The translations under genes and the position numbers were made by a program. From positions 3,386 through 67,385 of the forward strand of contig JALUYA010000002.1 of NCBI GenBank assembly GCA_027018875.1: a stretch of DNA of 64,000 bases, read 5' to 3'. This DNA comes from Gammaproteobacteria bacterium. Its GTDB lineage: Bacteria; Pseudomonadota; Gammaproteobacteria; JAKDMP01. The number at the start of each line of letters is the position of its first letter. Positions within the stretch are counted from its first letter, which is position 1. Below, piece by piece: positions 1 to 64,000 of the stretch. Below the pieces are notes generated by a model. It was not told the DNA's origin. It did no database searches and was given only the letters and a program-made list of their open reading frames with translations.

Positions 1-498
1 GTTGTTCGAGGTATAGGAGATCTCTTCCATGTGCGAGGTGGGTGTGGTCGCGTAGACCGCTTCGTTGTCGCCGTAGGTGCCGCTCTTGAGCGCCAGCTCT
101 TGGCCATCGAGGCAGAACCGGTCGCGGCTGGTGAGGTTCACCGGCGCCGTGGTGCCATCATACGGCCAGCTCGAAGGGCAGCGCTTGATCGCCGAAAGGC
201 CGCCGATCGTCGTGTCCCAGCCGAGCAGACCCGGACCGGAACCGCTGGCATAGACCAGGGCGAGACTCGGCGCGAGCCCACCGGCGCCACCCGGGGCGGG
301 GAGCGGGATCGTGTAGGCGGCCCCTCCCGTCGGAGTCACTACAAAACTGCCCGCAATGGAGCCCACCGCGGTGGCGGCCTCGGCCAGCGCATCGCCAAGG
401 ACGATCAGCGCCAATGCCGCCAGCGCCGTGAGAATCAGGCGCGGTGCGGCACCCCGCAGACAAGAAGGGAATCCCCCGATCCGCGGAACTTCACGCAC
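1..498 (-). CDS. N-terminal part of an SpvB/TcaC-domain secreted protein (probable RHS/YD-repeat toxin-like), runs off left edge
   Basis: Manual translation from GTG 498 with no stop to base 1: hydrophobic leader LILTALAALALIVLGDALAEA, then GSFVVTPTGGAAYTIPLPAPGGAGGLAPSLALVYASGSGPGLLGW..GLSAIKRC..DRFCLDGQEL, typical of SpvB/TcaC N-termini. Confidence 0.8.
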   Translation of the reverse strand, partial: MREVPRIGGFPSCLRGAAPRLILTALAALALIVLGDALAEAATAVGSIAGSFVVTPTGGAAYTIPLPAPGGAGGLAPSLALVYASGSGPGLLGWDTTIGGLSAIKRCPSSWPYDGTTAPVNLTSRDRFCLDGQELALKSGTYGDNEAVYATTPTSHMEEISYTSNN

Positions 499-506
499 AG
501 CCACGA

Positions 507-533
507 GTTGCGGGTTGCGGGTTGCGGGTTGCG
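507..533. repeat. 7-bp tandem repeat (GTTGCGG) x~4
   Basis: gttgcgg gttgcgg gttgcgg gttgcg at 507-533. Confidence 0.95.
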
Positions 534-718
534 CTTATCACTTGAATGGGCATTGGCCTTCTCCGGTTAACTGGCCCGCCACTCTGACCCCAGGGCGGCA
601 TTGAACTGTTTTTGTATAGCACAAAATTTGCAGTTTGTCCAGACCAAAATTGCTCATGCTAGCCCAAAGCCGTAATCTTCCCTTTGGGTATCGGGAGGGG
701 AGGTGACAGTTTGGAATA

Positions 719-1036
719 ATGGCAGAATCAATGGCGGCGTATGCTCAACCTTTGCTCGACGAGGCAGGCGGCTCTCAGGAGCAAATGCAGAATGCGATTT
801 CAATTGCTCAGACGGAGAAAGAACAAAGAGATAGCCTAGCCAAAATGCAGCCCGCGCTAAAAATGGACAACGACGAGTTTAATGAGTTTTGTGAATCAAT
901 TGTCGTGCCAATGATTGGGCACCATCACGAAATGTTTCCAAGTATGATGCACGCAGCTTCCGAAACCATACATATTAAGGAAACTCTGATCAATTCCGCT
1001 TTCGGCGACAATACGAGCATTGTGTTGCGAGCATGA
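719..1036 (+). pseudogene. hypothetical protein fragment; 3' end reads into an IS5 end
   Basis: Lower-GC 105-aa ORF whose last ~19 codons lie inside the IS5-like end starting at 979. Confidence 0.4.
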
Positions 1037-1230
1037 ACGAGGGAGGCGGAATGCGCCAGGGAAGCCTTGCCGAGGAAGGGTTCGAGAAGTAGCGCAAGCC
1101 GAAGCCTCGCGAGCGGTTCCTGGAGGGGATGGAGCGGATTATTCCGTGGGCGGAATTGGCGGCGGCGATCGATCCCTACTATCCCAAGCCCAAGGGTGCT
1201 GGCCGGCGCCCGATCGGGATTGAGCGGATG
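979..1230 (+). mobile_element. IS5-family remnant (left end plus degenerate transposase N-terminus)
   Basis: TTAA (975-978) then GGAAACTCTGATCAATTC. ATG 1051 reads MRQGSLAEEGFEK*RKPKPRERFLEGMERIIPWAELAAAIDPYYPK..GRRPIGIERM, an IS5 transposase N-terminus with in-frame TAG at 1090. Confidence 0.8.
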
Positions 1231-1481
1231 TTCAAGTCTAATAATGTCATGTGTGTTATGTTTTGATATGACATGAGCGTTTCGTATCGTATACTCGGGC
1301 CGAACCTGCAAATCTGTCGAGCGCTACTAACTTATCATCTAGGGTAACATAGGCTTTTCAGTGCCCCCTGCATGCAAGATCAGTTGAGATGCCAAAATCC
1401 GCGTTAGTAGTGCCACCCGGCAGGGAGAAATCCTTTGGGATTGCTCAAGGATCCGGAATATTTGCTTAAGGCTAATCCATA

Positions 1482-2405
1482 ATGAATCAACTACTGGGTG
1501 CCGTAAAGCCGATTACCCCGGCGCTGGGGCTGCGCGTGCGTGGCTATCTGGGATTATGTAAGCCGCGCATAGTATCGTTGATATTATTTACGGCCCTGGT
1601 CGGCATGTTGCTCGCGGTGCCCGGATTTCCCCCGTTGGGGTTGGTGTTGGCCGCCACCGTGGGCATCGGGCTGGCCGCCTCTTCGGCGGCAGCACTCAAC
1701 CACGTGATCGACCGCCGCATCGATGAGCGGATGCGCCGCACCTGTTACCGGCCCTTACCGCAAGGCGTCCTGGGAACACGCGGGGCGCTGTTGTTTGCCG
1801 CCGTCCTGGGCATCGCCTCGATGGGGATACTGGCGCTTGCGGTAAATCCCTTTACGGCGGTTCTGACCTTTTTTGCTCTGATCGGCTATGCGGTGATCTA
1901 CACGGCATTCCTGAAGCATGCAACCCCGCAGAACATTGTTCTCGGGGGTGCCGCCGGAGCGGCCCCTCCCTTGCTGGGATGGGTGGCGATGACCGGCCAT
2001 GTCAGCCTCGAAGCCCTGGTTCTGGTCTTAATTATCTTTGTCTGGACACCCCCGCATTTTTGGCCGTTGGCAATTGCCCGGCGGGAGGATTATACCCAGG
2101 CCGGGGTTCCCATGTTACCGGTGACCCACGGGGTTGAGTTGACTCGCCTCCATGTTTTTCTCTATACCGTTTTGCTGGTGTTGGTCAGCACGATACCCTG
2201 GTTGATCGGTGCCAACAGTTGGGGTTACTTGATTGCCGCGCTGGTGCTGGGCGCCGGGTATCTCACGCATTCATGGAAACTCTGGAGGGGGAAAACTCCC
2301 GGCGCGCCGATGGCGACCTTTCGCTATTCACTCCTGTACCTGGGCCTGTTGTTTGCGGCCCTGCTGCTCGATCATTACCTGGGCGGATGGCTGCCGCACA
2401 TATGA
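1482..2405 (+). CDS. cyoE: protoheme IX farnesyltransferase (heme O synthase)
   Basis: LCKPRIV, NHVIDRRIDERMRRT..RPLP, FVWTPPHFWPLA motifs; multi-TM. Confidence 0.95.
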   Translation: MNQLLGAVKPITPALGLRVRGYLGLCKPRIVSLILFTALVGMLLAVPGFPPLGLVLAATVGIGLAASSAAALNHVIDRRIDERMRRTCYRPLPQGVLGTRGALLFAAVLGIASMGILALAVNPFTAVLTFFALIGYAVIYTAFLKHATPQNIVLGGAAGAAPPLLGWVAMTGHVSLEALVLVLIIFVWTPPHFWPLAIARREDYTQAGVPMLPVTHGVELTRLHVFLYTVLLVLVSTIPWLIGANSWGYLIAALVLGAGYLTHSWKLWRGKTPGAPMATFRYSLLYLGLLFAALLLDHYLGGWLPHI

Positions 2406-2458
2406 AAGAGATTATCCGATTTATAGGTTAGCGTCTTGTTGTATCCCGAGGCTGAAAT

Positions 2459-3328
2459 TCAGCCGGTCATGTTAACCCGAAGTTTATCGATGGCACCGGC
2501 TTCGATCTGACGTATGCGCTCGGCGGAAACTCGGTATTCGGCGGCAAGTTCCTGCAAGGTTTGCTTGCGTTCACTCAACCAGCGACGTTTGAGGATATCG
2601 CGGCTGCGCTCGTCAAGCGTTGCCATTGCCTGTTTCAGCCGGCGTTGCCCGTTGTGGGCCCAATCGGCCCGTTCCAGAGCGATGGCCGGATCGGTATCGG
2701 TGGGTGCTACGAGATAGCCGGCCGGAGAAAATCCGGCCTGGTCGTCGACGGTCTCCTTGGGCTGCGGGTCGAAGGCCACGTCCTGGCCGGACAAGCGCGA
2801 CTCCATCTCGATGACCTCTTTGCAGGATACTCCCAGATCCTTGGCTACGGCTTCGACTTCTTCACGATTGAGCCAGCCCAGGCGGTGCTTGAAACTGCGT
2901 AGGTTGAAAAACAGTTTGCGTTGTGCCTTGGTGGTGGCAACTCGCACGATCCGCCAGTTGCGCAGGACAAATTCATGAATCTCGGCCCGAATCCAGTGTA
3001 CGGCAAAAGAGATGAGCCGGACACCTATTGCAGGGTCAAACCGTTTGACTGCCTTCATCAGTCCGATATTTCCTTCCTGGATCAGGTCGGCGTAGGCAAG
3101 GCCATAGCCCCGGTAGCTGCGGGCGATATGAGCGACAAATCGAAGGTGTGAAAGTACCAGGGAGCGGGCGGCGGCCACATCGCCTTCATTGCGAAAGCGG
3201 CGGGCTAGTGCGCACTCTTCCGCAGCGCTGAGAATCGGAATTTTACGCACCTGGGCGAGATAATGCTCGACCCCGGATTGGGGAGACAATACCAAGTTGC
3301 GCGAACTAACCGCCAAGCTTTGCGCCAT
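2459..3328 (-). CDS. rpoH: RNA polymerase sigma-32 factor
   Basis: DLIQEGNIGLMKAVKRFDP and RpoH box QRKLFFNLR; downstream of ftsEX. Confidence 0.97.
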   Translation of the reverse strand: MAQSLAVSSRNLVLSPQSGVEHYLAQVRKIPILSAAEECALARRFRNEGDVAAARSLVLSHLRFVAHIARSYRGYGLAYADLIQEGNIGLMKAVKRFDPAIGVRLISFAVHWIRAEIHEFVLRNWRIVRVATTKAQRKLFFNLRSFKHRLGWLNREEVEAVAKDLGVSCKEVIEMESRLSGQDVAFDPQPKETVDDQAGFSPAGYLVAPTDTDPAIALERADWAHNGQRRLKQAMATLDERSRDILKRRWLSERKQTLQELAAEYRVSAERIRQIEAGAIDKLRVNMTG

Positions 3329-3393
3329 GTTTCACTGCTCCTGTTGAACATCAAATTTTAACATATGCTTCGACTTCCAGGCTGAGTGGAAGT

Positions 3394-4347
3394 TCAATCC
3401 GGTTCCACTTCCCGCAAGTGGCGGCCAAGGGCGATGAGAGCACCCAGCCATCCCAGTCCCGCACCGATGCCGAGCATGGCGAAGAATCCCGGAACCCCAG
3501 GTCCGTGGAGGGTAATGCTTCCCTGGTACAAGTTACCCAGGCGGGCAATGGGTCCTGCCAGCAGGGTCAGCGATAATGTCACCAGGAGCCAGGCCATCAA
3601 TCCCGCGGCCGCTCCATACCACAGGCCTCCATACAGAAATGGCCGCCGCACGAAGGCATTGGTGGCCCCGACGAGTTTTTGCACCTGGATTTCGTTGCGG
3701 CGGGATTCAATTTCCAGCCGAACGGTATTACCTACGATTCCAAGCACGGCCAACGATAGCAGGCCTGCGAGTATCCAGATGGTTCGCCGGGCGATGGTGA
3801 GCATGGCATTCAGTCGGGCGATCCAATGAGTGTCACTCACGACCTGGTCGATACCATTGATTTTCCCGAGTGTTGTGGCTAGTTTTTGAATGGCTTGAAT
3901 CCGGGTATCGATGGGGGTGACTTCAAGCACGGGGGGCAGGGGGTTTTGTCCCAGCGAGGCGAAAGCGGAGCGAAAGCCGGAAAGCTGATTGAACTCCTTG
4001 AGCGCTTGATCGGGGGTGACCAGGCGGACGTGTTTTACGCCAGAGAGAGTGCGGATTCGGCGTTGGAGTGATTTTATTGCAGGAGATTTCAGGCCGATAT
4101 CGAGGAATGCGGAAATGCGGGCGGAGTCTTGTGTTACTCCGGTCAGCTGAGTGGCGTTGTTGACCAGGATGGCGAGCCCCAGGGGCAGGGCGAGGGAGAT
4201 GCCGGCAACTCCGGTGCTCATCAGGCTTGCCGCGCCGCCGCGCCAGAGGCGTCCGAGGCTGGCGAGAGCAGCATGTGCATGGTGTGCGGGCAGGCTCCGC
4301 AACCGAGTTGGCCAGCCGGGGCCGCGCACCCCACCGGGTTCAGCCAT
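3394..4347 (-). CDS. ftsX: cell division permease-like protein FtsX
   Basis: NPLPPVLEV, GNTVRL..RRNEI..KLVGATNAFVRRPFLY; ftsYEX-rpoH synteny. Confidence 0.93.
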   Translation of the reverse strand: MAEPGGVRGPGWPTRLRSLPAHHAHAALASLGRLWRGGAASLMSTGVAGISLALPLGLAILVNNATQLTGVTQDSARISAFLDIGLKSPAIKSLQRRIRTLSGVKHVRLVTPDQALKEFNQLSGFRSAFASLGQNPLPPVLEVTPIDTRIQAIQKLATTLGKINGIDQVVSDTHWIARLNAMLTIARRTIWILAGLLSLAVLGIVGNTVRLEIESRRNEIQVQKLVGATNAFVRRPFLYGGLWYGAAAGLMAWLLVTLSLTLLAGPIARLGNLYQGSITLHGPGVPGFFAMLGIGAGLGWLGALIALGRHLREVEPD

Positions 4348-5017
4348 GGTGCAGCGTAAGCCGGGGGGTAATCAATTGGCCGTGCTCGAGCGCGAGTACC
4401 CGATGGCCCAGGCCGGCGATCAGGGCGTGATCGTGACTGGCGACCAGGACGGTGACTCCCACGGCATTGAAGCGTTCGAACAGGTGCATGACTTCCAGAG
4501 ACAGTTCGGGATCCAGGTTACCGGTCGGCTCGTCGGCAATCAGTAGCGGTGGGCGGATGACGACGGCACGTGCAATGCCCACCCTTTGCTGCTCGCCGGC
4601 GGAGAGTTCAAGTGGGCGGGCACGCTCGCGTCCGAGCAGATCCACCTGGTCCAATGCCGCCCGTACCCGGCGTGCCATCTCCCGGTGGGGGTACCCGGTG
4701 GCTACCAGCGGCAGGGCAACATTGTCGAATATTGTGCGGTCGGTGAGTAGTTTGTGATCCTGGAAGACAACGCCGATACGTCTGCGATGGTAGGGGATTC
4801 GCCAGCGTGGCAGGCGGGATACATTGCGCCCGGCAACATAGAGTTGGCCCCGGGTGGGTCTTTCCAACAGGGCGATCAGCTTGAGTATGGTGGATTTTCC
4901 GGCCCCGGAATGGCCGGTGAGAAAGGCCATCTCACCGCTAGCCAGATCAAAACTGATTCCACTTAGGGCATCATGGCCGCCCGGATAACGTTTACTGACG
5001 GAGGTGAAACGGATCAT
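4340..5017 (-). CDS. ftsE: cell division ATP-binding protein FtsE
   Basis: GHSGAGKST Walker A, VVFQDHKLL, ADEPTGNLD. Confidence 0.95.
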   Translation of the reverse strand: MIRFTSVSKRYPGGHDALSGISFDLASGEMAFLTGHSGAGKSTILKLIALLERPTRGQLYVAGRNVSRLPRWRIPYHRRRIGVVFQDHKLLTDRTIFDNVALPLVATGYPHREMARRVRAALDQVDLLGRERARPLELSAGEQQRVGIARAVVIRPPLLIADEPTGNLDPELSLEVMHLFERFNAVGVTVLVASHDHALIAGLGHRVLALEHGQLITPRLTLHHG

Positions 5018-5919
5018 GGTGTGAGTGTGGTTTCGATGCCTAGAAGTGCATTGGCATAGTCCTGTGCCACGAAGGGTTCAAGGTCTTCGCTATTTTCACC
5101 GATGCCGACAAAGCGGATCGGCAGTGCCAGTTCACGGGCAATGGCTACCAGCACGCCGCCCTTGGCACTGCCGTCCAGTTTGGTGATGGCCAACCCGGTG
5201 ACTCCGATTTCGTCCGTGAAACGTCGGGCCTGAAGCAACGCGTTTTGGCCGATGGTGGCGTCGAGAACCAGCAGAACCTCATGCGGTGCGGCGGGATCCT
5301 GCCGCGCGATTACTCGCCGCATTTTGGCCAGCTCGGCAAGCAGATGATCCTGGGTATGCAGTCGGCCCGCGGTGTCGATAATCAAAATCTCGGAACCGCG
5401 GGCATGAGCAGCCTGCCATGCATCGAAGGCCACCGCGGCTGCGTCCGCGCCACTCTGTTGCGCGATAACCGTTACCCCGAGGCGTCGGCCCCACTGTTGT
5501 AATTGTTCCACCGCTGCGGCGCGGAAGGTATCACCGGCGGCGAGTACCACCTGCCGGCCTTGGGCGGAAAGCCGGCGGGTAAGTTTGGCCGTGGTGGTGG
5601 TTTTCCCGCTACCGTTGACTCCAACCATTAGGATGACATAAGGGTGCGCACCGGGGTCTATTTCCAGTGGGCGCTCGACCGGCTTGAGAATGGCGATCAG
5701 CTTGTCGCGCAGCGCCCCGGCGATGTCGGCGGATGTTCCGCTTCGCCCCGTGATCCGGTGCGTGGCGGCCAGTAACTCCGCCGTTACCGTGACGCCGACA
5801 TCGGCGAGCAGTAACCGGGTTTCGAGTGTCTCGGGGTCGATGTAGGTCTCGGTGCCGGATGCGAGTACGGGTGGGGTTCGTCCGAGTTTTCGCAAGCGCT
5901 TGAATAGGCGTCCGACCAT
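5014..5919 (-). CDS. ftsY: SRP receptor FtsY (short NG form)
   Basis: [34 protein letters not shown]; start placed at ATG 5919. Confidence 0.93.
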
Positions 5920-6102
5920 GGCGAGGCAGAGAGCATAAATAATTATGCTAGCAAATGTCGGGTGCTTCGCGGTGGCCGGGGCCAAGCTGTTTTTGTTTCC
6001 ACCGGCTGTAATGGAAGCACTTAAGTCCGATTCAGTGCCACCGTGATGGGGGAGGATAGCGCCTGCGGGCGGTAGAGGGAATAAGAATATCCACGAGATA
6101 AT

Positions 6103-6124
6103 AGGGCGGCCCGAAGGCCGCCCT
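6103..6124 (-). terminator. stable hairpin downstream of lipase gene
   Basis: AGGGCGGCC-TTCG-GGCCGCCCT on minus strand (9-bp stem, cUUCGg loop); U-tract weak. Confidence 0.55.
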
Positions 6125-6148
6125 TGTGTTTCCGTTGACTCGCCGTCT

Positions 6149-8314
6149 TCAGGGTTGTTGCACGACACTCGGGAAGGCGATATCGAGCGTCTGGCCATTG
6201 GGGGGGCCTCCCGTTGTCGGGCAGCCTGGAACAACGCCGGGCAGGCAGCCATAGGCGAATACGCCCATCTGCAACTGCATCTGCTGGGTGACGGTGAGGC
6301 TTGAAGTAGGATCCAGCAGGGAGCCGTGATCTCCGGCGAGGAAGCGGGTCACCGCACGCAACCCTTTGGGGTTGATCGTCGATGCCCCATACTGGGTGAG
6401 CCCCATGACATTTACCAACAGATTGGTAGCGGAGTTGGGCACGACCTGGTCGGGCGGGTTTTGGGTGGCCGGGTCGCCGACGACCTCGAGTAGATCGATG
6501 GGGGTGTTCTTCGCCGCGAGCGCGCCGTAGTTGATGGGATCGCCCGCATCCACGATGGTTTGTGTCCACTGGAAAAAATCAGCGTAAGGTTGGGTTCCGG
6601 GCACGATACCCTTTTGCGCCAGGCCCGCGTTGATCTCCGGGGCAAAAGTCGGTGATTGCTGCAGCAGGTAGGCGATTTTGCCGCCGGGATTGCCAAGCGT
6701 GGCCGAACGGACGTCTATGCTCGAGCCGTAGCCCGGCAGGTTGGTGACCTCGGCAAGATAGGGAATTCCGCTGATGGCGCCGAGGGAATGACCCACGAAG
6801 TAGGTATCCTGGGCATTGAATTTTTCCGTCAACGTGGTAATGACTCCACCTACCGAGGTTTGTACCTTGAAGCTGGCCCCGGGCAGGCTTTCGGTGAGCT
6901 GCAGCAGATCCGCCTCGGATTCGCGTAGATTGTCCCGGCTGGTGAGCAGGTAGCCCAGGTTGATGAAGTAGCTTCCGGAGGAGGCGATTCCCGTGGTGGG
7001 AGCGCCCGTAAACAGCCCCGGCGGCAGGTTGAAGGTGCGTTCACCGGTAACCAGGCCGGCGTAGGGGGTTCCCTTGAATAGCTGGTTCTCGTAGAAGGGA
7101 TTCGTGGTGTCGGTAATCCCGTGTAGCGGCAGGTCGATGGCGATCATCGCATAACCGGCTTGGGCGAAGGTATCGGCTACGGCCAGCATATCTAGCCGGT
7201 TACGGGTAATTCCGTGCTGAAAAACCACCACCGGCCAGCCGGTTGCCAGAGGATAGGTGCCTCCGTTCTGGAAGTAGGGTGAGTTCGGAGCCGGGATGGT
7301 CATCAGCACCGGGATGGTGACGGTCCCCGTGGCGACCGGTAGGGGGTTTGCCGGGGTCAGCAAGCTGCCGTTTTTGCCGTGCCAGAAATCGGTGAGCGGG
7401 GCGCCGGGGTCGCTCGCGGAGGGAATCCCCAAGTAGTACGGGATGGTAATTGTCCCGGCATAGATTTCGGCATATCCGGGTAGTTGGGAATTGATCGTAT
7501 GCGTCGTCATTCCGGTGGGAGCCAGTTCGATTGGGGCAGGCTGCATCTGTTTGGCGAGCGCGGTGAGGCTGGTGCCGATGGTCTGGGTGGTCAAGGTCCA
7601 GGCAAGTACGACATCATTGGCGGTTACCTGGCCGCCGGTTGCCTGGGTGCTCGCCTGCAACATGGCGCCGATCAGGGGGGCGACCTGAGCCAGGGCTGGG
7701 TTGGAAATGGAACCCTGCCCGGCCAGTGAAGCCTCGACCTGTTGAAATTCGGCCGAGGGGGTGGCTGCCGCGCCGGTAGTGCTTTGGATGCCTCGGGTCA
7801 GCACCACCATGTAGGAACTTGCGGGTGCAAGTGCCGTTGTCGGGGTGATGCTGAGCACGCTCGGGTCATCCGGGGAGACGCCCAGGGTGTAGTCGGTACC
7901 GGGTGTGAGCAGTCCCTGGACACCGACTACGGCAAATCCCTTGGTGGGATCGGTAGTGACCTTGAAAACGAAAACGGTCTTGTTCCCGATCAGGCTCTTG
8001 GGGTCGATCGGTGCAGTAAAATGCTCGGTAATAGGAGCCGTTGTGGAGAATCCATCCAGGGTGTTGATCGCGGCCAACGGGTTGCTGTAGTCGGTCGGGT
8101 TGGGAATACCGGGAATGCTGACTAGCCCGTTGGTCGAATTCAGGAAGAAGAAATCATTGGGGAAGGGGAGGATGTAGCCGGTGTTGGAAAACGCGAATCG
8201 CGCACTGAACCCGGTGTTCGGGTTGGGGCTGGGAGAGGGGTTGTTAGTGTTGGCCCCGCAACCGGCCAATAGGGCAAAGGCGCCGATAAACGCCAGGGAA
8301 AGGAATTTACGCAT
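6149..8314 (-). CDS. surface lipoprotein lipase/phospholipase (Pla-1/VolA-like alpha/beta hydrolase)
   Basis: Lipobox LLAG-C, PFPND N-domain, FQHGIT, AIDLPLHG, GHSLG nucleophile, DQVVPN, DHGSLLDP. Confidence 0.8.
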   Translation of the reverse strand: MRKFLSLAFIGAFALLAGCGANTNNPSPSPNPNTGFSARFAFSNTGYILPFPNDFFFLNSTNGLVSIPGIPNPTDYSNPLAAINTLDGFSTTAPITEHFTAPIDPKSLIGNKTVFVFKVTTDPTKGFAVVGVQGLLTPGTDYTLGVSPDDPSVLSITPTTALAPASSYMVVLTRGIQSTTGAAATPSAEFQQVEASLAGQGSISNPALAQVAPLIGAMLQASTQATGGQVTANDVVLAWTLTTQTIGTSLTALAKQMQPAPIELAPTGMTTHTINSQLPGYAEIYAGTITIPYYLGIPSASDPGAPLTDFWHGKNGSLLTPANPLPVATGTVTIPVLMTIPAPNSPYFQNGGTYPLATGWPVVVFQHGITRNRLDMLAVADTFAQAGYAMIAIDLPLHGITDTTNPFYENQLFKGTPYAGLVTGERTFNLPPGLFTGAPTTGIASSGSYFINLGYLLTSRDNLRESEADLLQLTESLPGASFKVQTSVGGVITTLTEKFNAQDTYFVGHSLGAISGIPYLAEVTNLPGYGSSIDVRSATLGNPGGKIAYLLQQSPTFAPEINAGLAQKGIVPGTQPYADFFQWTQTIVDAGDPINYGALAAKNTPIDLLEVVGDPATQNPPDQVVPNSATNLLVNVMGLTQYGASTINPKGLRAVTRFLAGDHGSLLDPTSSLTVTQQMQLQMGVFAYGCLPGVVPGCPTTGGPPNGQTLDIAFPSVVQQP

Positions 8315-8409
8315 CGCTCCATCCTCCGTTGGTTTGTATCACTACACTCTCGTGACTGGCCTATCCAGTCAAGCGTTTGTAAGTAAACCACGTTCGGCGC
8401 CGTAAAGCA

Positions 8410-9018
8410 ATGCCTGGGGGAAAAAACACCCGGCGAGGAGCGGTGCGCATCATCGGGGGACGGTGGCGCAGTCGGCGGATTGCATTCCCCGCGGGGGCGG
8501 GGTTACGCCCCACGCCGGCGCGGGTGCGGGAAACGCTTTTCGACTGGCTGGGGGGCTGGATCGAGCAGCGCCGGGTTCTGGATCTGTTTGCGGGAAGCGG
8601 TGCACTCGGCATTGAAGCGCTGTCTCGAGGAGCCGCTTCCGCGGTCTTCGTCGAGCCGGTTCGTGCCGCACGCCGGGCCCTGCAGGCTAACCTGCAACGC
8701 CTCGGTGCCGTGCAGGTCGAGGTAATCCCGGGTGACGCCTGGCGCTATCTGCGGGGAACCACGTCGAGCTTCGATCTGGTTTTTCTAGATCCGCCGTTCG
8801 GGGGGGATTGGCGGGCACATACACTCGATATTCTCCAAAACCGGGCCGGCCTGCTTGGCGGATCGTCTCGAATCTATGTGGAATATCCGGTGCGCGGTAC
8901 GATTTCATTTGACGAGAACATGTGGCAAATTCTGCGCCAAACCCGGGCCGGGCAGGTTCAGGCCGCACTTTTAGGCAAAAAAACCCGTGAGACTGGAGGG
9001 TCTCACGGGTTGAAGTAG
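8410..9018 (+). CDS. rsmD: 16S rRNA m2G966 methyltransferase
   Basis: RIIGGRWR, LRPTP.RVRETLF, DLFAGSGALGIEALSRGA, FLDPPF. Confidence 0.95.
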   Translation: MPGGKNTRRGAVRIIGGRWRSRRIAFPAGAGLRPTPARVRETLFDWLGGWIEQRRVLDLFAGSGALGIEALSRGAASAVFVEPVRAARRALQANLQRLGAVQVEVIPGDAWRYLRGTTSSFDLVFLDPPFGGDWRAHTLDILQNRAGLLGGSSRIYVEYPVRGTISFDENMWQILRQTRAGQVQAALLGKKTRETGGSHGLK

Positions 9019-9037
9019 ACATATTTTGGATTGAGTC

Positions 9038-11347
9038 TTATTGCATGCGCCGCCGTTTGATGAATAGGCTGAGCGAAACAAGACCGACCAGGCCCGCCAG
9101 GCCCAGGAATCCAAAGCCGCCACCGCCGCCACCGGGCGCGGTGGCTATCTGAATATTCTTAGTGGCGGGCTTCGCCGCCGTTACTCCCAGTGCATTGGTG
9201 CAGGTGAAGCTGACATTGTAACTGCCGGGATTACTATAGCTCACGTTATCTACGAGCTGACCGGTACCCTTGTTGCCGTTACCGAAATTCCAGTTATAGT
9301 CCGGGATGCCGGGCAGATTGATGCCGGGCATGTAGCAGTAGCCGTTGAATGCGAGCTTTTCGTTCACGAAGGCGCTGGAGTTGAGTGGATCGGTGATCAC
9401 CGGGATCGGCTTGGGTCCGTATTGCTGGATCGCCGCGGCGGCGTTGATGACGCCGTAGCCGTAGACCGGATCCCATACCTTGGTGGGTGAGGCCTGTGCC
9501 GCCGGCGGGGTGGCCGTAGTGGTAATGGCCTGGGTAATCATGTTTTGCGGAACGCCCGCGCTCATGAGCAGCGCCCCGACCGCGGCAACCGCCTCGGAGG
9601 TGGCCGAGGTGCCGAAGAAACGGAAGAACTTATAACCGGGGGCCTGGCCCGAGGGGAAGGCGGTAAGCGCCCCGTCGGGGGCAACCACCTGGGGTTCTTC
9701 GGCCGCCGTCATGGGACTGAGCGCGACGTAATTACCCGTCGTCGGGTCGAATTTCCAGCTCAGTAGCTGCGGGCCGGCACTGGAAAAGTATTCGGCCACA
9801 TCGGGGCCGCCCGGGTTGTCGTAGGGGTCGATAGCACCGGTGCCGATTACGCTCGAACCGCTGTCCAGCTTGCCTGCCATCGCCGTGCCCGTGGTCCAGT
9901 AGGCCAGGCTATAGGCGCTTTGCGAGCTGGGGATGGCGGCATAGAGCTTGACGGCCAGGTTGCTTGCGCTTCCCGACATGAGCAGGATCGATGCCTTCAG
10001 GGTCACGGCGCTGCTGCCCGTATTCTGATAGTAGAATCCCATGAAGTCGCAGTTGCTTGCCGTATTGGTTACGAGGTTTCCGCTGGCGTCGGTCAGCACC
10101 AGGGCCAGTACCGGGTTGGTGGCGACACAGCCGCTGCTGGTGTTGGGATCGTAGTTCGGATTGATATTGCTGTCCATGACCAGGGCCACGGTTTGGCCGG
10201 CGGGAAGCGTGAAGCTGTCGTAGGGATCGCTGGCCCCGCCCAGGGATTTGCCGAAATCCTGTGCCGGGTAGCCCAGAACCGTCGTGGGGGCCGGTAGCCA
10301 CTGGCCCTGGTAGAACCCTTGTCCACGGGAGTTTCCGGAGGAACTCAGCAGGATTACGTCCGGGTACTGGGCGTGAACCGCGGAGTAGCCGATACCGATC
10401 GAAAGAGGGTAGAAAAAAGTTGGATAGGTGTAGCCGATATCATCGGCGATGATATCGGCATTGAAGCCCCCCTTTGCGGTCGGGCTGGCCAGTAGCATGT
10501 CGCAGCTGGCGACATCGAAGCCGGTGGAAAGCCCCGGGCAGGCGCCGAGTATGGCCTGGGGTGCGGTCTGGTGTACCACCTGGAGCATCCAGTCGGCCTC
10601 GTCACCGCCGCTGCCATAGATTGGGTTGCCGTTGGCATCCTTTGGAAAATACACGTTCGCGGGCAGAATCCCCGCCTGGGCAAGCACCGGGTAATTGGCC
10701 GCCGCATCGGAGATGATGCCAACGCGCACGCCTTGGCCGGCTACTCCGGCGGGCACGAACTTCTGGGCATTCATGGCGAGAGTCTGGATCGGGGTTTGCC
10801 CGTTGGGACCGATGCCGACGCCTTGGGTCTGGATGCCGCTGAAGTAGCTCTTGGGTAGGCGTGAGGGTGGCATGTACTGCGTCTGGACGTAGTGTGGCAG
10901 GGCGATGTTGCGTACCCAGGAAAGTCCGGCTACCCGGGAGAGTGCGCTTACCGGAACCCATGCCTGGAGCATAGGCAGTGCCGGTTGATAGCCGATGCGG
11001 GCCGCACCGAGCGCCTTGAGTTGGGCCAGGTTGGGCTGCATGGCGGGGGTATGGAACAGGTACACTTGCACCTGGTCGCAATTATTAACCCGGGGGCGTA
11101 GCGGCAGCGGGGGGATATTGAAGTCGCATGCGGCCAGGCCCCGGGTGTGAAGTAGTGATTCCGCTTGGATATTGGGTTTGAGACTGCGTAACGGTAGCGC
11201 CAGCTTTGCCGTGATGGGATTTGCCGGCGCCGCCCTGAGGGCGGCAATTTGAGCGGGGGTGGGCAGGCCGGCGGCGAGAGCGGGCCCGATTGTCAGTGCG
11301 GCAAGGGCCACACCGGCGCCCAGGGAGAGTCGAAACTGGGTAGTCAT
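9038..11347 (-). CDS. secreted S8/S53-like serine peptidase with PKD domain and GlyGly-CTERM anchor
   Basis: AGGAGG RBS before ATG 11347; signal peptide; VGIISD, GDEADWM, FFGTSAT; PKD-like YNWNFGNG..YSNPGSYNV; C-terminus GGGGGGFGFLGLAGLVGLVSLSLFIKRRR. Confidence 0.8.
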   Translation of the reverse strand: MTTQFRLSLGAGVALAALTIGPALAAGLPTPAQIAALRAAPANPITAKLALPLRSLKPNIQAESLLHTRGLAACDFNIPPLPLRPRVNNCDQVQVYLFHTPAMQPNLAQLKALGAARIGYQPALPMLQAWVPVSALSRVAGLSWVRNIALPHYVQTQYMPPSRLPKSYFSGIQTQGVGIGPNGQTPIQTLAMNAQKFVPAGVAGQGVRVGIISDAAANYPVLAQAGILPANVYFPKDANGNPIYGSGGDEADWMLQVVHQTAPQAILGACPGLSTGFDVASCDMLLASPTAKGGFNADIIADDIGYTYPTFFYPLSIGIGYSAVHAQYPDVILLSSSGNSRGQGFYQGQWLPAPTTVLGYPAQDFGKSLGGASDPYDSFTLPAGQTVALVMDSNINPNYDPNTSSGCVATNPVLALVLTDASGNLVTNTASNCDFMGFYYQNTGSSAVTLKASILLMSGSASNLAVKLYAAIPSSQSAYSLAYWTTGTAMAGKLDSGSSVIGTGAIDPYDNPGGPDVAEYFSSAGPQLLSWKFDPTTGNYVALSPMTAAEEPQVVAPDGALTAFPSGQAPGYKFFRFFGTSATSEAVAAVGALLMSAGVPQNMITQAITTTATPPAAQASPTKVWDPVYGYGVINAAAAIQQYGPKPIPVITDPLNSSAFVNEKLAFNGYCYMPGINLPGIPDYNWNFGNGNKGTGQLVDNVSYSNPGSYNVSFTCTNALGVTAAKPATKNIQIATAPGGGGGGFGFLGLAGLVGLVSLSLFIKRRRMQ

Positions 11348-11585
11348 CAAGAGTCCTCCTTCGATATTGCAGGAATAATTCGGATTTTCCACGGTCGCGA
11401 TGCAAGAAGCTGCGGCCGGAAGCCGCAGACATTGAAGCACCTGGATTTCTATTTGTCAATGAAATCGGGGGGTGGCGAGAGTGGATCCGGGTGATCCCTT
11501 GGTGTCGGCGGCCAGCCGGAATGGGAGCGCCAACCTGGACGCGCATGCTTGCGGCGGGTATCATTATGCTGCTGTTTCTAGTTGA

Positions 11586-12759
<1,174 letters not shown>

Positions 12760-12763
<4 letters not shown>

Positions 12764-13575
12764 GCCCCGATTCGGTGGCCGGGCGCCGACTTTCCCGGCG
12801 CCTGTTGCGGGCTACGGGGAGGGCCGTTGCCGACTACGGCATGATCGGCGAGGGCGATCGGGTCATGGTATGCCTGTCGGGGGGCAAGGATTCCTACACC
12901 TTGCTTGATTTGTTGCTGCGGTTGCGGCAAACGGCCCCGGTCGCTTTCACTTTGACCGCCGTCAACCTGGATCAGAAGCAGCCCGGATTTCCGGCCGCTG
13001 TTTTGCCGCGTTATCTTTCCGCCCGGGGGGTGGAATACCGTATCCTGGAGCAGGACACCTACGGTGTGGTTCGGGATAAAGTGCCGCCGGGTAAAACGCC
13101 GTGCGGACTGTGTTCCCGTCTGCGTCGCGGGGCATTGTACCGGTTTGCCGCTGCGGAGGGTTACACCCGAATCGCCCTTGGACACCACCTGGACGATGCC
13201 CTGGAAACGTTTTTTCTCAACCTGTTCCATGGGGGGCGAATCAAGACCATGCCGCCCAAGTTGCTTGCCGATGATCGCGAGAATATCGTGATCCGTCCTT
13301 TATATTATTGCCGGGAACGTGATATCGCCAAATATGCGCTCATGCAGGGGTTTCCGATCATACCCTGTCGGTTGTGCGGCTCCCAGGGTAATTTGAGCCG
13401 CGACAGGGTCAAGTCAATGATCGCGACGTGGGAGCGTGAGAATCCGGCGTGGATTGCCTCGCTGGCGACCGCCTTGGCGCATGTCGAACCGTCGCAATTG
13501 GCCGATCGAACATTATTCGATTTTATCGGGCTCGATGCCCTGATGGCCACCGCTCGCACCCGGCGCCGTGCATAG
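12760..13575 (+). CDS. ttcA: tRNA 2-thiocytidine(32) synthetase
   Basis: SGGKDS PP-loop, [26 protein letters not shown]. Confidence 0.96.
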
Positions 13576-13604
13576 CAGGCCGGGGGCGTGAGGCGCGCCT
13601 TGGA

Positions 13605-13823
13605 TCAGGCGTTGAGGTCCGGGATCAGGGCGCTCTTCATCTGCTCGATCTCGTCGCGCAGGTATAGCTTGCGTTTCTTCAGCCGCCGCAGGGCGAGCTG
13701 GTCGCAATAGGCGCTGGTTTCCAGGAGGGTGATCTCGGCATCGAGGCGGCGGTGCTCTTCCCGGAGGTGCTCCAGCCCGGCGCGTGCCCGGCACCGCTTC
13801 TCGAAAAGATACTCCTCGCTCAC
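13605..13823 (-). CDS. DUF465/YdcH-family small coiled-coil protein
   Basis: [24 protein letters not shown] pattern. Confidence 0.8.
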
Positions 13824-13909
13824 GGGTTACGTCGGAGCCAACGCGGTGGAGAAATTTTACACCGCTTCGCCCGTGCGACAATAAGGGTGGGATCCGCGGG
13901 AAGTCGGGC

Positions 13910-14269
13910 ATGGAGATTTACAAGCATTTTCAGATCGAGGCGGCCCATCGATTGCCGCGGGTACCGCGGGGACACAAGTGCGCCCGGCTGCATGGTCATT
14001 CGTTCCGGATCGAAATTCGCATGGCGGGTGAGGTAGAGCCGGCAGCGGGATGGGTAACCGACTTTGCCGATATTAGCAATGTCTTCAAGCCGATTTTTCA
14101 ACAGTTGGATCATCACTACCTTAACGAAATCGAGGGCTTGGAAAATCCTACCAGCGAGAACCTTGCGCGCTGGATCTGGGATCGGTTGGCACCTCGCCTC
14201 ACGGGCCTTTGCGCGGTCTCCGTTGCCGAAACCTGCACCGCGGGGTGTACCTACCGGGGGGAGGACTGA
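13910..14269 (+). CDS. queD: 6-carboxytetrahydropterin synthase
   Basis: [33 protein letters not shown]; start at ATG 13910. Confidence 0.95.
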
Positions 14270-15081
14270 CGGGCAATCCGGGCATAGTCGCGGGCCAGGT
14301 CGCCGCTGGCGATGAAGCTGGGATTGATTAGCGTGTCGCGGGTGTTGTAGCGCAGGGGCTCGCCCGATAGGTCGGTGACGCTCCCGCCTGCGGCTTCCAG
14401 CACTGCCTGGCCGGCGGCGGTATCCCATTCCGAAGTGGGTTTGAGGCGGGGATAGACATCCGCCCCGGCCTCGGCTACAAGGCAGAATTTGAGTGAACTG
14501 CCAATGTAGTGAAATTCATGGGGTCCCAGCGCCCGGGCAAAGTTTTCCAGTTCCCCTCCGGTGTGTGAACGACTCGCCACAACGCGCACCGGTCGTTGGG
14601 TTACCGGGCCGGCGACCCGCAGGCTTCGGCGCGTCTCATCGCGCTGGTACCGGTACGCACCATGCCCGAGCAGACCTACGTAGCTGCATCCATCCACGGG
14701 CACGTTGACGATGCCCAGCACGGGGCGCCCGAATTCAATCAGCGCTACGTTGACGGTAAATTCCCCATTGCGCTTGATGAATTCCTTGGTTCCGTCGAGA
14801 GGGTCCACCAACCAGTATTTATTCCAGCTGTGGCGTTTCGCCGGCGGTGTTTCCCGGGTGTTTTCTTCCGAAAGGATGGGCAGTCCGGGGTGGAGTTCGG
14901 CCAGGCCGCGGGTGAGGATGTGGTGACTGGCCATGTCGGCCGCGGTCAGTGGAGACCGATCGTTCTTGGTGTGGATATCGAAGCTGTTGCGGCTGTAGAT
15001 TTCGAGTATGGACTGAGCCGCCGCGGTCACGAGCTGCAGCAAGGGCTTGATCAGGCGATCCGGAGGGGTGACTTTTTTCAT
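14251..15081 (-). CDS. cysQ: 3'(2'),5'-bisphosphate nucleotidase
   Basis: [36 protein letters not shown]. Confidence 0.95.
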
Positions 15082-15149
15082 CCGCTTATGATAACGGTCC
15101 ACTGGGGCCGTGACCAAGGCCCCAGTCTCGTGCGGTTACACCCAGCACC

Positions 15150-16316
15150 CTAAACGGCGACCTTGCGCCGATAGACCTTACGCAAATAGTCCAGGTATGC
15201 GGGGTCGGGGGAAATCGCCTTGGCGGGGTCATCCGAGAGTTTGGCGACCGCCTGGCCGTTGAGGCGAGTCATCTTGATGACGATATTGAGCGGCGCGGGG
15301 CCCAGGTCATTGGTGAGGTTGGTTCCGATCCCGAAGGCGAGTCGAGCGTGGTGGTGGTAACGCGTAAAAATCTCCAAGGCCCGCGGCACGCTGAGGCTGT
15401 CGCTGTAAACCAGTGTTTTCTCACGTGGATCGATGCCGCAGCAGCGGTAGTGATCGAGCATTCGCTCGGTCCACTCGAACGGATCCCCGGAGTCGTGGCG
15501 CACGCCGGTGTAGGCTCGGGCCAGTGGTGCGCTGAAGTCGGCCAGAAACGGCTCGATTCCATACGTGTCGGACAGCGCGATCCCGAGTAGGCCCGCGTAT
15601 TCATCGAGCCAGGTCTCCAGGGCGAAACGCTGGGCCTCGACCAGCGTGGGCGCAAGCGCCTGGCAGCCCTGGAAGAATTCGTGGGCCATGGTGCCGCTGG
15701 GGGGAATATGCAGACGACGGGCAAGATCCGTATTGCTGGTCCCGAGCAGTTGGGCCGGGGCCAGGCGATACAGTTCGCGTAGTACCTTTTCGTGCCATGA
15801 GCGTGAGAATCGGCGCCGGGTGCCAAATTCTATAACCCGGAAGTCAGGCCCCGCCCGGCGCATCAGTTCGGCCTTGCGCCCGAGCCGGGAAAGCCCTTCG
15901 CCAGGATCGGGGTGGGGATGGAGGGAACGGAAGTAAATCTCATTGACGATGGCCAACAGGGGAACCTCGTAGAGAATTGCGCCGTGCCAGGGGCCGCGGA
16001 TGGTGATTTCGATCTGTTTCGAACCCGGACGAATCGTGACCTGGCGGGGGTCGAAGCGGTATCGCTCGAGGTGCGCGAGAAAGTCCGGTTTGAAATAGGG
16101 CAGGGTCCCCAGCCAGGCGAATTCGGCGGCCTCCAGCCGGAGATCGGCCAGCGCCTCGACCTCGGCATGGATTGCATGCACGTAGGGGCTCAGGTTGACT
16201 CCCGGGGTGCGGCAGCGGAACTGGTACTCGGCCTGCGCCGAGGGAAAATGATGCAGGATGGCCTGCATCATCGTCAGCTTGTACAGGTCGGTGTCGAGCA
16301 GGGAGCGAATAATCAC
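15150..16316 (-). CDS. pncB: nicotinate phosphoribosyltransferase
   Basis: LLDTDLYKLTM, FGTRRRFS, GTMAHE, RHDSGDP, FGIGTNLTND. Confidence 0.96.
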   Translation of the reverse strand: MIIRSLLDTDLYKLTMMQAILHHFPSAQAEYQFRCRTPGVNLSPYVHAIHAEVEALADLRLEAAEFAWLGTLPYFKPDFLAHLERYRFDPRQVTIRPGSKQIEITIRGPWHGAILYEVPLLAIVNEIYFRSLHPHPDPGEGLSRLGRKAELMRRAGPDFRVIEFGTRRRFSRSWHEKVLRELYRLAPAQLLGTSNTDLARRLHIPPSGTMAHEFFQGCQALAPTLVEAQRFALETWLDEYAGLLGIALSDTYGIEPFLADFSAPLARAYTGVRHDSGDPFEWTERMLDHYRCCGIDPREKTLVYSDSLSVPRALEIFTRYHHHARLAFGIGTNLTNDLGPAPLNIVIKMTRLNGQAVAKLSDDPAKAISPDPAYLDYLRKVYRRKVAV

Positions 16317-16981
16317 GCGTTTTCTCCTCGTGGGTGCTGAAGGGCGGAGGCCCGATCGATGAACCGGGCCCCGGCCTGCGCCATGGCCTGCAAGGCTTCG
16401 CGGGTGGTCTGGGGAGCAACACCACGGATTGCGGCGCGATTGACGACCACATCGAATCCGGCTTCACGTAATTCGATGACCGTGTGCTTGACGCAATAAT
16501 CGGTTGCCAGTCCGCCGACGATCACGGTTTCGATATCGCGTGAGTGCAGGTATTCAATCACGCCGGTCGAGAGCGTTCGGGCCAAATCGTGCCAGCAGGC
16601 CCCGTAGGGGTGCATGTCGGGTTCGATGCCTTTCCACACGAAAAAATCGTAGGAGGTAACCGGGGGCAGGCCGGAAATCAGCTCGAAACCCCGGGTACCC
16701 GGAACCGCGTGGGCGGGCCAGCGGACATCGACGTTCTTGCCCGCGACCGGGCTTAAGGGGGGGTGCCGGGGGTCGGCCGTCCAGACGGCGTGGGGAGGGT
16801 GCGCATCCTTGGAACCGAGACGCCGGGAGGCGCAGGCAGCCTGGATATTCAACTCGGGGACGATCGCCAGCGCATCGGGTACCGGTAATTCGGTGGGGCA
16901 CTCCGGGGTAAAAGCGTACTGTGCGTCCACATCGAAGGCGGCCACATGTTCTCGCGGGGGGAGGAAGTTTGATCGGGTCAT
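16313..16981 (-). CDS. pncA: nicotinamidase
   Basis: DVDAQ..F, KDAH, WPAHAV, GLATDYCV; upstream of pncB. Confidence 0.88.
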   Translation of the reverse strand: MTRSNFLPPREHVAAFDVDAQYAFTPECPTELPVPDALAIVPELNIQAACASRRLGSKDAHPPHAVWTADPRHPPLSPVAGKNVDVRWPAHAVPGTRGFELISGLPPVTSYDFFVWKGIEPDMHPYGACWHDLARTLSTGVIEYLHSRDIETVIVGGLATDYCVKHTVIELREAGFDVVVNRAAIRGVAPQTTREALQAMAQAGARFIDRASALQHPRGENA

Positions 16982-17634
16982 GGCGTTTTACGGTCGGGTT
17001 TGAGGCGGTATAGTCGTGCTGGGCGGGAAGCTCCCCTTTGGAGCTGTTCGCCGGTGGCGTCGAGGCAGTCCAGGGCGAGCAGCCGGCGGCGGAAATTGCG
17101 TTTGTCCAGCGCTTGTCCACGGATGGCTTCGTGAACCGCTTGGGCTTCGGCCAGGGTAAAAAATTCGGGTAGCAACTCGAGGGCGATGGGGGTGTATTCG
17201 ATTTTAGCGGCCAGTCGGTGGCGCGCCTTGGTCAGGATCTTCCCATGGTTGAAGGCCAGGGGAGGCAAGTGGGAAAGCGGCTGCCAGAACAGGTCTGCAC
17301 GGAGGCGCGGGTGGAGTGCGGTAAACGGGACGAGACCGAAATAGGCAATGTTAAAAACCCGTCCCCAGCGACCGGGATAATGTGAGGCGAAGGTGTAAAG
17401 TTGCTCGAGATAAACCTGCTCGATACCGGTTTGCTCGGACAGAACGCGCGCGGAACACTCATCGAGCGCCTCTTCGGTCCGAATGTAGTCTCCCGGGAGT
17501 GCCCACCATGCGGCAAACGGTTCCCGCCTGCGCCTGACCGTGAGCGCCACCAGTTCGTTGTCGCGTACCGAGAACAACGCGGTATCCACGGTTAGCGCGG
17601 GGTGGCTGTATTCCTTGGCGGCAACGATGCTCAT
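16978..17634 (-). CDS. nrtR: NrtR-family regulator (degenerate Nudix + winged HTH)
   Basis: WALPG..YLEQLYTF, LAFNH, FTLAEAQ..DKRNFRRRL, RPARLY; heads the pncA-pncB operon. Confidence 0.88.
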   Translation of the reverse strand: MSIVAAKEYSHPALTVDTALFSVRDNELVALTVRRRREPFAAWWALPGDYIRTEEALDECSARVLSEQTGIEQVYLEQLYTFASHYPGRWGRVFNIAYFGLVPFTALHPRLRADLFWQPLSHLPPLAFNHGKILTKARHRLAAKIEYTPIALELLPEFFTLAEAQAVHEAIRGQALDKRNFRRRLLALDCLDATGEQLQRGASRPARLYRLKPDRKTP

Positions 17635-17661
17635 CGGTCTGGAGATAACAACTAAAAAATC

Positions 17662-17682
17662 TTAGTGTCAATATAACACTTA
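17662..17682. promoter_or_regulatory. NrtR operator (GT-N7-AC palindrome)
   Basis: TTAGTGT-CAATATA-ACACTTA, ~27 bp upstream of the nrtR start. Confidence 0.75.
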
Positions 17683-17683
17683 G

Positions 17684-18919
17684 TCAGCGATGGGGTTGTC
17701 GCCGGGATCGCCCTTGCCGGGGCGGTCGAGATTTGCGGTGCCGGGAAGGAGGGGGGAAGGCAATGTCGGCGAGCATCCCGGTGTGTTTATAAACACGCGG
17801 GATCTCATGGCCGATGAAACTTTCGATGGCAGGCAGGGAAAAAGCATAATTCTCGCAGGCAAAGGAGATCGCCTCGCCGCTGGCCCCGGCACGCCCCGTT
17901 CGGCCTATGCGATGGACATAGTCCTCTGCATCCTGAGGCAGATCGTAGTTGAAAACATGACTGACGGCGGGAATGTGTAAACCGCGTGAGGCGACATCGG
18001 TGGTAACCAGTATGGGCGATTCCCGGCCCTCGAAGGCGGCCAGGTAGGCCAGGCGTTTAGGTTGCGGTACGTCCCCGGATAGAACCCGTGCGGGATAGGT
18101 ATTTAACCGCAGCAACTCGCCGAGCCACTCGGCCGTGCGGCGGGTATTGACAAATATCATGGCGCGTTCGGGGTTTAGGTGACGGAAAAGCCCGATCAGC
18201 AACCGGGGTTTTTCGATTATGGCGGGGAAATATAGCTGTTCACTGATCGAAGCTGCGGTGATTTGTCCGGGGTCTATACGGATCAATTCCGGCATGTTCA
18301 TGTGCTCATGTGCCAGTTCCATGACCCGGTAGGAAAGGGTAGCCGAATAGAGCATGGTCAGGCGCTCGCCCGGCGGAGGCAAGCGCCTTAAGAGGTAGCG
18401 GATATCACGAATGAAACCGAGGTCGAACATGCGGTCGGCCTCATCCAGCACCGCGACTTCAATGGCCTGCAGATTGTAGAGATGTTGCTTGTGGAAATCG
18501 ATCAGCCGTCCCGGGGTTCCGATCAGGATGTCGGCTCCCGCCGCTATTTTCTCTTTTTGCCGTTCGTAGCCGGTGCCGCCGTACACGACCACAATGCGCA
18601 GACCCGTCTGGCGGCCGAGACTTTCGGCATCCCGATGAATCTGGACCGCCAGCTCGCGGGTCGGGGCGATGATCAATGCCCGGGGTCGATCCCGGCGCCG
18701 GTGTCTGGATGGTGGACTGGTGAGTAGGCGCTGGAACAAGGCCAGTAGGAATGCGGCGGTTTTGCCGGTTCCGGTTTGGGCTTGCCCGGCGACGTCCCGT
18801 CCGGCAAGGGTAAGCGGTAGCGTGCGTTGCTGGATAGCGGTGAGGCGTTCAAAACCGGCCTCGGTAATCCCGGCGATGAGTGTAGGCTGCAAGTCGAGTT
18901 CAGAAAAATATTGCGGCAA
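17684..18919 (-). CDS. rhlB: DEAD-box RNA helicase RhlB
   Basis: AQTGTGKT, PTRELA, DEADRMFDLGF, HRIGRTGRAG; divergent from trxA-rho. Confidence 0.93.
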   Translation of the reverse strand: MPQYFSELDLQPTLIAGITEAGFERLTAIQQRTLPLTLAGRDVAGQAQTGTGKTAAFLLALFQRLLTSPPSRHRRRDRPRALIIAPTRELAVQIHRDAESLGRQTGLRIVVVYGGTGYERQKEKIAAGADILIGTPGRLIDFHKQHLYNLQAIEVAVLDEADRMFDLGFIRDIRYLLRRLPPPGERLTMLYSATLSYRVMELAHEHMNMPELIRIDPGQITAASISEQLYFPAIIEKPRLLIGLFRHLNPERAMIFVNTRRTAEWLGELLRLNTYPARVLSGDVPQPKRLAYLAAFEGRESPILVTTDVASRGLHIPAVSHVFNYDLPQDAEDYVHRIGRTGRAGASGEAISFACENYAFSLPAIESFIGHEIPRVYKHTGMLADIAFPPPSRHRKSRPPRQGRSRRQPHR

Positions 18920-19248
18920 GTGCGTGGGCTCCTCAAGAGTGAGTTCGGTGTCTGGATTTATGGGACTTGCATTTTGAAGGCGAATCGGACCAGAATAACG
19001 GCCTAAGAGAATTCGGCCTGAGTCGAAATTGCCTTTTAAGGCTGTATCCGCAAGGAAACCCGGTCAAACCATCAGCTTTATTGTGCCTTAAGTGGCTTGC
19101 GCTCGTCCCGATTCGATCGTTTCTGCTTTTTCTAGGCGATTTGAACAAGACCCAATATCCGTTGGGCTTGGCAATCGGCGTGAGGGGAAATGAACTTTAC
19201 GCGGAGCAGATTAGCCCTGAATCAAACCATTAATACGGAGGAACCGAC

Positions 19249-19575
19249 GTGAGTGAAAACGTTACCCATACCTCGGATGCCGACTTTGAGGCCGATGTGC
19301 TTAGATCCGAGGTTCCGGTGTTGGTCGATTACTGGGCCGAATGGTGTGGACCCTGCAAGATGATCGCCCCCGCCCTCGAGGAACTGGCCAACCAGTACGG
19401 TGGTCGGCTCAAGGTCATGAAATTGAATATTGATGAAAATGCCGCGACCCCGCGCAAGTACAATATCCGCGGTATTCCGACTTTGATGTTGTTCAAGAAT
19501 GGTGATCTGGTGGCGCAAAAGGTGGGGGCTTTGCCCAAATCGCAACTTGCGGCCTTTCTGGAAGCCAACCTTTGA
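19249..19575 (+). CDS. trxA: thioredoxin
   Basis: WCGPC, RGIPTL; GGAGG RBS. Confidence 0.97.
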
Positions 19576-20972
19576 GCGGGCATGCCTATCGGCGGCGCAA
19601 CTCGCGCCAGCGTAAACCACGTGATAGCGAGCGCGCCGACGTTAATCTCGCGCTTGAGATGGAAAACGTGGATGAAACCGAATTTGAAGAAAACGATTCG
19701 GCCAATGGACCAATTCTGAACCTGGCCGAACTCAAGCGCAAAAGTGTCGTCGAATTATCCGATGTCGCCGAAGCGGTCGGCCTGGAAGGCGCGGCACGGA
19801 TGCGCAAGCAGGAGATGATCTTCGCCATTATCAAGGCCCATGCGCGCAACGGGGAGCGCATCCGTGGCGAAGGGGTGCTGGAAATCCTCTCTGACGGATA
19901 TGGTTTTTTGCGCTCGGCCGACAATTCTTTCCAGGCGGGCCCGGCCGATGTGTACGTCAGTCCGAACCAGATTCGACGATTTAATTTACGTTCCGGTGAC
20001 ACGGTAACCGGACGCATTCGTCCGCCCAAGGATAACGAGCGCTACTTCGCGTTGATTAAGGTCGATACCATCAACGCAGATGATCCCGCCGCAGCCCGAA
20101 CCAAGATTCTGTTTGAAAACCTGATACCACTGTTCCCCAAGAAATGGCTGAAAATGGAGTTGGGGAACGGCTCCACCGAAGATCTCACCGCCCGGATCAT
20201 CGATCTGGTGGCGCCTTTGGGTAGAGGGCAGCGCGGGTTGATCGTCTCGCCGCCGAAAGCCGGCAAAACGATGATGTTGCAGAATATCGCCCATTCGATT
20301 GCCCATAATCATCCCGATTGCGTATTGTTGGTGCTATTGATCGATGAGCGCCCCGAAGAGGTCACCGAAATGTCCCGGTCGGTCAATGGAGAGGTGCTTT
20401 CGTCAACCTTCGATGAGCCGGCAACCCGCCACGTCCAGGTGGCGGAAATGGTGATCGAGAAGGCCAAGCGGCTCGTCGAGCACAAGCGGGATGTCGTGAT
20501 CCTGCTCGATTCGATCACCCGCCTGGCGCGGGCCTACAATACCGTTGTGCCCTCTTCCGGTAAGGTGTTGACCGGGGGGGTGGATGCAAATGCGCTACAA
20601 CGGCCGAAGCGTTTCTTCGGGGCGGCGCGCAATATCGAGGAAGGGGGATCGCTCACCATCATTGCCACCGCACTGGTTGAAACCGGTTCGCGCATGGACG
20701 AGGTGATCTATGAGGAGTTTAAGGGAACCGGTAATTCCGAAATTCACCTGGACCGGCGGATTGCAGAAAAGCGGATCTTTCCGGCCATCAACATCAATCG
20801 GTCGGGAACCCGCCGCGAAGAGCTCCTGGTAGGGGAAGAGGAGCTGCAGAAAATGTGGATTTTGCGCAAGCTGTTGCATCCGATGGATGAATTGGCGGCC
20901 AGCGAGTTTTTGATCGACAAGCTCAGGGGCACCAAAACCAATGTCGAGTTCTTCAATTCGATGAAACGCTGA
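19572..20972 (+). CDS. rho: transcription termination factor Rho (start uncertain)
   Basis: [35 protein letters not shown]. Confidence 0.97.
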
Positions 20973-20987
20973 GCCGGCGAATGAATA

Positions 20988-21455
20988 TTACGTAAGTATT
21001 CGGCTGCGTTTCGTCGCTGCGGGCCGGGCGCTTGTGTCTAGGGGTTTTTTGATCAAAACCGATTCATGGCGACGGTAACCGCGGCGTTCATAAAAACCAA
21101 TGGCACCCGGGCGGCTGTCCAGAAACACCTGGAGCAGGCCGTGATTGCGGGCAACGGCTTCGGCGTATTCCAAAAGACGCCCGCCGGTGCCCTGGCCGCG
21201 GGCATCGGCGGCTACGACCAGGTCATCTATATGCAGGTGCGAACCGCGAGCGAAAGTGTGTACCTCGCGCATCCCCAGCACGCCGACAAGCTTTCGATCT
21301 TCGAACGCGCCGATGAGTTCATAACCATGGGCTGCGCTCTGTTGCCGGAGCGTCTTGCCGAAGTCTTCCCTGCTGAGCCCGGGCCGCAACTCGAGTAATA
21401 TCTGCCATGCGGCAGTCAGTTCCGCGGCGGTGATAGGACGGACCTCGGTATTCAT
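20988..21455 (-). CDS. GNAT-family N-acetyltransferase
   Basis: HIDDLVV..RGQGTGGRLL, AIGFYERRGY; ATG overlaps the purD stop. Confidence 0.85.
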   Translation of the reverse strand: MNTEVRPITAAELTAAWQILLELRPGLSREDFGKTLRQQSAAHGYELIGAFEDRKLVGVLGMREVHTFARGSHLHIDDLVVAADARGQGTGGRLLEYAEAVARNHGLLQVFLDSRPGAIGFYERRGYRRHESVLIKKPLDTSARPAATKRSRILT

Positions 21456-22738
21456 CCGGGCTTCTCGTTCAACGCCCTGTGAGCAATGTCGTGACGGTAT
21501 TGTATGCCGTCGAAGTGGATGGGCTGGAGCCCGGCGTAGGCCTTGTTCCGGGCGGTGGCAATATCCTTGCCCAATGCGGTAACGCAAAGTACGCGCCCTC
21601 CGGCCGTGAGCACCTTGCCGCCTTGTAGGGTGGTGCCGGCATGGAAAATTTTCACCCCTTCAGGCAGAGGGGTCTCCAGTCCCGTGATGGCGCGGCCCTT
21701 TTTATAGTCGCCGGGATAGCCCGCGGAGGCGAGGACCACCCCGACCGCCGCTTGGGGTTTCCAGGTTACGGCAGTGTCCTCGAGGTTACCGTGGAGCAGC
21801 GCCGTAACCAGCTCGATCAGATCCGAGTCCAGGCGCATCAGTAATGGCTGGGTTTCGGGATCGCCGAGGCGGCAATTAAATTCGAGCACGCGCGGAGTGC
21901 CCCGTGGCCCGACCATGATTCCCGCGTAGAGAAAACCGGAATAGGTGATGCCCTCCGCAGCGAGGCCGGCCAGCGTTGGTTGAATGATCTCGGCCTCGAT
22001 GCGTTGGGCCAGGGTCGAGGTGATCAGCGGTGCCGGCGAGTAGGCGCCCATGCCGCCGGTATTGGGGCCGGTATCCCCGTCACCGACGCGCTTGTGGTCT
22101 TGTGATGTTGCCAGGCAGAGATAGGTTTTGCCGTGGGCGAGAACGATGTAGCTAACCTCGTCTCCGGGAAGGTGATCCTCCACGACGATTTCCCGGCCCG
22201 CGGCACCGAAGGCTTGCCCGGACAGCATGGCGTCGGCTGTCGCCAGCGCCTGCTCCCGGGTCTCGGCAATCACGACCCCTTTGCCTGCCGCGAGGCCGTC
22301 GGCCTTGATGACCACGGGGAGTTTCCACCGTAGCAGCGCCGCCCGTGCCGCCGCGGGGTCGGTGAAACACCTCGCCCTTGCGCTCGGGATGCCGTGACGC
22401 TCGCAAAAGCGCTTAGCGTAGGCCTTTGATGCCTCGATCCGGGCCGCGGCCCGGCTGGGGCCGAAACAGGCGAGCCCCGCGGCGGCAAAGGCATCGGCTA
22501 TGCCCTCGGCCAAGGGGGCCTCGGGGCCGACGAGAGTGAGATCAATATGGTGTTCGCGGGCAAAGGCGAGTAGATTGGGAATATCGGCAGCGCCGACTGG
22601 GATGTTCTCGCAGCGCGTTTCGCAGGCGGTGCCCGCGTTGCCGGGGGCTACATAGACGCACTCAACCCGGGGCGATTGCGCGGCCTTCCAGGCCAGGGCA
22701 TGTTCGCGTCCGCCACCTCCAATCACCAGTATGCGCAT
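21452..22738 (-). CDS. purD: phosphoribosylamine-glycine ligase
   Basis: GGGGREHAL, KADGLAAGKGV, QDHKR..GPNTGGMGAYSP, EFNCRLGDPETQ. Confidence 0.97.
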   Translation of the reverse strand: MRILVIGGGGREHALAWKAAQSPRVECVYVAPGNAGTACETRCENIPVGAADIPNLLAFAREHHIDLTLVGPEAPLAEGIADAFAAAGLACFGPSRAAARIEASKAYAKRFCERHGIPSARARCFTDPAAARAALLRWKLPVVIKADGLAAGKGVVIAETREQALATADAMLSGQAFGAAGREIVVEDHLPGDEVSYIVLAHGKTYLCLATSQDHKRVGDGDTGPNTGGMGAYSPAPLITSTLAQRIEAEIIQPTLAGLAAEGITYSGFLYAGIMVGPRGTPRVLEFNCRLGDPETQPLLMRLDSDLIELVTALLHGNLEDTAVTWKPQAAVGVVLASAGYPGDYKKGRAITGLETPLPEGVKIFHAGTTLQGGKVLTAGGRVLCVTALGKDIATARNKAYAGLQPIHFDGIQYRHDIAHRALNEKPG

Positions 22739-22784
22739 GTTTGAAACCTCGTCCAACAGCGTAAAACCATAGAATACCCTGTCT

Positions 22785-23660
22785 ATGAAAATTCTTCGTG
22801 GCGTCGCCTGGTTGTCATTGCTCGCCCTCGTCCTGGCCGCGGCGACGGCGGTCGCACCGGGTCTCCCCCTTGGCTTCCCGCCACGGTTTATTTTCCTTGG
22901 TCTGGTTGCCTTCGGCGTGGGTGGCATGGCTCCGCGTGAGTCGAGCGGAGCCTGGGGGTGGATGATCCTGGTGCCCATGTGGGGCCTGTATGGAGTTGCG
23001 GCTGTCGCCGGCTGGCTACAGTCGCATGCGTTGTCGCTTGGAGTCTATCCTTTAGTCGCCAGCGTGGGGATGGCGGCGGGGTGGGTGGCCCTGGGAAGCA
23101 TTCATGCCGGGTGGGAGCACAGGCTCCTCGCGAGTGCCCTGGCCGCCTTGGCGATCGGTGGATTAGCGGTCCTTGCCGGGGTACCGGTCCGGGGGGAGTC
23201 ACGGTCGTCATATTACCCCCCCGCCTTCATGTTGCCGCGGCTCGGGGCCGGGATGGTGTCATCCCTTGCACTGCGGGGCCGGCCGGTGGTGCTTTCATTC
23301 TGGGCCAGTTGGTGTCCACCTTGCCGCGCGGAATTGCCCCGGCTCGAGGAGATCTACCGCCGCTACCATGCCCACGTTCGCTTCTTCGCCGTCGATGTGG
23401 CCACCGGGGGAGAGACCCGCACACGGGCTCGGACCTTTTTGCGGCGTCACGGGATCACCATTCCCGCGGTCTGGGATGGGTCGGGACGACTGGCACGAAT
23501 TTTTCGTACCCGGCGGGTGGTACCGGTATTGGTTCTTCTGCGGCCCGACGGCCAGGTGATCTTCGAGCATTACGGCTATCCACCCGACGGCTCTAGCCTG
23601 CGGCAACTGGGCGCGTACCTCAAGCCCTGGCTGCGGATCTCGGCAAGGCCCGAAGGCTAG
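22785..23660 (+). CDS. TlpA-family thiol-disulfide oxidoreductase with N-terminal membrane domain
   Basis: FWASWCPPCRAELP preceded by several hydrophobic segments. Confidence 0.8.
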   Translation: MKILRGVAWLSLLALVLAAATAVAPGLPLGFPPRFIFLGLVAFGVGGMAPRESSGAWGWMILVPMWGLYGVAAVAGWLQSHALSLGVYPLVASVGMAAGWVALGSIHAGWEHRLLASALAALAIGGLAVLAGVPVRGESRSSYYPPAFMLPRLGAGMVSSLALRGRPVVLSFWASWCPPCRAELPRLEEIYRRYHAHVRFFAVDVATGGETRTRARTFLRRHGITIPAVWDGSGRLARIFRTRRVVPVLVLLRPDGQVIFEHYGYPPDGSSLRQLGAYLKPWLRISARPEG

Positions 23661-23677
23661 CCCGAGGCTTAATGGGT

Positions 23678-25234
23678 TCAGTAAAATTCGTATTCGAGGC
23701 GCAATACCAGGGTGGTGCCGGCGGCGGCCTGGCTGGTGCCGAAAAGCACGAGCGCCGCGTAGCGCAGGCTTTTCCCCGGGCCGGTCGCGATGCGCCCGGT
23801 GAGTCCGGGGCCGATCAGTTGGCGGGCGTTTCCCCGGGCACCGACTTTTCCTGCCGGCTGCCCGTAGGCTTCCAATAGGGGAGAGAGGTCTTGCCGCCAG
23901 CGGTAAAGCAGGCGGGCACGGTATTCCAGTTCCACCCCTGGTTCGGCGTTATGGCCGTATTGGCGCGAACCGATCAGGTTCAGCAACACGGTAAAACGGC
24001 CGATATCCCTGCCGAGTAGCGGACCGAACTTGGCCTCGTACGGGGTATCGGCAAAGTGCGGGATTTCGATTTCGGTGAGCAGTCCGACGTCCAGCCAGGA
24101 CCGGCCTTGGGGCGTTAACTGCACTCGGTTTTCCCATTCAAATTCTTCGAGCTTGAATGGGCCTCCATAGCGCTGTGCGCCGGCGATGTAAAACTCGCTG
24201 AACCAGCGGTTGCCGAGGCCCCGTCCGAAACCCAGCTTGAATGCTCTGCGGTCGTCGCTCGAATTCTTGCCATTCCAACCGGTGTAGGCCCGGGCCTCGA
24301 TTTCGTTCTCACCGGGTGATACGGTGGGGGCATAGACGATAAAATCCTCCGCGCGTGCCGCAGGAGCGGAGACCAGGCCGAGGCCGACGAGTAGGAGTAT
24401 CGGGGCCGCCTCGGCTGCCACGCCGGGAAAACGCGGGCGGGCGGAACGTACGAGCATGAGGCCGGCGATGATGCTGAAGCTCGCAATCCATGCCAGCACC
24501 TGCATGAGCGAAGGCGCCGGCGTGTAGCCGGCCAGCGCGCCAAGGCTTCGACCGGCAAGGCTGTTGCCGGAGAGGATTCGCTCGCTGTTCCAGACCCGTT
24601 CGATCAGCGCGGGGAGGTACCCCATCTGAACGAGAAGTTCGACTCCCTGGGCGATCATGCCGGCGGCGATGAAAAGAATCAGGATGGCGCTTACCCGGAA
24701 CAGGCTTTTCATGGGGATGCGTGACAAGCCCGCGAACAACATCAAGCCGGTGGCGGCGCTGGCGGCAAGGCCGAGCACGCCCCCGACGAGAAGCGCCATG
24801 TGCTCGGTGCCGCTCGCGACGATGCCGTAGAGGAACAACGCGGTCTCCGAGCCTTCACGCAGCACCGCGAGGGTGGTTACGGTAATGAGAACGGCAAGCG
24901 ATTCCCTGCCGGCCAGCACGTCCGAGCCCAGAGTTTTGAGCTTTCCCGCCAAGTGGAGCCCTTGTTTGGCCATCCATAGGTTGTGCCCGGCAAGCATCAA
25001 CCCTGCGGCGAATAGAATCCCGACGGAGAAAATCTCCTGACCGCTGCCGCCGGCAAATTGGGAAATCTCTCCGATACCGGCAGCGACGGCGATGGCTCCG
25101 CCCGCCCCGAGCACCACTCCGAGTGTAATCCAGCGGCCGCGATGCCGCAGGCCCTTGACGGCGGCAGCGACGATGCCGATGACCAGAGCCGCCTCGAGGA
25201 TTTCGCGAAAGACGATGATGAAGCTGCCGATCAT
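23678..25234 (-). CDS. FTR1-family iron permease fused to a C-terminal putative beta-barrel
   Basis: REILE and REGSE (RExxE) motifs in a multi-TM N-half; hydrophilic C-domain ending LRLEYEFY. Confidence 0.85.
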   Translation of the reverse strand: MIGSFIIVFREILEAALVIGIVAAAVKGLRHRGRWITLGVVLGAGGAIAVAAGIGEISQFAGGSGQEIFSVGILFAAGLMLAGHNLWMAKQGLHLAGKLKTLGSDVLAGRESLAVLITVTTLAVLREGSETALFLYGIVASGTEHMALLVGGVLGLAASAATGLMLFAGLSRIPMKSLFRVSAILILFIAAGMIAQGVELLVQMGYLPALIERVWNSERILSGNSLAGRSLGALAGYTPAPSLMQVLAWIASFSIIAGLMLVRSARPRFPGVAAEAAPILLLVGLGLVSAPAARAEDFIVYAPTVSPGENEIEARAYTGWNGKNSSDDRRAFKLGFGRGLGNRWFSEFYIAGAQRYGGPFKLEEFEWENRVQLTPQGRSWLDVGLLTEIEIPHFADTPYEAKFGPLLGRDIGRFTVLLNLIGSRQYGHNAEPGVELEYRARLLYRWRQDLSPLLEAYGQPAGKVGARGNARQLIGPGLTGRIATGPGKSLRYAALVLFGTSQAAAGTTLVLRLEYEFY

Positions 25235-25605
25235 GAATGATTCTCTCCGCCGGTCTTGCCGGCGAGCGCCTTGCGGGTTGCGATGATCAGTCCCCGGGCG
25301 GGGGGGTTGAAGTCATCGAAAATCGGATATTCTCCGGGTTCGAGCGGGCCGATCCAAACCGTGATCGTCGCGCCTGGCGGCAGGATTTTCTCGCGATTCA
25401 GGGCATAGCTTTCAAATTCCGCCGGACGGGTGCGGGGGTTGCGAATCCGCAGCCGGATCCGGGTGCCCGCGGGAACCCGAAGTGAAGCAGGGTGAAACCC
25501 CTGGGTACGAATTTCGAGTGCATAGGTGGGGACTTCTCCAGTCTGCGCGGGAAACGCGGCGGAAAGTCCGAGGAGCAGGGCAAGGCCGGGCAACAATACC
25601 TTCAT
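25231..25605 (-). CDS. cupredoxin-domain periplasmic protein (FtrB/EfeO-Cup-like)
   Basis: Signal peptide; FHPASLRVPAG, AEFESYALNREK, LEPGEYPIFDDF; overlaps the FTR1 start. Confidence 0.85.
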   Translation of the reverse strand: MKVLLPGLALLLGLSAAFPAQTGEVPTYALEIRTQGFHPASLRVPAGTRIRLRIRNPRTRPAEFESYALNREKILPPGATITVWIGPLEPGEYPIFDDFNPPARGLIIATRKALAGKTGGENHS

Positions 25606-25629
25606 GGAAAGAGGGGTAGTTAATTTATT

Positions 25630-25648
25630 GCAAATGATAACGATTTGA
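25630..25648. promoter_or_regulatory. putative Fur box
   Basis: GCAAATGATAACGATTTGA, 12/19 match to GATAATGATAATCATTATC, directly upstream of the iron-uptake pair. Confidence 0.6.
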
Positions 25649-25963
25649 ATATATAAAAACAACTACTACTCTCTCGGCCCCTCATCATCGAACTTGTGAT
25701 GCTCGGTTCAGTCGGTTGCCGGCCTGGTTTTTACTTCGTATCGGCGCCTGAAAGATTTCCCCGGCGAATAAATTACGGCACCTGTTCTTTTCATACCGTT
25801 AAGGGGTAACAAGATCCGCGCCACAATGGGAAGGGCCCGTAGTTATGCGAATTTTTTGGAGTGGTGCGAAGATTCGAGTCTTCGAAGCGATTCCCGGTAT
25901 CGGGAAGGCCGGTGGATTACGAAATAGGGTTTTCCGGGCTGGTTTTATAAGTGAATTTGGTCT

Positions 25964-26863
25964 TTAGTGCCGGGAGGCCGTGTCACAGGAGTTCCCGTGG
26001 CCCCCGGTTTCGAGTTGAATGGCCGCGTGCCCAATGTCGAAGCGCTCATGCAGATTTCGGTCGATCTCGCGTAACAGGGCGTCATCGAGCTTCCCGTCGG
26101 GCTTGACCAAGTGTGCCGTGAGCGCGGTCTCGGTGGTGCTCGTGGCCCAGACATGCAGATGGTGTACGCCATCCACCCCCGGCAGGGTACACAGGTAGTT
26201 TTCCACTGCCCGCGTGTCGATACCGCCGGGAACGGCATCCAGGCTTAGATTGAAAGATTCACGCAGCAAGCCCCAGGTACTCCACAGGATGGCGAGCACA
26301 ATGACCAGGCTTAGCGCCGGATCCAGCCAGTTCCAGCCGGTGACGAGGATCCCGACACCGGCAAACACCACCCCCAGGGATACCGCGGCATCGGCGGCCA
26401 TGTGCAGGAAGGCGCCACGCAGGTTGAGGTCGTGTTTCTGGCCCTTCATGAACAGCATTGCGGTGAAGGAGTTGCCGACAACGGCGATGGCGGCCACCGC
26501 AATCACAAGGTTTTCTTCGACTCGTACCGGGGCCAGGATATGGACGATCCCGGCGTAGGCTAGGGCGCCTGAGACCAGGATCAGCAGCAATGCATTGGTG
26601 AGTGAGGCGAGAATGGTGGCGCGCCGGAACCCATAGGTACGCCGGGGTGTGGCCGGGCGCCGGGCAAGCCACATCGCGCCGCCCGCCAGTACCAGGCTCA
26701 GGATGTCCGAGAGGTTGTGTCCGGCATCGGCCAGCAGGGCGGTGGAGTTGCCAATGAATCCGGCCAGGGCTTCCCCGGCGACGATCAGGACATTGAGTCC
26801 GATCGCCAGCAGAAAGATTCGTGTCGATTGTTTGCCGGAGATATGTGAATGGGCGCCGGACAT
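25964..26863 (-). CDS. cation diffusion facilitator (CzcD/ZitB-like)
   Basis: ALLADAGHNLSD, NLRGAFLHMAAD, VHHLHVWA. Confidence 0.92.
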   Translation of the reverse strand: MSGAHSHISGKQSTRIFLLAIGLNVLIVAGEALAGFIGNSTALLADAGHNLSDILSLVLAGGAMWLARRPATPRRTYGFRRATILASLTNALLLILVSGALAYAGIVHILAPVRVEENLVIAVAAIAVVGNSFTAMLFMKGQKHDLNLRGAFLHMAADAAVSLGVVFAGVGILVTGWNWLDPALSLVIVLAILWSTWGLLRESFNLSLDAVPGGIDTRAVENYLCTLPGVDGVHHLHVWATSTTETALTAHLVKPDGKLDDALLREIDRNLHERFDIGHAAIQLETGGHGNSCDTASRH

Positions 26864-27105
26864 TCAACTTATGGAGTCGGGAAGATCGCAATCTTAGCTT
26901 CTGCGAAATGAGTTTGCAATGCGGCTGCGGTAAGGCTCGTTCCTTTCCCCCGGCCCGGGCCCGGTGCCCAGGGGTGCATTTTCCCGGGGCAGGCCGCATA
27001 ATGAGAACAATGGCGTTTACCACCCGTGTGTCGGTTATTGCTCGGTGGGTAGGTAAAGATTTTACGTAGGAGGGCAATCGGCTTGATGCCATCGAGGAGG
27101 CCGCG

Positions 27106-28611
27106 ATGAGTACCAGCCCCGGTTCCATGAGGCCGGTGCGAGAATCCGATCGGCGCCGCAGCGACCGTCGCCGGGCAGGGGTGCGAGCGGTTTTCGATCG
27201 CGACGAGCGCCGAAGTGTTCGGGGGTTTTCACTCACTCCGCCGCGTTCCGCTACCTTTATTCCGGCGTTGATCGATGTCTGTCTGGTGGGACTTGCGCTG
27301 CTCATCACCGTATATGCATACGGGACGCCGTGGCGGGAAATGTATTATCCGCCGGTGTTGCTGGCCGCGATAGTCTACCCCTCGCTCGCGGGTTATCTCG
27401 GAGTTTACTCGGTTTTGCAGGGCAGAATGCCTGCCTTGCGCCATCTGCGGATACTATTTGCCTGGATGCTGGTTATGGGCTTGTTGCTGATCCTGGCGTA
27501 TGGTGAAAAGCAGTCGGCGCTGTATCCGCGCCGCATCATGCTTACCTGGCTCGGGGTAACCCCCCTGTTGTTGATGTTGGTCGATGTGCTGCGTCAGCCC
27601 TTGTTGCGGGTATTGAGATCTCATGCCAAAGTCCGCACGGAGCGTGTCGCTGTATTCGGGTTCAACCCGCTGGCCGAACGGCTGGTGGCCTGCCTGCAGA
27701 GCCGCAACGAGGGGCGAATGGAGTTTACCGGCTATTACGATGATCGTGGCAATGAGCCGGTCGCCGCCGGGGATACCCTTGCCGGTAGTTTTGAACAATT
27801 GCTGAAAGATGTCGGGCAGGGGTATGTCAACAGCGTTTATATCGTGTTGCCGATGCGGGCCGAGCTGCGCATCCGGGAATTGCTGGAACATTTGTCCGAT
27901 ACCACCGCCTCGGTGCAATGGGTGCCGGATCTGTTTGCCTTTCGGTTGCTGCGCTCCGAATTGTCGGTGATCGATGGCATTCCCACCATTGGTCTGTTCC
28001 AAACGCCCTTCCGCGAGGTCAACGCGGTATTTAAGCGGATCGAGGATATCGTTCTGGCGAGCCTGATTCTGATCGTTATTGCCCTGCCTATGTTGGTGAT
28101 TGCCCTGTTGATCCGGTTGAATTCGCGGGGACCGGCCCTGTTTCGTCAACGGCGCTACGGAATCGATGGCCGGGCAATCGAGGTACTTAAGTTCCGCAGC
28201 ATGTCGGTGTCCGAGGATGATCCAAACACCATCGTCCAGGCGAGCCGGGATGACCCGCGGGTCACCCGGCTCGGGCGATTTCTGCGGCGCACTTCGCTCG
28301 ACGAGTTACCGCAATTTTTCAATGTGCTCGGGGGCAGCATGTCGGTGGTCGGCCCGCGCCCTCATGCCATCGCCCATAACGAGCAGTACCGGCGGTTGAT
28401 CGGCGGCTATATGTTGCGGCACAAGGTCAAGCCCGGGATCACCGGCTGGGCGCAAGTCAACGGTCTGCGCGGCGAGATCGGCGATATCAAGGAGATGCAG
28501 CAACGTATTCGCTATGATCTCGACTATATCGACCATTGGTCGTTGTTGTTCGACCTTTATATCGTGGTGCTTACCGTTTTCAAGGGCTTTGGGGGTGAAC
28601 GTGCCTACTGA
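27106..28611 (+). CDS. undecaprenyl-phosphate glucose phosphotransferase (WcaJ-like)
   Basis: KFRSM, DPRVTRLGRFLRRTSLDELPQF, VGPRPHA, KPGITGWAQVNG. Confidence 0.92.
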   Translation: MSTSPGSMRPVRESDRRRSDRRRAGVRAVFDRDERRSVRGFSLTPPRSATFIPALIDVCLVGLALLITVYAYGTPWREMYYPPVLLAAIVYPSLAGYLGVYSVLQGRMPALRHLRILFAWMLVMGLLLILAYGEKQSALYPRRIMLTWLGVTPLLLMLVDVLRQPLLRVLRSHAKVRTERVAVFGFNPLAERLVACLQSRNEGRMEFTGYYDDRGNEPVAAGDTLAGSFEQLLKDVGQGYVNSVYIVLPMRAELRIRELLEHLSDTTASVQWVPDLFAFRLLRSELSVIDGIPTIGLFQTPFREVNAVFKRIEDIVLASLILIVIALPMLVIALLIRLNSRGPALFRQRRYGIDGRAIEVLKFRSMSVSEDDPNTIVQASRDDPRVTRLGRFLRRTSLDELPQFFNVLGGSMSVVGPRPHAIAHNEQYRRLIGGYMLRHKVKPGITGWAQVNGLRGEIGDIKEMQQRIRYDLDYIDHWSLLFDLYIVVLTVFKGFGGERAY

Positions 28612-28642
28612 GCCGTTGATGTGGCGTTGAGCCTGCGTCCCG

Positions 28643-29917
28643 ATGCGCCTGCTGCTTTCGGCCTATGCCTGTGAGCCGGACCGGGGTTCCGAACCGGGAA
28701 TTGGCTGGGACTGGGCGCACGCGCTGGCCCGGGCCGGCATCGAGGTATGGGTACTTACCCGGGCCAACAACCGCGAGTGCATCGAGGCAGCACTCGCCCG
28801 TGAACCGCAGGCGGGCCTGCACTTCCTCTACTATGATCTTCCGCCCTGGTTGGGCCGGTTCAAGCGTGGCGGACGCGGCGTGCGAACCTACTACTACCTG
28901 TGGCAGGTCGGCGCGCTGGGGCGGGCGCGAAGGGCTCACCGGGAACATGGCTTCGACCTGGTGCAGCACCTGACCTTCGGCGTTTTTCGTCTGCCGAGCC
29001 TCATGGGGGCATTGGGTATTCCTTTTGTATTCGGCCCGCTGGGCGGCGGCGAGCGGGCACCCTGGCGGTTGCGCCGGGGCGGCTATGGCTGGCGGGGATG
29101 GCTGGCCGATCTTTTGCGCGACCTGGCTAATTTTGCGGTATGGCTTGATCCGCTGATGCACTACAGTTTTTCCCATGCTGCTCTGATTTACACCAAGACG
29201 GCGGCGACCCGCTCGCGCATTCCCCGTCCCTACCGGAGCAAGGTCGAAGTACAGTTGGAACTGGTCGCATCCGGGGAGAGCAAGACCGGCGATGAGTCGG
29301 TCGTCACCCCGGGGCGCCTGCGGGTTTTATTTATCGGGCGGCTGCTCTACTGGAAAGGGCCGCACCTGGCGCTGCGGGCACTGGCTCGCGCCATCCGGCA
29401 GCGGCCCGACCTGGATTTCACCCTGACCTTGGTGGGGGAGGGGCCAGCGCGCGCCCGGCTCGAGGCCTTGGCCGCATGCCTGGGGATTGAGCCGCACCTG
29501 TATTGGCAGTCGCCGGTGGCCCGGGAACGGGTTTGGTCGATCTATGGGGCACATGATGTTTTGTTGTTTCCCAGCTTGCATGATTCGAGCGGCAACGTGG
29601 TTATCGAGGCATTGTCCTGCGCTCTGCCGGTAGTGTGTTTACGTCTCGGCGGGCCGGGACAGATCGTAACCTCCGAGGTGGGGAGGGCGATCGGGCCGAT
29701 GGGCCTTGCGGACAGTGTTGCCGCGCTGGCCGCCGCGCTGGTAGAACTGGCCGACGATCCCGCGTTGTGTCGGCGCCTGGCAGCGGCGGCCCGGTGCCGG
29801 GTCGAGGCGCAATATGCCTGGCCGGTTTTGCTTGCTCGCCTGTTTGACGGGTATGATCGGGTCTTGGGGCACCGGGCGGAGGCGGTGGAAATCCATACAC
29901 CACGGAAAACGAAATGA
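28643..29917 (+). CDS. glycosyltransferase family 4
   Basis: SAYACEP..GSEPGIGW, GRLLYWKG, FPSLHDSSGNVVIEA. Confidence 0.88.
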   Translation: MRLLLSAYACEPDRGSEPGIGWDWAHALARAGIEVWVLTRANNRECIEAALAREPQAGLHFLYYDLPPWLGRFKRGGRGVRTYYYLWQVGALGRARRAHREHGFDLVQHLTFGVFRLPSLMGALGIPFVFGPLGGGERAPWRLRRGGYGWRGWLADLLRDLANFAVWLDPLMHYSFSHAALIYTKTAATRSRIPRPYRSKVEVQLELVASGESKTGDESVVTPGRLRVLFIGRLLYWKGPHLALRALARAIRQRPDLDFTLTLVGEGPARARLEALAACLGIEPHLYWQSPVARERVWSIYGAHDVLLFPSLHDSSGNVVIEALSCALPVVCLRLGGPGQIVTSEVGRAIGPMGLADSVAALAAALVELADDPALCRRLAAAARCRVEAQYAWPVLLARLFDGYDRVLGHRAEAVEIHTPRKTK

Positions 29918-30846
29918 CCGATACAGGCAACTCGAATGTTCCTCGGGTGATTGCCCAGCCGCTCAACTGGAATGCCTGGGAGGAGACTGCGGACTGTATT
30001 CGCAGCCTGTTGGCGCAGGACTATCCCAATCTCCATGTACGGGTGATCGATAATGGCTCCGATGATGATTCGGTGACCCGCCTGAGGGCGGGTTTCCCGG
30101 GACTCGACCTGGTGGAAAATGGCTGGGATCTCGGCTATGCCGCGGGACAGAATGCCGGGATCAGGCGAGCACTCGAGGAGAACGCCGATTATGTGCTGCT
30201 GCTGAACAACGACCTCAAGCTTGAGCCCGACGCCGTCTCGGAGATGGTGGCCGTGGCCGAGCGCTCGCCCGCGGTGGGGGCGGTAAGCGTGGTCATGCGC
30301 TACCGGGAGGCGGCGGACGGAATCCAGTTCTGGGGCGGAGGGCGGCTTATCTGGTGGCGAGGCAAGTTGATCAATTGTCATCGGCCCGGGGAGCGTCTCG
30401 ATTATCTTTCGGCGGCTTGCTTGTTGTTGCGGATCAAGGCGGTACGCGAGATCGGACTGTTCGATGAGCGTTTTTTCCTCTACTGGGAAGATGTCGACTA
30501 CTCGGTGCGCTTGAGCCGGGGGGGATGGCGGCTCGCGGTGGCGGATCGGGCGGGCGTGCGCCATCGGGGCTCGGCAAGCTACGGCAACCGCAGTGCCGCC
30601 CGCGATGGGTTCATCGCCGAGTCCACCGTGCGGTTTTTGCGCAAGCACCTGCGCTTTCCCTGGCCCGAGATTGTGATTTCCATCGGGCTGCGCCTGGGGC
30701 TGCGCCTGGCGCACGGTGACCGAGATTACTTTATATCCACTTGGCGCGGGGCTCGCGCAGGGTTTAAGCCACCGACTCATCTTCCCCCGCGGCCGGGGCC
30801 GGGGTTCCGGGAACGGGGCGCCGGGGACGGCAACCCGGCTTCCTGA
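29914..30846 (+). CDS. glycosyltransferase family 2
   Basis: IDNGSDD, LLLNND, FDERFFLYWEDVDY. Confidence 0.9.
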   Translation: MTDTGNSNVPRVIAQPLNWNAWEETADCIRSLLAQDYPNLHVRVIDNGSDDDSVTRLRAGFPGLDLVENGWDLGYAAGQNAGIRRALEENADYVLLLNNDLKLEPDAVSEMVAVAERSPAVGAVSVVMRYREAADGIQFWGGGRLIWWRGKLINCHRPGERLDYLSAACLLLRIKAVREIGLFDERFFLYWEDVDYSVRLSRGGWRLAVADRAGVRHRGSASYGNRSAARDGFIAESTVRFLRKHLRFPWPEIVISIGLRLGLRLAHGDRDYFISTWRGARAGFKPPTHLPPRPGPGFRERGAGDGNPAS

Positions 30847-30858
30847 GTTATCGCCGCC

Positions 30859-32007
30859 TTGCGTATTCTCGTCGTCCACAACCTGTATCGGTTGCGCGGG
30901 GGGGAAGACGGAGTGGTCAAGGCGGAAGCTGCGTTGCTGCGCGGGCAGGGACATGCGGTCCAGTGTTACCTGCGGCGGAATGACGAATTCAACCGTCCCG
31001 GGCCGAAAGAGGCGCTCGGGACCTTCTGGTCGGTTGGCGCGTACCGGGAACTGGGACGGAGAATCCGTGAGTTTGCGCCCGACGTGGTCCATGTGCATAA
31101 CACTTTTCCGTTGGTGTCTCCCGCGGTTTTTTACGCCGCCCGGCACGGCGGAGTCGCCGTGGTCCAGACGCTGCACAATTTCCGGCTGATGTGCGTCCAG
31201 GCCATGCTGCTGCGCGACGGGCGGGTGTGCGAGGATTGCGTGGGACATTCGCCCTGGCGGGGTGCCTGGCACGGTTGTTACCGTGGCTCGCGGATCCAAT
31301 CGGCCATTGCCGCGGCGAATCTTGGGCTGCACCGTATGCTCGGAACCCCCCGGCGGGTGACGCTTTATATCGCCTTGAACGAATTTTGTCGCGGCGTGTA
31401 TGCAAGAGGGGGGCTGGCGGGCGAGAAAATCCGGATCAAGCCGAATTTTGTCCCGGCGCCGCCGCGTCGCGATGGACCACGTGCCGGGGGGCTCTATGTG
31501 GGGCGCCTTGCGCAGGAGAAGGGAGTGCGCCTGCTGGGCGAGGCGGCGCGGGCCGGAGCCGGTTGCATCGACGTGATCGGTGAGGGGCCGCTAGAGGCGG
31601 GGCTGGTTGCGAAGGAGGGGATTCGCTTGCATGGCTGGCGCAATGCCGGGGAGGTCGGTGAGCGGATGGATCGCGCGGCCTGGCTGGCATTGCCCAGCCT
31701 TTGGTATGAGGCTTTCCCGAGGGTCCTGGTCGAGGCCTATGCCCATGGTTTGCCGGTGATTGCCAGTCGTCTGGGCGCGCTTGCCGAGCTGGTGGAAGAA
31801 GGGACGACCGGGCTGCTGTTCGAGCCGGGATCGGGTGCGGACTTCACCCGCTGCATCGCTTGGGCCGAGGAGCATCCCGAGCGGATGCTCGCCATGGGCC
31901 GTGCCGCCCGCCGTCGCTATGAAAAGCTCTATACGCCGGAGGTGAATTATCGGCAATTAATGGGTATCTATCGCGAGGCCGTGATGTTGGCGCGTGGCGA
32001 TGGCTAG
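30859..32007 (+). CDS. glycosyltransferase family 4
   Basis: GGED.VV, HVHNTFP, GRLAQEKG, PSLWYEAFP..EA. Confidence 0.9.
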   Translation: MRILVVHNLYRLRGGEDGVVKAEAALLRGQGHAVQCYLRRNDEFNRPGPKEALGTFWSVGAYRELGRRIREFAPDVVHVHNTFPLVSPAVFYAARHGGVAVVQTLHNFRLMCVQAMLLRDGRVCEDCVGHSPWRGAWHGCYRGSRIQSAIAAANLGLHRMLGTPRRVTLYIALNEFCRGVYARGGLAGEKIRIKPNFVPAPPRRDGPRAGGLYVGRLAQEKGVRLLGEAARAGAGCIDVIGEGPLEAGLVAKEGIRLHGWRNAGEVGERMDRAAWLALPSLWYEAFPRVLVEAYAHGLPVIASRLGALAELVEEGTTGLLFEPGSGADFTRCIAWAEEHPERMLAMGRAARRRYEKLYTPEVNYRQLMGIYREAVMLARGDG

Positions 32008-32761
32008 GAGGGTGGAACTGTTGGGCCAGGCGGTGGATGCCCTCGGCTGGGACGAGGCGTTGGCGCGGATTGGCGCCTGGGCCAAGGCCCGCGAATCGCG
32101 TCGGGTGTGCTGCGCCAACGTGCATGTCGTGGTCACGGCCCGCTCCATGCCGGGCCTTTCCGAGGCTTTGTCGGGCGCGGATCTGGTGGTTCCCGACGGG
32201 GCCCCGGTTGCCTGGATGTTGCGCCACCTGGGGGAACCGCGTCAGGGCCGGATCGCCGGGCCCGACCTGATGTGGCGGCTCTGCGCAGAGGCGGCTGCCG
32301 CCGGCATCGGCATCTACCTGTACGGGGGCGCGCCGGCAACGCTTGCGCGGCTTTCCAAGCGCTTGCGCGAAGCCTTTTCCGGGATCCGGATCGTCGGTGC
32401 CGAGTCGCCGCCGTTCCGCGAACTCGATCCCGCCGAGGAGCGGGCGTCAAGGGATCGCATCAACACCGCGGGCGCGGGGTTGGTGTTTGTCGGCCTGGGT
32501 TGTCCGAAGCAGGAGCTGTGGATGGCCCGCCAGGAGGGGTTGGTCGGCGCGGTCATGCTCGGCGTGGGGGCGGCCTTCGACTTCCATGCCGGCACGGTTC
32601 GGCGGGCCCCGCCGTGGATGCGACGCATCGGCCTCGAGTGGTTGCACCGGTTGTTGCAGGATCCGCGGCGGCTGTTGCGGCGCTACCTCGGCACCAATAC
32701 CCGTTTCCTGTTCCTGGCGCTGCTCCAGTTGCGGCGCGGAAAAAGGCGCCCGCATAGATAG
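31994..32761 (+). CDS. WecB/TagA/CpsF-family glycosyltransferase
   Basis: PDGAPV, GPDLM, VGLGCPKQE, GVGAAFDF..RRAPPWM..GLEWLHRL. Confidence 0.92.
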   Translation: MAMARRVELLGQAVDALGWDEALARIGAWAKARESRRVCCANVHVVVTARSMPGLSEALSGADLVVPDGAPVAWMLRHLGEPRQGRIAGPDLMWRLCAEAAAAGIGIYLYGGAPATLARLSKRLREAFSGIRIVGAESPPFRELDPAEERASRDRINTAGAGLVFVGLGCPKQELWMARQEGLVGAVMLGVGAAFDFHAGTVRRAPPWMRRIGLEWLHRLLQDPRRLLRRYLGTNTRFLFLALLQLRRGKRRPHR

Positions 32762-32902
32762 CATGAGTCACCCGGGGGCAAGCCGGTAGAGTCGTGCCAC
32801 GGGGGAATTTTATCGTCACGGAAATGCGCCGGGGTCGGCGGCCTCGCTTGCGAGGCCAGATGAGGTAACCTGGTTTTATCCCGAGAGGTGATGTGAAAGC
32901 CC

Positions 32903-33925
32903 ATGTCTATTTCGTCCCGATTCCCGGTTTTAATTCGGCCCCTGCTGCTTGCCGGCCTTGGATTGGTTGTTATAGCGGCGCAGGCGAGTCCCGCCGCCGC
33001 ATCGAAGACGCCCCTGCGAAGGTATTTTCCGGCGCCGGTTTACGTGGCGCTCCAGAGGGAAGGCGCGGTGGAAGTCCTGCCCGGAAAGACCATCTGCCCC
33101 GGGTTTCCCCAGGCCCACTATCTCGGCTTGGGGCCGCGGGGGCGGTGGCTGGTCATCAGCGGATTTGCCACCGGCAATGTTTACTTGGCCGATACCGCAA
33201 GCGGCGGGAAAGTCGCCACGCTACGCCTTGGCGGCCGGATCCAGGGCGTGAAGATCGATCCGCTCGGGCGTTTCGCCCTGGCGGTCGATGCCCCCGGTGG
33301 TAGCGTCAAGGTGATCGGCCTGGAGCCCCCGAGAATCGTTAAATCGATTCCGGTGGGGCCGGTACCGCACAATGTGATTTTTTCTCCCGATGGGCGCTAC
33401 GCCTATGTCACGTTACAGGGGGCGGACAAGCTGGCGGTCATCGATATGCAGCGGTTGAAGGTTGTGCGGCGGATACCGCTTCCCGGCATGGATGGGCCGC
33501 ACAACCTGGATCTGAATGCCGCGGGTACCCGCCTGTGGATTCGCAGTCGTGCGACGCCGCGGCGCGACGGGTCCGTGGCCGTACTCGATCTGCGGACGGG
33601 AAAGATCCTGCGGTCTTTCCGGGTCGGGCGCTTTCATGGAGGGATTGATATTGTGCCGGGCGGGCGCTACGTGTTTGCAACCAACATCGGTTCCGATACG
33701 GTCGATGTATTTGATCCGCATGCCTTGAGGCGGGTCAAGCGCATCCGGGTCGGCCGGGGTCCGCACGGGGTGCGTGCAAGCCCGCGCGGGCGCTGGGTCT
33801 ATGTGAGCGCTGCCCGGGGCACTGAACTGGATGTTATCGACACGCGCACGCTCGAGGTGGTCAAACGCATCCATCTGCCGCGCGGCAGTTTTCCGTTCTG
33901 GCTCGCTGTGGTGGGAAATCCGTAG
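32903..33925 (+). CDS. exported YncE/YVTN-type beta-propeller protein
   Basis: Signal peptide; repeated IPVG.PH..SPDGRYAYVT..VID blades. Confidence 0.8.
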   Translation: MSISSRFPVLIRPLLLAGLGLVVIAAQASPAAASKTPLRRYFPAPVYVALQREGAVEVLPGKTICPGFPQAHYLGLGPRGRWLVISGFATGNVYLADTASGGKVATLRLGGRIQGVKIDPLGRFALAVDAPGGSVKVIGLEPPRIVKSIPVGPVPHNVIFSPDGRYAYVTLQGADKLAVIDMQRLKVVRRIPLPGMDGPHNLDLNAAGTRLWIRSRATPRRDGSVAVLDLRTGKILRSFRVGRFHGGIDIVPGGRYVFATNIGSDTVDVFDPHALRRVKRIRVGRGPHGVRASPRGRWVYVSAARGTELDVIDTRTLEVVKRIHLPRGSFPFWLAVVGNP

Positions 33926-33963
33926 AGGCAAGGGAGTTGCCCAACGGTACCGCCGGAATCGGC

Positions 33964-35133
33964 TCAGGTGCCGCGGCAATAGGCCTCGTAGTCGATGTAG
34001 CCGGGAAAATCGGCTCCCTCGCGGCAATAGCGGCAGGCGGGATCGGGTGTGATGGCCAGTTCGCGCCAGCTACCGCCCAGCGCGTCGTAGAGCAACAGGC
34101 GCCCAATCAGGGGGCGGCCGATCCCGAGGATCAGCTTGAGCGCCTCGGTGGCCTGGGCAACCCCGATTATGCCCGGAACCACACCCAGGACCCCGGCCTC
34201 GGCGCAGGAGGGGGCGAGCTCGGGCGGCGGCGGCTCGGGAAACAGGCAGCGGTAGCAGGGACCACGCCCATCGGGAGCGGCTGGCCAGAAGACGCCGATC
34301 TGCCCGCTGTAGCGTTCCACCGCCCCATAGACGTGGGGTAGGCCCAGCTTGAGGCAGGCATCGCTCGCCAGGTAACGCGTGGGGAAGTTGTCGCTACCGT
34401 CCACCACCAGGTCGTAGCCCTGGAAGATGGACTCGACATTACTGCTCGTCAGGCGGGTTTCATGGCTTACCACGCGTACCGACGGATTGAGCCCATACAG
34501 GGCGTGGCGCGCGGATTCGGTTTTTTTTATCCCCAGCCGTTCCTGGCTATGCAGAACCTGGCGGTGCAGGTTCCCCAGCTCGACGCTGTCATCATCGACT
34601 ATCCCGAGCGTGCCCACCCCGGCCGCGGCGAGATACAGGGCCGCGGGAGAGCCGAGGCCGCCGGCGCCGATAAGCAGCAGGCGGGCCGATCCGAGCTTTT
34701 GCTGGCCCGCCTCGCCGATTTCGGGCAGCAGGATTTGACGGGCGTAACGGCGCCGATCCTCCGGGTCGAGCCGGGAGGGCGGGCTCGCGCAGGGCAGACC
34801 GGCGGCCTTCCAGGCCGAGTATCCTCCGGCGACCGAGTACACCTCGCGGTAGCCGAGCTGTTGCAGGGACGCGGCCGCGAACAGGGAGCGAATGCCTACC
34901 TCGCACAACAGCAGCAGCGCCTGGTCGCGGTCCGGCGCCTTTTCCTCGATCCGCAGCTCCAGGAACGAGCGCGGCACGTGCAGTGCCCCGCGAGGGCTGC
35001 CGGCGGCGAGTTCGTCGGCTTCGCGTACATCCAGCATCAGGGCCCCGGAAGCCATCCGCCGCGCGGCTTCGGTGGGGGAGATCTCGGGCACCTGGGAATG
35101 CAGTTCAGCCAGGCGTTGGTCGGTGGTGGTCAT
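33964..35133 (-). CDS. moeB: rhodanese-MoeB/ThiF adenylyltransferase fusion
   Basis: N-terminal rhodanese (LDVRE, CEVGIRS), RYARQI, GAGGLG, CYRC, CRYC. Confidence 0.85.
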   Translation of the reverse strand: MTTTDQRLAELHSQVPEISPTEAARRMASGALMLDVREADELAAGSPRGALHVPRSFLELRIEEKAPDRDQALLLLCEVGIRSLFAAASLQQLGYREVYSVAGGYSAWKAAGLPCASPPSRLDPEDRRRYARQILLPEIGEAGQQKLGSARLLLIGAGGLGSPAALYLAAAGVGTLGIVDDDSVELGNLHRQVLHSQERLGIKKTESARHALYGLNPSVRVVSHETRLTSSNVESIFQGYDLVVDGSDNFPTRYLASDACLKLGLPHVYGAVERYSGQIGVFWPAAPDGRGPCYRCLFPEPPPPELAPSCAEAGVLGVVPGIIGVAQATEALKLILGIGRPLIGRLLLYDALGGSWRELAITPDPACRYCREGADFPGYIDYEAYCRGT

Positions 35134-35397
35134 GCAGTCGATTTACCGTTCATCCGGCTCGAATGTCGGGGAAAGAGGCGCTGGTTGCTTATATTGTACT
35201 GCTACTGCGAATCATCCGAAAAGCAGCGAGAAACTACCGCGGGGTGATGCCGTTCGCTGGTGGACTCTTTTCCCGCCGGCAGCGGATCCTGCGGCCCTGG
35301 AAAATGTGGGTCGGGATTTTCAGGGCTTCATATAAACAGGCCTTGCAACCGGGCCCAGCCGACGAAAGCGACGGGAAAGAAAATTGCGCCTAATAGG

Positions 35398-35445
35398 TGC
35401 ATACTCCGGCGAAGGTGAATACCTATTCCGGAGGAACGTGAACGG
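35398..35445 (+). mobile_element. orphan IS21-like terminal sequence
   Basis: 32/48 ungapped identity by eye to the IS21 end at 40441, with the same TCCGG/TGRA spacing. Confidence 0.5.
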
Positions 35446-35693
35446 CTGACTTCACAACGCATCACGCAGTGTCCTTGTCACAGCCGTTCAACCCGGATGT
35501 TGAAGCACTCAGAAAATCCCTGGAGATGAAATAATTTCCTTATTCTGGCTTCACTTGGTGATTTCGCTTGCACCGAGTTCACATCGCTCACGCCCGGCGC
35601 GGCAGCCCGTCACCCGGCCGGGCTTGAATTGTTCTTGAACCGAAGGCGTACCGGTTTGGTTTGTCGCTGGTTGGTGTGTCATTTCGGTGTAAA

Positions 35694-36170
35694 TCAGCCG
35701 CGTTGGTAGGTGCCGATGAGGCGGTTCATACCGAGTACATGGGGTTCGACCTGCTGCAGGAATTGCCACAGGGGCAACTCCGGTTCGATGTCCGGCTCAC
35801 AATCCATTGCCAACACCCAGAAATAGTAGTGGTGGATGCCGTGGCCCTCGGGCGGCATGGGGCCACCATAGCCCGCCTTGCCGAAGTCGCTGATGCCGCG
35901 GGTGCCGGCCTGGGTGTTTTCCTCCAGTGTCGTTACGGCTGCGGGCAGGTTATAGAGAACCCAGTGGGTGAAACCGTAGGCGCCCGGTTTCACCAGCGGA
36001 GCGTCGGGGTCGTGACAGAAAACGGCGAAGGATCGGGTCCCTTCGGGCCAATCGTTCCAGGCGAGTGGAGGCGAGACATTGGCGCCCTCGCCGGTGAATT
36101 GACGCGGAATCCTGCCATGATGCTCAAAGGCCGGGCTTATGAGCCGTATTGGTGATAGTGCAAATCCCAT
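35694..36170 (-). CDS. YbhB/YbcL (PEBP-like) protein
   Basis: NVSPPLAW, HDPDAP, FTHWVLYNLP, YGGPMPP.GHG.HHY. Confidence 0.92.
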   Translation of the reverse strand: MGFALSPIRLISPAFEHHGRIPRQFTGEGANVSPPLAWNDWPEGTRSFAVFCHDPDAPLVKPGAYGFTHWVLYNLPAAVTTLEENTQAGTRGISDFGKAGYGGPMPPEGHGIHHYYFWVLAMDCEPDIEPELPLWQFLQQVEPHVLGMNRLIGTYQRG

Positions 36171-36342
36171 ATTGATCTCCTCATTCAAGTTTGGCAACCG
36201 GGTACTAGTGTACTGCGGCGGGATCGCACGGGCTCGATGCCGCCGCAGTCGGGCGCGGTATCTTGTGTCGAGATATTTCCCATGTCGGGATATATCGGGA
36301 AAATTTCGGCATCGACAATCAGCAGGATTTTGGGTATTACCC

Positions 36343-36819
36343 TCAAGCAAGCTCGCCGATGTGCGCAAGCTCGGCCTGCAGCCGCCGGCGATCCCGCCCG
36401 GGCTCATCGAGCGGCAGTGCGAGGAAGGCCTCGACCCGTCGCCGAAGTATCCGGTAGGCACGCTCGAAGGCCGCCTCGATCTCGGCCTCCGTACCCGTAA
36501 CGCAAGCCGGGTCGGCCACGTCCCAATGAGCGCGCACCGCCGGGCCGAGATACGCCGGACAGGTCTCGCCGGCGGCGTTCGCGCACACCGTGATCACGAC
36601 GTCGGGCGTCACCGGCAGATCGTCCCAAGACTTGCTGTGAAGGTCCTCGATCGGGATGCCTTCGTGCGCAAGCAGGGCGAGCGAGCGCGAGTGCACTTTA
36701 CCTGTCGGGTGACTCCCGGCGCTCAGCGCACGCCGGCCCGCGGGAGCGAGGTGATTGAACACGGCCTCGGCGAGGATCGAGCGGCAGGAATTTCCGGTGC
36801 AGAGAAAGAGCACGTTCAT
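36343..36819 (-). CDS. arsC: arsenate reductase (LMW-PTP type)
   Basis: CTGNSCRS, ITVCANAAGETCP, HWDVADP. Confidence 0.9.
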   Translation of the reverse strand: MNVLFLCTGNSCRSILAEAVFNHLAPAGRRALSAGSHPTGKVHSRSLALLAHEGIPIEDLHSKSWDDLPVTPDVVITVCANAAGETCPAYLGPAVRAHWDVADPACVTGTEAEIEAAFERAYRILRRRVEAFLALPLDEPGRDRRRLQAELAHIGELA

Positions 36820-37208
36820 GAGCGGGCACTCCGTCGGGAAGTGGTCAGGGGCGGCAGCACGGCCTCGTCGCAGGGCGAGGCGGCGCGCAACGCCGCGCAG
36901 GCCTCCGGCTGCCCGGCGCAGCATTCGTCGGTGAGGTAGGCGACGAGTTCCAGCATCAGCGGGATATTGGCTCGATAGCGCTGGTAGCGACCCTCCTGCG
37001 CCACACGGAGAAGCCCCGCCTGAGTGAGTGCCTTGAAGTGGAACGATAAATTCGATGGCGGGAGGCCGAGCGACTCCGCAATCTCGCCGGCCACCATGCC
37101 TTCCGGCCCTATTCTGACGAGCAGCCGAAAGACATCGAGCCGTACGCCCGAGGCGAGGCATTCCAAAAGCGAGACGCCGATGGCCTTATTTATGCTGACA
37201 TCACTCAT
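36816..37208 (-). CDS. arsR: ArsR repressor with C-terminal CC-x6-C site
   Basis: RLDVFRLLV..GEIA..NLSFH..LTDECCAGQPEAC; overlaps arsC. Confidence 0.9.
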   Translation of the reverse strand: MSDVSINKAIGVSLLECLASGVRLDVFRLLVRIGPEGMVAGEIAESLGLPPSNLSFHFKALTQAGLLRVAQEGRYQRYRANIPLMLELVAYLTDECCAGQPEACAALRAASPCDEAVLPPLTTSRRSARS

Positions 37209-37237
37209 ATTTCAATACTACAACAATTATTTAAATA
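37209..37237. promoter_or_regulatory. putative ArsR operator
   Basis: AT-rich inverted repeat ATTTCAATA...TATTTAAAT immediately upstream of arsR. Confidence 0.5.
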
Positions 37238-37397
37238 ATTCAATTCCGATGCGGTTCAGTTGCCGCCTGTCGCCGGGGTAATGGCGGGGATACCTGGGCC
37301 GCGGGTGACGCGGTGGGCCGTTCATCGGGGGGGTGAGAATAGAGCAGGCGGAGGCGGAGGTTTGTTATAGTCGCGCCAGCGTAAATAATTCGCAGAG

Positions 37398-39593
37398 GTG
37401 TCGCCCATGAAAAGTTGGCTGGCGGTAATCGGTATCGGTTTCATTGTTGCAGGAGTTCCCACGATGGCACAGGGCGGTCCCGGGCGGGAGGTGGCGGAGC
37501 ATCGAGCAGGCTTCGCTTATCCACGGGCATATCGGGACAAGACGGTCGATGTTTATTTCGGCACTCGGGTGGCGGCACCCTACCAGTGGATGGAAAACCT
37601 TCAAAATCCGGAACTCAAACATTGGGTGGCCGCCGAAAACCAACTAACCGACGCCCACCTGGCGAAGATCAAGCTGCGGGAGGTGTTGTACCGGCGGCTC
37701 GAGCGGCTTTGGGACTATGCCAAGGAAGGCTCGCCGATCCAGGCCGGGGGCAAGTTGTTCTTCAGCCGTAACCCGGGGCTGGAGAATCAGGCGACGGTGT
37801 ATGTGCAGGATGGAATAAACGCCAAGCCGCGGGTGCTGTTCAACCCCAACAGGATTTCTCCAAATGGTAACATTGCACTTGCCGGTTACCAGCCTTCGCC
37901 CGACGGGAAATATCTCGCCTACGAGTTGTCACTGGGGGGTTCGGACTGGCAGACGATCCATGTACTCGATGTCGCGACCGGCAAGACGTTACCCCGGGTG
38001 GTCCGCTGGGTGAAGTTCGCCAACATCAGTTGGACCCATGACAGCAAGGGTTTTTTCTATTCGCGCTTTCCCGAGCCACGGAAAGGCGAGGCGATTAGTG
38101 AGCGGCTCGCCAACCAGAAGCTCTACTACCACTGGGTGAACAAGCCGCAAGCCGATGACCGCTTGATCTATGCCCGCCCCGATCTGCCGAAGTGGATCAT
38201 CAATGGCGCGGTTACGGAAAACGGCCGGTACCTATTTATCTATCTCGAATACGACATTTCCAAGAACGATCTTTATTACGTCGATCTCGGCAACCCGGAT
38301 CATCCCGATCTCGGGGCCCCGGTACACCCGTTGTTTACCTTGAACAACGCGGCCTATACGCCGATTGGGGTGCGCGGGAAGACCGCGTTCGTGCAAACGG
38401 ATTACCGGGCCCCACGCGGGCGGGTGGTCGCCGTGAAGCTCGACCGTCTGGGGCCGCGACATTGGCGCACCGTGGTGCCCGAGACCGACGGCGTGCTCGA
38501 GTCTGCGCAGATGGCCGCCGGGCGGGTTCTGGCCAATCGCATGGTAGTGGCCAAGAGCCGCCTTTCCCTTTACTCCACGGATGGGAAACTGATCAAGAAT
38601 CTGAGGCTTCCCGAACAGATGGGGAGCGTCAGCGGGATTTCATCGCGGGACGAATCTCCCAATGTGTACTATGAATTCACCTCGTTCCTGCAACCCGCCG
38701 GGGTGTACCGCTACGATGTTGCCAGCGGCGGGACAAGCGCGTTTTTCCGCCCGAAGCTCGATTTCGACCCGGCGCCCTACCAGGTGCGACAAGTGTTCTA
38801 CCGCTCGAGCGGAGGCACCGAAGTGCCGCTGTTTATCATTGCCCGCAAGGGGGTCAAGCTCGACGGGAAAAACCCCACGATCCTCTATGGCTACGGCGGG
38901 TTCGATATCACCATTACCCCGTACTTCAATCCCATGCTTGCCGTTTGGCTGGAGCTTGGCGGCGTCTATGCTATTCCCAACCTACGCGGCGGCGGTGTCT
39001 ATGGCCAGCAGTGGCACCATGCCGGGATGCTTGGCAAGAAGCAAAATGTTTTCGATGATTTCGCCAATGCCGCCCGGTGGCTTATCCGCCACCGCTACAC
39101 CTCGACGCCGCACCTCGGCATCATGGGCTACTCGAACGGGGGCCTGTTGACCGGGGCGAGCGTGACCCAGCAGCCGCATCTTTTTGGCGCCGTGTATATC
39201 GGCCATGGTGTGCTCGATATGCTGCGGTTCCAGAAATTCTCCGGCGGGCAGTACTGGGTGTCCGAGTATGGCACCTCGGCCAAGAAGAAGGACTTCAAGT
39301 GGTTGTATGCCTACTCGCCGTTACAGAACCTCAAGCCTGGTGTCTGCTACCCGCCGACGCTCATCACCACTTCCACCGACGACGACCGCGTTGTGCCCAG
39401 CCATGGTTACCAGTTCGCGGCGAAGATGCAGTATGACCAGGGATGCGTGAATCCCATTCTGTTGCACGTGGCCATGACCACCAGTCACACCTACATGCCT
39501 ACCGATAAACGGATTCGTCACTTGGCCGATGACTGGGGATTTATCGGGGCTCACATCGGCATGCCACCGGGCGGCTTGGGCGGTACGCGGTAA
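37398..39593 (+). CDS. exported prolyl oligopeptidase (S9A)
   Basis: Signal peptide; LYGYGGF, NLRGGG.YG, GYSNGG, DDRVVPSH. Confidence 0.92.
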   Translation: MSPMKSWLAVIGIGFIVAGVPTMAQGGPGREVAEHRAGFAYPRAYRDKTVDVYFGTRVAAPYQWMENLQNPELKHWVAAENQLTDAHLAKIKLREVLYRRLERLWDYAKEGSPIQAGGKLFFSRNPGLENQATVYVQDGINAKPRVLFNPNRISPNGNIALAGYQPSPDGKYLAYELSLGGSDWQTIHVLDVATGKTLPRVVRWVKFANISWTHDSKGFFYSRFPEPRKGEAISERLANQKLYYHWVNKPQADDRLIYARPDLPKWIINGAVTENGRYLFIYLEYDISKNDLYYVDLGNPDHPDLGAPVHPLFTLNNAAYTPIGVRGKTAFVQTDYRAPRGRVVAVKLDRLGPRHWRTVVPETDGVLESAQMAAGRVLANRMVVAKSRLSLYSTDGKLIKNLRLPEQMGSVSGISSRDESPNVYYEFTSFLQPAGVYRYDVASGGTSAFFRPKLDFDPAPYQVRQVFYRSSGGTEVPLFIIARKGVKLDGKNPTILYGYGGFDITITPYFNPMLAVWLELGGVYAIPNLRGGGVYGQQWHHAGMLGKKQNVFDDFANAARWLIRHRYTSTPHLGIMGYSNGGLLTGASVTQQPHLFGAVYIGHGVLDMLRFQKFSGGQYWVSEYGTSAKKKDFKWLYAYSPLQNLKPGVCYPPTLITTSTDDDRVVPSHGYQFAAKMQYDQGCVNPILLHVAMTTSHTYMPTDKRIRHLADDWGFIGAHIGMPPGGLGGTR

Positions 39594-39664
39594 GGTGGTT
39601 TTTCCGGCCATGGTAACGGGGGGTTTGACCTGCCCCGCTCGTTACCGCGATAATGTACTATCTT

Positions 39665-39741
39665 GCGCCCGTAGCTCAGTTGGATAGAGTACCTGGCTAC
39701 GAACCAGGTGGTCGGGAGTTCGAATCTCTCCGGGCGCGCCA
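39665..39741 (+). tRNA. tRNA-Arg(ACG)
   Basis: GCGCCCGTAGCTCAGTTGGATAGAG..loop CTACGAA..GTTCGAATC..CGGGCGCGCCA, 77 nt. Confidence 0.97.
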
Positions 39742-39764
39742 TATAAATTAAGCACTTAGACGAA

Positions 39765-39795
39765 TACGGCGGCTGTATTGGCCGCCGTTTTCATT
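39765..39795 (+). terminator. hairpin/terminator after tRNA-Arg
   Basis: ACGGCGGC-TGTATTG-GCCGCCGT followed by TTTCATTT. Confidence 0.6.
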
Positions 39796-40067
39796 TCGGG
39801 GTAAACACAGGGGTAACATTTTGCAGAAGTTAGGAATGGGCGCTTACGGTGGTATATTCCGGCGCACCCTTTTCATTCATGCGTGCCCGGAAGGCTTCGG
39901 CTCACGACGACCAGAGAAACCATGATTTTGTAGAAGTCCGTTCGGTTCGCGCGCTCCCATTCCGTTAGCGCGGGGGGTACCTCCGATCCCTTCAAACGCA
40001 AAGCTATTTCTGACGTTATTTCACTCCGAACCTCAAATCGCGCGCGCGTATAGTGGCATACGAAAAA

Positions 40068-40319
40068 TTAGCGGCGATATTGTTTCAGATTCGCCAGCGC
40101 CCGGCGCTTGCCCGCTGGGGTGCGCGGACCAGTGGACAAGCCGCCGTGGTGTCGGCATCGCCCGTTTTCGAGTGCATGCGCGCGGCAGGGCTCGCCGGTA
40201 CTTTTGCAATGCGCTCCGCAACGCGGCCAGTCTCCACGCTTAGGTTTGCCGTCGGTACGCCATGAGAAACGGATACCGGGATTCTGGCCGCGCCATTCGT
40301 ACCAGCAGATCGGCATCAT
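40068..40319 (-). CDS. HGGxSTG-motif small protein
   Basis: RCGAHCKSTGEPCRAHALENGRCRHHGGLSTGPRT. Confidence 0.8.
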   Translation of the reverse strand: MMPICWYEWRGQNPGIRFSWRTDGKPKRGDWPRCGAHCKSTGEPCRAHALENGRCRHHGGLSTGPRTPAGKRRALANLKQYRR

Positions 40320-40469
40320 CAGCCGTCCTTCTTGATTTTCTCAAGTTTGTGGCGCTTCATCTTCATGCGGCGACATTCAGCGACCAATTTTTGTAACGGG
40401 TGTAGTCAAACGGCCGCCATGTTCTGTGTGAAAGGTTGACTGCGCATTCCGGTGAAACTGGACAGTCAT

Positions 40470-40557
40470 TCCGGCGCAAAGTGGACAGCTGATCCGGCGC
40501 AAAGTGGACAGCTGATCCGGCGCAAAGTGGACAGCTGATCCGGCGCAAAGTGGACAG
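40470..40557. repeat. 23-bp tandem repeat x~4 at IS21 end
   Basis: TCCGGCGCAAAGTGGACAGCTGA starting at 40470, 40493, 40516 and 40539. Confidence 0.95.
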
Positions 40558-40608
40558 TTGTCGGAGCGAAGCGACGCGGGGTTGTCATTATGAGTTCAGG
40601 TGTCCAGT

Positions 40609-41346
40609 TTAGGTCAACTTTTTTCTGCGCTTTCTCATGGAATCTCCCTTGAGATTAATCTGGTAGGCGTTGTGTATGAGCCGGTCGAGGATGGCGTCAG
40701 CCAGGGTGGGATCGCCGATCAGTTCATGCCAGTTTTCGACGGGGAACTGGCTGGTTACGAGTGTGGCGCGCACGCCATAGCGGTCCTCCAGGATCTCGAG
40801 TAAATCGCGCCGATGTTCGTCCTTGAGTGCGGCGGTGCCGAAGTCATCCAGGACCAGGAGATCCGATTTGGCGAGGGCATTCATCAGCTTGGGATAACGG
40901 CCGTCCCCTTTAGCGGTGGAGAGGTCCTGGAAGAAGCGTGATACCCGCACGTAGAGGGCGTTCAGCCCATCACGACAGGCCTTGTGAGCCAGCGCACAAG
41001 CCAGCCAGCTCTTGCCGATGCCGGTGGGGCCGGTGATCAGCACATTGTGGTGGTCACGGATCCATTGCGAGGTGGCCAGTTTGGTCATCAGGGCCTTGTC
41101 CAGGCCCCGGGGATGACGGTAGTCGATGTCCTCGATGGCCGCCTGATGCCGGAGCCTGGCGCGGCGCAGCCGCGTCTGAAGGCGACGGCTGTCGCGTTCG
41201 GTCATCTCTCTGTCGGCCATCAGGCCCAGGCGCTCCTCGGTGGAGAGCGCCTCGATGTCCGGCATCTTGAGTTGTTCTTCAAAGGCGCGCGCCATACCGG
41301 TCAGGCGCAGGGCATGGAGTTTGTCCAGTGTGGGGGGTGTCAGCAT
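40609..41346 (-). CDS. istB: IS21 helper ATPase IstB
   Basis: GPTGIGKS, LVLDDFG, LADAILDRLIHNA. Confidence 0.95.
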   Translation of the reverse strand: MLTPPTLDKLHALRLTGMARAFEEQLKMPDIEALSTEERLGLMADREMTERDSRRLQTRLRRARLRHQAAIEDIDYRHPRGLDKALMTKLATSQWIRDHHNVLITGPTGIGKSWLACALAHKACRDGLNALYVRVSRFFQDLSTAKGDGRYPKLMNALAKSDLLVLDDFGTAALKDEHRRDLLEILEDRYGVRATLVTSQFPVENWHELIGDPTLADAILDRLIHNAYQINLKGDSMRKRRKKLT

Positions 41347-41363
41347 CGCTTTCTCCTTATCAG

Positions 41364-42921
41364 TCAGTGGTAATACCCGCCACCCCGGATATTGGGGTGG
41401 GCAATGGGTTTAGGGGTGGCTTCCTCCGCTTCTGGCAGCGCCTGGCGGTCGAGGCCGTTCTTGAGGATGGATTGCAGGCTTTTGTAACTGGTCGCACCTA
41501 ATCGCAGTGCCCGCTGGCAAGCGGCCTCGAGCCGTTCATCCCCATAGGACTTGCCCAGCCGCATGATCCCTAAACAGGAGCGGAAGCCCTGCTGAGGATG
41601 GGCGCGGGAAGACAGGATGGTGGCGACCACCTCGGCGGTGGCCGGCCCGGTCTTTTCCGCCCAGTGCACCAGGCGTTGAGGGGTCCAGTGTGCGTATTGC
41701 TGGTGGGCCTTGGGCATGTGCCCGGTCAGTGTGGTATGGCGCCCTTTCAGGGATGAGCGCCGATGACTGGCGACCCGCTTGTTATGGTGCAGCAGTTCCA
41801 CGGTATGCGCCGTGATGCGCACGTCCAGTTCCTGTTTCACCAGCTGGTACGGGACGGAGTAGTAATGCCCCAGCACCTCGACATGATAATCGATGTGGAC
41901 CCGGGCCTTCTTCCACTCGGCATAGGTGTAGCGTTCGGCAGGCAGGGGCTTCATGGCTGGCCGGTCCAGCTGCTCAAACAGCGCCTGGCGGCAGCCGGGC
42001 AGTTTCTTGAAGGGCTTGGTGTTTAACATATCCAGCAGTTCCCGGATGGCGGCATTGAGTTCGGGCAGAGAGAAAAAGGTGTGGTGACGCAACCGGGCCA
42101 GGATCCAACGTTCTACCAGTAAAACGCTATTTTCCACCTTGGCCTTGTCACGGGGGTGACGGACCCGGGCCGGCAGAATGGCGGTGCCATAATGATCTGA
42201 GAGATCTTCGTATGTGGCGTTCGCCTGGGGTTCATAGCGACAGGGCCGGGCAACGGCACTCTTCAGGTTATCCGGAACCAGCAATGCAGGCACGGCGCCC
42301 AGAAATTCCAGGCAGCGGATATGCGAGGCAATCCAGTCCGATAATCCCTGGGTCCAGGTGGCCTCGGCATAGGTGTAGGCGCTCGCGCCCAGGGTGGCGA
42401 CAAAGATCTGGGCCTCGCGGATCTCCCCCGTGAGCGGGTCAACCACCGGCACGGTCTGGCCAGCGTAGTCGACGAACAGTTTCTCACCCGCACGGTGATG
42501 CTGGCGCATCACCAGATCCAGCTTGCCCGCCCAGGCCCGGTAACGATCACAGAACTGGCTGTACTGCAGCCCGTCGGGATAGTCGGCCTTGTACTCCTCC
42601 CAGAGCAACAGCAGGGTCACCCCCTTGCGGGCGAGCTCCCGATGAACCTCGGCCCAATCCGGCAAAGGGCGGGCGTCACGCGCTGCTTTTGGCAAGGTGG
42701 GAAACAGCTGCGCCTCCAGTTGGCGGTCATCCCATGCTTCGGGCAGTGGCCAGCTGAGCCCGGCCATCGTCGCACGGCGCAGGTACTCCGCCACCGTGGT
42801 CGGTGACATCGACAGACTGCGGGCAATCTGCCGCCGTCCCAGACCAGCCTCCCAGACCAGCCTCCCAGGCCAGTCTCAATACTTGTCTTATCTTGCGCAT
42901 GGATTTCCTCTTATTGGCCAT
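41364..42921 (-). pseudogene. istA: IS21 transposase IstA, frameshifted near its N-terminus
   Basis: True start MANKRKSMRKIRQVLRL at 42921 is out of frame with the DDE body (FVDYAG, PDNLKS, KAKVE) because of a 13-bp duplication at 42838-42863. Confidence 0.9.
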
Positions 42922-43015
42922 GGTCCCTCCTCAAAAAAAGCGAGAAGGATGCCATAGGCGTTGTGGAAATCCCGCGTCTGTCTTCGTTCAGCCGATTCCG
43001 GTCAGCAGCGAAAAA

Positions 43016-43130
43016 CTGTCCAGTTTCAAACCGGAATCACTGTCCAGTTTGCCCCGGAATTAGTGTCCAGTTTCAGTCGGAATGGGTGTCCAGTTTGCCC
43101 CGGAATCAGTGTCCAGTTTGGACCGGAATA
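43016..43130. repeat. five degenerate ~23-bp subterminal repeats of IS21
   Basis: Repeated TGTCCAGTTT....CGGAAT units. Confidence 0.9.
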
Positions 43131-43134
43131 CGCA

Positions 43135-43239
43135 TGGTGACAGCGACGCGTATTTCTTGCATTATTTAAGTACTGCCTGCGGAATTGCTACAAACGGCGC
43201 GGTGTTTCGGCGTCCTTTGGCTTTGCTACGTCGGCTCAT
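43135..43239 (-). pseudogene. truncated island gene cut by IS21
   Basis: ATG overlapping the alpA stop reads MSRRSKAKGRRNTAPFVAIPQAVLK*CKKYASLSP, then the IS end. Confidence 0.45.
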
Positions 43240-43415
43240 GCCGCTTTTCCCTCAATGAAGCGCTCGACGTCGCTTTGGCGCCAGCGCTTCGATCGGTCGC
43301 CCACCGTGATGGGTGCGGGAAGTTTTCCGGCCTTCAGCCAGCGCCAAATCGAAGCGCGCGAGCAGCCGAAAAGATCGGCTAGCTCGCGATCTGTCAGCAA
43401 CCGTAATGTCGTCAT
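43236..43415 (-). CDS. AlpA-family regulator/excisionase (59 aa, not in ORF track)
   Basis: MTTLRLLTDRELADLFGCSRASIWRWLKAGKLPAPITVGDRSKRWRQSDVERFI. Confidence 0.85.
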   Translation of the reverse strand: MTTLRLLTDRELADLFGCSRASIWRWLKAGKLPAPITVGDRSKRWRQSDVERFIEGKAA

Positions 43416-43467
43416 TTTCGCGTCCCTTGCTTCGGTGTTTTTAGTATTGCGGGCGCAAAATTGCGAT

Positions 43468-43986
43468 TTACATTTTGTCGGATTTCCCCTTTTTCAGGAT
43501 GCGCGCTACGTGGTCGCGGGACAGGCCCAGCGCGGCGGCAATGCGTTTGACGCGCCCGTGCCGGGCGTCCTTTGCAGCAGCAGCGAGCACGCGCTCGCGG
43601 GTTTCATCGCCCTGCTTGCGGCGAGTTGCATTCGCCGATTTGACGCGCGTGCGCTTGTTCTCCGGTGCTGTAAATTGATGCTCCAGGCGGTCAAGCACGG
43701 CTTCCAGCGGCGCCTTCCCGGCCCAGCGTCCGCGCCCAGTGCGCCGGTGCCATTCCCATTGTCCGGTGTCGGGGTTTTGGATCGCGCAAGCGCCCAGCGC
43801 GTCCCGCACTTCGTCAGGCAAGCACAGGGCGCCGCCGTCGGGTTTACGCTCACTGCGGGCCTGCTCGATCAGTGCGTGCTTGCGGCTCGATAATTCGTTT
43901 TCAGACTTTGCCTGCCTGCGCATTGCGTCATTGATCGCCTTGACGCGGTCGGCATTTTCCGCCAGCAGGGTTTCACCGCAGAACAC
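43468..43986 (-). CDS. hypothetical island protein with C-terminal HTH-like segment
   Basis: 172-aa ORF co-oriented with other island genes; RIAAALGLSRDHVARIL; start uncertain. Confidence 0.5.
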   Translation of the reverse strand: MFCGETLLAENADRVKAINDAMRRQAKSENELSSRKHALIEQARSERKPDGGALCLPDEVRDALGACAIQNPDTGQWEWHRRTGRGRWAGKAPLEAVLDRLEHQFTAPENKRTRVKSANATRRKQGDETRERVLAAAAKDARHGRVKRIAAALGLSRDHVARILKKGKSDKM

Positions 43987-44049
43987 GCGCTAGCCGTGCG
44001 GCGTTTTTTCGGGGCGTAGCGGCTTGCTCACCGCAGGCGCACCACGGCT

Positions 44050-44379
44050 TTATCCGTTCACCGCGCGCGGCGTGGGGATGCGCTTTACCTCGGCGGCCAT
44101 GCGTCGCTCGGCTTCCCAAAGGTCATGCTCGGCCTGCATCCTGAGCCACAGGCCGGGGCCGTTACCGGCGAGCTTGCCGAGTCGTACGGCCATGTCGGGC
44201 GAGACGCCTATCGTGCCCGCCAGCAGGCGGTGCAGGGTCTGCCGACTCACGCGCAAAAGGCGCGCCGCCTCGCTGACCGAAAGCCCAAGCGCGGGCAGCA
44301 CGTCCTCGCGCACGACCTCGCCCGGATGCGTCGGGCGCATCCGGGGCCGCTCCTTCACGAAATACTCCTGCTTGCTCAT
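44050..44379 (-). CDS. higA: HigA-family antitoxin
   Basis: HPGEVVREDVL..SRQTL..SPDMAVRL..WLRMQAEHDL. Confidence 0.9.
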   Translation of the reverse strand: MSKQEYFVKERPRMRPTHPGEVVREDVLPALGLSVSEAARLLRVSRQTLHRLLAGTIGVSPDMAVRLGKLAGNGPGLWLRMQAEHDLWEAERRMAAEVKRIPTPRAVNG

Positions 44380-44390
44380 TGCCTCGTTCC

Positions 44391-44666
44391 TCAGTGATAC
44401 TGTTCAAGGTCCACGCGCCATGCGTCGCCCTCGCGCCACTCGAAGGTGATCCGCCACGGGTCGTTAACGGCGATCGCGTAACGCTCCGGCTTGCCGTGCA
44501 GCGGATGAAAGCCCAAGCCCGGCACTCGCAAGTCTTCAAGCCCGCGTGCCTGCCTTAGCACGCTCAGACGCGACCGACAACGTTCCACAAGGTCCGGGCG
44601 GATTCCGCGCGGGGCATCGTCGTTAAACAGCACCGCTAACCCCTTGTGGCGGAAACTTCTAATCAC
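44391..44666 (-). CDS. higB: HigB-family (RelE-like) toxin
   Basis: MIRSFRHKGL..FHPLHG..VNDPWRITFEW..VDLEQYH; toxin gene precedes the antitoxin gene. Confidence 0.9.
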   Translation of the reverse strand: MIRSFRHKGLAVLFNDDAPRGIRPDLVERCRSRLSVLRQARGLEDLRVPGLGFHPLHGKPERYAIAVNDPWRITFEWREGDAWRVDLEQYH

Positions 44667-44721
44667 TGCGACACTGTAACACGGTATGCGACGTATGTAA
44701 ACGACCTTATTACAGGTGCCA

Positions 44722-45930
44722 TTAGCGCAGCGCCACCACGGTTGCCGTCTCGGGCCTGCCGATAATCTCGGCCACCTTGCGCCCGAGTGCTTCCAGCGCG
44801 CGGCGTTTCTCGGCGGCGTAGGCGTGGCGGTCGTAAATCCCTGTCATGGAAGCGTCCACGTGGCCCAGCACGCGGGCAATGACAAACCAGCTTACTCCAG
44901 CCTCGCCCATCAGCGTTGCCGCCGTGCGGCGCAGGTCATGCACGGTGTAATCGGCCGTGCGGATGCGTGTCAGCGCGCGGGTGATTGCCGCCGGGCGGAT
45001 CGGCCCGTGCAGACTCGGGTTCGGCAGCAGCCAGCGCGTCTTGCCCGTGAGTTCGCGCAGGCGCGCGAGCGTTTCCAGTGCCAGCGGCGACAAGGGCACC
45101 ACATGCGCCGTGCCGGTCTTGACGTGTTCGCTCGGAATGCTCCAGGCATCGCCGTCTATTTCGTACCATGCGGCGACTGCCAGTGATCCGCGCCGTTGTG
45201 CGGTCAGCATCAGCAGACGGATTGCCAATGCGACCGGTTCGCTGACGCCCGCGTGCGTTTCCGTTGCCTCCCACAAGCCGCGAATCTCGGCCGGGGTCAA
45301 CGTACGCTCACGCCGCACCTTTTTTGCGTACCGTGGCAATTCCTGACACGGGTTCGCTTCGAGCCGCCCGCGCCTGACCGCAAAACGAAAGGCGGCCAGC
45401 AGCACGCCTCCGGCATGATCCGCCACGCTGGCACTCGCCGAGTCGGCCACGCGATCCATTGCCGCTACAACGCTCGAACGGCTTAACTCGCGGGCCTTCA
45501 ATCGCCCGCAGACAGGCTTCAGATTCACTTCGATCAGGCGCTGAAACTCTTTGACGGTCGCCGGTCGGCAGTGCTTGGTGACGTGGCGGGTCATGTATTC
45601 GTCCAGAATATCGCCCACGGTCGGCGCGGTGCGCTTCGCCCGAAACGCATCGCGGCGCGTCTCGCGTTTCTCGGCCGCTTTCTCGGCCGGATCGGTGCCG
45701 GTCTCGCGTAGTGCCTTGGCTTCGGCCAGGCGTCGGCGGGCCTCGGTCAGGCGCATGTGCGGCCACTCGCCCAGCGTGAACACGCGCTGCGTGCTCCCAG
45801 GATCACGATAGCGCCACAGGTAGGCTTTGCGCCCGGACGGGTACACGCGGATACGCAGGCCGCCGGGTTCGCTTTTTTCGTAGCGGGTTTTCCTCGGTTT
45901 CAGGGTCTCGATTTGCCGATTCGTGAACAT
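44722..45930 (-). CDS. tyrosine integrase (P4-like, with arm-binding domain)
   Basis: GLRIRV.PSGRK..WRYR arm domain; QRR, KTG, HDLRRT, LGH, IYD catalytic residues present. Confidence 0.93.
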   Translation of the reverse strand: MFTNRQIETLKPRKTRYEKSEPGGLRIRVYPSGRKAYLWRYRDPGSTQRVFTLGEWPHMRLTEARRRLAEAKALRETGTDPAEKAAEKRETRRDAFRAKRTAPTVGDILDEYMTRHVTKHCRPATVKEFQRLIEVNLKPVCGRLKARELSRSSVVAAMDRVADSASASVADHAGGVLLAAFRFAVRRGRLEANPCQELPRYAKKVRRERTLTPAEIRGLWEATETHAGVSEPVALAIRLLMLTAQRRGSLAVAAWYEIDGDAWSIPSEHVKTGTAHVVPLSPLALETLARLRELTGKTRWLLPNPSLHGPIRPAAITRALTRIRTADYTVHDLRRTAATLMGEAGVSWFVIARVLGHVDASMTGIYDRHAYAAEKRRALEALGRKVAEIIGRPETATVVALR

Positions 45931-46114
45931 CGTTTTCGCCTCCGGTTTTTGTTACCCCAAGCGCTCGGGGTAAACACTGGGGTAAACAAATATACTGCGT
46001 TTGCCTGTTACCCTCTTGAGACAAGTTTAGACGAAAACATACGATATAGCAAGGTGTTACGGGGTTTGAGTCGCCTTATTTTGAGACGTGATAAGTCGTT
46101 GTTTTACCGTGGAA

Positions 46115-46166
46115 TACCTGGCTATGAACCAGGTGGTCGGGAGTTCGAATCTCTCCGGGCGTGCCA
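46115..46166 (+). repeat. attR: copy of the tRNA-Arg 3' part
   Basis: Matches 39690-39741 except C>T at 46125 and 46162. Confidence 0.93.
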
Positions 46167-46814
46167 ATAAAATCAAGAATTTATATGGGTTCGGCGGCTT
46201 TCATGGCCGCCGTTTCCATTTTGAGGTAAACGAATGCGAAAGTTCAAACCGTGCTCGGTCCCGCGGCGTCGATGGCCATTGTCCGGGATCGGCTTAACAA
46301 CCGGTGGGGTTTCCGGATCGAAGCCCAGGCCGATATTTACGCCGGAGTGGCCCAGGTCGTTCGGTTGCCCCTGGTGGAATTATCCCTGTGCTATCAGGGG
46401 ATTTAATTTTTACTGTCATGCCGGTAAGTAATGGCTATGCATAGGTGCTCATTACCCGCGGGAAGCGCTACCGCCGCCTGCTCAGTGCAACCGGCGTTTA
46501 AGTCGGTCCAAGCGCGGCACGCATGAGGCAGAACACGGTATCACTTTCAGGACCAACCAAGCCCAGTAGTCAGTAACACAGGAGCCCCTAAAGGTTGCAT
46601 CAGTGAAGGCAATGGCACACAGGTCGCACCGCGACGGGTCAAACCCGAGGAATCTCTCGAACCTCGAGTTCGTTATTCAGATTGGATCCCGTCGGCGCAT
46701 ATCATGGAGGCCAGGCGCAACCCGCGCCATCAACAGGCCGGATGTAAGAGCGCAACCACTTCCTGTTCGCTGTCCCCCTTCACTTGCAAAACGGGCGGCG
46801 TCCATGTAAAAAGG

Positions 46815-46974
46815 TTCCCTAAGCTTAACATCTTGACCTTGCCTACGAATGATAACGGAAACGCCACAGTTTCGAGCCATTCGGCCTAACCTCCGATACA
46901 CGGCCCAAGGTATCGGCCACGCGATACAGCAGGATTCGTGGATCCAGGTTTCGCAGCCTGGTATCGGTTAACAT
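46815..46974 (-). pseudogene. degenerate P4-like integrase N-terminus next to tRNA-Leu
   Basis: MLTDTRLRNLDPRILLYRVAD..EVRPNGSKLWRFRY, then a frameshift to FVGKVKMLSLG. Confidence 0.7.
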
Positions 46975-47088
46975 AATAAATACCGTCTGTGAGTATCTTT
47001 CCGGATTTCTACCGTATTTCAGCGACCATACCGACAAAGATTCTTACAGCGTCTTTGGGCTGTCAAGGAACGGCCTGAAACAGGTTTA

Positions 47089-47175
47089 TGGTGCCGAGGA
47101 GAGGACTCGAACCTCCACGGGGTTACCCCCACTAGCACCTGAAGCTAGCGCGTCTACCAATTCCGCCACCTCGGC
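47089..47175 (-). tRNA. tRNA-Leu(CAG)
   Basis: GCCGAGGTGGCGGAATTGGTAGACGCG..TTCAGGT..long variable arm..GGTTCGAGTCC..CGGCACCA, 87 nt. Confidence 0.96.
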
Positions 47176-47208
47176 CAAGCAGCGCATTTTCCACAATTTA
47201 TAGAGTCA

Positions 47209-49482
47209 TTGTCAATGATAGTCCGAAAACAGAACTCATCCCAGCCGCAGCCGGGTTGGCGGTACTGGCGCGAACAAGACCCGGAGCATGCCTCCGAGGC
47301 CGAGCGTTACGCGCATCCCATTCCCAGCCGGGGTTATTTGCGCCGCTATTTCGAGGCCCAGGCCAGCCCGATGCCCCAGGTACGGGTAGCGGCCGATTTT
47401 GGGCTCGAAGGCGAGGCCGGACAGGCCCTGACCTATCGGCTCGAGGCAATGGTCAGGGCGGGGGATCTGATCCGGAACCGGAGGGATGAATACTGTCTGA
47501 CTCAACGGTTGCCGGTGAAGGTTGGAACGGTGCTGGCCCACCGGGATGGCTACGGTTTTTTGAGCTCCGACGATGCCGGCGAGGATATTTTTCTGCCCCC
47601 GCGCAGCATGCGTTCGTTGATGCATGGCGATCGCGCCGCGGTACGGGTGCAGAAGAATCCGGATGGGCGGTTCGAGGGTCGATTGGTCGAGGTGCTGGAG
47701 CGTTCCCATCGGCATGTGGCGGGCGAGTTCTACCGGGAACATGGGCTGTGCTTTGTTCGCCCGGACGACCCGCACATCGGCGCGGATATCCTGGTTCCGC
47801 CCGAGTGTTGCGGCAAGGCACAGCCGGGTGAAATGATCACGGTGGAATTGACCGCTTATCCCGATCGGCGCGGGCCGGCGGTAGGGCGGGTAGTCGAGGT
47901 ACTGGGGCCACGCGAGAAGCCGGGTATGGCGGTGGAACTTGCCATTCGCAACCACGATCTGCCCCATGTCTGGCCCACGGAGGTCATTGAGCAGGCGGCC
48001 CAGATCCCCGAGGGAGTGTGTGAATCGGAGCGGCGGGGAAGAAGGGATCTGTGCGATTTCCCGTTCGTTACGATCGACGGCGAGGATGCGCGTGATTTTG
48101 ATGATGCGCTTTGCTGCCGACCCGAGGGCGAGGGATTCCGGCTCTTCGTTGCAATTGCCGATGTGGCGCATTATGTGGGCCCGGGAAGCGCAATCGACGC
48201 AGAGGCGCACCGCCGGGGTAATTCGGTGTATTTTCCCCAGCGGGTTTTGCCGATGCTGCCCGAGGTGCTCTCCAATGGGCTCTGTTCGCTCAACCCGGAA
48301 GTGGATCGGTTGTGCCTGGTGGCCGAGCTCAGGATCGATCCGGCGGGGAAGGTGTCTCGCAGCCGGTTCTATCCCGCGGTGATCCACTCGCAGGCCCGGC
48401 TAACCTATACCGAGGTTGCCGCGATTCTCGTGGCCGGGGACAAGGCGGCCCGGGCCCGGCGCCGCTCGCTTTTGCCTCATCTCGAGGCGCTTCATGGCGT
48501 TTATCGGGCCTTGGCCGAGGCGCGTTCCCGGCGGGGTGCGATCGACTTCGATTCGGTCGAGACCAGGTTCGTGTTCGATACCGCCGGGCGGGTCCAGGCA
48601 CTGCGTCCCATAGTGCGCAATGAAGCCCACCGACTGGTCGAGGAGAGCATGATTGCCGCCAACAGCGCGGCGGCGAGGCATTTGATCCGGGCCGGAATTC
48701 CCGCGATCTACCGGGCGCATGAGCGACCGCCGAGCGACCGCTTGGCCGAATTGCGCGATTTCTTGGCGCCGCATGGACTTAGCCTCGGCGGTGGGGATCA
48801 TCCCGAACCCCGGCACTATTCCAAACTTCTCAAGGCCGTTGCCGTACGCCCCGACCGGTTGCGGGTCGAGACCATGCTGTTGCGCTCGCTGGCCCAGGCG
48901 GTCTATCAACCCAAGTCCATTGGCCATTTTGGCTTGGCGCTTGAACACTATACGCATTTCACTTCGCCGATCCGGCGCTATCCCGACCTGGTCGTGCACC
49001 GGGCGCTGAAACACCTCGCCGAGGGGCACGGGGCCGAAGGCTTTGCGTATGGATTTGAGCGTCTCGAGGCCTTGGGGCGGCACTGTTCGGCCACCGAGCG
49101 CCGGGCCGACGAGGCAACCCGCGAGGCCGCGGATACACTCAAGGCCGAGTTCATGAGCGAGCGGGTCGGGGAGGAATTCGATGGCGTGGTCACGGGAGTC
49201 ACGGGCTTTGGCCTGTTCGTGCAGCTCGAAGGGCTGTACCTTGAGGGGTTGGTTCATGTCTCCACCTTGGCGTCGGATTACTACGTGTTCGATGCCCGGG
49301 TGCATCGCCTGCGGGGAGAGCATTCGGGGGCCAGTTATGGCATTGGCGACCCCCTGCGGGTCGTGGTTACCCGGGTGAGCATCAATGAACGCAAAATTGA
49401 TCTCGCCCCCGCCGGGGAATCAAAACGGACGGCGGGATCCGGGGGCACGGGTCGCGGCAGAAGAAGAGGGCGGCGGAAGTGA
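47209..49482 (+). CDS. rnr: ribonuclease R
   Basis: HRDGYGF, TIDGEDARDFDDA, HFTSPIRRYPDL, C-terminal S1 domain. Confidence 0.96.
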   Translation: MSMIVRKQNSSQPQPGWRYWREQDPEHASEAERYAHPIPSRGYLRRYFEAQASPMPQVRVAADFGLEGEAGQALTYRLEAMVRAGDLIRNRRDEYCLTQRLPVKVGTVLAHRDGYGFLSSDDAGEDIFLPPRSMRSLMHGDRAAVRVQKNPDGRFEGRLVEVLERSHRHVAGEFYREHGLCFVRPDDPHIGADILVPPECCGKAQPGEMITVELTAYPDRRGPAVGRVVEVLGPREKPGMAVELAIRNHDLPHVWPTEVIEQAAQIPEGVCESERRGRRDLCDFPFVTIDGEDARDFDDALCCRPEGEGFRLFVAIADVAHYVGPGSAIDAEAHRRGNSVYFPQRVLPMLPEVLSNGLCSLNPEVDRLCLVAELRIDPAGKVSRSRFYPAVIHSQARLTYTEVAAILVAGDKAARARRRSLLPHLEALHGVYRALAEARSRRGAIDFDSVETRFVFDTAGRVQALRPIVRNEAHRLVEESMIAANSAAARHLIRAGIPAIYRAHERPPSDRLAELRDFLAPHGLSLGGGDHPEPRHYSKLLKAVAVRPDRLRVETMLLRSLAQAVYQPKSIGHFGLALEHYTHFTSPIRRYPDLVVHRALKHLAEGHGAEGFAYGFERLEALGRHCSATERRADEATREAADTLKAEFMSERVGEEFDGVVTGVTGFGLFVQLEGLYLEGLVHVSTLASDYYVFDARVHRLRGEHSGASYGIGDPLRVVVTRVSINERKIDLAPAGESKRTAGSGGTGRGRRRGRRK

Positions 49483-50210
49483 ACCGGGTCTGTGGCCTGC
49501 ATTCCGTGCGCCTTGCCCTGGAACGGGGGCAGGTGCGGCGGTTATTGCTCGCGCGCCGGCGCAAGGATAAACGCTTGACCGGGTTGCGTGATATGGCGGC
49601 CGCGAAAGGCGTCGCCGTGTTGGAGCGGGAGGCAGGGGAACTGGATCGCCTGGCCGCAGGGGTGCGCCATCAGGGTGCCGTGGCCGAGATCGAAGGCGCG
49701 GCGCCGCTGAGCGAGAACCAACTGGAAACCTGGCTGTATGAGGCCCGTGAGCCCCTGGTGTTGGTGCTCGACGGGGTCCAGGATCCACGCAATCTCGGTG
49801 CCTGTCTGCGCGCGGCGGATGGCGCCGGGGTGGATGCCGTAGTGCTGCCGCGGCGGCGGGCGACGGGATTGACTCCCGCGGCGCGCAAGACCGCGAGCGG
49901 TGCCGCCGAGGCGATGCGGCTGTTCACGGTCACCAACCTGGCCCGTTCGCTCGGTACCCTGGGCGAGGCTGGCGTGCTGCGGGTCGGCGCCGTCGCCGCG
50001 GGCGGGGTCCCGCCCTGGGATCTGGATCTGCAGGGTCCGCTGGCCCTGGTGCTCGGTGCCGAGGCGGGTGGGCTGCGCCGCCTTACCCGGGAGCATCTCG
50101 ATGCCCGCGTTACGTTGCCCATGGGCGGGGTCGTGGAGAGTCTCAATGTCGCGGTAGCCTGCGGCGTAGTGTTGTATGAGGCGAGGCGCCAAAGAGGTCG
50201 GGAAACATGA
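49479..50210 (+). CDS. rlmB: 23S rRNA Gm2251 methyltransferase
   Basis: LDGVQDPRNLGACLR, GAE..GLRRLTRE, ESLNVAVA. Confidence 0.95.
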   Translation: MNRVCGLHSVRLALERGQVRRLLLARRRKDKRLTGLRDMAAAKGVAVLEREAGELDRLAAGVRHQGAVAEIEGAAPLSENQLETWLYEAREPLVLVLDGVQDPRNLGACLRAADGAGVDAVVLPRRRATGLTPAARKTASGAAEAMRLFTVTNLARSLGTLGEAGVLRVGAVAAGGVPPWDLDLQGPLALVLGAEAGGLRRLTREHLDARVTLPMGGVVESLNVAVACGVVLYEARRQRGRET

Positions 50211-50259
50211 ATCGGGGCAGGTTCGTATAATCCACGGGAGTTTCAATCGCGGGTAATGT

Positions 50260-51042
50260 GTGGATATTGAACTCAAGGGCAAACGGGCCCTGGTGACCGG
50301 GGCCAACTCCGGTGTCGGCCGGGCCATCGTGCGGGCCTATATCCGGGCGGGGGCGCAGGTGGCGATCAATTACGTGGCCCATCCGGGTGCGGCCCGGAAC
50401 CTGGTGGAAGAATTGACCCGGGAAGGCGGGCAGGGGTTTGCTTATCGAGCCGATGTGTCCGATCCCGAGGCGGTGAGCACGATGTTTGCCGGTATCGACG
50501 ATGTCTGGGGCGGGCTGGATATCCTGGTCAACTGCGCCGGCATCGATGGACCGCGTGAGCTGGCCTGGGAAGCGCGGATCAGCGAGTGGCGGCGCGTGAT
50601 TGAAACCAATCTCTTCGGGGCCTTTTACTGCGCCCAGGAAGCGCTGCGGCGCATGGTTCCGGCGGGTTCCGGCGTGGTGATTAACTTGACTTCGGTGCAT
50701 GAGCAGTTGCCGTGGAGCGGCTATTCGGCCTATACCGCGAGCAAGGCCGGGCTGGGCATGTTGACCAAGACCTTGGCGCAGGAGGCGGGACGGCATGGGG
50801 TGCGGGTGCTGGCGCTGGCACCGGGGGCGATCCAGAGTCCGATCAACCGCAGCGTTCTGGAGGACAAGGAAGGGTTGGCGCAACTGCTGACCCGGATCCC
50901 GACGGAGCGGCTGGGCGATCCCGAGGATGTGGCCGGCATGGCGGTGGTGCTGGCCTCCGATGCCGCGCGATATATCACCGGGACAACCGTATACGTGGAT
51001 GGCGGTATGTCGCTATTTCCCGGGTTCACGCACTGGGACTGA
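50260..51042 (+). CDS. SDR oxidoreductase, glucose 1-dehydrogenase-like
   Basis: TGANSGVG, SVHEQLPW, YTASK, PGAIQSPIN. Confidence 0.85.
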   Translation: MDIELKGKRALVTGANSGVGRAIVRAYIRAGAQVAINYVAHPGAARNLVEELTREGGQGFAYRADVSDPEAVSTMFAGIDDVWGGLDILVNCAGIDGPRELAWEARISEWRRVIETNLFGAFYCAQEALRRMVPAGSGVVINLTSVHEQLPWSGYSAYTASKAGLGMLTKTLAQEAGRHGVRVLALAPGAIQSPINRSVLEDKEGLAQLLTRIPTERLGDPEDVAGMAVVLASDAARYITGTTVYVDGGMSLFPGFTHWD

Positions 51043-51048
51043 GGCGAA

Positions 51049-52893
51049 ATGAACGATTATGATTCAGAGAATATCCCGGATTTCAAGCCACTGGAGGCCT
51101 ACGGGCTGATCGGCGACTGCCGTACCGCGGCCCTGGTCGGCGAAGATGGTTCGATCGACTGGGTGTGTATGCCGGATTTCGACAGCCCGGCGGTGTTTGC
51201 GGCGTTACTGGATCCCGCGGCCGGGCGGTTCGTGATCCGTCCTTGCGGGGAATTTCGTTCCCGTCAGTATTACGAGCCGGGTACCAATATCCTGGTAACC
51301 GAATTCGTGACCCGGAAGGGGCGCCTGCGGATTCGGGATTTTATGCCGATAATCGCCGAGCGGCGCAGCCCCGCGGGGGAGATTCATCGCCGGGTCGAGG
51401 TGGTGGACGGGCATGTGTCCCTGGAGCTTATCTTCGCGCCGCGCTTCGATTTTGCGGCGGGGCGGCATGAATTGCGGCTGGGGGATTACGGCGTACTGGC
51501 CTATTGCACCGCCGCGGATAATGGCACGTTGGCCCTGGCTTCGCCGATTCCGCTGCGGATCGATGGCGCCGATGCCCATGCCGATTTTTCCCTGGATGCC
51601 GGCGACGTGTTGTGGTTCGTTCTCGACTGGGACAGTCATTCGAGCCAGCCGGTTTCGGCGTATCGATCCCAGCAGCGATTAGGGTTGGCACGGGCTTACT
51701 GGCGTGACTGGATTGCGGGTCTGAGTTACCAGGGGACCTTCCACAGTGAGGTGCAACGCAGCTTGCTGACACTGAAACTTCTCATCTATGGCGCGACCGG
51801 TGCGGTGATCGCCGCACCGACCACCAGCCTGCCGGAATGGCCGGGGGGCACCCGCAATTGGGATTATCGCTACACCTGGGTGCGCGATTCCGCATTCATT
51901 CTTCGGGCCTTGTTCAGTGCGGGTTATGTTGCGGAGGGCACGCTCTATTTCGACTGGTTGCTCGAGCGCTGCGTCTGTGACGATGGCGGCATGCGCATTA
52001 TGTATGACGTGCGCGGAAGCGCCGAGTTGGATGAGCGGGAACTGGATTTGCGCGGCTACCGGGATTCGCGCCCGGTGCGGATCGGCAACGCGGCGGTAGA
52101 TCAGTTTCAGCTGGATATCTATGGCAGTTTGATTGAAGCTGCGTTTCGTTATCACCGGGCCGGCGGCGTGCTGACAATGGTCGAAATGGAGCGACTGGCG
52201 GCGATTATCGAATGGGTGAGCCGGGGCTGGCGCGAGCCCGATGACGGCATCTGGGAGGCTCGCGGCGAACGCCGCCACTATACCTATTCCAAGGTCTGGG
52301 CCTGGGTGGCGCTCAGTTGCGGGGTCCGCTTGGCGCAGGAGTTGGGGCTGGATCTGCCGTGGGAGCGCTGGAGTGTCGAGGCCGAGGAGATTCGCCGGCA
52401 GGTACTCGAGCGATCCTACAATGAGAAAATCGGTGCGTTCACTCAATCTTACGATAGTGACATACTCGATGCCTCTGTTCTGGTGATGCCGATCACCGGA
52501 ATCATCTCCGCTAACGATCCGCGGTTTCGCTCGACCCGGGCGGTGCTGTGCGAGCGGCTGGCGGCCGGCCCTTATCCGCTGCTTTACCGCTATGATCCCA
52601 AGCTCGCCGAAGATGGGGTAGGCGGGCCGGAGGGCGCCTTTCTGTTACCTTCATTCTGGTTGGTCGAGGGGTTGGTATTGTCGGGAATGCACAAGGAGGC
52701 GCGAGCCACCTTTGAGGCGCTGCTTCGCCATGGTTCGCCGCTGGGGCTGTACAGTGAAGAGATTCACCCCGAGACCCGGGAGCTTCTAGGGAATTTTCCC
52801 CAGGGGTTCAGTCATCTGGGCCTGGTGAATGCCGCGCTCGCCCTGGAGCAGAGTCCCTACCAGTCCCGCCTGATTATGAATGCAGTTTCCTGA
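51049..52893 (+). CDS. glycoside hydrolase family 15 (trehalase/glucoamylase-like)
   Basis: YGLIGDCRTAALV, AAPTTSLPE..RNWDYRYTWVRD, GIWEAR, GNFPQGFSH. Confidence 0.92.
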   Translation: MNDYDSENIPDFKPLEAYGLIGDCRTAALVGEDGSIDWVCMPDFDSPAVFAALLDPAAGRFVIRPCGEFRSRQYYEPGTNILVTEFVTRKGRLRIRDFMPIIAERRSPAGEIHRRVEVVDGHVSLELIFAPRFDFAAGRHELRLGDYGVLAYCTAADNGTLALASPIPLRIDGADAHADFSLDAGDVLWFVLDWDSHSSQPVSAYRSQQRLGLARAYWRDWIAGLSYQGTFHSEVQRSLLTLKLLIYGATGAVIAAPTTSLPEWPGGTRNWDYRYTWVRDSAFILRALFSAGYVAEGTLYFDWLLERCVCDDGGMRIMYDVRGSAELDERELDLRGYRDSRPVRIGNAAVDQFQLDIYGSLIEAAFRYHRAGGVLTMVEMERLAAIIEWVSRGWREPDDGIWEARGERRHYTYSKVWAWVALSCGVRLAQELGLDLPWERWSVEAEEIRRQVLERSYNEKIGAFTQSYDSDILDASVLVMPITGIISANDPRFRSTRAVLCERLAAGPYPLLYRYDPKLAEDGVGGPEGAFLLPSFWLVEGLVLSGMHKEARATFEALLRHGSPLGLYSEEIHPETRELLGNFPQGFSHLGLVNAALALEQSPYQSRLIMNAVS

Positions 52894-53139
52894 TATGTGT
52901 TGATCCATCTGTTTCGTGGCGTCACGAACGGTTTCGGCGCTGGGCCGCCCCGAAAGCCACTGTGTAGTTTCGGCTCGGCTGAGTACAAGCATCATCGCAC
53001 TGAGAAGACTCAGCATATTTCGCGAGGGGGGACAGGGTCCTTGGTATCTAACCTAACCTTGGGCCGGTAATGAATCGGGCGTGACAGCGGGCCGTGGGGG
53101 ATGACGGGGAACGTTCCTGCGGGGAGGAGCCCCGGGGTA

Positions 53140-53904
53140 TCACCCGGGCGTTTTTCCAGGTTCCCGCTCGCGCAGCAGCACCTCGGCCCTGGGAAGATCT
53201 TCGGGGGTGTCTATGGCGATAGATGGGACTTGTATTCCCACCGCAACCCGGATGCGCAAACCCAGCCACAAGGCCCGCAACTGTTCCAGTCCCTCCGCCC
53301 GCTCAAGCGCACAGACCGGCTCGGTGGCGATTTGCTCCAGGGTGCCTGCCCGGTAGGCATAGAGCCCGACATGGCGCAATATCTCCGGCGGGAGGTCGGC
53401 CCCTGCTTCCCGTGGCCAGGGGATCGGGGCACGACTGAAATACAGGGCATAACCGGCACGGTCGGTTACCAGCTTGACCACATGCGGGTCATGGAAAGCC
53501 TGCTCTTGGCGCAGGCGGCAAGCCAGGGTCGCCATGGCGGCATCGGGATCGGCAGCCAGCGTTTCGGCTACCAGGTTGATCGCCGCCGGCGGCATCAAAG
53601 GCTCGTCTCCCTGGAGGTTGACCACGATTTCGGTCTCGCGCCAACCCGAGCGGGCAGCCAGCTCCGCAATTCGGTCGGTGCCCGAAGCATGTGCGCTCGA
53701 GGTCATGGCCACCTGGACCCCAAGCCCTTCGCAGGCCGCGGCAATCCGCTCGTCATCGGTTGCCACCCAGACCTCGGAGGCCAGGCTTTCGAATGCCCGG
53801 GCACAAACATGGCGGATAAGCGGCCGGCCGGCCAGGGGGATCAGCGGTTTTCCGGGGAGGCGACCCGAACCGTAACGGGCCGGGATCACGACCCGAAAAT
53901 TCAC
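53140..53904 (-). CDS. kdsB: CMP-Kdo synthetase
   Basis: [34 protein letters not shown]. Confidence 0.96.
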
Positions 53905-54083
53905 CGTTCCAATTCCTCTAAACTCAGGTGCCGTGCCTCCTCCTCGAGCATCACCGGAATACCGTCGCGAACCGGAAAAGCCAGGCGATCGGCACGACAG
54001 ATGAGTTCCGGGGTTTCACGCACATAATCGAGCCGGCCCTTGCACAAGGGACAAACCAGAATTTCAAGTAATTTTGCATCCAT
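53901..54083 (-). CDS. ycaR: Trm112-like protein YcaR
   Basis: [23 protein letters not shown]; lpxK-ycaR-kdsB synteny. Confidence 0.92.
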
Positions 54084-54098
54084 GAATATCTCCAGGGT

Positions 54099-55106
54099 TC
54101 AAGTTGCACCGCGAACCAGGGCCAGAAGATTCGCCGCATCGGATTCCGAAAATATTACCCGAAGTGGGACCCGCCAGACATGTTCGAGTCGCTCAAGGGG
54201 CAGTTTGACCGCATCTTTTTCGGTGATCAGTAACGGGCGGTCGCTGGGTAGGCGGCGTATAAAATCGGCAATCGGCGCGTGGTCGGGCAACGCATGAGCC
54301 TCAATTTCAAGCCCGTGGAGCCGCAACGCACGAAAAAACCCTTCGGGTTCGGCAATTGCGGCCAGCGCGCGCAGCGGGCGGCCGCGGAACCACTCGAGAG
54401 TCCGGGCCGGGCCTCCGGCCAACGGGACGGCCTGCTCCAGCGCATAGTTCATGACGAAATTCGGAGTTCCGTCGGCCTCGGTCGGGGCCTCGCCTGCTCC
54501 CTTGAACACCACGGCATCGGCTTGTGCCAGTCGTGCGGGAAGTTCGCGTAGCGGCCCCGCCGGCAGCAATGCGCCGTTGCCAAACCCCCGGATCGTATCG
54601 ATGGCGACAATTTCCATATCGCGGGCGAGACGATAGTGCTGGAGGCCGTCATCGGCAAGAATCAGGTCAGGGTGACAGGTTTCACACAGCGATCTGGCGG
54701 CCGCCACACGGTCCCGACACGCCACCACCGGGACTCCGGTCAGGCGTGCCAGCAGCAGCGCTTCGTCGCCCGCGTGCGCGACCGGGGTAGTGGGGGTTAC
54801 CGTAAGCGGATAATGCTGCCGTCCACCATAACCCCGAGTAACAATGCCTACTCGCACCCCCGCGGCGGTCAATTGGCATGCCAACCAGGCGACCAGCGGG
54901 GTTTTGCCGTTACCGCCTACCGTCAGGTTACCCACTACAACCACCCGCGCGGGGATAGCAATACTCGCCAGCCAGTCCCACCGATACAGTTTCCGCCGCA
55001 GCCCGCTCACGGCTCCAAACAGTCCCGCCGCCGGGCGCAGGTAAACCGGGGGCCGGGCGCTACCATACCAGCGCTTGTCAAGCCAGCGGGCCAGGCGACC
55101 CCTCAC
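54099..55106 (-). CDS. lpxK: tetraacyldisaccharide 4'-kinase
   Basis: VGNLTVGGNGKTP, DDGLQHYRLARD, TEKDAVK. Confidence 0.96.
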   Translation of the reverse strand: MRGRLARWLDKRWYGSARPPVYLRPAAGLFGAVSGLRRKLYRWDWLASIAIPARVVVVGNLTVGGNGKTPLVAWLACQLTAAGVRVGIVTRGYGGRQHYPLTVTPTTPVAHAGDEALLLARLTGVPVVACRDRVAAARSLCETCHPDLILADDGLQHYRLARDMEIVAIDTIRGFGNGALLPAGPLRELPARLAQADAVVFKGAGEAPTEADGTPNFVMNYALEQAVPLAGGPARTLEWFRGRPLRALAAIAEPEGFFRALRLHGLEIEAHALPDHAPIADFIRRLPSDRPLLITEKDAVKLPLERLEHVWRVPLRVIFSESDAANLLALVRGAT

Positions 55107-56863
55107 GTTCGCCCGCGTATTTCCAGCCGATACAGGCTGGCATACAAGCCGCCTGATTCGAGCAATTCTTGATGCGTGCCGGTCTCGACGATGCGTCCCT
55201 GGTTCAGTACCAAGATCCGGTTGGCCCGCTCGACCGTCGTCAGCCGGTGCGCGATAACGAGCGTCGTTCGCCCGCTCATCAAGCGGTCCAATGCCTCTTC
55301 GACCGCTTGTTCGGCCTCGCTATCGAGTGCCGAGGTCGCCTCATCGAGCACCAGAATCGGAGCATTATTGATTAGCGCCCGAGCGATCGAGAGCCGCTGG
55401 CGTTGTCCTCCCGAAAGCAAGAGCCCGCGTTCGCCGACCACGGTCCCGAAGCCTTCGGGAAGCTGCTCGATCTCATCGAGTAGCCGGGCGGTTCGGGCCG
55501 CTTCGCGTATCGCCTCCTCGCTTGCCCCTTCGGGGGCTCCATAGGCAATGTTATGCGCGATCGTATCATTGAACAGGATGACATTCTGGGTCACCATGGC
55601 GATCTGGCGCCGGAGTTCCGCGAGCGGCACGTCACGCAGATCTATCCCATCGATCAGAATACGTCCCCCGTCGGGGTCATAAAAACGTGGGACCAGGCTT
55701 GCCAGCGTGCTTTTACCGCTTCCCGAGCGGCCGACGAGCGCAATGCGTTCCCCCGGATGAAGATCGAAACTGATATTTTTCAGAACCGGAGCCCGGCTCG
55801 ATGGGTAAGCAAAATCCACCTGCCGGAAACACAATTCCCCCCGTACCTGGGCGAGTGTATGCGTACCCCGGTCCTGCTCCGAATCCAGGTCCAGTAACTC
55901 GAAAATGCTCTCGCCTGCGGCAATTCCCCGCTGTACCGCCGCCATGACATCGGTCAGCCGCCGCAGCGGCGGCAAGAGCAGGGTTACCGCGGTCAAAAAC
56001 GAGGCGAAATCGCCGACGTTGTTCCCGGCCTTAAAAGGCTTGAGCGTCAACACGTAGAGTACCAGCGCCAGGCCGGCACCGGCGATCACCTGAATCACCG
56101 GGTTGGCGACGGCGCTGGTAAAGGCCAGCTTCAGGTTCTGGCGTAGATTCTGTTGGTTGGCCAGTTCAAAGCGGGCCGTCTCGGCCGTCTCGGCACTGTA
56201 GAGCTTTACCATGCGATGCCCCGCGATCACCTCCTCGGTGGTGCGGGAAATCTCCCCCATGCTGTCCTGGATGCGAGTCGATACCTTGCGGAAACGCCGG
56301 CTGACATAGGTTGTCAACCCGGCAATCAGCGGTACTATGACCAGGATCAGCACCGTTAACAACCAGTTCAGGTAGATCATCCAACCGAGCAGCGCAACCA
56401 CCGTCACCGTGTCGCGTACCGCCACCTTGACGGAGTTGGTGGTGGACTCGGCTACCTGCTCGGTGTTGTAGGTCAACTTGGACAGCAAGGTGCCGGTGGC
56501 ATTGCTATCGAAAAAGCTTGCCGGCAGGTTGAGCAATTTACGGAACAGGTCGCTGCGCAGGGCAAGAATGACGCGCCGACCGATCCAGCTCATCGAATAG
56601 TTCAAGGTAAATCCGGCGAGACCCCGCACGAAAAACAACAGCAATATTTCTCCCGCGATCAAACGGATGACCATCGGGTTACGATTCACGAAGCCACCGT
56701 TCATGAGCGGTTTCATCAGTGCGGCAAATGCGGTTTGAGTCAACGAGTAAATGATCATTGCCGCGAAGGCGAGAAGAAAAACCAGCCAGTAGCGTTTGAC
56801 ATAGCGCAACAATCGGGCATAAATCGCCAGTGCCGCCGGATCCAGAAGGTGACGCTTTTTCAT
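55103..56863 (-). CDS. msbA: lipid A export ABC transporter
   Basis: TM domain plus GRSGSGKS, LSGGQRQR, LDEATSALD; next to lpxK. Confidence 0.95.
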   Translation of the reverse strand: MKKRHLLDPAALAIYARLLRYVKRYWLVFLLAFAAMIIYSLTQTAFAALMKPLMNGGFVNRNPMVIRLIAGEILLLFFVRGLAGFTLNYSMSWIGRRVILALRSDLFRKLLNLPASFFDSNATGTLLSKLTYNTEQVAESTTNSVKVAVRDTVTVVALLGWMIYLNWLLTVLILVIVPLIAGLTTYVSRRFRKVSTRIQDSMGEISRTTEEVIAGHRMVKLYSAETAETARFELANQQNLRQNLKLAFTSAVANPVIQVIAGAGLALVLYVLTLKPFKAGNNVGDFASFLTAVTLLLPPLRRLTDVMAAVQRGIAAGESIFELLDLDSEQDRGTHTLAQVRGELCFRQVDFAYPSSRAPVLKNISFDLHPGERIALVGRSGSGKSTLASLVPRFYDPDGGRILIDGIDLRDVPLAELRRQIAMVTQNVILFNDTIAHNIAYGAPEGASEEAIREAARTARLLDEIEQLPEGFGTVVGERGLLLSGGQRQRLSIARALINNAPILVLDEATSALDSEAEQAVEEALDRLMSGRTTLVIAHRLTTVERANRILVLNQGRIVETGTHQELLESGGLYASLYRLEIRGRT

Positions 56864-57276
56864 CGCCGCGGGTCGTGAGTCGTGAGAATATTGATACGAT
56901 CGAACCCCAGTGACCCGGCCACGTCCATGACCGTCACGATGGCCTGGGTCGAAGCCCGGGCATCTGCGCGCAGAATTACGCGACGCCGCCGATTCCGGCC
57001 CGCGAGCCGCTCAAGCGCTGCCCGCAATGTCGCCGCCCGGGAGTTGATCAGGGCGCGACCGTTAACTAGGTACAAACCCCGTCGGGTCACGGTCACGGTG
57101 ATGGGCGAGACGCCGGGCGGCGCGGTCACGCTGGCTTTCGGCAGCTCTACCCGGATACGCGAAGGATGGATGAAGGTTGTCGAGAGCATGAAAAAAATAA
57201 GCAGCATCAACACCACGTCGATCATCGATACCAGGCTGATTTCCGGGTCTTCGCCCCGGCGAGGACGCAGATTCAT
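56860..57276 (-). CDS. exbD: ExbD/TolR-family protein
   Basis: MIDVVLMLLIFFM, ILRADA. Confidence 0.9.
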   Translation of the reverse strand: MNLRPRRGEDPEISLVSMIDVVLMLLIFFMLSTTFIHPSRIRVELPKASVTAPPGVSPITVTVTRRGLYLVNGRALINSRAATLRAALERLAGRNRRRRVILRADARASTQAIVTVMDVAGSLGFDRINILTTHDPRR

Positions 57277-57908
57277 GCCCCACTGCGGGAATGTTGGGGT
57301 TCGGCTTTACCCGAATGTAGTGCTTCGACTAACTTTATCGCATCCGCTTCCATCCGCACGACCAGATCATCCACCTTACCGCGAAAATAGCGATAGGCGA
57401 TCAAGCTGGGAATTGCGACCGTCAATCCGGCTGCCGTGGTAATGAGCGCCTCGGCAATGCCGCCGGAAAGGACTTGGGGGCTGGCCGTTCCCTGGCTGGT
57501 AATCACCGCAAAAACCTTCATGATGCCGAGCACCGTGCCTAGCAGGCCAAGCAGGGGGCTGATTCCGGCGATGGTGCCGAGGGTGTTGAGGTAACGCTCG
57601 AGCTCATGCACGACATGGCGGCCGATATCCTCTATCGACTCCTTCATCAGGGCGCGGCTGTCACTGCGGTGCACGAGCCCGGCGGCCAGGATGTTCCCCA
57701 AGGGGGAATGGCGGCGAAGATACTCGATGCGGGCGGCATCGAGTTCTCCGTTTTTGATCCATAGCCAGATCTCGGCCAGCAAGTGTTGCGGACAAATTCG
57801 GCTCGAGCGCAGGGTCCACAAACGCTCGAGCGCGATCCCGAGCGCAATGACCGAGCATAGTAAAATTGGCAACATCAGCCAGCCGCCTTCGCGGACAGTT
57901 TCCAGCAT
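57273..57908 (-). CDS. exbB: MotA/TolQ/ExbB proton channel protein
   Basis: SPLLGLLGTV, GIAEALITTAAGL.VAIP. Confidence 0.88.
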   Translation of the reverse strand: MLETVREGGWLMLPILLCSVIALGIALERLWTLRSSRICPQHLLAEIWLWIKNGELDAARIEYLRRHSPLGNILAAGLVHRSDSRALMKESIEDIGRHVVHELERYLNTLGTIAGISPLLGLLGTVLGIMKVFAVITSQGTASPQVLSGGIAEALITTAAGLTVAIPSLIAYRYFRGKVDDLVVRMEADAIKLVEALHSGKAEPQHSRSGA

Positions 57909-58001
57909 ATTTCGGCTCCGCCGGGTAGGTGACAATCATTTTGATCGAAACATCATAACAAGCCGAATCGCATGGCTTGCAAGCGATCGGATACAGCCCG
58001 C

Positions 58002-60314
58002 CTATGGATCGGTCCAGGGCCGACGATGATCCAGCCGGTAGCGTCCGCGTAGCCGTACGCCTTCGCCCGGCACAACTTCAAAGCGTAGCGCCCCGGTATA
58101 AGCGGTATTGAACAGGCGCGCCGGGGTTGAACCGTAGCGGGCCAGCACCGTTTGGCGGGGGAATCCATAGCGGTTGTGGTACCCGGTGGTAAAGATTACA
58201 AACCGGGGATGCACTGCCTTGATAAAGGCCGGGGTCGAGGAGGTGGCACTGCCATGATGCGGGGCTATCAGTACCTCGGCCGCCAGTGCCCGGCGCGCAT
58301 GAGTCACCAGCCAGTGCTCACCTCCCCGTTCAATATCACCCGGTATCAGTACACTGCCGCCGGAACCGCTGACCTTCAGCACGCAAGAATGATTATTATC
58401 CGGATGCCCCGACCCCGGCGGCGGAGACAGGATGAAAAAGTCAACCCGGTCATACCTCCAGCGTTGCCCCGCCCGGCACATCCGTCCTATCCCCGGGGCG
58501 CTGGAAAATACCGGCACATCGGGCCAGGCCGCGGCCAGGGCGGGCAGCCCACCGGCATGATCCCTGTCCGCATGGGAAATGACGATCAGCGACGGCCTAT
58601 GCAAACGATACGCGGCGAAATAAGGCAGCAATATCTCACTCCCGGCGCTGCGCCCATTCCATCCTGCCGGTCCCGAATCCACCAAAACTATGTGGCGAGC
58701 GGTCTGGATCGCCACCGCCGAGCCTTGTCCGACGTCGAAGACGGTGAAAAAAAATCCACCTGCCGGTGGCTCACGGATGAGAGGCCACAGCAACGGCAGG
58801 CACAAGGCCGCCCCGGCCAGGCGAATTCCAAGTCCCCGTGGAGCGAGCAAAGCCACCGCCCCGCCAATGGCCGCCGCCAGCACCAACCCATCGACAGGGG
58901 CGATGGCAAGGGTTGCGTGGGGCACGTGGGCCAACCAGTCGAGGGCAATAAACAGGTGCCGCAGGCCCCAGGCGGCGGCCCGGAAAAAAACATCCCCCCA
59001 ACCCGGGTGCAGTAAGGTCGCCATAATTCCCAGGAGCGCAAATGGAACCACCAGCCATCCCACCACCGGCACCGCAAGCAGATTTGCCACCGGTCCGATG
59101 AGCGAGATCCGGCCGAAAAAAGCGCCAACCAGGGGGATCAGCCCCAACGATACGACCAGTTGCGCGCGCACCAGGCCGCGACCGCTGCGGGCCGCAGCCA
59201 GGCCGTAGAGTAGGGCCGCCACGGCACCGAAGGATAACCAGAAACTCGCGGTGATCACCGCCAGCGGGGAAAACAGCGTCACCACGAAGGCAGCCAGACC
59301 GAGGGCATCGCCCAGCGCGATGCGCCGCCGCAGCATCAGGGCTACCAGCGGTAGGGCCAGCATGACCAGCGCCCGCCGGGTAGGCAGCCCAAAACCGGCT
59401 AGCGCCGCATAGCCGAGTGCGGCCAACCAGGCCAACACCGCGGCCGCGAGCAGTACCGGGATATGCCGCACCAGGGCGTGAGCCCGGCGCAAGATCCCCC
59501 GGGCAAGGAAGAACACCAAGGCGGCAATCAGACCCAGGTGCAACCCCGAGATAGCCAGTAAATGGGTGGTACCCGTGGCGCGCAGCGTTCTCCATTGGGC
59601 CTGGCTCACTTCGCCCCGTTCGCCCACGGCGAGCCCGGTCACCAGGCCTGCTGCGGGATTGTTGGGTAATGCAGCCTGGATTGCCCGTGCCAACCGTTCC
59701 CGCCATTGGAGCAGTCCGCCCGCGGCGCCCGCAAGGCGGGTTGCCCGGTTATGGTAAACATAGCCGCCGGCGCCTATCCCATGGGCCAGGGCCCAGCCCG
59801 CATAATCGAATCCCCCCGGGTTGGCGCGGGAGCGAGGACGGCGCAAACGCACCGCAAACCGCCACACCTCACCCGCCTTGGGGGTCGGGCCATGAGGTGG
59901 GCGGTACCAACTTAGAACGATCTTGCGGGGCAGGGAAACCGGGTGTCCGATACCGGGTATTTTGCCCCGGCGCACCTCTACCTCGAAGCGTATCCGCCCC
60001 ACATTGCGATGGGGAATCGTGGCGATACGCCCGACGATCTCCAGGGTTTTGCCCGCCAACGCAGGTGCCAGGCGATCCCGCAACGCCCGATCGGCCGCAT
60101 GGGTCGAGTAGATTGCCCCCAGCACGGCCATGAACAACAAGGCAAAACGGCGGTCGTAAAAACAGGCGCCGGCCGCTATCCCGACTCCTGCTCCAAGCAC
60201 AACAAATGAGGGGGGAGTCGATCCGCCCAGCGCCAAAGTGGCGCCGATAACCCATGCGGCTCCCAGCAGCGAAAGCGCGGGCCAGCGCCCGTGCGGTATT
60301 GTTACCCTACTCGT
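58002..60314 (-). CDS. comEC: DNA uptake channel ComEC/Rec2 (start uncertain)
   Basis: NPGGFDY, HLLAISGLH, DVGQG, SHADRDHAGG, PHHGS. Confidence 0.92.
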   Translation of the reverse strand, partial: TSRVTIPHGRWPALSLLGAAWVIGATLALGGSTPPSFVVLGAGVGIAAGACFYDRRFALLFMAVLGAIYSTHAADRALRDRLAPALAGKTLEIVGRIATIPHRNVGRIRFEVEVRRGKIPGIGHPVSLPRKIVLSWYRPPHGPTPKAGEVWRFAVRLRRPRSRANPGGFDYAGWALAHGIGAGGYVYHNRATRLAGAAGGLLQWRERLARAIQAALPNNPAAGLVTGLAVGERGEVSQAQWRTLRATGTTHLLAISGLHLGLIAALVFFLARGILRRAHALVRHIPVLLAAAVLAWLAALGYAALAGFGLPTRRALVMLALPLVALMLRRRIALGDALGLAAFVVTLFSPLAVITASFWLSFGAVAALLYGLAAARSGRGLVRAQLVVSLGLIPLVGAFFGRISLIGPVANLLAVPVVGWLVVPFALLGIMATLLHPGWGDVFFRAAAWGLRHLFIALDWLAHVPHATLAIAPVDGLVLAAAIGGAVALLAPRGLGIRLAGAALCLPLLWPLIREPPAGGFFFTVFDVGQGSAVAIQTARHIVLVDSGPAGWNGRSAGSEILLPYFAAYRLHRPSLIVISHADRDHAGGLPALAAAWPDVPVFSSAPGIGRMCRAGQRWRYDRVDFFILSPPPGSGHPDNNHSCVLKVSGSGGSVLIPGDIERGGEHWLVTHARRALAAEVLIAPHHGSATSSTPAFIKAVHPRFVIFTTGYHNRYGFPRQTVLARYGSTPARLFNTAYTGALRFEVVPGEGVRLRGRYRLDHRRPWTDP

Positions 60315-61521
60315 GGCGCAGCGCCTCGGCCGGGGAAATCCGCGCGCCGCGCAGGGCGGGATAGACCGCGGCGACAAGAGTGAGTCCCAACGCTACCGCC
60401 GCCGTGGCTGCCAGTTCCTGCCATTGGAACCGCGCCGGCAGTTCGCTGATCAGGTACACCGAGGGCGGCAGCAGACGGGTGTGGAATGCGGCATCGAGTC
60501 CGGCAAGCAGGCGATTGACGTTGAGAGCGAGAGCGGCGCCCAACCCGAGGCCGATGCCCGTGCCCACCACGCCGAGCATCAGCCCCTGCAGGAAAAATAC
60601 CCGGGAGATGGCCCCCGGGGTGAATCCCAGCGTCGCGAGCACTGCGATTTCGGGTTCGCGGTCGAGCCCCGAAACTACCAATGTGGCAATGACCGTGAAG
60701 GCGGCAACCGCGAGAATCGCCGCCAACACAACGAAGACCATTCGTTTTTCGAGCCCAATGGTCGCGAATAGGTCGGCCTGCCGCTCGGTCCAGTCGGACA
60801 CTTGATAACCGGGCCCCAAACGCGCCCGCAGGCCGGCGGCCAGCGCCGGTGCGGCCAGCGGTCGATCCAGGCGCAGTACCACCCCGACCGGCCCTGCATG
60901 AGGGAACAAATGTTTCGAATCGGCCAGGTCGGTATAGCCCATCCGGCGCTCGATTTCATAGATTCCAATCCGGTAAATTCCCCGGATACGGTAGCGGGAC
61001 AAGCGGGGAGTAAAATTACCTTGGCCCGCCCGAGCGGTCAGCAGGGTCACCGGGCTGCCCAGCCGCAAATCCAGTTCCCGGGCCAGGGCGCGGCCGATGA
61101 TCAACCCGTGACCGCCCGGTGTCAGTGCCTTGAGTCGGCCCGCAACCAGGTGTGAACCCAGATCGGAAACCCGGGCCTCGGGCGCCGGTTCGATTCCCCG
61201 GATACCCATCGGAGCGAGGCGGTTACCGGCAAGCAGCAATGCCTCCCCATTCAGGCTTGGAGCCACCGCCCGCACTCCCGCTTGGTGCCCGAGCCGCGCG
61301 GCCAGCGGCCGCCAATTCACACCCGGCGGCGGCGTAATGGTCAACTCCGAACCCAGCGCTACCAGTTTCTCGGATAACACGCCCTCGAAGCCACTCATGA
61401 CCGCCAGTACCGTGGTCAACACCAACACCCCCAGTCCGATGCTGCCCACGGCGACTACGGCCAGCAATGTGGTCAAGCGGCCAGGAGCAAAAAGCAGCTT
61501 CCATGCCAGGCGCAGGCTCAT
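60307..61521 (-). CDS. lolE: lipoprotein-releasing ABC permease LolE
   Basis: AVMSGFE, EIAVLATLG, VYLISELP, YPALR..AEALRHE. Confidence 0.85.
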   Translation of the reverse strand: MSLRLAWKLLFAPGRLTTLLAVVAVGSIGLGVLVLTTVLAVMSGFEGVLSEKLVALGSELTITPPPGVNWRPLAARLGHQAGVRAVAPSLNGEALLLAGNRLAPMGIRGIEPAPEARVSDLGSHLVAGRLKALTPGGHGLIIGRALARELDLRLGSPVTLLTARAGQGNFTPRLSRYRIRGIYRIGIYEIERRMGYTDLADSKHLFPHAGPVGVVLRLDRPLAAPALAAGLRARLGPGYQVSDWTERQADLFATIGLEKRMVFVVLAAILAVAAFTVIATLVVSGLDREPEIAVLATLGFTPGAISRVFFLQGLMLGVVGTGIGLGLGAALALNVNRLLAGLDAAFHTRLLPPSVYLISELPARFQWQELAATAAVALGLTLVAAVYPALRGARISPAEALRHE

Positions 61522-62198
61522 GCCGCGGTAAACCGGCCACGCTCAAGATGCAATAATCGCCCCGCCGCCCGCGCAATTGCATCATCGTGCGTGGCGATCA
61601 AAAAGGCCGTCCCGGCCTGCTCGGAGATCTCCAGCATCAACGCATAAACCTCGGCCCCGGTCAAGGCATCCAGGTTGCCGGTAGGCTCGTCGGCCAAAAC
61701 CACTGCTGGTCGTCGTGCGAGCGCGCGCGCAATCGCCACCCGCTGACGTTCGCCACCCGAAAGGCGTGCGGGGCGGGCGTTGGTGCGGTCGGCGAGCCCA
61801 ACGCGGGCGAGCAATTCACGGGCTTGCGCCCGTGCCCGCCGCGCGGAGATGCCTCCGATGAGCAGGGGCAAGGCAACATTTTCCAACGCCGTAAACTCCA
61901 TCAACAGATGATGGAACTGGTATATAAATCCCAGCGAGCGGTTGCGCAATCGGGCGGCGGCCGCCAAACCCATCCGCTCGATATGTTCTCCGACCAGTTC
62001 TACCATCCCGGCGTCGGGTCGATCCAGGCCGGCCAGCAGGTGCAGTAAAGTGGATTTTCCGCTGCCCGAAGCCCCCAGCACAGCCACGCGTTCGCCTGCT
62101 TCAAGATCGACATCCACTCCGTCGAGTACCCGCTGCGCCACCCCTCCGGTGTAATAGTCTTTGAGCAGTCCGCGTGCGCGGAGTACCACCTCAGCCAT
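61518..62198 (-). CDS. lolD: lipoprotein-releasing ABC ATPase
   Basis: GASGSGKST, GFIYQFHHLL, LSGGERQR. Confidence 0.95.
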   Translation of the reverse strand: MAEVVLRARGLLKDYYTGGVAQRVLDGVDVDLEAGERVAVLGASGSGKSTLLHLLAGLDRPDAGMVELVGEHIERMGLAAAARLRNRSLGFIYQFHHLLMEFTALENVALPLLIGGISARRARAQARELLARVGLADRTNARPARLSGGERQRVAIARALARRPAVVLADEPTGNLDALTGAEVYALMLEISEQAGTAFLIATHDDAIARAAGRLLHLERGRFTAA

Positions 62199-63438
62199 CG
62201 GCCAATGCCTCGATCACCCGGAGTCGCGCGGCCCGTCGAGCGGGGAGCCAAGCCGCCGCAAGCACCAGAACCGCGGCCATGGCAACAATTCCGCCTACTT
62301 GTGCCGGATCCACCCGAGCGGGCAATCCGATGACCTCGACTCCCCCCATTGTCAGCAGCGGATGACCCAGCCATCGACCCACCTGCTCCACCACGGAGTT
62401 GATATTGAAAGCCAGCGCCAGGCCTGCGCCCAACCCCAGCATAATTCCCAGGGAACCAATGGCTACGCCCAGGCTTAAAAACGTCGCCAACAAGGCCCGC
62501 GGAGTCAGACCCATGGTGGCCAGCACGGCAATCTCCGCCCGCTTGTCGGCAACCAGCACGGTCAGTACTCCAAGTACATTGAAGGCGGCGATCAGCACGG
62601 CCAGTCCGACCAGCAGGAACATCATTCTTTGTTCATTGGCGAGGGCGGCAAATAAGGCTTGGTGTTGTTCCTGCCAGGTACGCACTTTGAGCCCCGGCGG
62701 TAAGCTCGAGCGCAACCTTGCGGCCACCGTATCGGCCTGGAAGGGATGCTTGAGTTCAAGGACCAGCTCGTTGGGAGCCGACAGTCCGAACAGTCGCAGG
62801 GCATAGCGCCGGGCGGTCAATGCGAGCCCCGCGTCGTAGCGGGCGTTACCCACGGCAAACACGCCGACCACCCGGAAGCGGCGCAGCCGGGGTACGAACC
62901 CTACCGGTGTTATCAGGCCGCGCGGCAAAACCACCATGACGCGTTGACCCGGAACCACGTTCAATCGCAGGGCTAAATCACGCCCCAGTACGATCCCGTA
63001 GGGGGTCGAGGCGAGTTGCCCGAGTGAGCCGATCAGCATGTGTTGACCAATACTGGTCATGGCCTGCTCCCGGCGGGGCAAAACCCCTTTGAGCCTTACC
63101 CCCGCCAGCGTTCCGTTCCGGCTCAGCACAACCTCTCTTGCCGCATATGCCATCCCCGTGCGCACATCCGGCTGTTTACGTAAACCCGCCAACAGTTTCG
63201 CCACCTCGGGCAGGGCCTTATGGTTACGGGCGAGTACCGTGACTTGTGCGCCGAGAGCGAGGATACGATTCACCTGAAAATCCCGCATGCCGTTCATCAC
63301 CGAGAGTACGACAATCAGCGCCGCAACCCCCAGTGCAACTCCGAGTATCGCCACCAGCGCTACCACCGAAACGAAACGGCTCCGGCGCCGCACCCGAAGG
63401 TAGCGCAAACCAAGAGCCAGCGGTAAGGGGCGCAACAT
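62191..63438 (-). CDS. lolC: lipoprotein-releasing ABC permease LolC
   Basis: GLRYLRVRRRSRFVS, VLSVMNG, EIAVLATMG; start at ATG 63438. Confidence 0.87.
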   Translation of the reverse strand: MLRPLPLALGLRYLRVRRRSRFVSVVALVAILGVALGVAALIVVLSVMNGMRDFQVNRILALGAQVTVLARNHKALPEVAKLLAGLRKQPDVRTGMAYAAREVVLSRNGTLAGVRLKGVLPRREQAMTSIGQHMLIGSLGQLASTPYGIVLGRDLALRLNVVPGQRVMVVLPRGLITPVGFVPRLRRFRVVGVFAVGNARYDAGLALTARRYALRLFGLSAPNELVLELKHPFQADTVAARLRSSLPPGLKVRTWQEQHQALFAALANEQRMMFLLVGLAVLIAAFNVLGVLTVLVADKRAEIAVLATMGLTPRALLATFLSLGVAIGSLGIMLGLGAGLALAFNINSVVEQVGRWLGHPLLTMGGVEVIGLPARVDPAQVGGIVAMAAVLVLAAAWLPARRAARLRVIEALADG

Positions 63439-63526
63439 GAGCGCATTTAAGCATATTCTCCGTACCCCATCCGGATTGGCATACGATGCTATAGTTTGCG
63501 AACCAGGTGAAGGGGAATGCATATCG

Positions 63527-63889
63527 ATGAAGATTCGGGGTTTTCTGTTAGTGATCTTGATCTCGGTGCCGGCGCTGGCTTGGGGCGCCCCGCCCGGTGC
63601 GGGAAAACCCGCCGCTCCCGCCTATAATCGGCCTTACCCGGTCCGCGGGATGGTCATGGCCAACGTGCGCCGGATATTCGGCGCCCCCGTGCGGGTTTTG
63701 CCGCCGGATCCCCTGACGGCCGGCGGACCTTTGCGCCCCCCCATCAATCGCTGGGTATATCGCCACTTTACGGTCTATTTCGAGCGTAACCGGGTCATCC
63801 ATACCATACCGACCCACTCATTCAAGCCTCCCAGGGTTTACGCGCCGGTGGCCGGCAGTAGCGACCAAGGTGGGTTAAAAGATCGCTGA
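63527..63889 (+). CDS. conserved exported hypothetical protein
   Basis: Signal peptide; P.RGM....V...FGAP...PPINRWVYRHFTVYFE motif. Confidence 0.65.
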   Translation: MKIRGFLLVILISVPALAWGAPPGAGKPAAPAYNRPYPVRGMVMANVRRIFGAPVRVLPPDPLTAGGPLRPPINRWVYRHFTVYFERNRVIHTIPTHSFKPPRVYAPVAGSSDQGGLKDR

Positions 63890-64000
63890 ATCTCATTGAA
63901 CGGGCGCCCGAAGGCTCTTGGTATGGGGTTCAAATCACGCGGAGCGGCCCTCCCGATGGTTAGGTTAGGGAAACGGGAACCATCCGGAGGGCCGGAATCA

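Follow-up and report, generated by a model that had tools for sequence, protein, structure and literature searches.

The 64,000-nt window, the whole stretch of DNA analysed here, opens inside a long minus-strand reading frame of the SpvB/FG-GAP/Rhs type, near the 5' end of which lies a short tandem array. Read on the minus strand, GGAGAAGG (564-557) is followed by CCA, ATG 553, 17 bases and an array of a 7-nt unit (533-507), which thus begins 20 nt past the A of the ATG. The Shine-Dalgarno (SD) components are GGAG (564-561) and AAGG (560-557), then CCA and the ATG itself (553-551). The features of the region are as follows.

719..1266, no strand assigned: multi-copy mobile-element scraps upstream of the promoter and outside the switch, with 92-96% copies on contigs C43, C18, C37, C4 and C41
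613..641, minus strand: putative promoter, a -35/-10-like pair (TGGACA, 17 nt, TATACA plus a TG extension) found as a loose pattern match
557..564, minus strand: SD site of ATG 553, with GGAGAAG.CCAATG common to the window and G005 (a homologue from another genus) and a pairing energy of -6.6 kcal/mol
491..553, minus strand: 20-codon frame of ATG 553 in the window allele, ending at TGA 493-491
507..533, minus strand: perfect heptamer array CGCAACC x3.86, the length-variable element, from repeat detection and allele comparison
496..504, minus strand: in-frame GTG codons 504 and 498, lacking an SD by alignment and pairing energy, a possible leaky or coupled start
376..504, minus strand: signal-peptide-like region (hydropathy peak 2.76 and alignment A2), presumably cleaved
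1..504, minus strand: 5' part of the SpvB/FG-GAP/Rhs long frame, running to the end of contig C2, with a probable continuation at C39:3-742

The array matches its unit at 100% of positions, the final unit being one base short. The long frame is out of register with ATG 553. Its only upstream stops lie at 540 and 537, and from 534 it is stop-free to the start of contig C2, a run of 1,306 codons at which the contig end cuts the gene; counted from GTG 504, 1,296 aa of the long frame are present, with 3,385 nt of C2 lying beyond the window. The original prediction saw here a slipped-strand phase switch that holds the gene out of frame. The elements it named (the SD-led ATG, the array and the TGA) all stand on re-reading of the sequence, and its arithmetic, by which the loss of one 7-bp unit or the gain of two puts ATG 553 into the long frame, is correct. 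Provided that translation starts at ATG 553, the array is a perfect tandem repeat in 5' coding sequence with a unit not divisible by three. The CGCAACC unit forms no other array of two or more whole copies in the 2.21-Mb assembly (95% complete). Perfect arrays of at least three copies number 28 in this assembly, three of them with a unit of 7 or 8 nt, and two long arrays are observed in the genome as against none in any of 20 shuffled genomes. The promoter-like pair lies 88 nt 5' of ATG 553 and has a similar counterpart in G005; a consensus promoter scan returned no sites, the pair scoring under its threshold. As for the scraps at 719..1266, we take their peptide to be IS5-like from its appearance, Pfam giving no match.

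The long frame matches SpvB, FG-GAP, FG-GAP_3 and RHS_repeat in Pfam, all above cut-off. Its YD/Rhs repeat shell is evidenced by PF05593 (E 3.6e-16) and by 10 PDB matches, all to Rhs/T6SS effector proteins, and full-length relatives reach ~2,000 aa. The leader, as read from GTG 504, comprises a basic stretch, a hydrophobic core (residues ~22-41) and an Ala-rich end, behind which comes a conserved VGxIxG block. Delivery as a T6SS effector was considered and rejected: the marker models PF05488 and PF05943 have no match in this genome (95% complete), while matching as controls in 3 and 1 of 14 genomes, so neither TssC/VipB nor PAAR is found, and the N-terminus is signal-peptide-like instead. The TcA profile PF18276 likewise has no match in the genome, but control genomes gave none either. 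Unlinked Rhs cores with varied tips occur on contigs C13, C22, C27 and C3, on small or terminal contig pieces, and candidate immunity genes stand behind two of the four. On C27 (L106:443-1621 and 3-506), the gene behind a Lipase_3 tip encodes an ankyrin protein whose leader is lipoprotein-like. On C22 (L105:1-1169), a tip with an RNNNPGN motif but no Pfam match, which we take to be cell-wall-hydrolase-like from that motif, is followed by a secreted protein. Orphan tips and IS elements also lie downstream of the homologue in G003, in the core/tip layout of these four contigs. Judged from sequence, this layout suggests a polymorphic toxin that bacteria use against one another. The genome has another, distant gene of the SpvB/FG-GAP/Rhs type (C52:20519-29387, L018); it is at least 2,956 aa long with PKD-like domains, and its frame is open, with no repeat at the anchor region examined.

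Close homologues number six (G002, G003, G004, G005, G006 and L089), at 49-60% identity. They are not syntenic, as their neighbours differ. All six have an SD-led ATG or GTG start in frame with the gene, which makes ATG 553 the likely start in the window as well. Five of the six lack the array, their leaders spanning 40-47 codons to the conserved block. The exception is G005, which carries a perfect in-frame array, CGCAGTC x8.71 (61 nt), beginning at the same ATG+20 nt offset and behind the same SD-ATG motif as in the window. Alignment of the two 5' flanks gives a z of 7.6, a score reached by 0 of 300 shuffles, with identity at 22/32 bases around the SD-ATG and 77/129 on the 3' side. Among nine family genomes, a pattern common to both units is found once in the genome of the window, once in G005 and not at all in the seven others, both places being this site. 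CGCAACC and CGCAGTC differ at two of seven bases, and the units are uniform within each genome. Different units, each perfectly uniform, suggest that the array has grown and shrunk repeatedly since the two genera diverged; such rebuilding at one place is what long-lived slippage would be expected to leave behind.

A genome scan with alignment A2 returned 12 loci, including one new close homologue (L089), and a scan with a single protein confirmed 0 of 599 candidate stretches. In the metagenome scan, a 19-mer adjoining the array gave 10 matches, all rejected as chance, the similarity extending over no more than 19-30 nt of flank. None of 21 viral contigs was positive, nor was any of the 602 candidates that the leader gave in a short-protein search. 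A representative-protein search with the G005 leader brought up no further allele, most of its matches being repeat-coded peptides from unrelated proteins. Of 28 distant SpvB-Rhs loci of the class, the 21 with a start inside 400 nt have no repeat between start and conserved block; seven have long N-terminal extensions and fall outside the count. Two unrelated and apparently exported proteins, P0110 and P0091, have N-termini encoded in a similar heptamer repeat just before the leader, a design that may be widespread. In a distant SpvB-Rhs gene from G250 (L065:2127-2061), an 8-mer x7.4 lies in the untranslated region ~150-200 nt before the ATG, possibly a counterpart of the array at the level of transcription.

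Natural length variants come from two sources. Two public runs, X1 and X2, contain part of the stretch; both are vent metagenomes and were compared as contigs, X2 not covering the array. In X1 the sole contig over the array (record 3, 717 nt) spans window positions 283-1006 at a depth of 19.1, close to that of its neighbours (21.7-25.5). This contig lacks exactly 7 nt at 507, that is, its array is one unit shorter than in the window, and ATG 553 sits in the long frame. It differs from the window by eight further substitutions, of which the seven listed all lie between 313 and 473 and touch six codons, three synonymously and three non-synonymously; the contigs flanking it show no difference from the window over 297 and 323 nt. 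Because of the eight substitutions, the contig is best regarded as a distinct haplotype of this locus in the same organism rather than a corrected assembly. X1 may be the sample from which the window originated, in which case one sample holds two haplotypes; otherwise two samples differ. Since contigs drop rare variants, nothing about mixtures of lengths is drawn from X1. The second source is a remnant on C32 of the same genome (C32:116460-116690, L017), a dead 230-nt copy of the 5' end of the gene, lying behind an nth-like gene and without an SD. It retains ~2 repeat units, its array being 14 nt shorter than that of the window, and has lost the hydrophobic leader through a 72-nt deletion between short direct repeats, along with a further 1 nt. 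The length differences among window, X1 contig and remnant are whole units throughout. Both frame states exist in nature, the window being out of frame and the X1 contig and G005 in frame. The unit count thus varies across the natural copies and relatives looked at, and the invariant count that would have spoken against switching did not occur.

The explanation we favour, with somewhat better than even confidence, is that the array is a translational phase switch of the neuO/opa type, lying in the leader, and that the window allele is off or low. Ribosomes would start at the SD-led ATG 553, and slipped-strand mispairing would add or remove 7-nt units; one length class in three would then read through into the signal peptide and a ~2,000-aa Rhs protein, with the others stopping early. 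Changes in array length would be tolerated, since any added residues belong to the variable front of a leader that can be cleaved off. On this view the first codons of a secreted polymorphic toxin of the Rhs type would carry an inherited contingency locus, and the out-of-frame window allele would be off, or low through restart at GTG 504 or 498. This reading concerns natural alleles known from contigs; from these we infer slippage as the cause of the length differences and its reversibility, as we infer from sequence the start at 553, secretion and the antibacterial role. Against a switch stand the five of six closest homologues and the 21 of 21 distant leaders that do without an array. The genome has mutS, and with an array of fewer than four units the switching rate may be low. 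The SD-led GTG of G005 could also bypass the switch. The phase switch of the original prediction is thus partly supported: the variation of the array in nature, the alleles in and out of frame and the array of G005 all speak in its favour.

A rather unlikely alternative holds that the array is a tolerated microsatellite with no selected switch: insertions would be accepted at the front of the leader, the array would have survived there neutrally in one clade, and the window allele would be one more inactivating change in a gene killed by an IS21-like element. By comparison with the homologue L089, the protein probably resumes at C39:3-742, with ~5 residues missing in between. From C39:743 onward (L103), directly behind this segment, lies an IS21-like element (IstB_IS21, E 6.7e-54), past which no remainder of the gene was found at high identity. 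The gene in this assembly is therefore probably interrupted, at a point outside the window, and if C2 and C39 are correctly linked, this copy is truncated at any array length. Both out-of-frame alleles, in the window and in the C32 remnant, sit in copies that look broken. The in-frame alleles, on the X1 contig and in G005 (where the contig ends after 440 codons), are too short for judging whether the gene is whole. Decay appears common in such genes, since the homologues in G002 and G003 are also split; internal frameshifts or stops divide those of G003, G002 and G004 (L050:6252-12221; L052:1038-6993; L092, in that order). A triplicated 13-nt unit in an IS gene of the same window, and the related repeat-coded peptides of unrelated proteins, likewise fit mere tolerance. 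Repeats at N-termini arise from tolerance as well as from selection and can reflect tolerance alone, according to the available text of PMC3315296, and that of PMC4692102 considers phase switching improbable for the heptamer arrays of Xanthomonas and Nostoc. Nevertheless, a frameshifting 7-mer in an open frame would be expected to be lost or broken up wherever the gene has to remain on; the array is instead perfect in two genera and reaches 8.7 units in G005. The 1,306 stop-free codons on C2 imply that any decay is recent, whereas the array is old. A period locked in the off state could itself have admitted the IS, and the C2-C39 link is drawn from a homologue with its 5-aa gap, not from assembly. 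We therefore retain the phase switch as the preferred reading, while allowing that it may here sit on a dying gene: the window allele, which had been described as captured OFF, may rather be OFF and decaying.

Several other repeats were noted in passing. At 40448-43129 of the window lies an element, presumably of the IS21 type from its layout, that has 23-nt repeat arrays at each end. Within its transposase-like gene, a 13-nt unit x3.2 (42837-42877) falls in the first codons, apparently leaving the natural start of that gene out of frame. The other long simple repeats of the genome, C5:91682-91728 (8-mer x5.9) and C28:25549-25564 (16 C), both look intergenic, and a 7-mer x3 (C47:18025-18045) lies upstream of a small nucleotidyltransferase-like frame.

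The choice of start codon bears on a second alternative, which we regard as unlikely: the gene would start at GTG 504 (or 498), ATG 553 would open a short leader frame, and array length would only tune output, acting as a dimmer and not a switch. Its three states would be a fused extension, a stop right behind the GTG with coupled restart (as in the window), and a stop 67 nt inside the gene with occlusion. At the position of GTG 504, a start-capable codon is present in the window, in G005 and in P0084, where it is the annotated start, and the 43-codon leader that it gives is of typical length next to the 40-47 codons of the array-free homologues. The two off frames end at similar places in the window and in G005, one of them 5-11 nt past the first base of the GTG and the other 67 nt past it, so that restart could give a low state. 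This geometry was noticed post hoc and in these two genomes only. The aligned GTG of G005 has its own SD (-6.0 kcal/mol), and gene callers placed the start of the G005 protein (P0088) there. This choice is no evidence, since the caller passed over an in-frame SD-ATG. Also in favour of this alternative, 183 of 591 long frames in the genome lack an SD by a crude test. Nevertheless, pairing with the 16S tail is -6.6 kcal/mol at ATG 553 as against +1.9 at GTG 504 and +0.6 at GTG 498, bearing out the earlier remark that neither GTG has an evident SD, whereas every homologue that lacks an array starts behind a clear SD. P0082, moreover, has no start codon at the aligned position. A start at GTG 366, which has an SD-like site (-5.9), was rejected because it lies behind the leader and its product would be unexported.

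If the switch and the GTG restart operate together, the locus would be an old three-position dial on a weapon with which free-living bacteria compete on contact, giving full toxin, a trickle by restart or none, its unit rewritten over time and the dial kept; we hold this extended version to be quite improbable. Were the immunity gene on the same transcript, polarity would deprive cells in the off state of their protection and expose them to attack from on siblings, and the repeat would then generate non-self within a clone. Finally, an assembly error, which the original prediction named as a refuting outcome, with a true array one unit shorter and the 5' end of the gene intact, is very improbable. 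The sole independent contig over the array does show the shorter form, but it differs at eight other places and is another haplotype. By reasoning on assembly graphs, a 20-nt array has no repeated 20-mer, so that words of 21 or more should not loop to add a unit, and a 27-nt array should not collapse at 31-letter words. Even were the error real, G005 would still have its array at the site.

Repeat-driven phase variation is mostly known from surface and capsule genes of host-adapted pathogens, where it is explained by immune or phage pressure. The organism studied here is uncultured and present in vent metagenome samples too. A switch on a ~6-kb secreted Rhs gene in an environmental lineage, if true, points to other drivers, candidates being the cost of the weapon, avoidance of phage receptors and mixtures of armed and unarmed siblings; heterogeneity within a clone in bacterial warfare would become testable with a leader reporter. 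The locus also offers an unusual natural record of repeat evolution, with different perfect units at the same site in two genera and both frame states. We regard it as a probable further case of a known type of switch, on a gene class for which no published case was found. The natural evidence is better than usual for a lone repeat, and there is a real chance that this copy is dead. In the mostly open-access literature, as far as the accessible text of its sources goes (including PMC13183296, PMC4287609 and PMC3848433), nothing was found that describes a repeat switch for Rhs or related toxin genes.

The nearest parallel is neuO of the E. coli K1 prophage CUS-3, in which strand slippage at a 5'-coding heptanucleotide repeat gives product in one length class of three (PMC13001214; PMC9659370). 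The same sources give 3 to 53 heptamers, on and off alleles among genomes with 42 of 64 off, and measured switching, with 93% on and neighbours at 2-5%. As in neuO, the heptamer of the window lies in the 5' coding region, and alleles in and out of frame occur in nature. Unlike neuO, which encodes a capsule acetyltransferase of a pathogen and mostly has long arrays, the arrays here have 3.9 units in the window and 8.7 in G005, and the gene is a putative secreted Rhs gene of an uncultured environmental bacterium. The locus also differs in having different units in two genera.

In the opa genes of Neisseria, pentamer repeats lie in the signal-peptide region. Opa phase variation proceeds by slipped-strand mispairing (PMC3848433). 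As in opa, a frameshifting repeat sits in the leader of an exported protein and the repeat-coded residues would be removed; a 5-nt unit and multi-copy outer-membrane adhesins under immune selection are features of opa alone. The pil1 locus of Streptococcus gallolyticus, where a short upstream frame contains a repeat and stops at a point set by the repeat number (PMC3894217), is the model for the reading in which array length only tunes output. It acts through a transcription terminator upstream of its genes, whereas here one frame fuses to the gene. Leader-peptide attenuation of the pil1 type was rejected for want of an intrinsic terminator between leader frame and gene: no terminator-like site lies near 553-491, the single one at 371-351 is at chance level (1 found, 0.6 expected), and Rfam gives one weak match (E 1.5), far under cut-off. 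Dispersed heptamer families of the Xanthomonas/Nostoc type (PMC4692102) are ruled out by the single array in the genome. In natC of Pasteurella multocida, a switch between 2 and 3 heptamer units was proposed from natural alleles (PMC9176279). Both that array, known as a 7-bp insertion, and that of the window are very short; natC differs in that its repeat is mid-gene, in a glycosyltransferase, with both states in one outbreak.

PMC13183296 describes polymorphic toxins of the Rhs class that have orphan tips and immunity genes. The gene studied here resembles them in its YD/Rhs repeats and in the additional cores, whose tips vary and behind which lie small secreted or ankyrin genes. It departs from them in its signal-peptide-like and SpvB/FG-GAP front and in the kind of variation proposed, since the known variation of Rhs toxins is the exchange of tips.

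What the first reader, a model, noticed from the sequence alone, without database searches (positions are those of the whole stretch)
23678..25648. FTR1 permease fused via an internal signal peptide to an outer-membrane barrel: a possible cleaved polyprotein for iron uptake
Seen: one 518-aa frame. Residues ~1-265 are an FTR1 permease (REILE, REGSE). Next comes RSARPRFP..PILLLVGLGLVSAPAARA|EDF (basic, hydrophobic, A-x-A; cut at 295/296). The last 223 aa are rich in ExE motifs and alternating aromatics and end LRLEYEFY. No clear internal SD/start was seen. A cupredoxin gene and a Fur-like box lie upstream. Known: FTR1 proteins are ~7-TM inner-membrane permeases with a cytoplasmic C-terminus, and barrels end in an aromatic beta-signal. 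Inferred: the linker re-initiates export and SPase I releases an outer-membrane iron channel, so one gene yields 1:1 inner- and outer-membrane components. No multicopper oxidase or EfeB peroxidase gene is adjacent.
Basis: partly seen in the sequence, partly recalled or inferred. Interest (0 to 1): 0.75.

Follow-up and report, generated by a model that had tools for sequence, protein, structure and literature searches.

The report
Iron permease fused to outer-membrane channel
One gene encodes an inner-membrane iron permease, then a built-in export signal, then a small acidic outer-membrane channel, so a single protein chain is probably cut in two to supply both membranes of the cell, and the channel looks like an undescribed entry port that passes iron to the neighbouring periplasmic protein.

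Summary
Real and conserved. Window 23678-25234 (-) is one 518-aa frame: an FTR1/FtrC permease (1-262), a signal-peptide-like linker, and a 223-aa domain modelled as a 12-stranded outer-membrane barrel with an N-terminal plug and acidic lumen (pLDDT 96). 54 other proteins share the fusion. Stand-alone barrels carry an ordinary signal peptide cut at the same site. In 72 fused proteins the -3/-1 alanines are 86%/96% conserved inside a linker that is about 30% conserved. Best reading (0.75): signal peptidase I cuts at 295/296 and BAM inserts the barrel. Cleavage is inferred, not shown. Three additions: (1) same-family relatives carry the full ftrB-ftrC::barrel-ftrD-ftrA operon, so this is a reduced Ftr system, and the barrel is unrelated to the OprB-type porin at the ftrP position; (2) a complex model docks the upstream cupredoxin on the barrel's short-turn face (0.79 vs control 0.01); (3) other clades have a nested SD+ATG start at the end of TM7, so 1:1 output is not general. 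This clade lacks that SD, but an SD-less start here is not excluded. The scan noted this fusion before in at least six findings on other genomes.

The parts
25630..25648 (.). Fur-box-like site upstream of the operon (12/19 to the recalled consensus)
   Evidence: enrichment upstream of related cassettes
25231..25605 (-). FtrB-type periplasmic cupredoxin, 124 aa, with signal peptide; keeps the E84/E86/E93 and D118 equivalents; H121 equivalent is Asn
   Evidence: docks on the barrel
25243..25248 (-). SD of the fused gene (-6.6 kcal/mol); the start ATG overlaps the cupredoxin stop (ATGA, 25231-25234)
23678..25234 (-). Fused ftrC::barrel gene, 518 aa
24449..25234 (-). FTR1/FtrC permease, residues 1-262, 7 TM, two RExxE motifs (25193-25207, 24845-24859), C-terminus cytoplasmic
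24455..24457 (-). In-frame ATG M260 at the end of TM7: no SD here; the homologous codon has a strong SD in other clades
24350..24448 (-). Internal Sec/SPI-type signal: basic n-region 263-274, hydrophobic h-region 275-290, c-region PAARA; predicted cut between 295 and 296 (24350/24349)
23681..24349 (-). Predicted mature outer-membrane barrel, 223 aa: 14-residue N-terminal plug (24308-24349), 12 strands, conserved acidic ExE residues, C-terminal beta-signal LRLEYEFY

Best explanation
The locus is a Fur-controlled, Ftr-type iron uptake unit with its own outer-membrane entry channel, and the channel is made as part of a polyprotein. Shown by sequence or model: one frame; 7-TM permease with C-terminus in; an eighth hydrophobic segment with the features of a signal peptide; a 12-stranded barrel with an acidic lumen. 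Inferred: SecYEG inserts the permease, the eighth segment restarts export, signal peptidase I cuts after A295, the free 25-kDa barrel goes through the periplasm to BAM, and the permease keeps a spent eighth helix. Inferred function: Fe2+ crosses the acidic barrel, is taken up by the cupredoxin FtrB docked on the barrel's periplasmic mouth, and is passed to FtrC. In this clade the polyprotein is probably the main or only source of barrel. Some other clades add a nested internal start that makes extra pre-barrel.
For: The fusion is conserved: 54 other proteins, 37 of the best 150 representatives, 28 of 80 genome loci. Stand-alone barrels have N-terminal signal peptides ending at the homologous site. 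All 88 fused proteins scored keep a basic stretch and a hydrophobic core; A(-3) and A(-1) are 86% and 96% conserved in 72 rows while linker columns are 29-34% conserved. Loops 1, 3, 5 and 7 are K/R-rich and loops 2 and 4 are not, so TM7 ends in the cytoplasm and the barrel needs re-export (yeast Ftr1 is N-out/C-in, PMC11817551 passage). There is no periplasmic spacer between the h-region and the barrel, and the first 14 mature residues align to the lumen plug of Pput2725 (Z 21.5, rmsd 2.4, 214 aligned), which fits a free N-terminus. The full-length model shows two independent domains, pTM 0.49, linker pLDDT under 50. 11 of 49 fused loci have no ATG in the linker and one has no start codon there at all; the 8 other loci of this clade (two identical) have the ATG in strongly folded RNA, -11.9 to -16.7 kcal/mol, with SD no better than -5.5. 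Two same-family relatives have re-split the gene with ATGA coupling, so the halves work apart. Natural control: the genome's CopA-CopB fusion, whose first partner is already periplasmic, shows no second signal peptide by eye. LepB and Fur are present. Barrel-cupredoxin model: 0.79 against best control 0.01; the mark was reached by 116 of 157 solved and 2 of 215 mismatched pairs (rough here, my own alignments); runs agree in at least 97% of contacts; partner pLDDT at least 87. A cupredoxin gene lies in 71 of 80 barrel loci, including 14 of 20 with no FTR1 in view.
Against: No protein, proteomic or ribosome data: the cut is not observed. A conserved A-x-A site is also expected if the barrel is made from an internal start. 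In the window itself M260 sits in weakly folded RNA (-5.7 kcal/mol, like true starts), and 21% of 565 near-certain starts in this genome also lack an SD. 18 of 48 fused loci have an SD of -8 or stronger at this position against 0 of 109 unfused FTR1 genes. The metal is inferred from family and context. The closest solved fold, Pput2725, was judged by its authors unlikely to pass hydrophilic molecules (PMC4493636 passages). FtrA, FtrD and EfeB were not found in this 95%-complete genome and the cupredoxin lacks the H121 equivalent, so the oxidation step is unexplained.
Confidence: 0.75

Rival explanations
1. Nested gene: the working barrel is made mostly from an in-frame internal start at the Met ending TM7 (M260), as an ordinary pre-protein with a 36-residue signal peptide. 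The read-through copy on the permease is secondary and is cut off or degraded.
For: A G-G-x-x motif before this position occurs in 27 of 48 fused and 2 of 109 unfused FTR1 genes. Outside this clade the first Gly codon is GGA or GGG in 17 of 20 GGxM loci against 25% background, and in 0 of 4 loci where the Met became Thr (kin are not independent, about three to four clades). Those sites are weakly folded, -2.3 to -7.9. The window's own M260 is also weakly folded.
Against: The window has no SD at M260 and its clade's ATGs are buried. Several fused clades have lost the Met or any start. The permease has no stop of its own, so the full-length precursor is made in any case and must still be processed.
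Confidence: 0.15
2. The fusion is not cut: the eighth helix anchors the barrel to the inner membrane as a trans-envelope or periplasmic domain.
For: No direct evidence of cleavage; public databases annotate the full-length protein simply as an FTR1 family protein.
Against: No spacer to cross the periplasm; A(-3)/A(-1) are under strong selection; intact aromatic beta-signal (F or Y last in 63 of 72 fused rows); split forms are common; the model has no permease-barrel packing.
Confidence: 0.04
3. The polyprotein reading is right but the cargo is not free Fe2+ (another divalent metal, or a small chelate).
For: Some related loci lie near copper or metal-efflux genes; the structural neighbours carry hydrophobic molecules or peptides; the cupredoxin lacks the His ligand.
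Against: Both RExxE motifs are kept (66 of 72 rows); Fur-like boxes are enriched; FtrA and FtrD adjoin the gene in same-family relatives; no convincing FeoB was found in the genome.
Confidence: 0.06

Closest known systems
FtrABCD Fe(II) uptake system of Brucella, Bordetella, Burkholderia (PMC11966278; passages and section 5 read)
   Same: FtrC-type permease with two RExxE motifs; FtrB cupredoxin directly upstream with the E84/E86/E93 and D118 equivalents; FtrD and FtrA follow in same-family relatives.
   Different: An outer-membrane barrel is fused to the permease; gene order is B-C::barrel-D-A; this genome has no detectable FtrA or FtrD; H121 is Asn.
FtrAPBCD of Rubrivivax gelatinosus with outer-membrane protein FtrP (PMC7415376; passages and supplement passages read)
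   Same: A Fur-regulated Ftr operon that includes an outer-membrane protein.
   Different: The gene at the P position in an A-P-B-C-D locus of that lineage is a separate 490-aa OprB-family porin with no profile similarity to this barrel (hhalign probability 0.2%). The R. gelatinosus sequence itself was not obtained.
COG4313/SphA channels (Pput2725, PDB 4RL8) and FapF (PDB 5O65)
   Same: [quoted passage not shown]
   Different: 8-11% identity; only 3 of 120 family members hit PF13557, weakly; here the lumen positions are conserved acidic residues; context is iron uptake.
FbcH cytochrome b-c1 precursor of Bradyrhizobium japonicum (recalled; paper not held)
   Same: One bacterial gene, a polytopic membrane protein followed by an internal signal peptide that is cleaved to give two proteins.
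   Different: Both FbcH products stay in the inner membrane in one complex; here the second product must travel to the outer membrane through BAM.
EfeUOB
   Same: FTR1-family permease with a cupredoxin-containing periplasmic partner.
   Different: Scores are below the EfeU and EfeO cut-offs; the partner is a lone 124-aa cupredoxin; no DyP peroxidase found in the genome.

Membership tests
FtrABCD system | FtrC: FTR1-family 7-TM permease with two RExxE motifs | tested here: met
FtrABCD system | FtrB cupredoxin with the iron-binding E84/E86/E93 | tested here: met
   spacing E, E+2, E+9 present; E44 and E53 invariant in 96 rows
FtrABCD system | FtrB putative copper ligands D118 and H121 | tested here: not met
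   D kept, H replaced by N in the window and its clade; the paper itself says these vary between clusters
FtrABCD system | FtrA (P19) in the operon | tested here: not met
   PF10634 not found in this 95%-complete genome; present behind the gene in relatives L011, L012, L014
FtrABCD system | FtrD polyferredoxin in the operon | tested here: not met
   only a 26% partial hit elsewhere in the genome; present next to the barrel in same-family loci
FtrABCD system | Fur regulation | tested here: inconclusive
   12/19 site here; enriched in relatives; no expression data
FtrABCD system | Fe2+ uptake activity | not testable with these tools
   needs transport assays
FtrP of FtrAPBCD | Homology to the outer-membrane protein at the ftrP position | tested here: not met
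   P-position genes are OprB-family, about 490 aa; no similarity to this barrel; identification of FtrP is by gene order, not by the R. gelatinosus sequence
Outer-membrane beta-barrel (BAM substrate) | Even-stranded barrel with C-terminal aromatic beta-signal | tested here: met
   12 strands, pLDDT 96.4; ends LEYEFY; structural matches are outer-membrane barrels
COG4313/SphA/FapF family | 12-stranded barrel with N-terminal lumen plug | tested here: met
COG4313/SphA/FapF family | Sequence membership (PF13557) | tested here: inconclusive
   no hit for this protein; 3 of 120 relatives hit weakly; an Atlas neighbour cluster has 24% PF13557
Signal-peptidase-processed polyprotein (FbcH type, recalled) | Single frame with an internal n/h/c signal and conserved -3/-1 small residues | tested here: met
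   (by simple rules and conservation; SignalP was not available)
Signal-peptidase-processed polyprotein (FbcH type, recalled) | Cleavage into two mature proteins in vivo | not testable with these tools
   needs N-terminomics or tagging
EfeUOB | EfeB DyP peroxidase and full-length EfeO | tested here: not met

The most novel reading that the evidence does not exclude
Many Proteobacteria use a two-membrane polyprotein: signal peptidase splits one chain into an inner-membrane iron permease and an undescribed acidic 12-stranded outer-membrane Fe2+ channel, which hands iron directly to a cupredoxin docked on its periplasmic mouth. Lineages tune the channel-to-permease ratio by gaining or losing a ribosome-binding site hidden in the Gly-Gly codons of the permease's last helix. 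The same permease-signal-cargo design also carries FtrA in other genomes.
Probability: 0.5. Interest if true: 0.85.

Novelty: new variant of a known kind. Interest (0 to 1): 0.72.

Why it matters
Bacterial polyproteins are rare, and I found no description of one whose products go to different membranes. If the cut is confirmed, SecYEG, signal peptidase I and BAM act in sequence on one chain, and annotation pipelines that label these proteins 'FTR1 family' have hidden an outer-membrane protein. It also offers a concrete answer to how free ferrous iron crosses the outer membrane in Ftr-type systems: a dedicated TonB-independent acidic channel with a predicted hand-off to FtrB. A cultured strain with a closed genome, Acidihalobacter aeolianus (WP_070073219.1), carries the fusion, so it is directly testable.

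Tried and rejected
Assembly or frameshift artefact: rejected, because the fusion recurs in 54 other proteins and a closed genome. Barrel = FtrP: rejected on the proxy test. Barrel = CopB/PcoB-like: only Z 12.6, well below the COG4313 and FapF matches. Sequence searches of solved structures with two alignments found 0 matches. Lipoprotein or Tat signal: lipobox in 3 of 88 and Tat-like motif in 1 of 88 fused proteins, so Sec/SPI is preferred. Internal promoter: the only sigma-70-like hit in 23500-26000 is on the opposite strand, 1 found against 0.5 expected. Expression: no RNA holder listed. Single origin of the fusion: not resolved; the FastTree barrel tree needs at least 14 fused/unfused changes among 134 rows, is unrooted and has long branches (seven loci left out as duplicates, false hits or broken genes). 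Literature: ten full-text searches (listings and abstract starts only) showed no description of an FTR1-barrel fusion. The library lacks most subscription papers; Steunou et al. 2022 FEBS J and the FbcH paper were not held. PMC12817903 and PMC5216662 (passages) were irrelevant. The scan look-up by sequence found nothing.

Full report
OBSERVATION. The frame 23678-25234 (-) encodes 518 aa without a stop. Residues 1-260 match Pfam FTR1 (E 3e-25), and the upstream gene 25231-25605 is a cupredoxin that overlaps the start by ATGA with a good SD. Residues 296-518 match no Pfam or NCBIfam model. The only run that holds the DNA covers the locus in one contig with no differences, but it may be the source of the window, so it is not independent.

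THE FUSION IS CONSERVED. Searching with residues 296-518 among proteins of 284-907 aa gave 55 hits including the query, all with an FTR1 domain, 26-82% identical, all but two of 513-532 aa. One is from the closed genome of Acidihalobacter aeolianus. The search among 122-391-aa proteins gave 13 stand-alone forms; 12 of them show an N-terminal signal peptide ending at the same site. A profile search found 1644 representatives; of the best 150, 37 are FTR1+barrel and 110 barrel alone. Of 80 genome loci, 28 are fused, 32 split and 20 have no FTR1 in view; 71 of 80 contain the cupredoxin. In 400 phylum genomes, 70 had a match and 9 had a fused-length frame, all 9 in one family. In the window's family 7 of 8 other genomes match: 3 fused, 2 split, 2 cut by contig ends. 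The barrel tree needs at least 14 fused/unfused changes (FastTree, unrooted). The two split relatives sit inside the fused clade; their permease keeps the basic tail and the barrel starts at a new ATGA-coupled start, which reads as secondary fission.

THE C-DOMAIN IS AN OUTER-MEMBRANE BARREL. AlphaFold2 with 120 sequences gives 12 strands after a 14-residue leader, pLDDT 96.4, pTM 0.90. Best structural matches are Pput2725 of COG4313 (Z 21.5, rmsd 2.4, 214 aligned) and FapF (Z 21.3), at 8-11% identity. In Pput2725 the first 14 residues plug the lumen from the periplasmic side (PMC4493636, passages). Fifteen positions are acidic in at least 60% of the family, many in i, i+2 pairs on strands (E14/16/18, E71/73, E93/95, E219/221). 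That pattern suggests a cation-attracting lumen; side-chain orientation was inferred from the alternation, not read from coordinates.

THE LINKER IS A SIGNAL PEPTIDE UNDER SELECTION. Loops 1, 3, 5 and 7 of the permease are rich in K/R and loops 2 and 4 are not, so TM7 ends in the cytoplasm, as in yeast Ftr1 (PMC11817551, passage). All 88 fused proteins scored have a basic stretch and a hydrophobic core; 83 of 88 have an A-x-A-type site by a loose rule over six positions. The stricter column count in 72 full-length rows gives Ala at -3 in 86% and at -1 in 96%, while columns 263-290 are 29-34% conserved. The full-length model has seven helices, a low-confidence linker and a separate barrel, pTM 0.49. 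No periplasmic spacer exists, so an uncut protein could not reach the outer membrane. The genome offers a control: a CopA oxidase fused to a CopB barrel shows, by eye, no second signal peptide, as expected when the first partner is already exported.

INTERNAL START: A REAL COMPLICATION. The Met ending TM7 is present in 31 of 48 fused and 71 of 109 unfused FTR1 genes, so it predates the fusion. But Gly-Gly before it occurs in 27 of 48 against 2 of 109, and an SD of -8 kcal/mol or stronger in 18 of 48 against 0 of 109. Outside the window's clade the first Gly codon is GGA or GGG in 17 of 20 GGxM loci against 25% background, and 0 of 4 where Met became Thr; those SD sites are weakly folded. Taken one locus at a time, only 8 of 48 fused loci beat the 5% tail of synonymous randomisation, and kin are not independent, so the support comes from about three to four clades. 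By contrast 11 of 49 fused loci have no ATG in the linker, 18 have no start with an SD of -4 or better, and L127 has no start codon there. The 8 other loci of the window's clade (two identical) have weak or no SD and a buried ATG (-11.9 to -16.7). The window's own M260 has no SD but weak folding (-5.7), and 21% of 565 near-certain starts in this genome are equally SD-less. So the polyprotein route is required in several lineages and likely here, while other lineages appear to add a nested start.

SYSTEM CONTEXT. Same-family relatives carry a polyferredoxin and a P19 protein right after the barrel: order B, C::barrel, D, A. This is an FtrABCD-type system (PMC11966278, passages and section 5). 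In this genome (95% complete) FtrA, FtrD, a DyP peroxidase and a convincing FeoB were not found; LepB, Fur and two TonB-dependent receptors were. The cupredoxin keeps the E84/E86/E93 and D118 equivalents but has Asn for H121. Fur-like boxes of 13/19 or better precede 77% of 111 cassettes against 4.8% of shuffles (consensus recalled); the window's scores 12. An outer-membrane Ftr component is already in print: FtrP of R. gelatinosus (PMC7415376, passages and supplement passages). In 301 genomes of a related family, 19 had a P19 match; the gene after it was an OprB-like porin in 9 of those loci (4 confirmed by Pfam), and L223 shows the order A-P-B-C-D. That porin has no similarity to this barrel. 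The R. gelatinosus sequence and the 2022 FEBS J paper were not available, and that paper may bear on novelty.

BARREL-CUPREDOXIN CONTACT. The complex model scores 0.79 against a best control of 0.01. The mark was reached by 116 of 157 solved complexes and 2 of 215 mismatched pairs; these counts are rough here because my own alignments were used. Runs agree in at least 97% of contacts and partner pLDDT is at least 87. The interface uses the barrel's short turns (80-83, 115-120, 150-153, 186-194), residues 11-14 and the C-terminal residue, which is the periplasmic face by general barrel topology, and cupredoxin residues that include the invariant E44, R52 and E53. I found no solved relative of the barrel by sequence, so recall of a known complex is unlikely. 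It supports binding and does not show it.

MECHANISM. Shown: frame, domains, fold model, conservation, gene context. Inferred: Sec insertion, re-export, LepB cut at 295/296, BAM insertion, Fe2+ passage through the barrel to FtrB and FtrC. Unexplained: which protein oxidises iron here. Confidence 0.75; nested start as the main source 0.15; other cargo 0.06; uncut tether 0.04.

NOVELTY. Ten literature searches (listings only) showed no description of this fusion or barrel family. The precedent for an internally signal-cleaved bacterial precursor is FbcH (recalled). The scan has noted the same fusion in at least six findings on other genomes; these are unchecked AI notes and are not counted as support. 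Verdict: a new variant of the Ftr system with an unusual biogenesis; interest 0.72.

Noticed in passing
own genome G000:C9:13864-16311 (L226:1419-3812): CopA-type multicopper oxidase fused in frame to a CopB outer-membrane barrel (798 aa from the first Met), with no second signal peptide by eye; a cupredoxin-like gene lies upstream.
   Followed up: partly
L158:1570-2880; proteins P0219, P0224, P0234: FTR1 fused through a signal-peptide-like linker to an FtrA/P19 iron-binding protein, with the mature domain starting at about residue 290-310: the same permease-signal-cargo design with a periplasmic cargo.
   Followed up: partly
proteins P0221, P0222: P19 and cupredoxin in one chain; P0221 has a second signal-like segment before the cupredoxin. 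Short contigs, so it could be a misassembly.
   Followed up: no
L013:7790-8887: An OprB-family porin lies directly downstream of the fused gene, so this locus has both kinds of outer-membrane partner.
   Followed up: no
   Followed up: no
L067, L082, L085, L087, L161: Reordered cassettes (FTR1-cupredoxin-barrel; cupredoxin-barrel-FTR1), plus 14 of 80 loci with cupredoxin and barrel but no FTR1 in view: the barrel travels with the cupredoxin more tightly than with the permease.
   Followed up: partly
plasmid collection hits H3-H15: Barrel homologues at 28-33% identity on large Pseudoalteromonas and Alteromonas replicons, annotated as hypothetical or not annotated.
   Followed up: no
window 22785-23660 (+) and 25964-26863 (-): Flanking genes: a convergent ResA/TlpA-like thioredoxin with a long hydrophobic N-terminal part, and an upstream CDF cation-efflux gene. 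Neither was a regular neighbour in related loci.
   Followed up: partly
   Followed up: no
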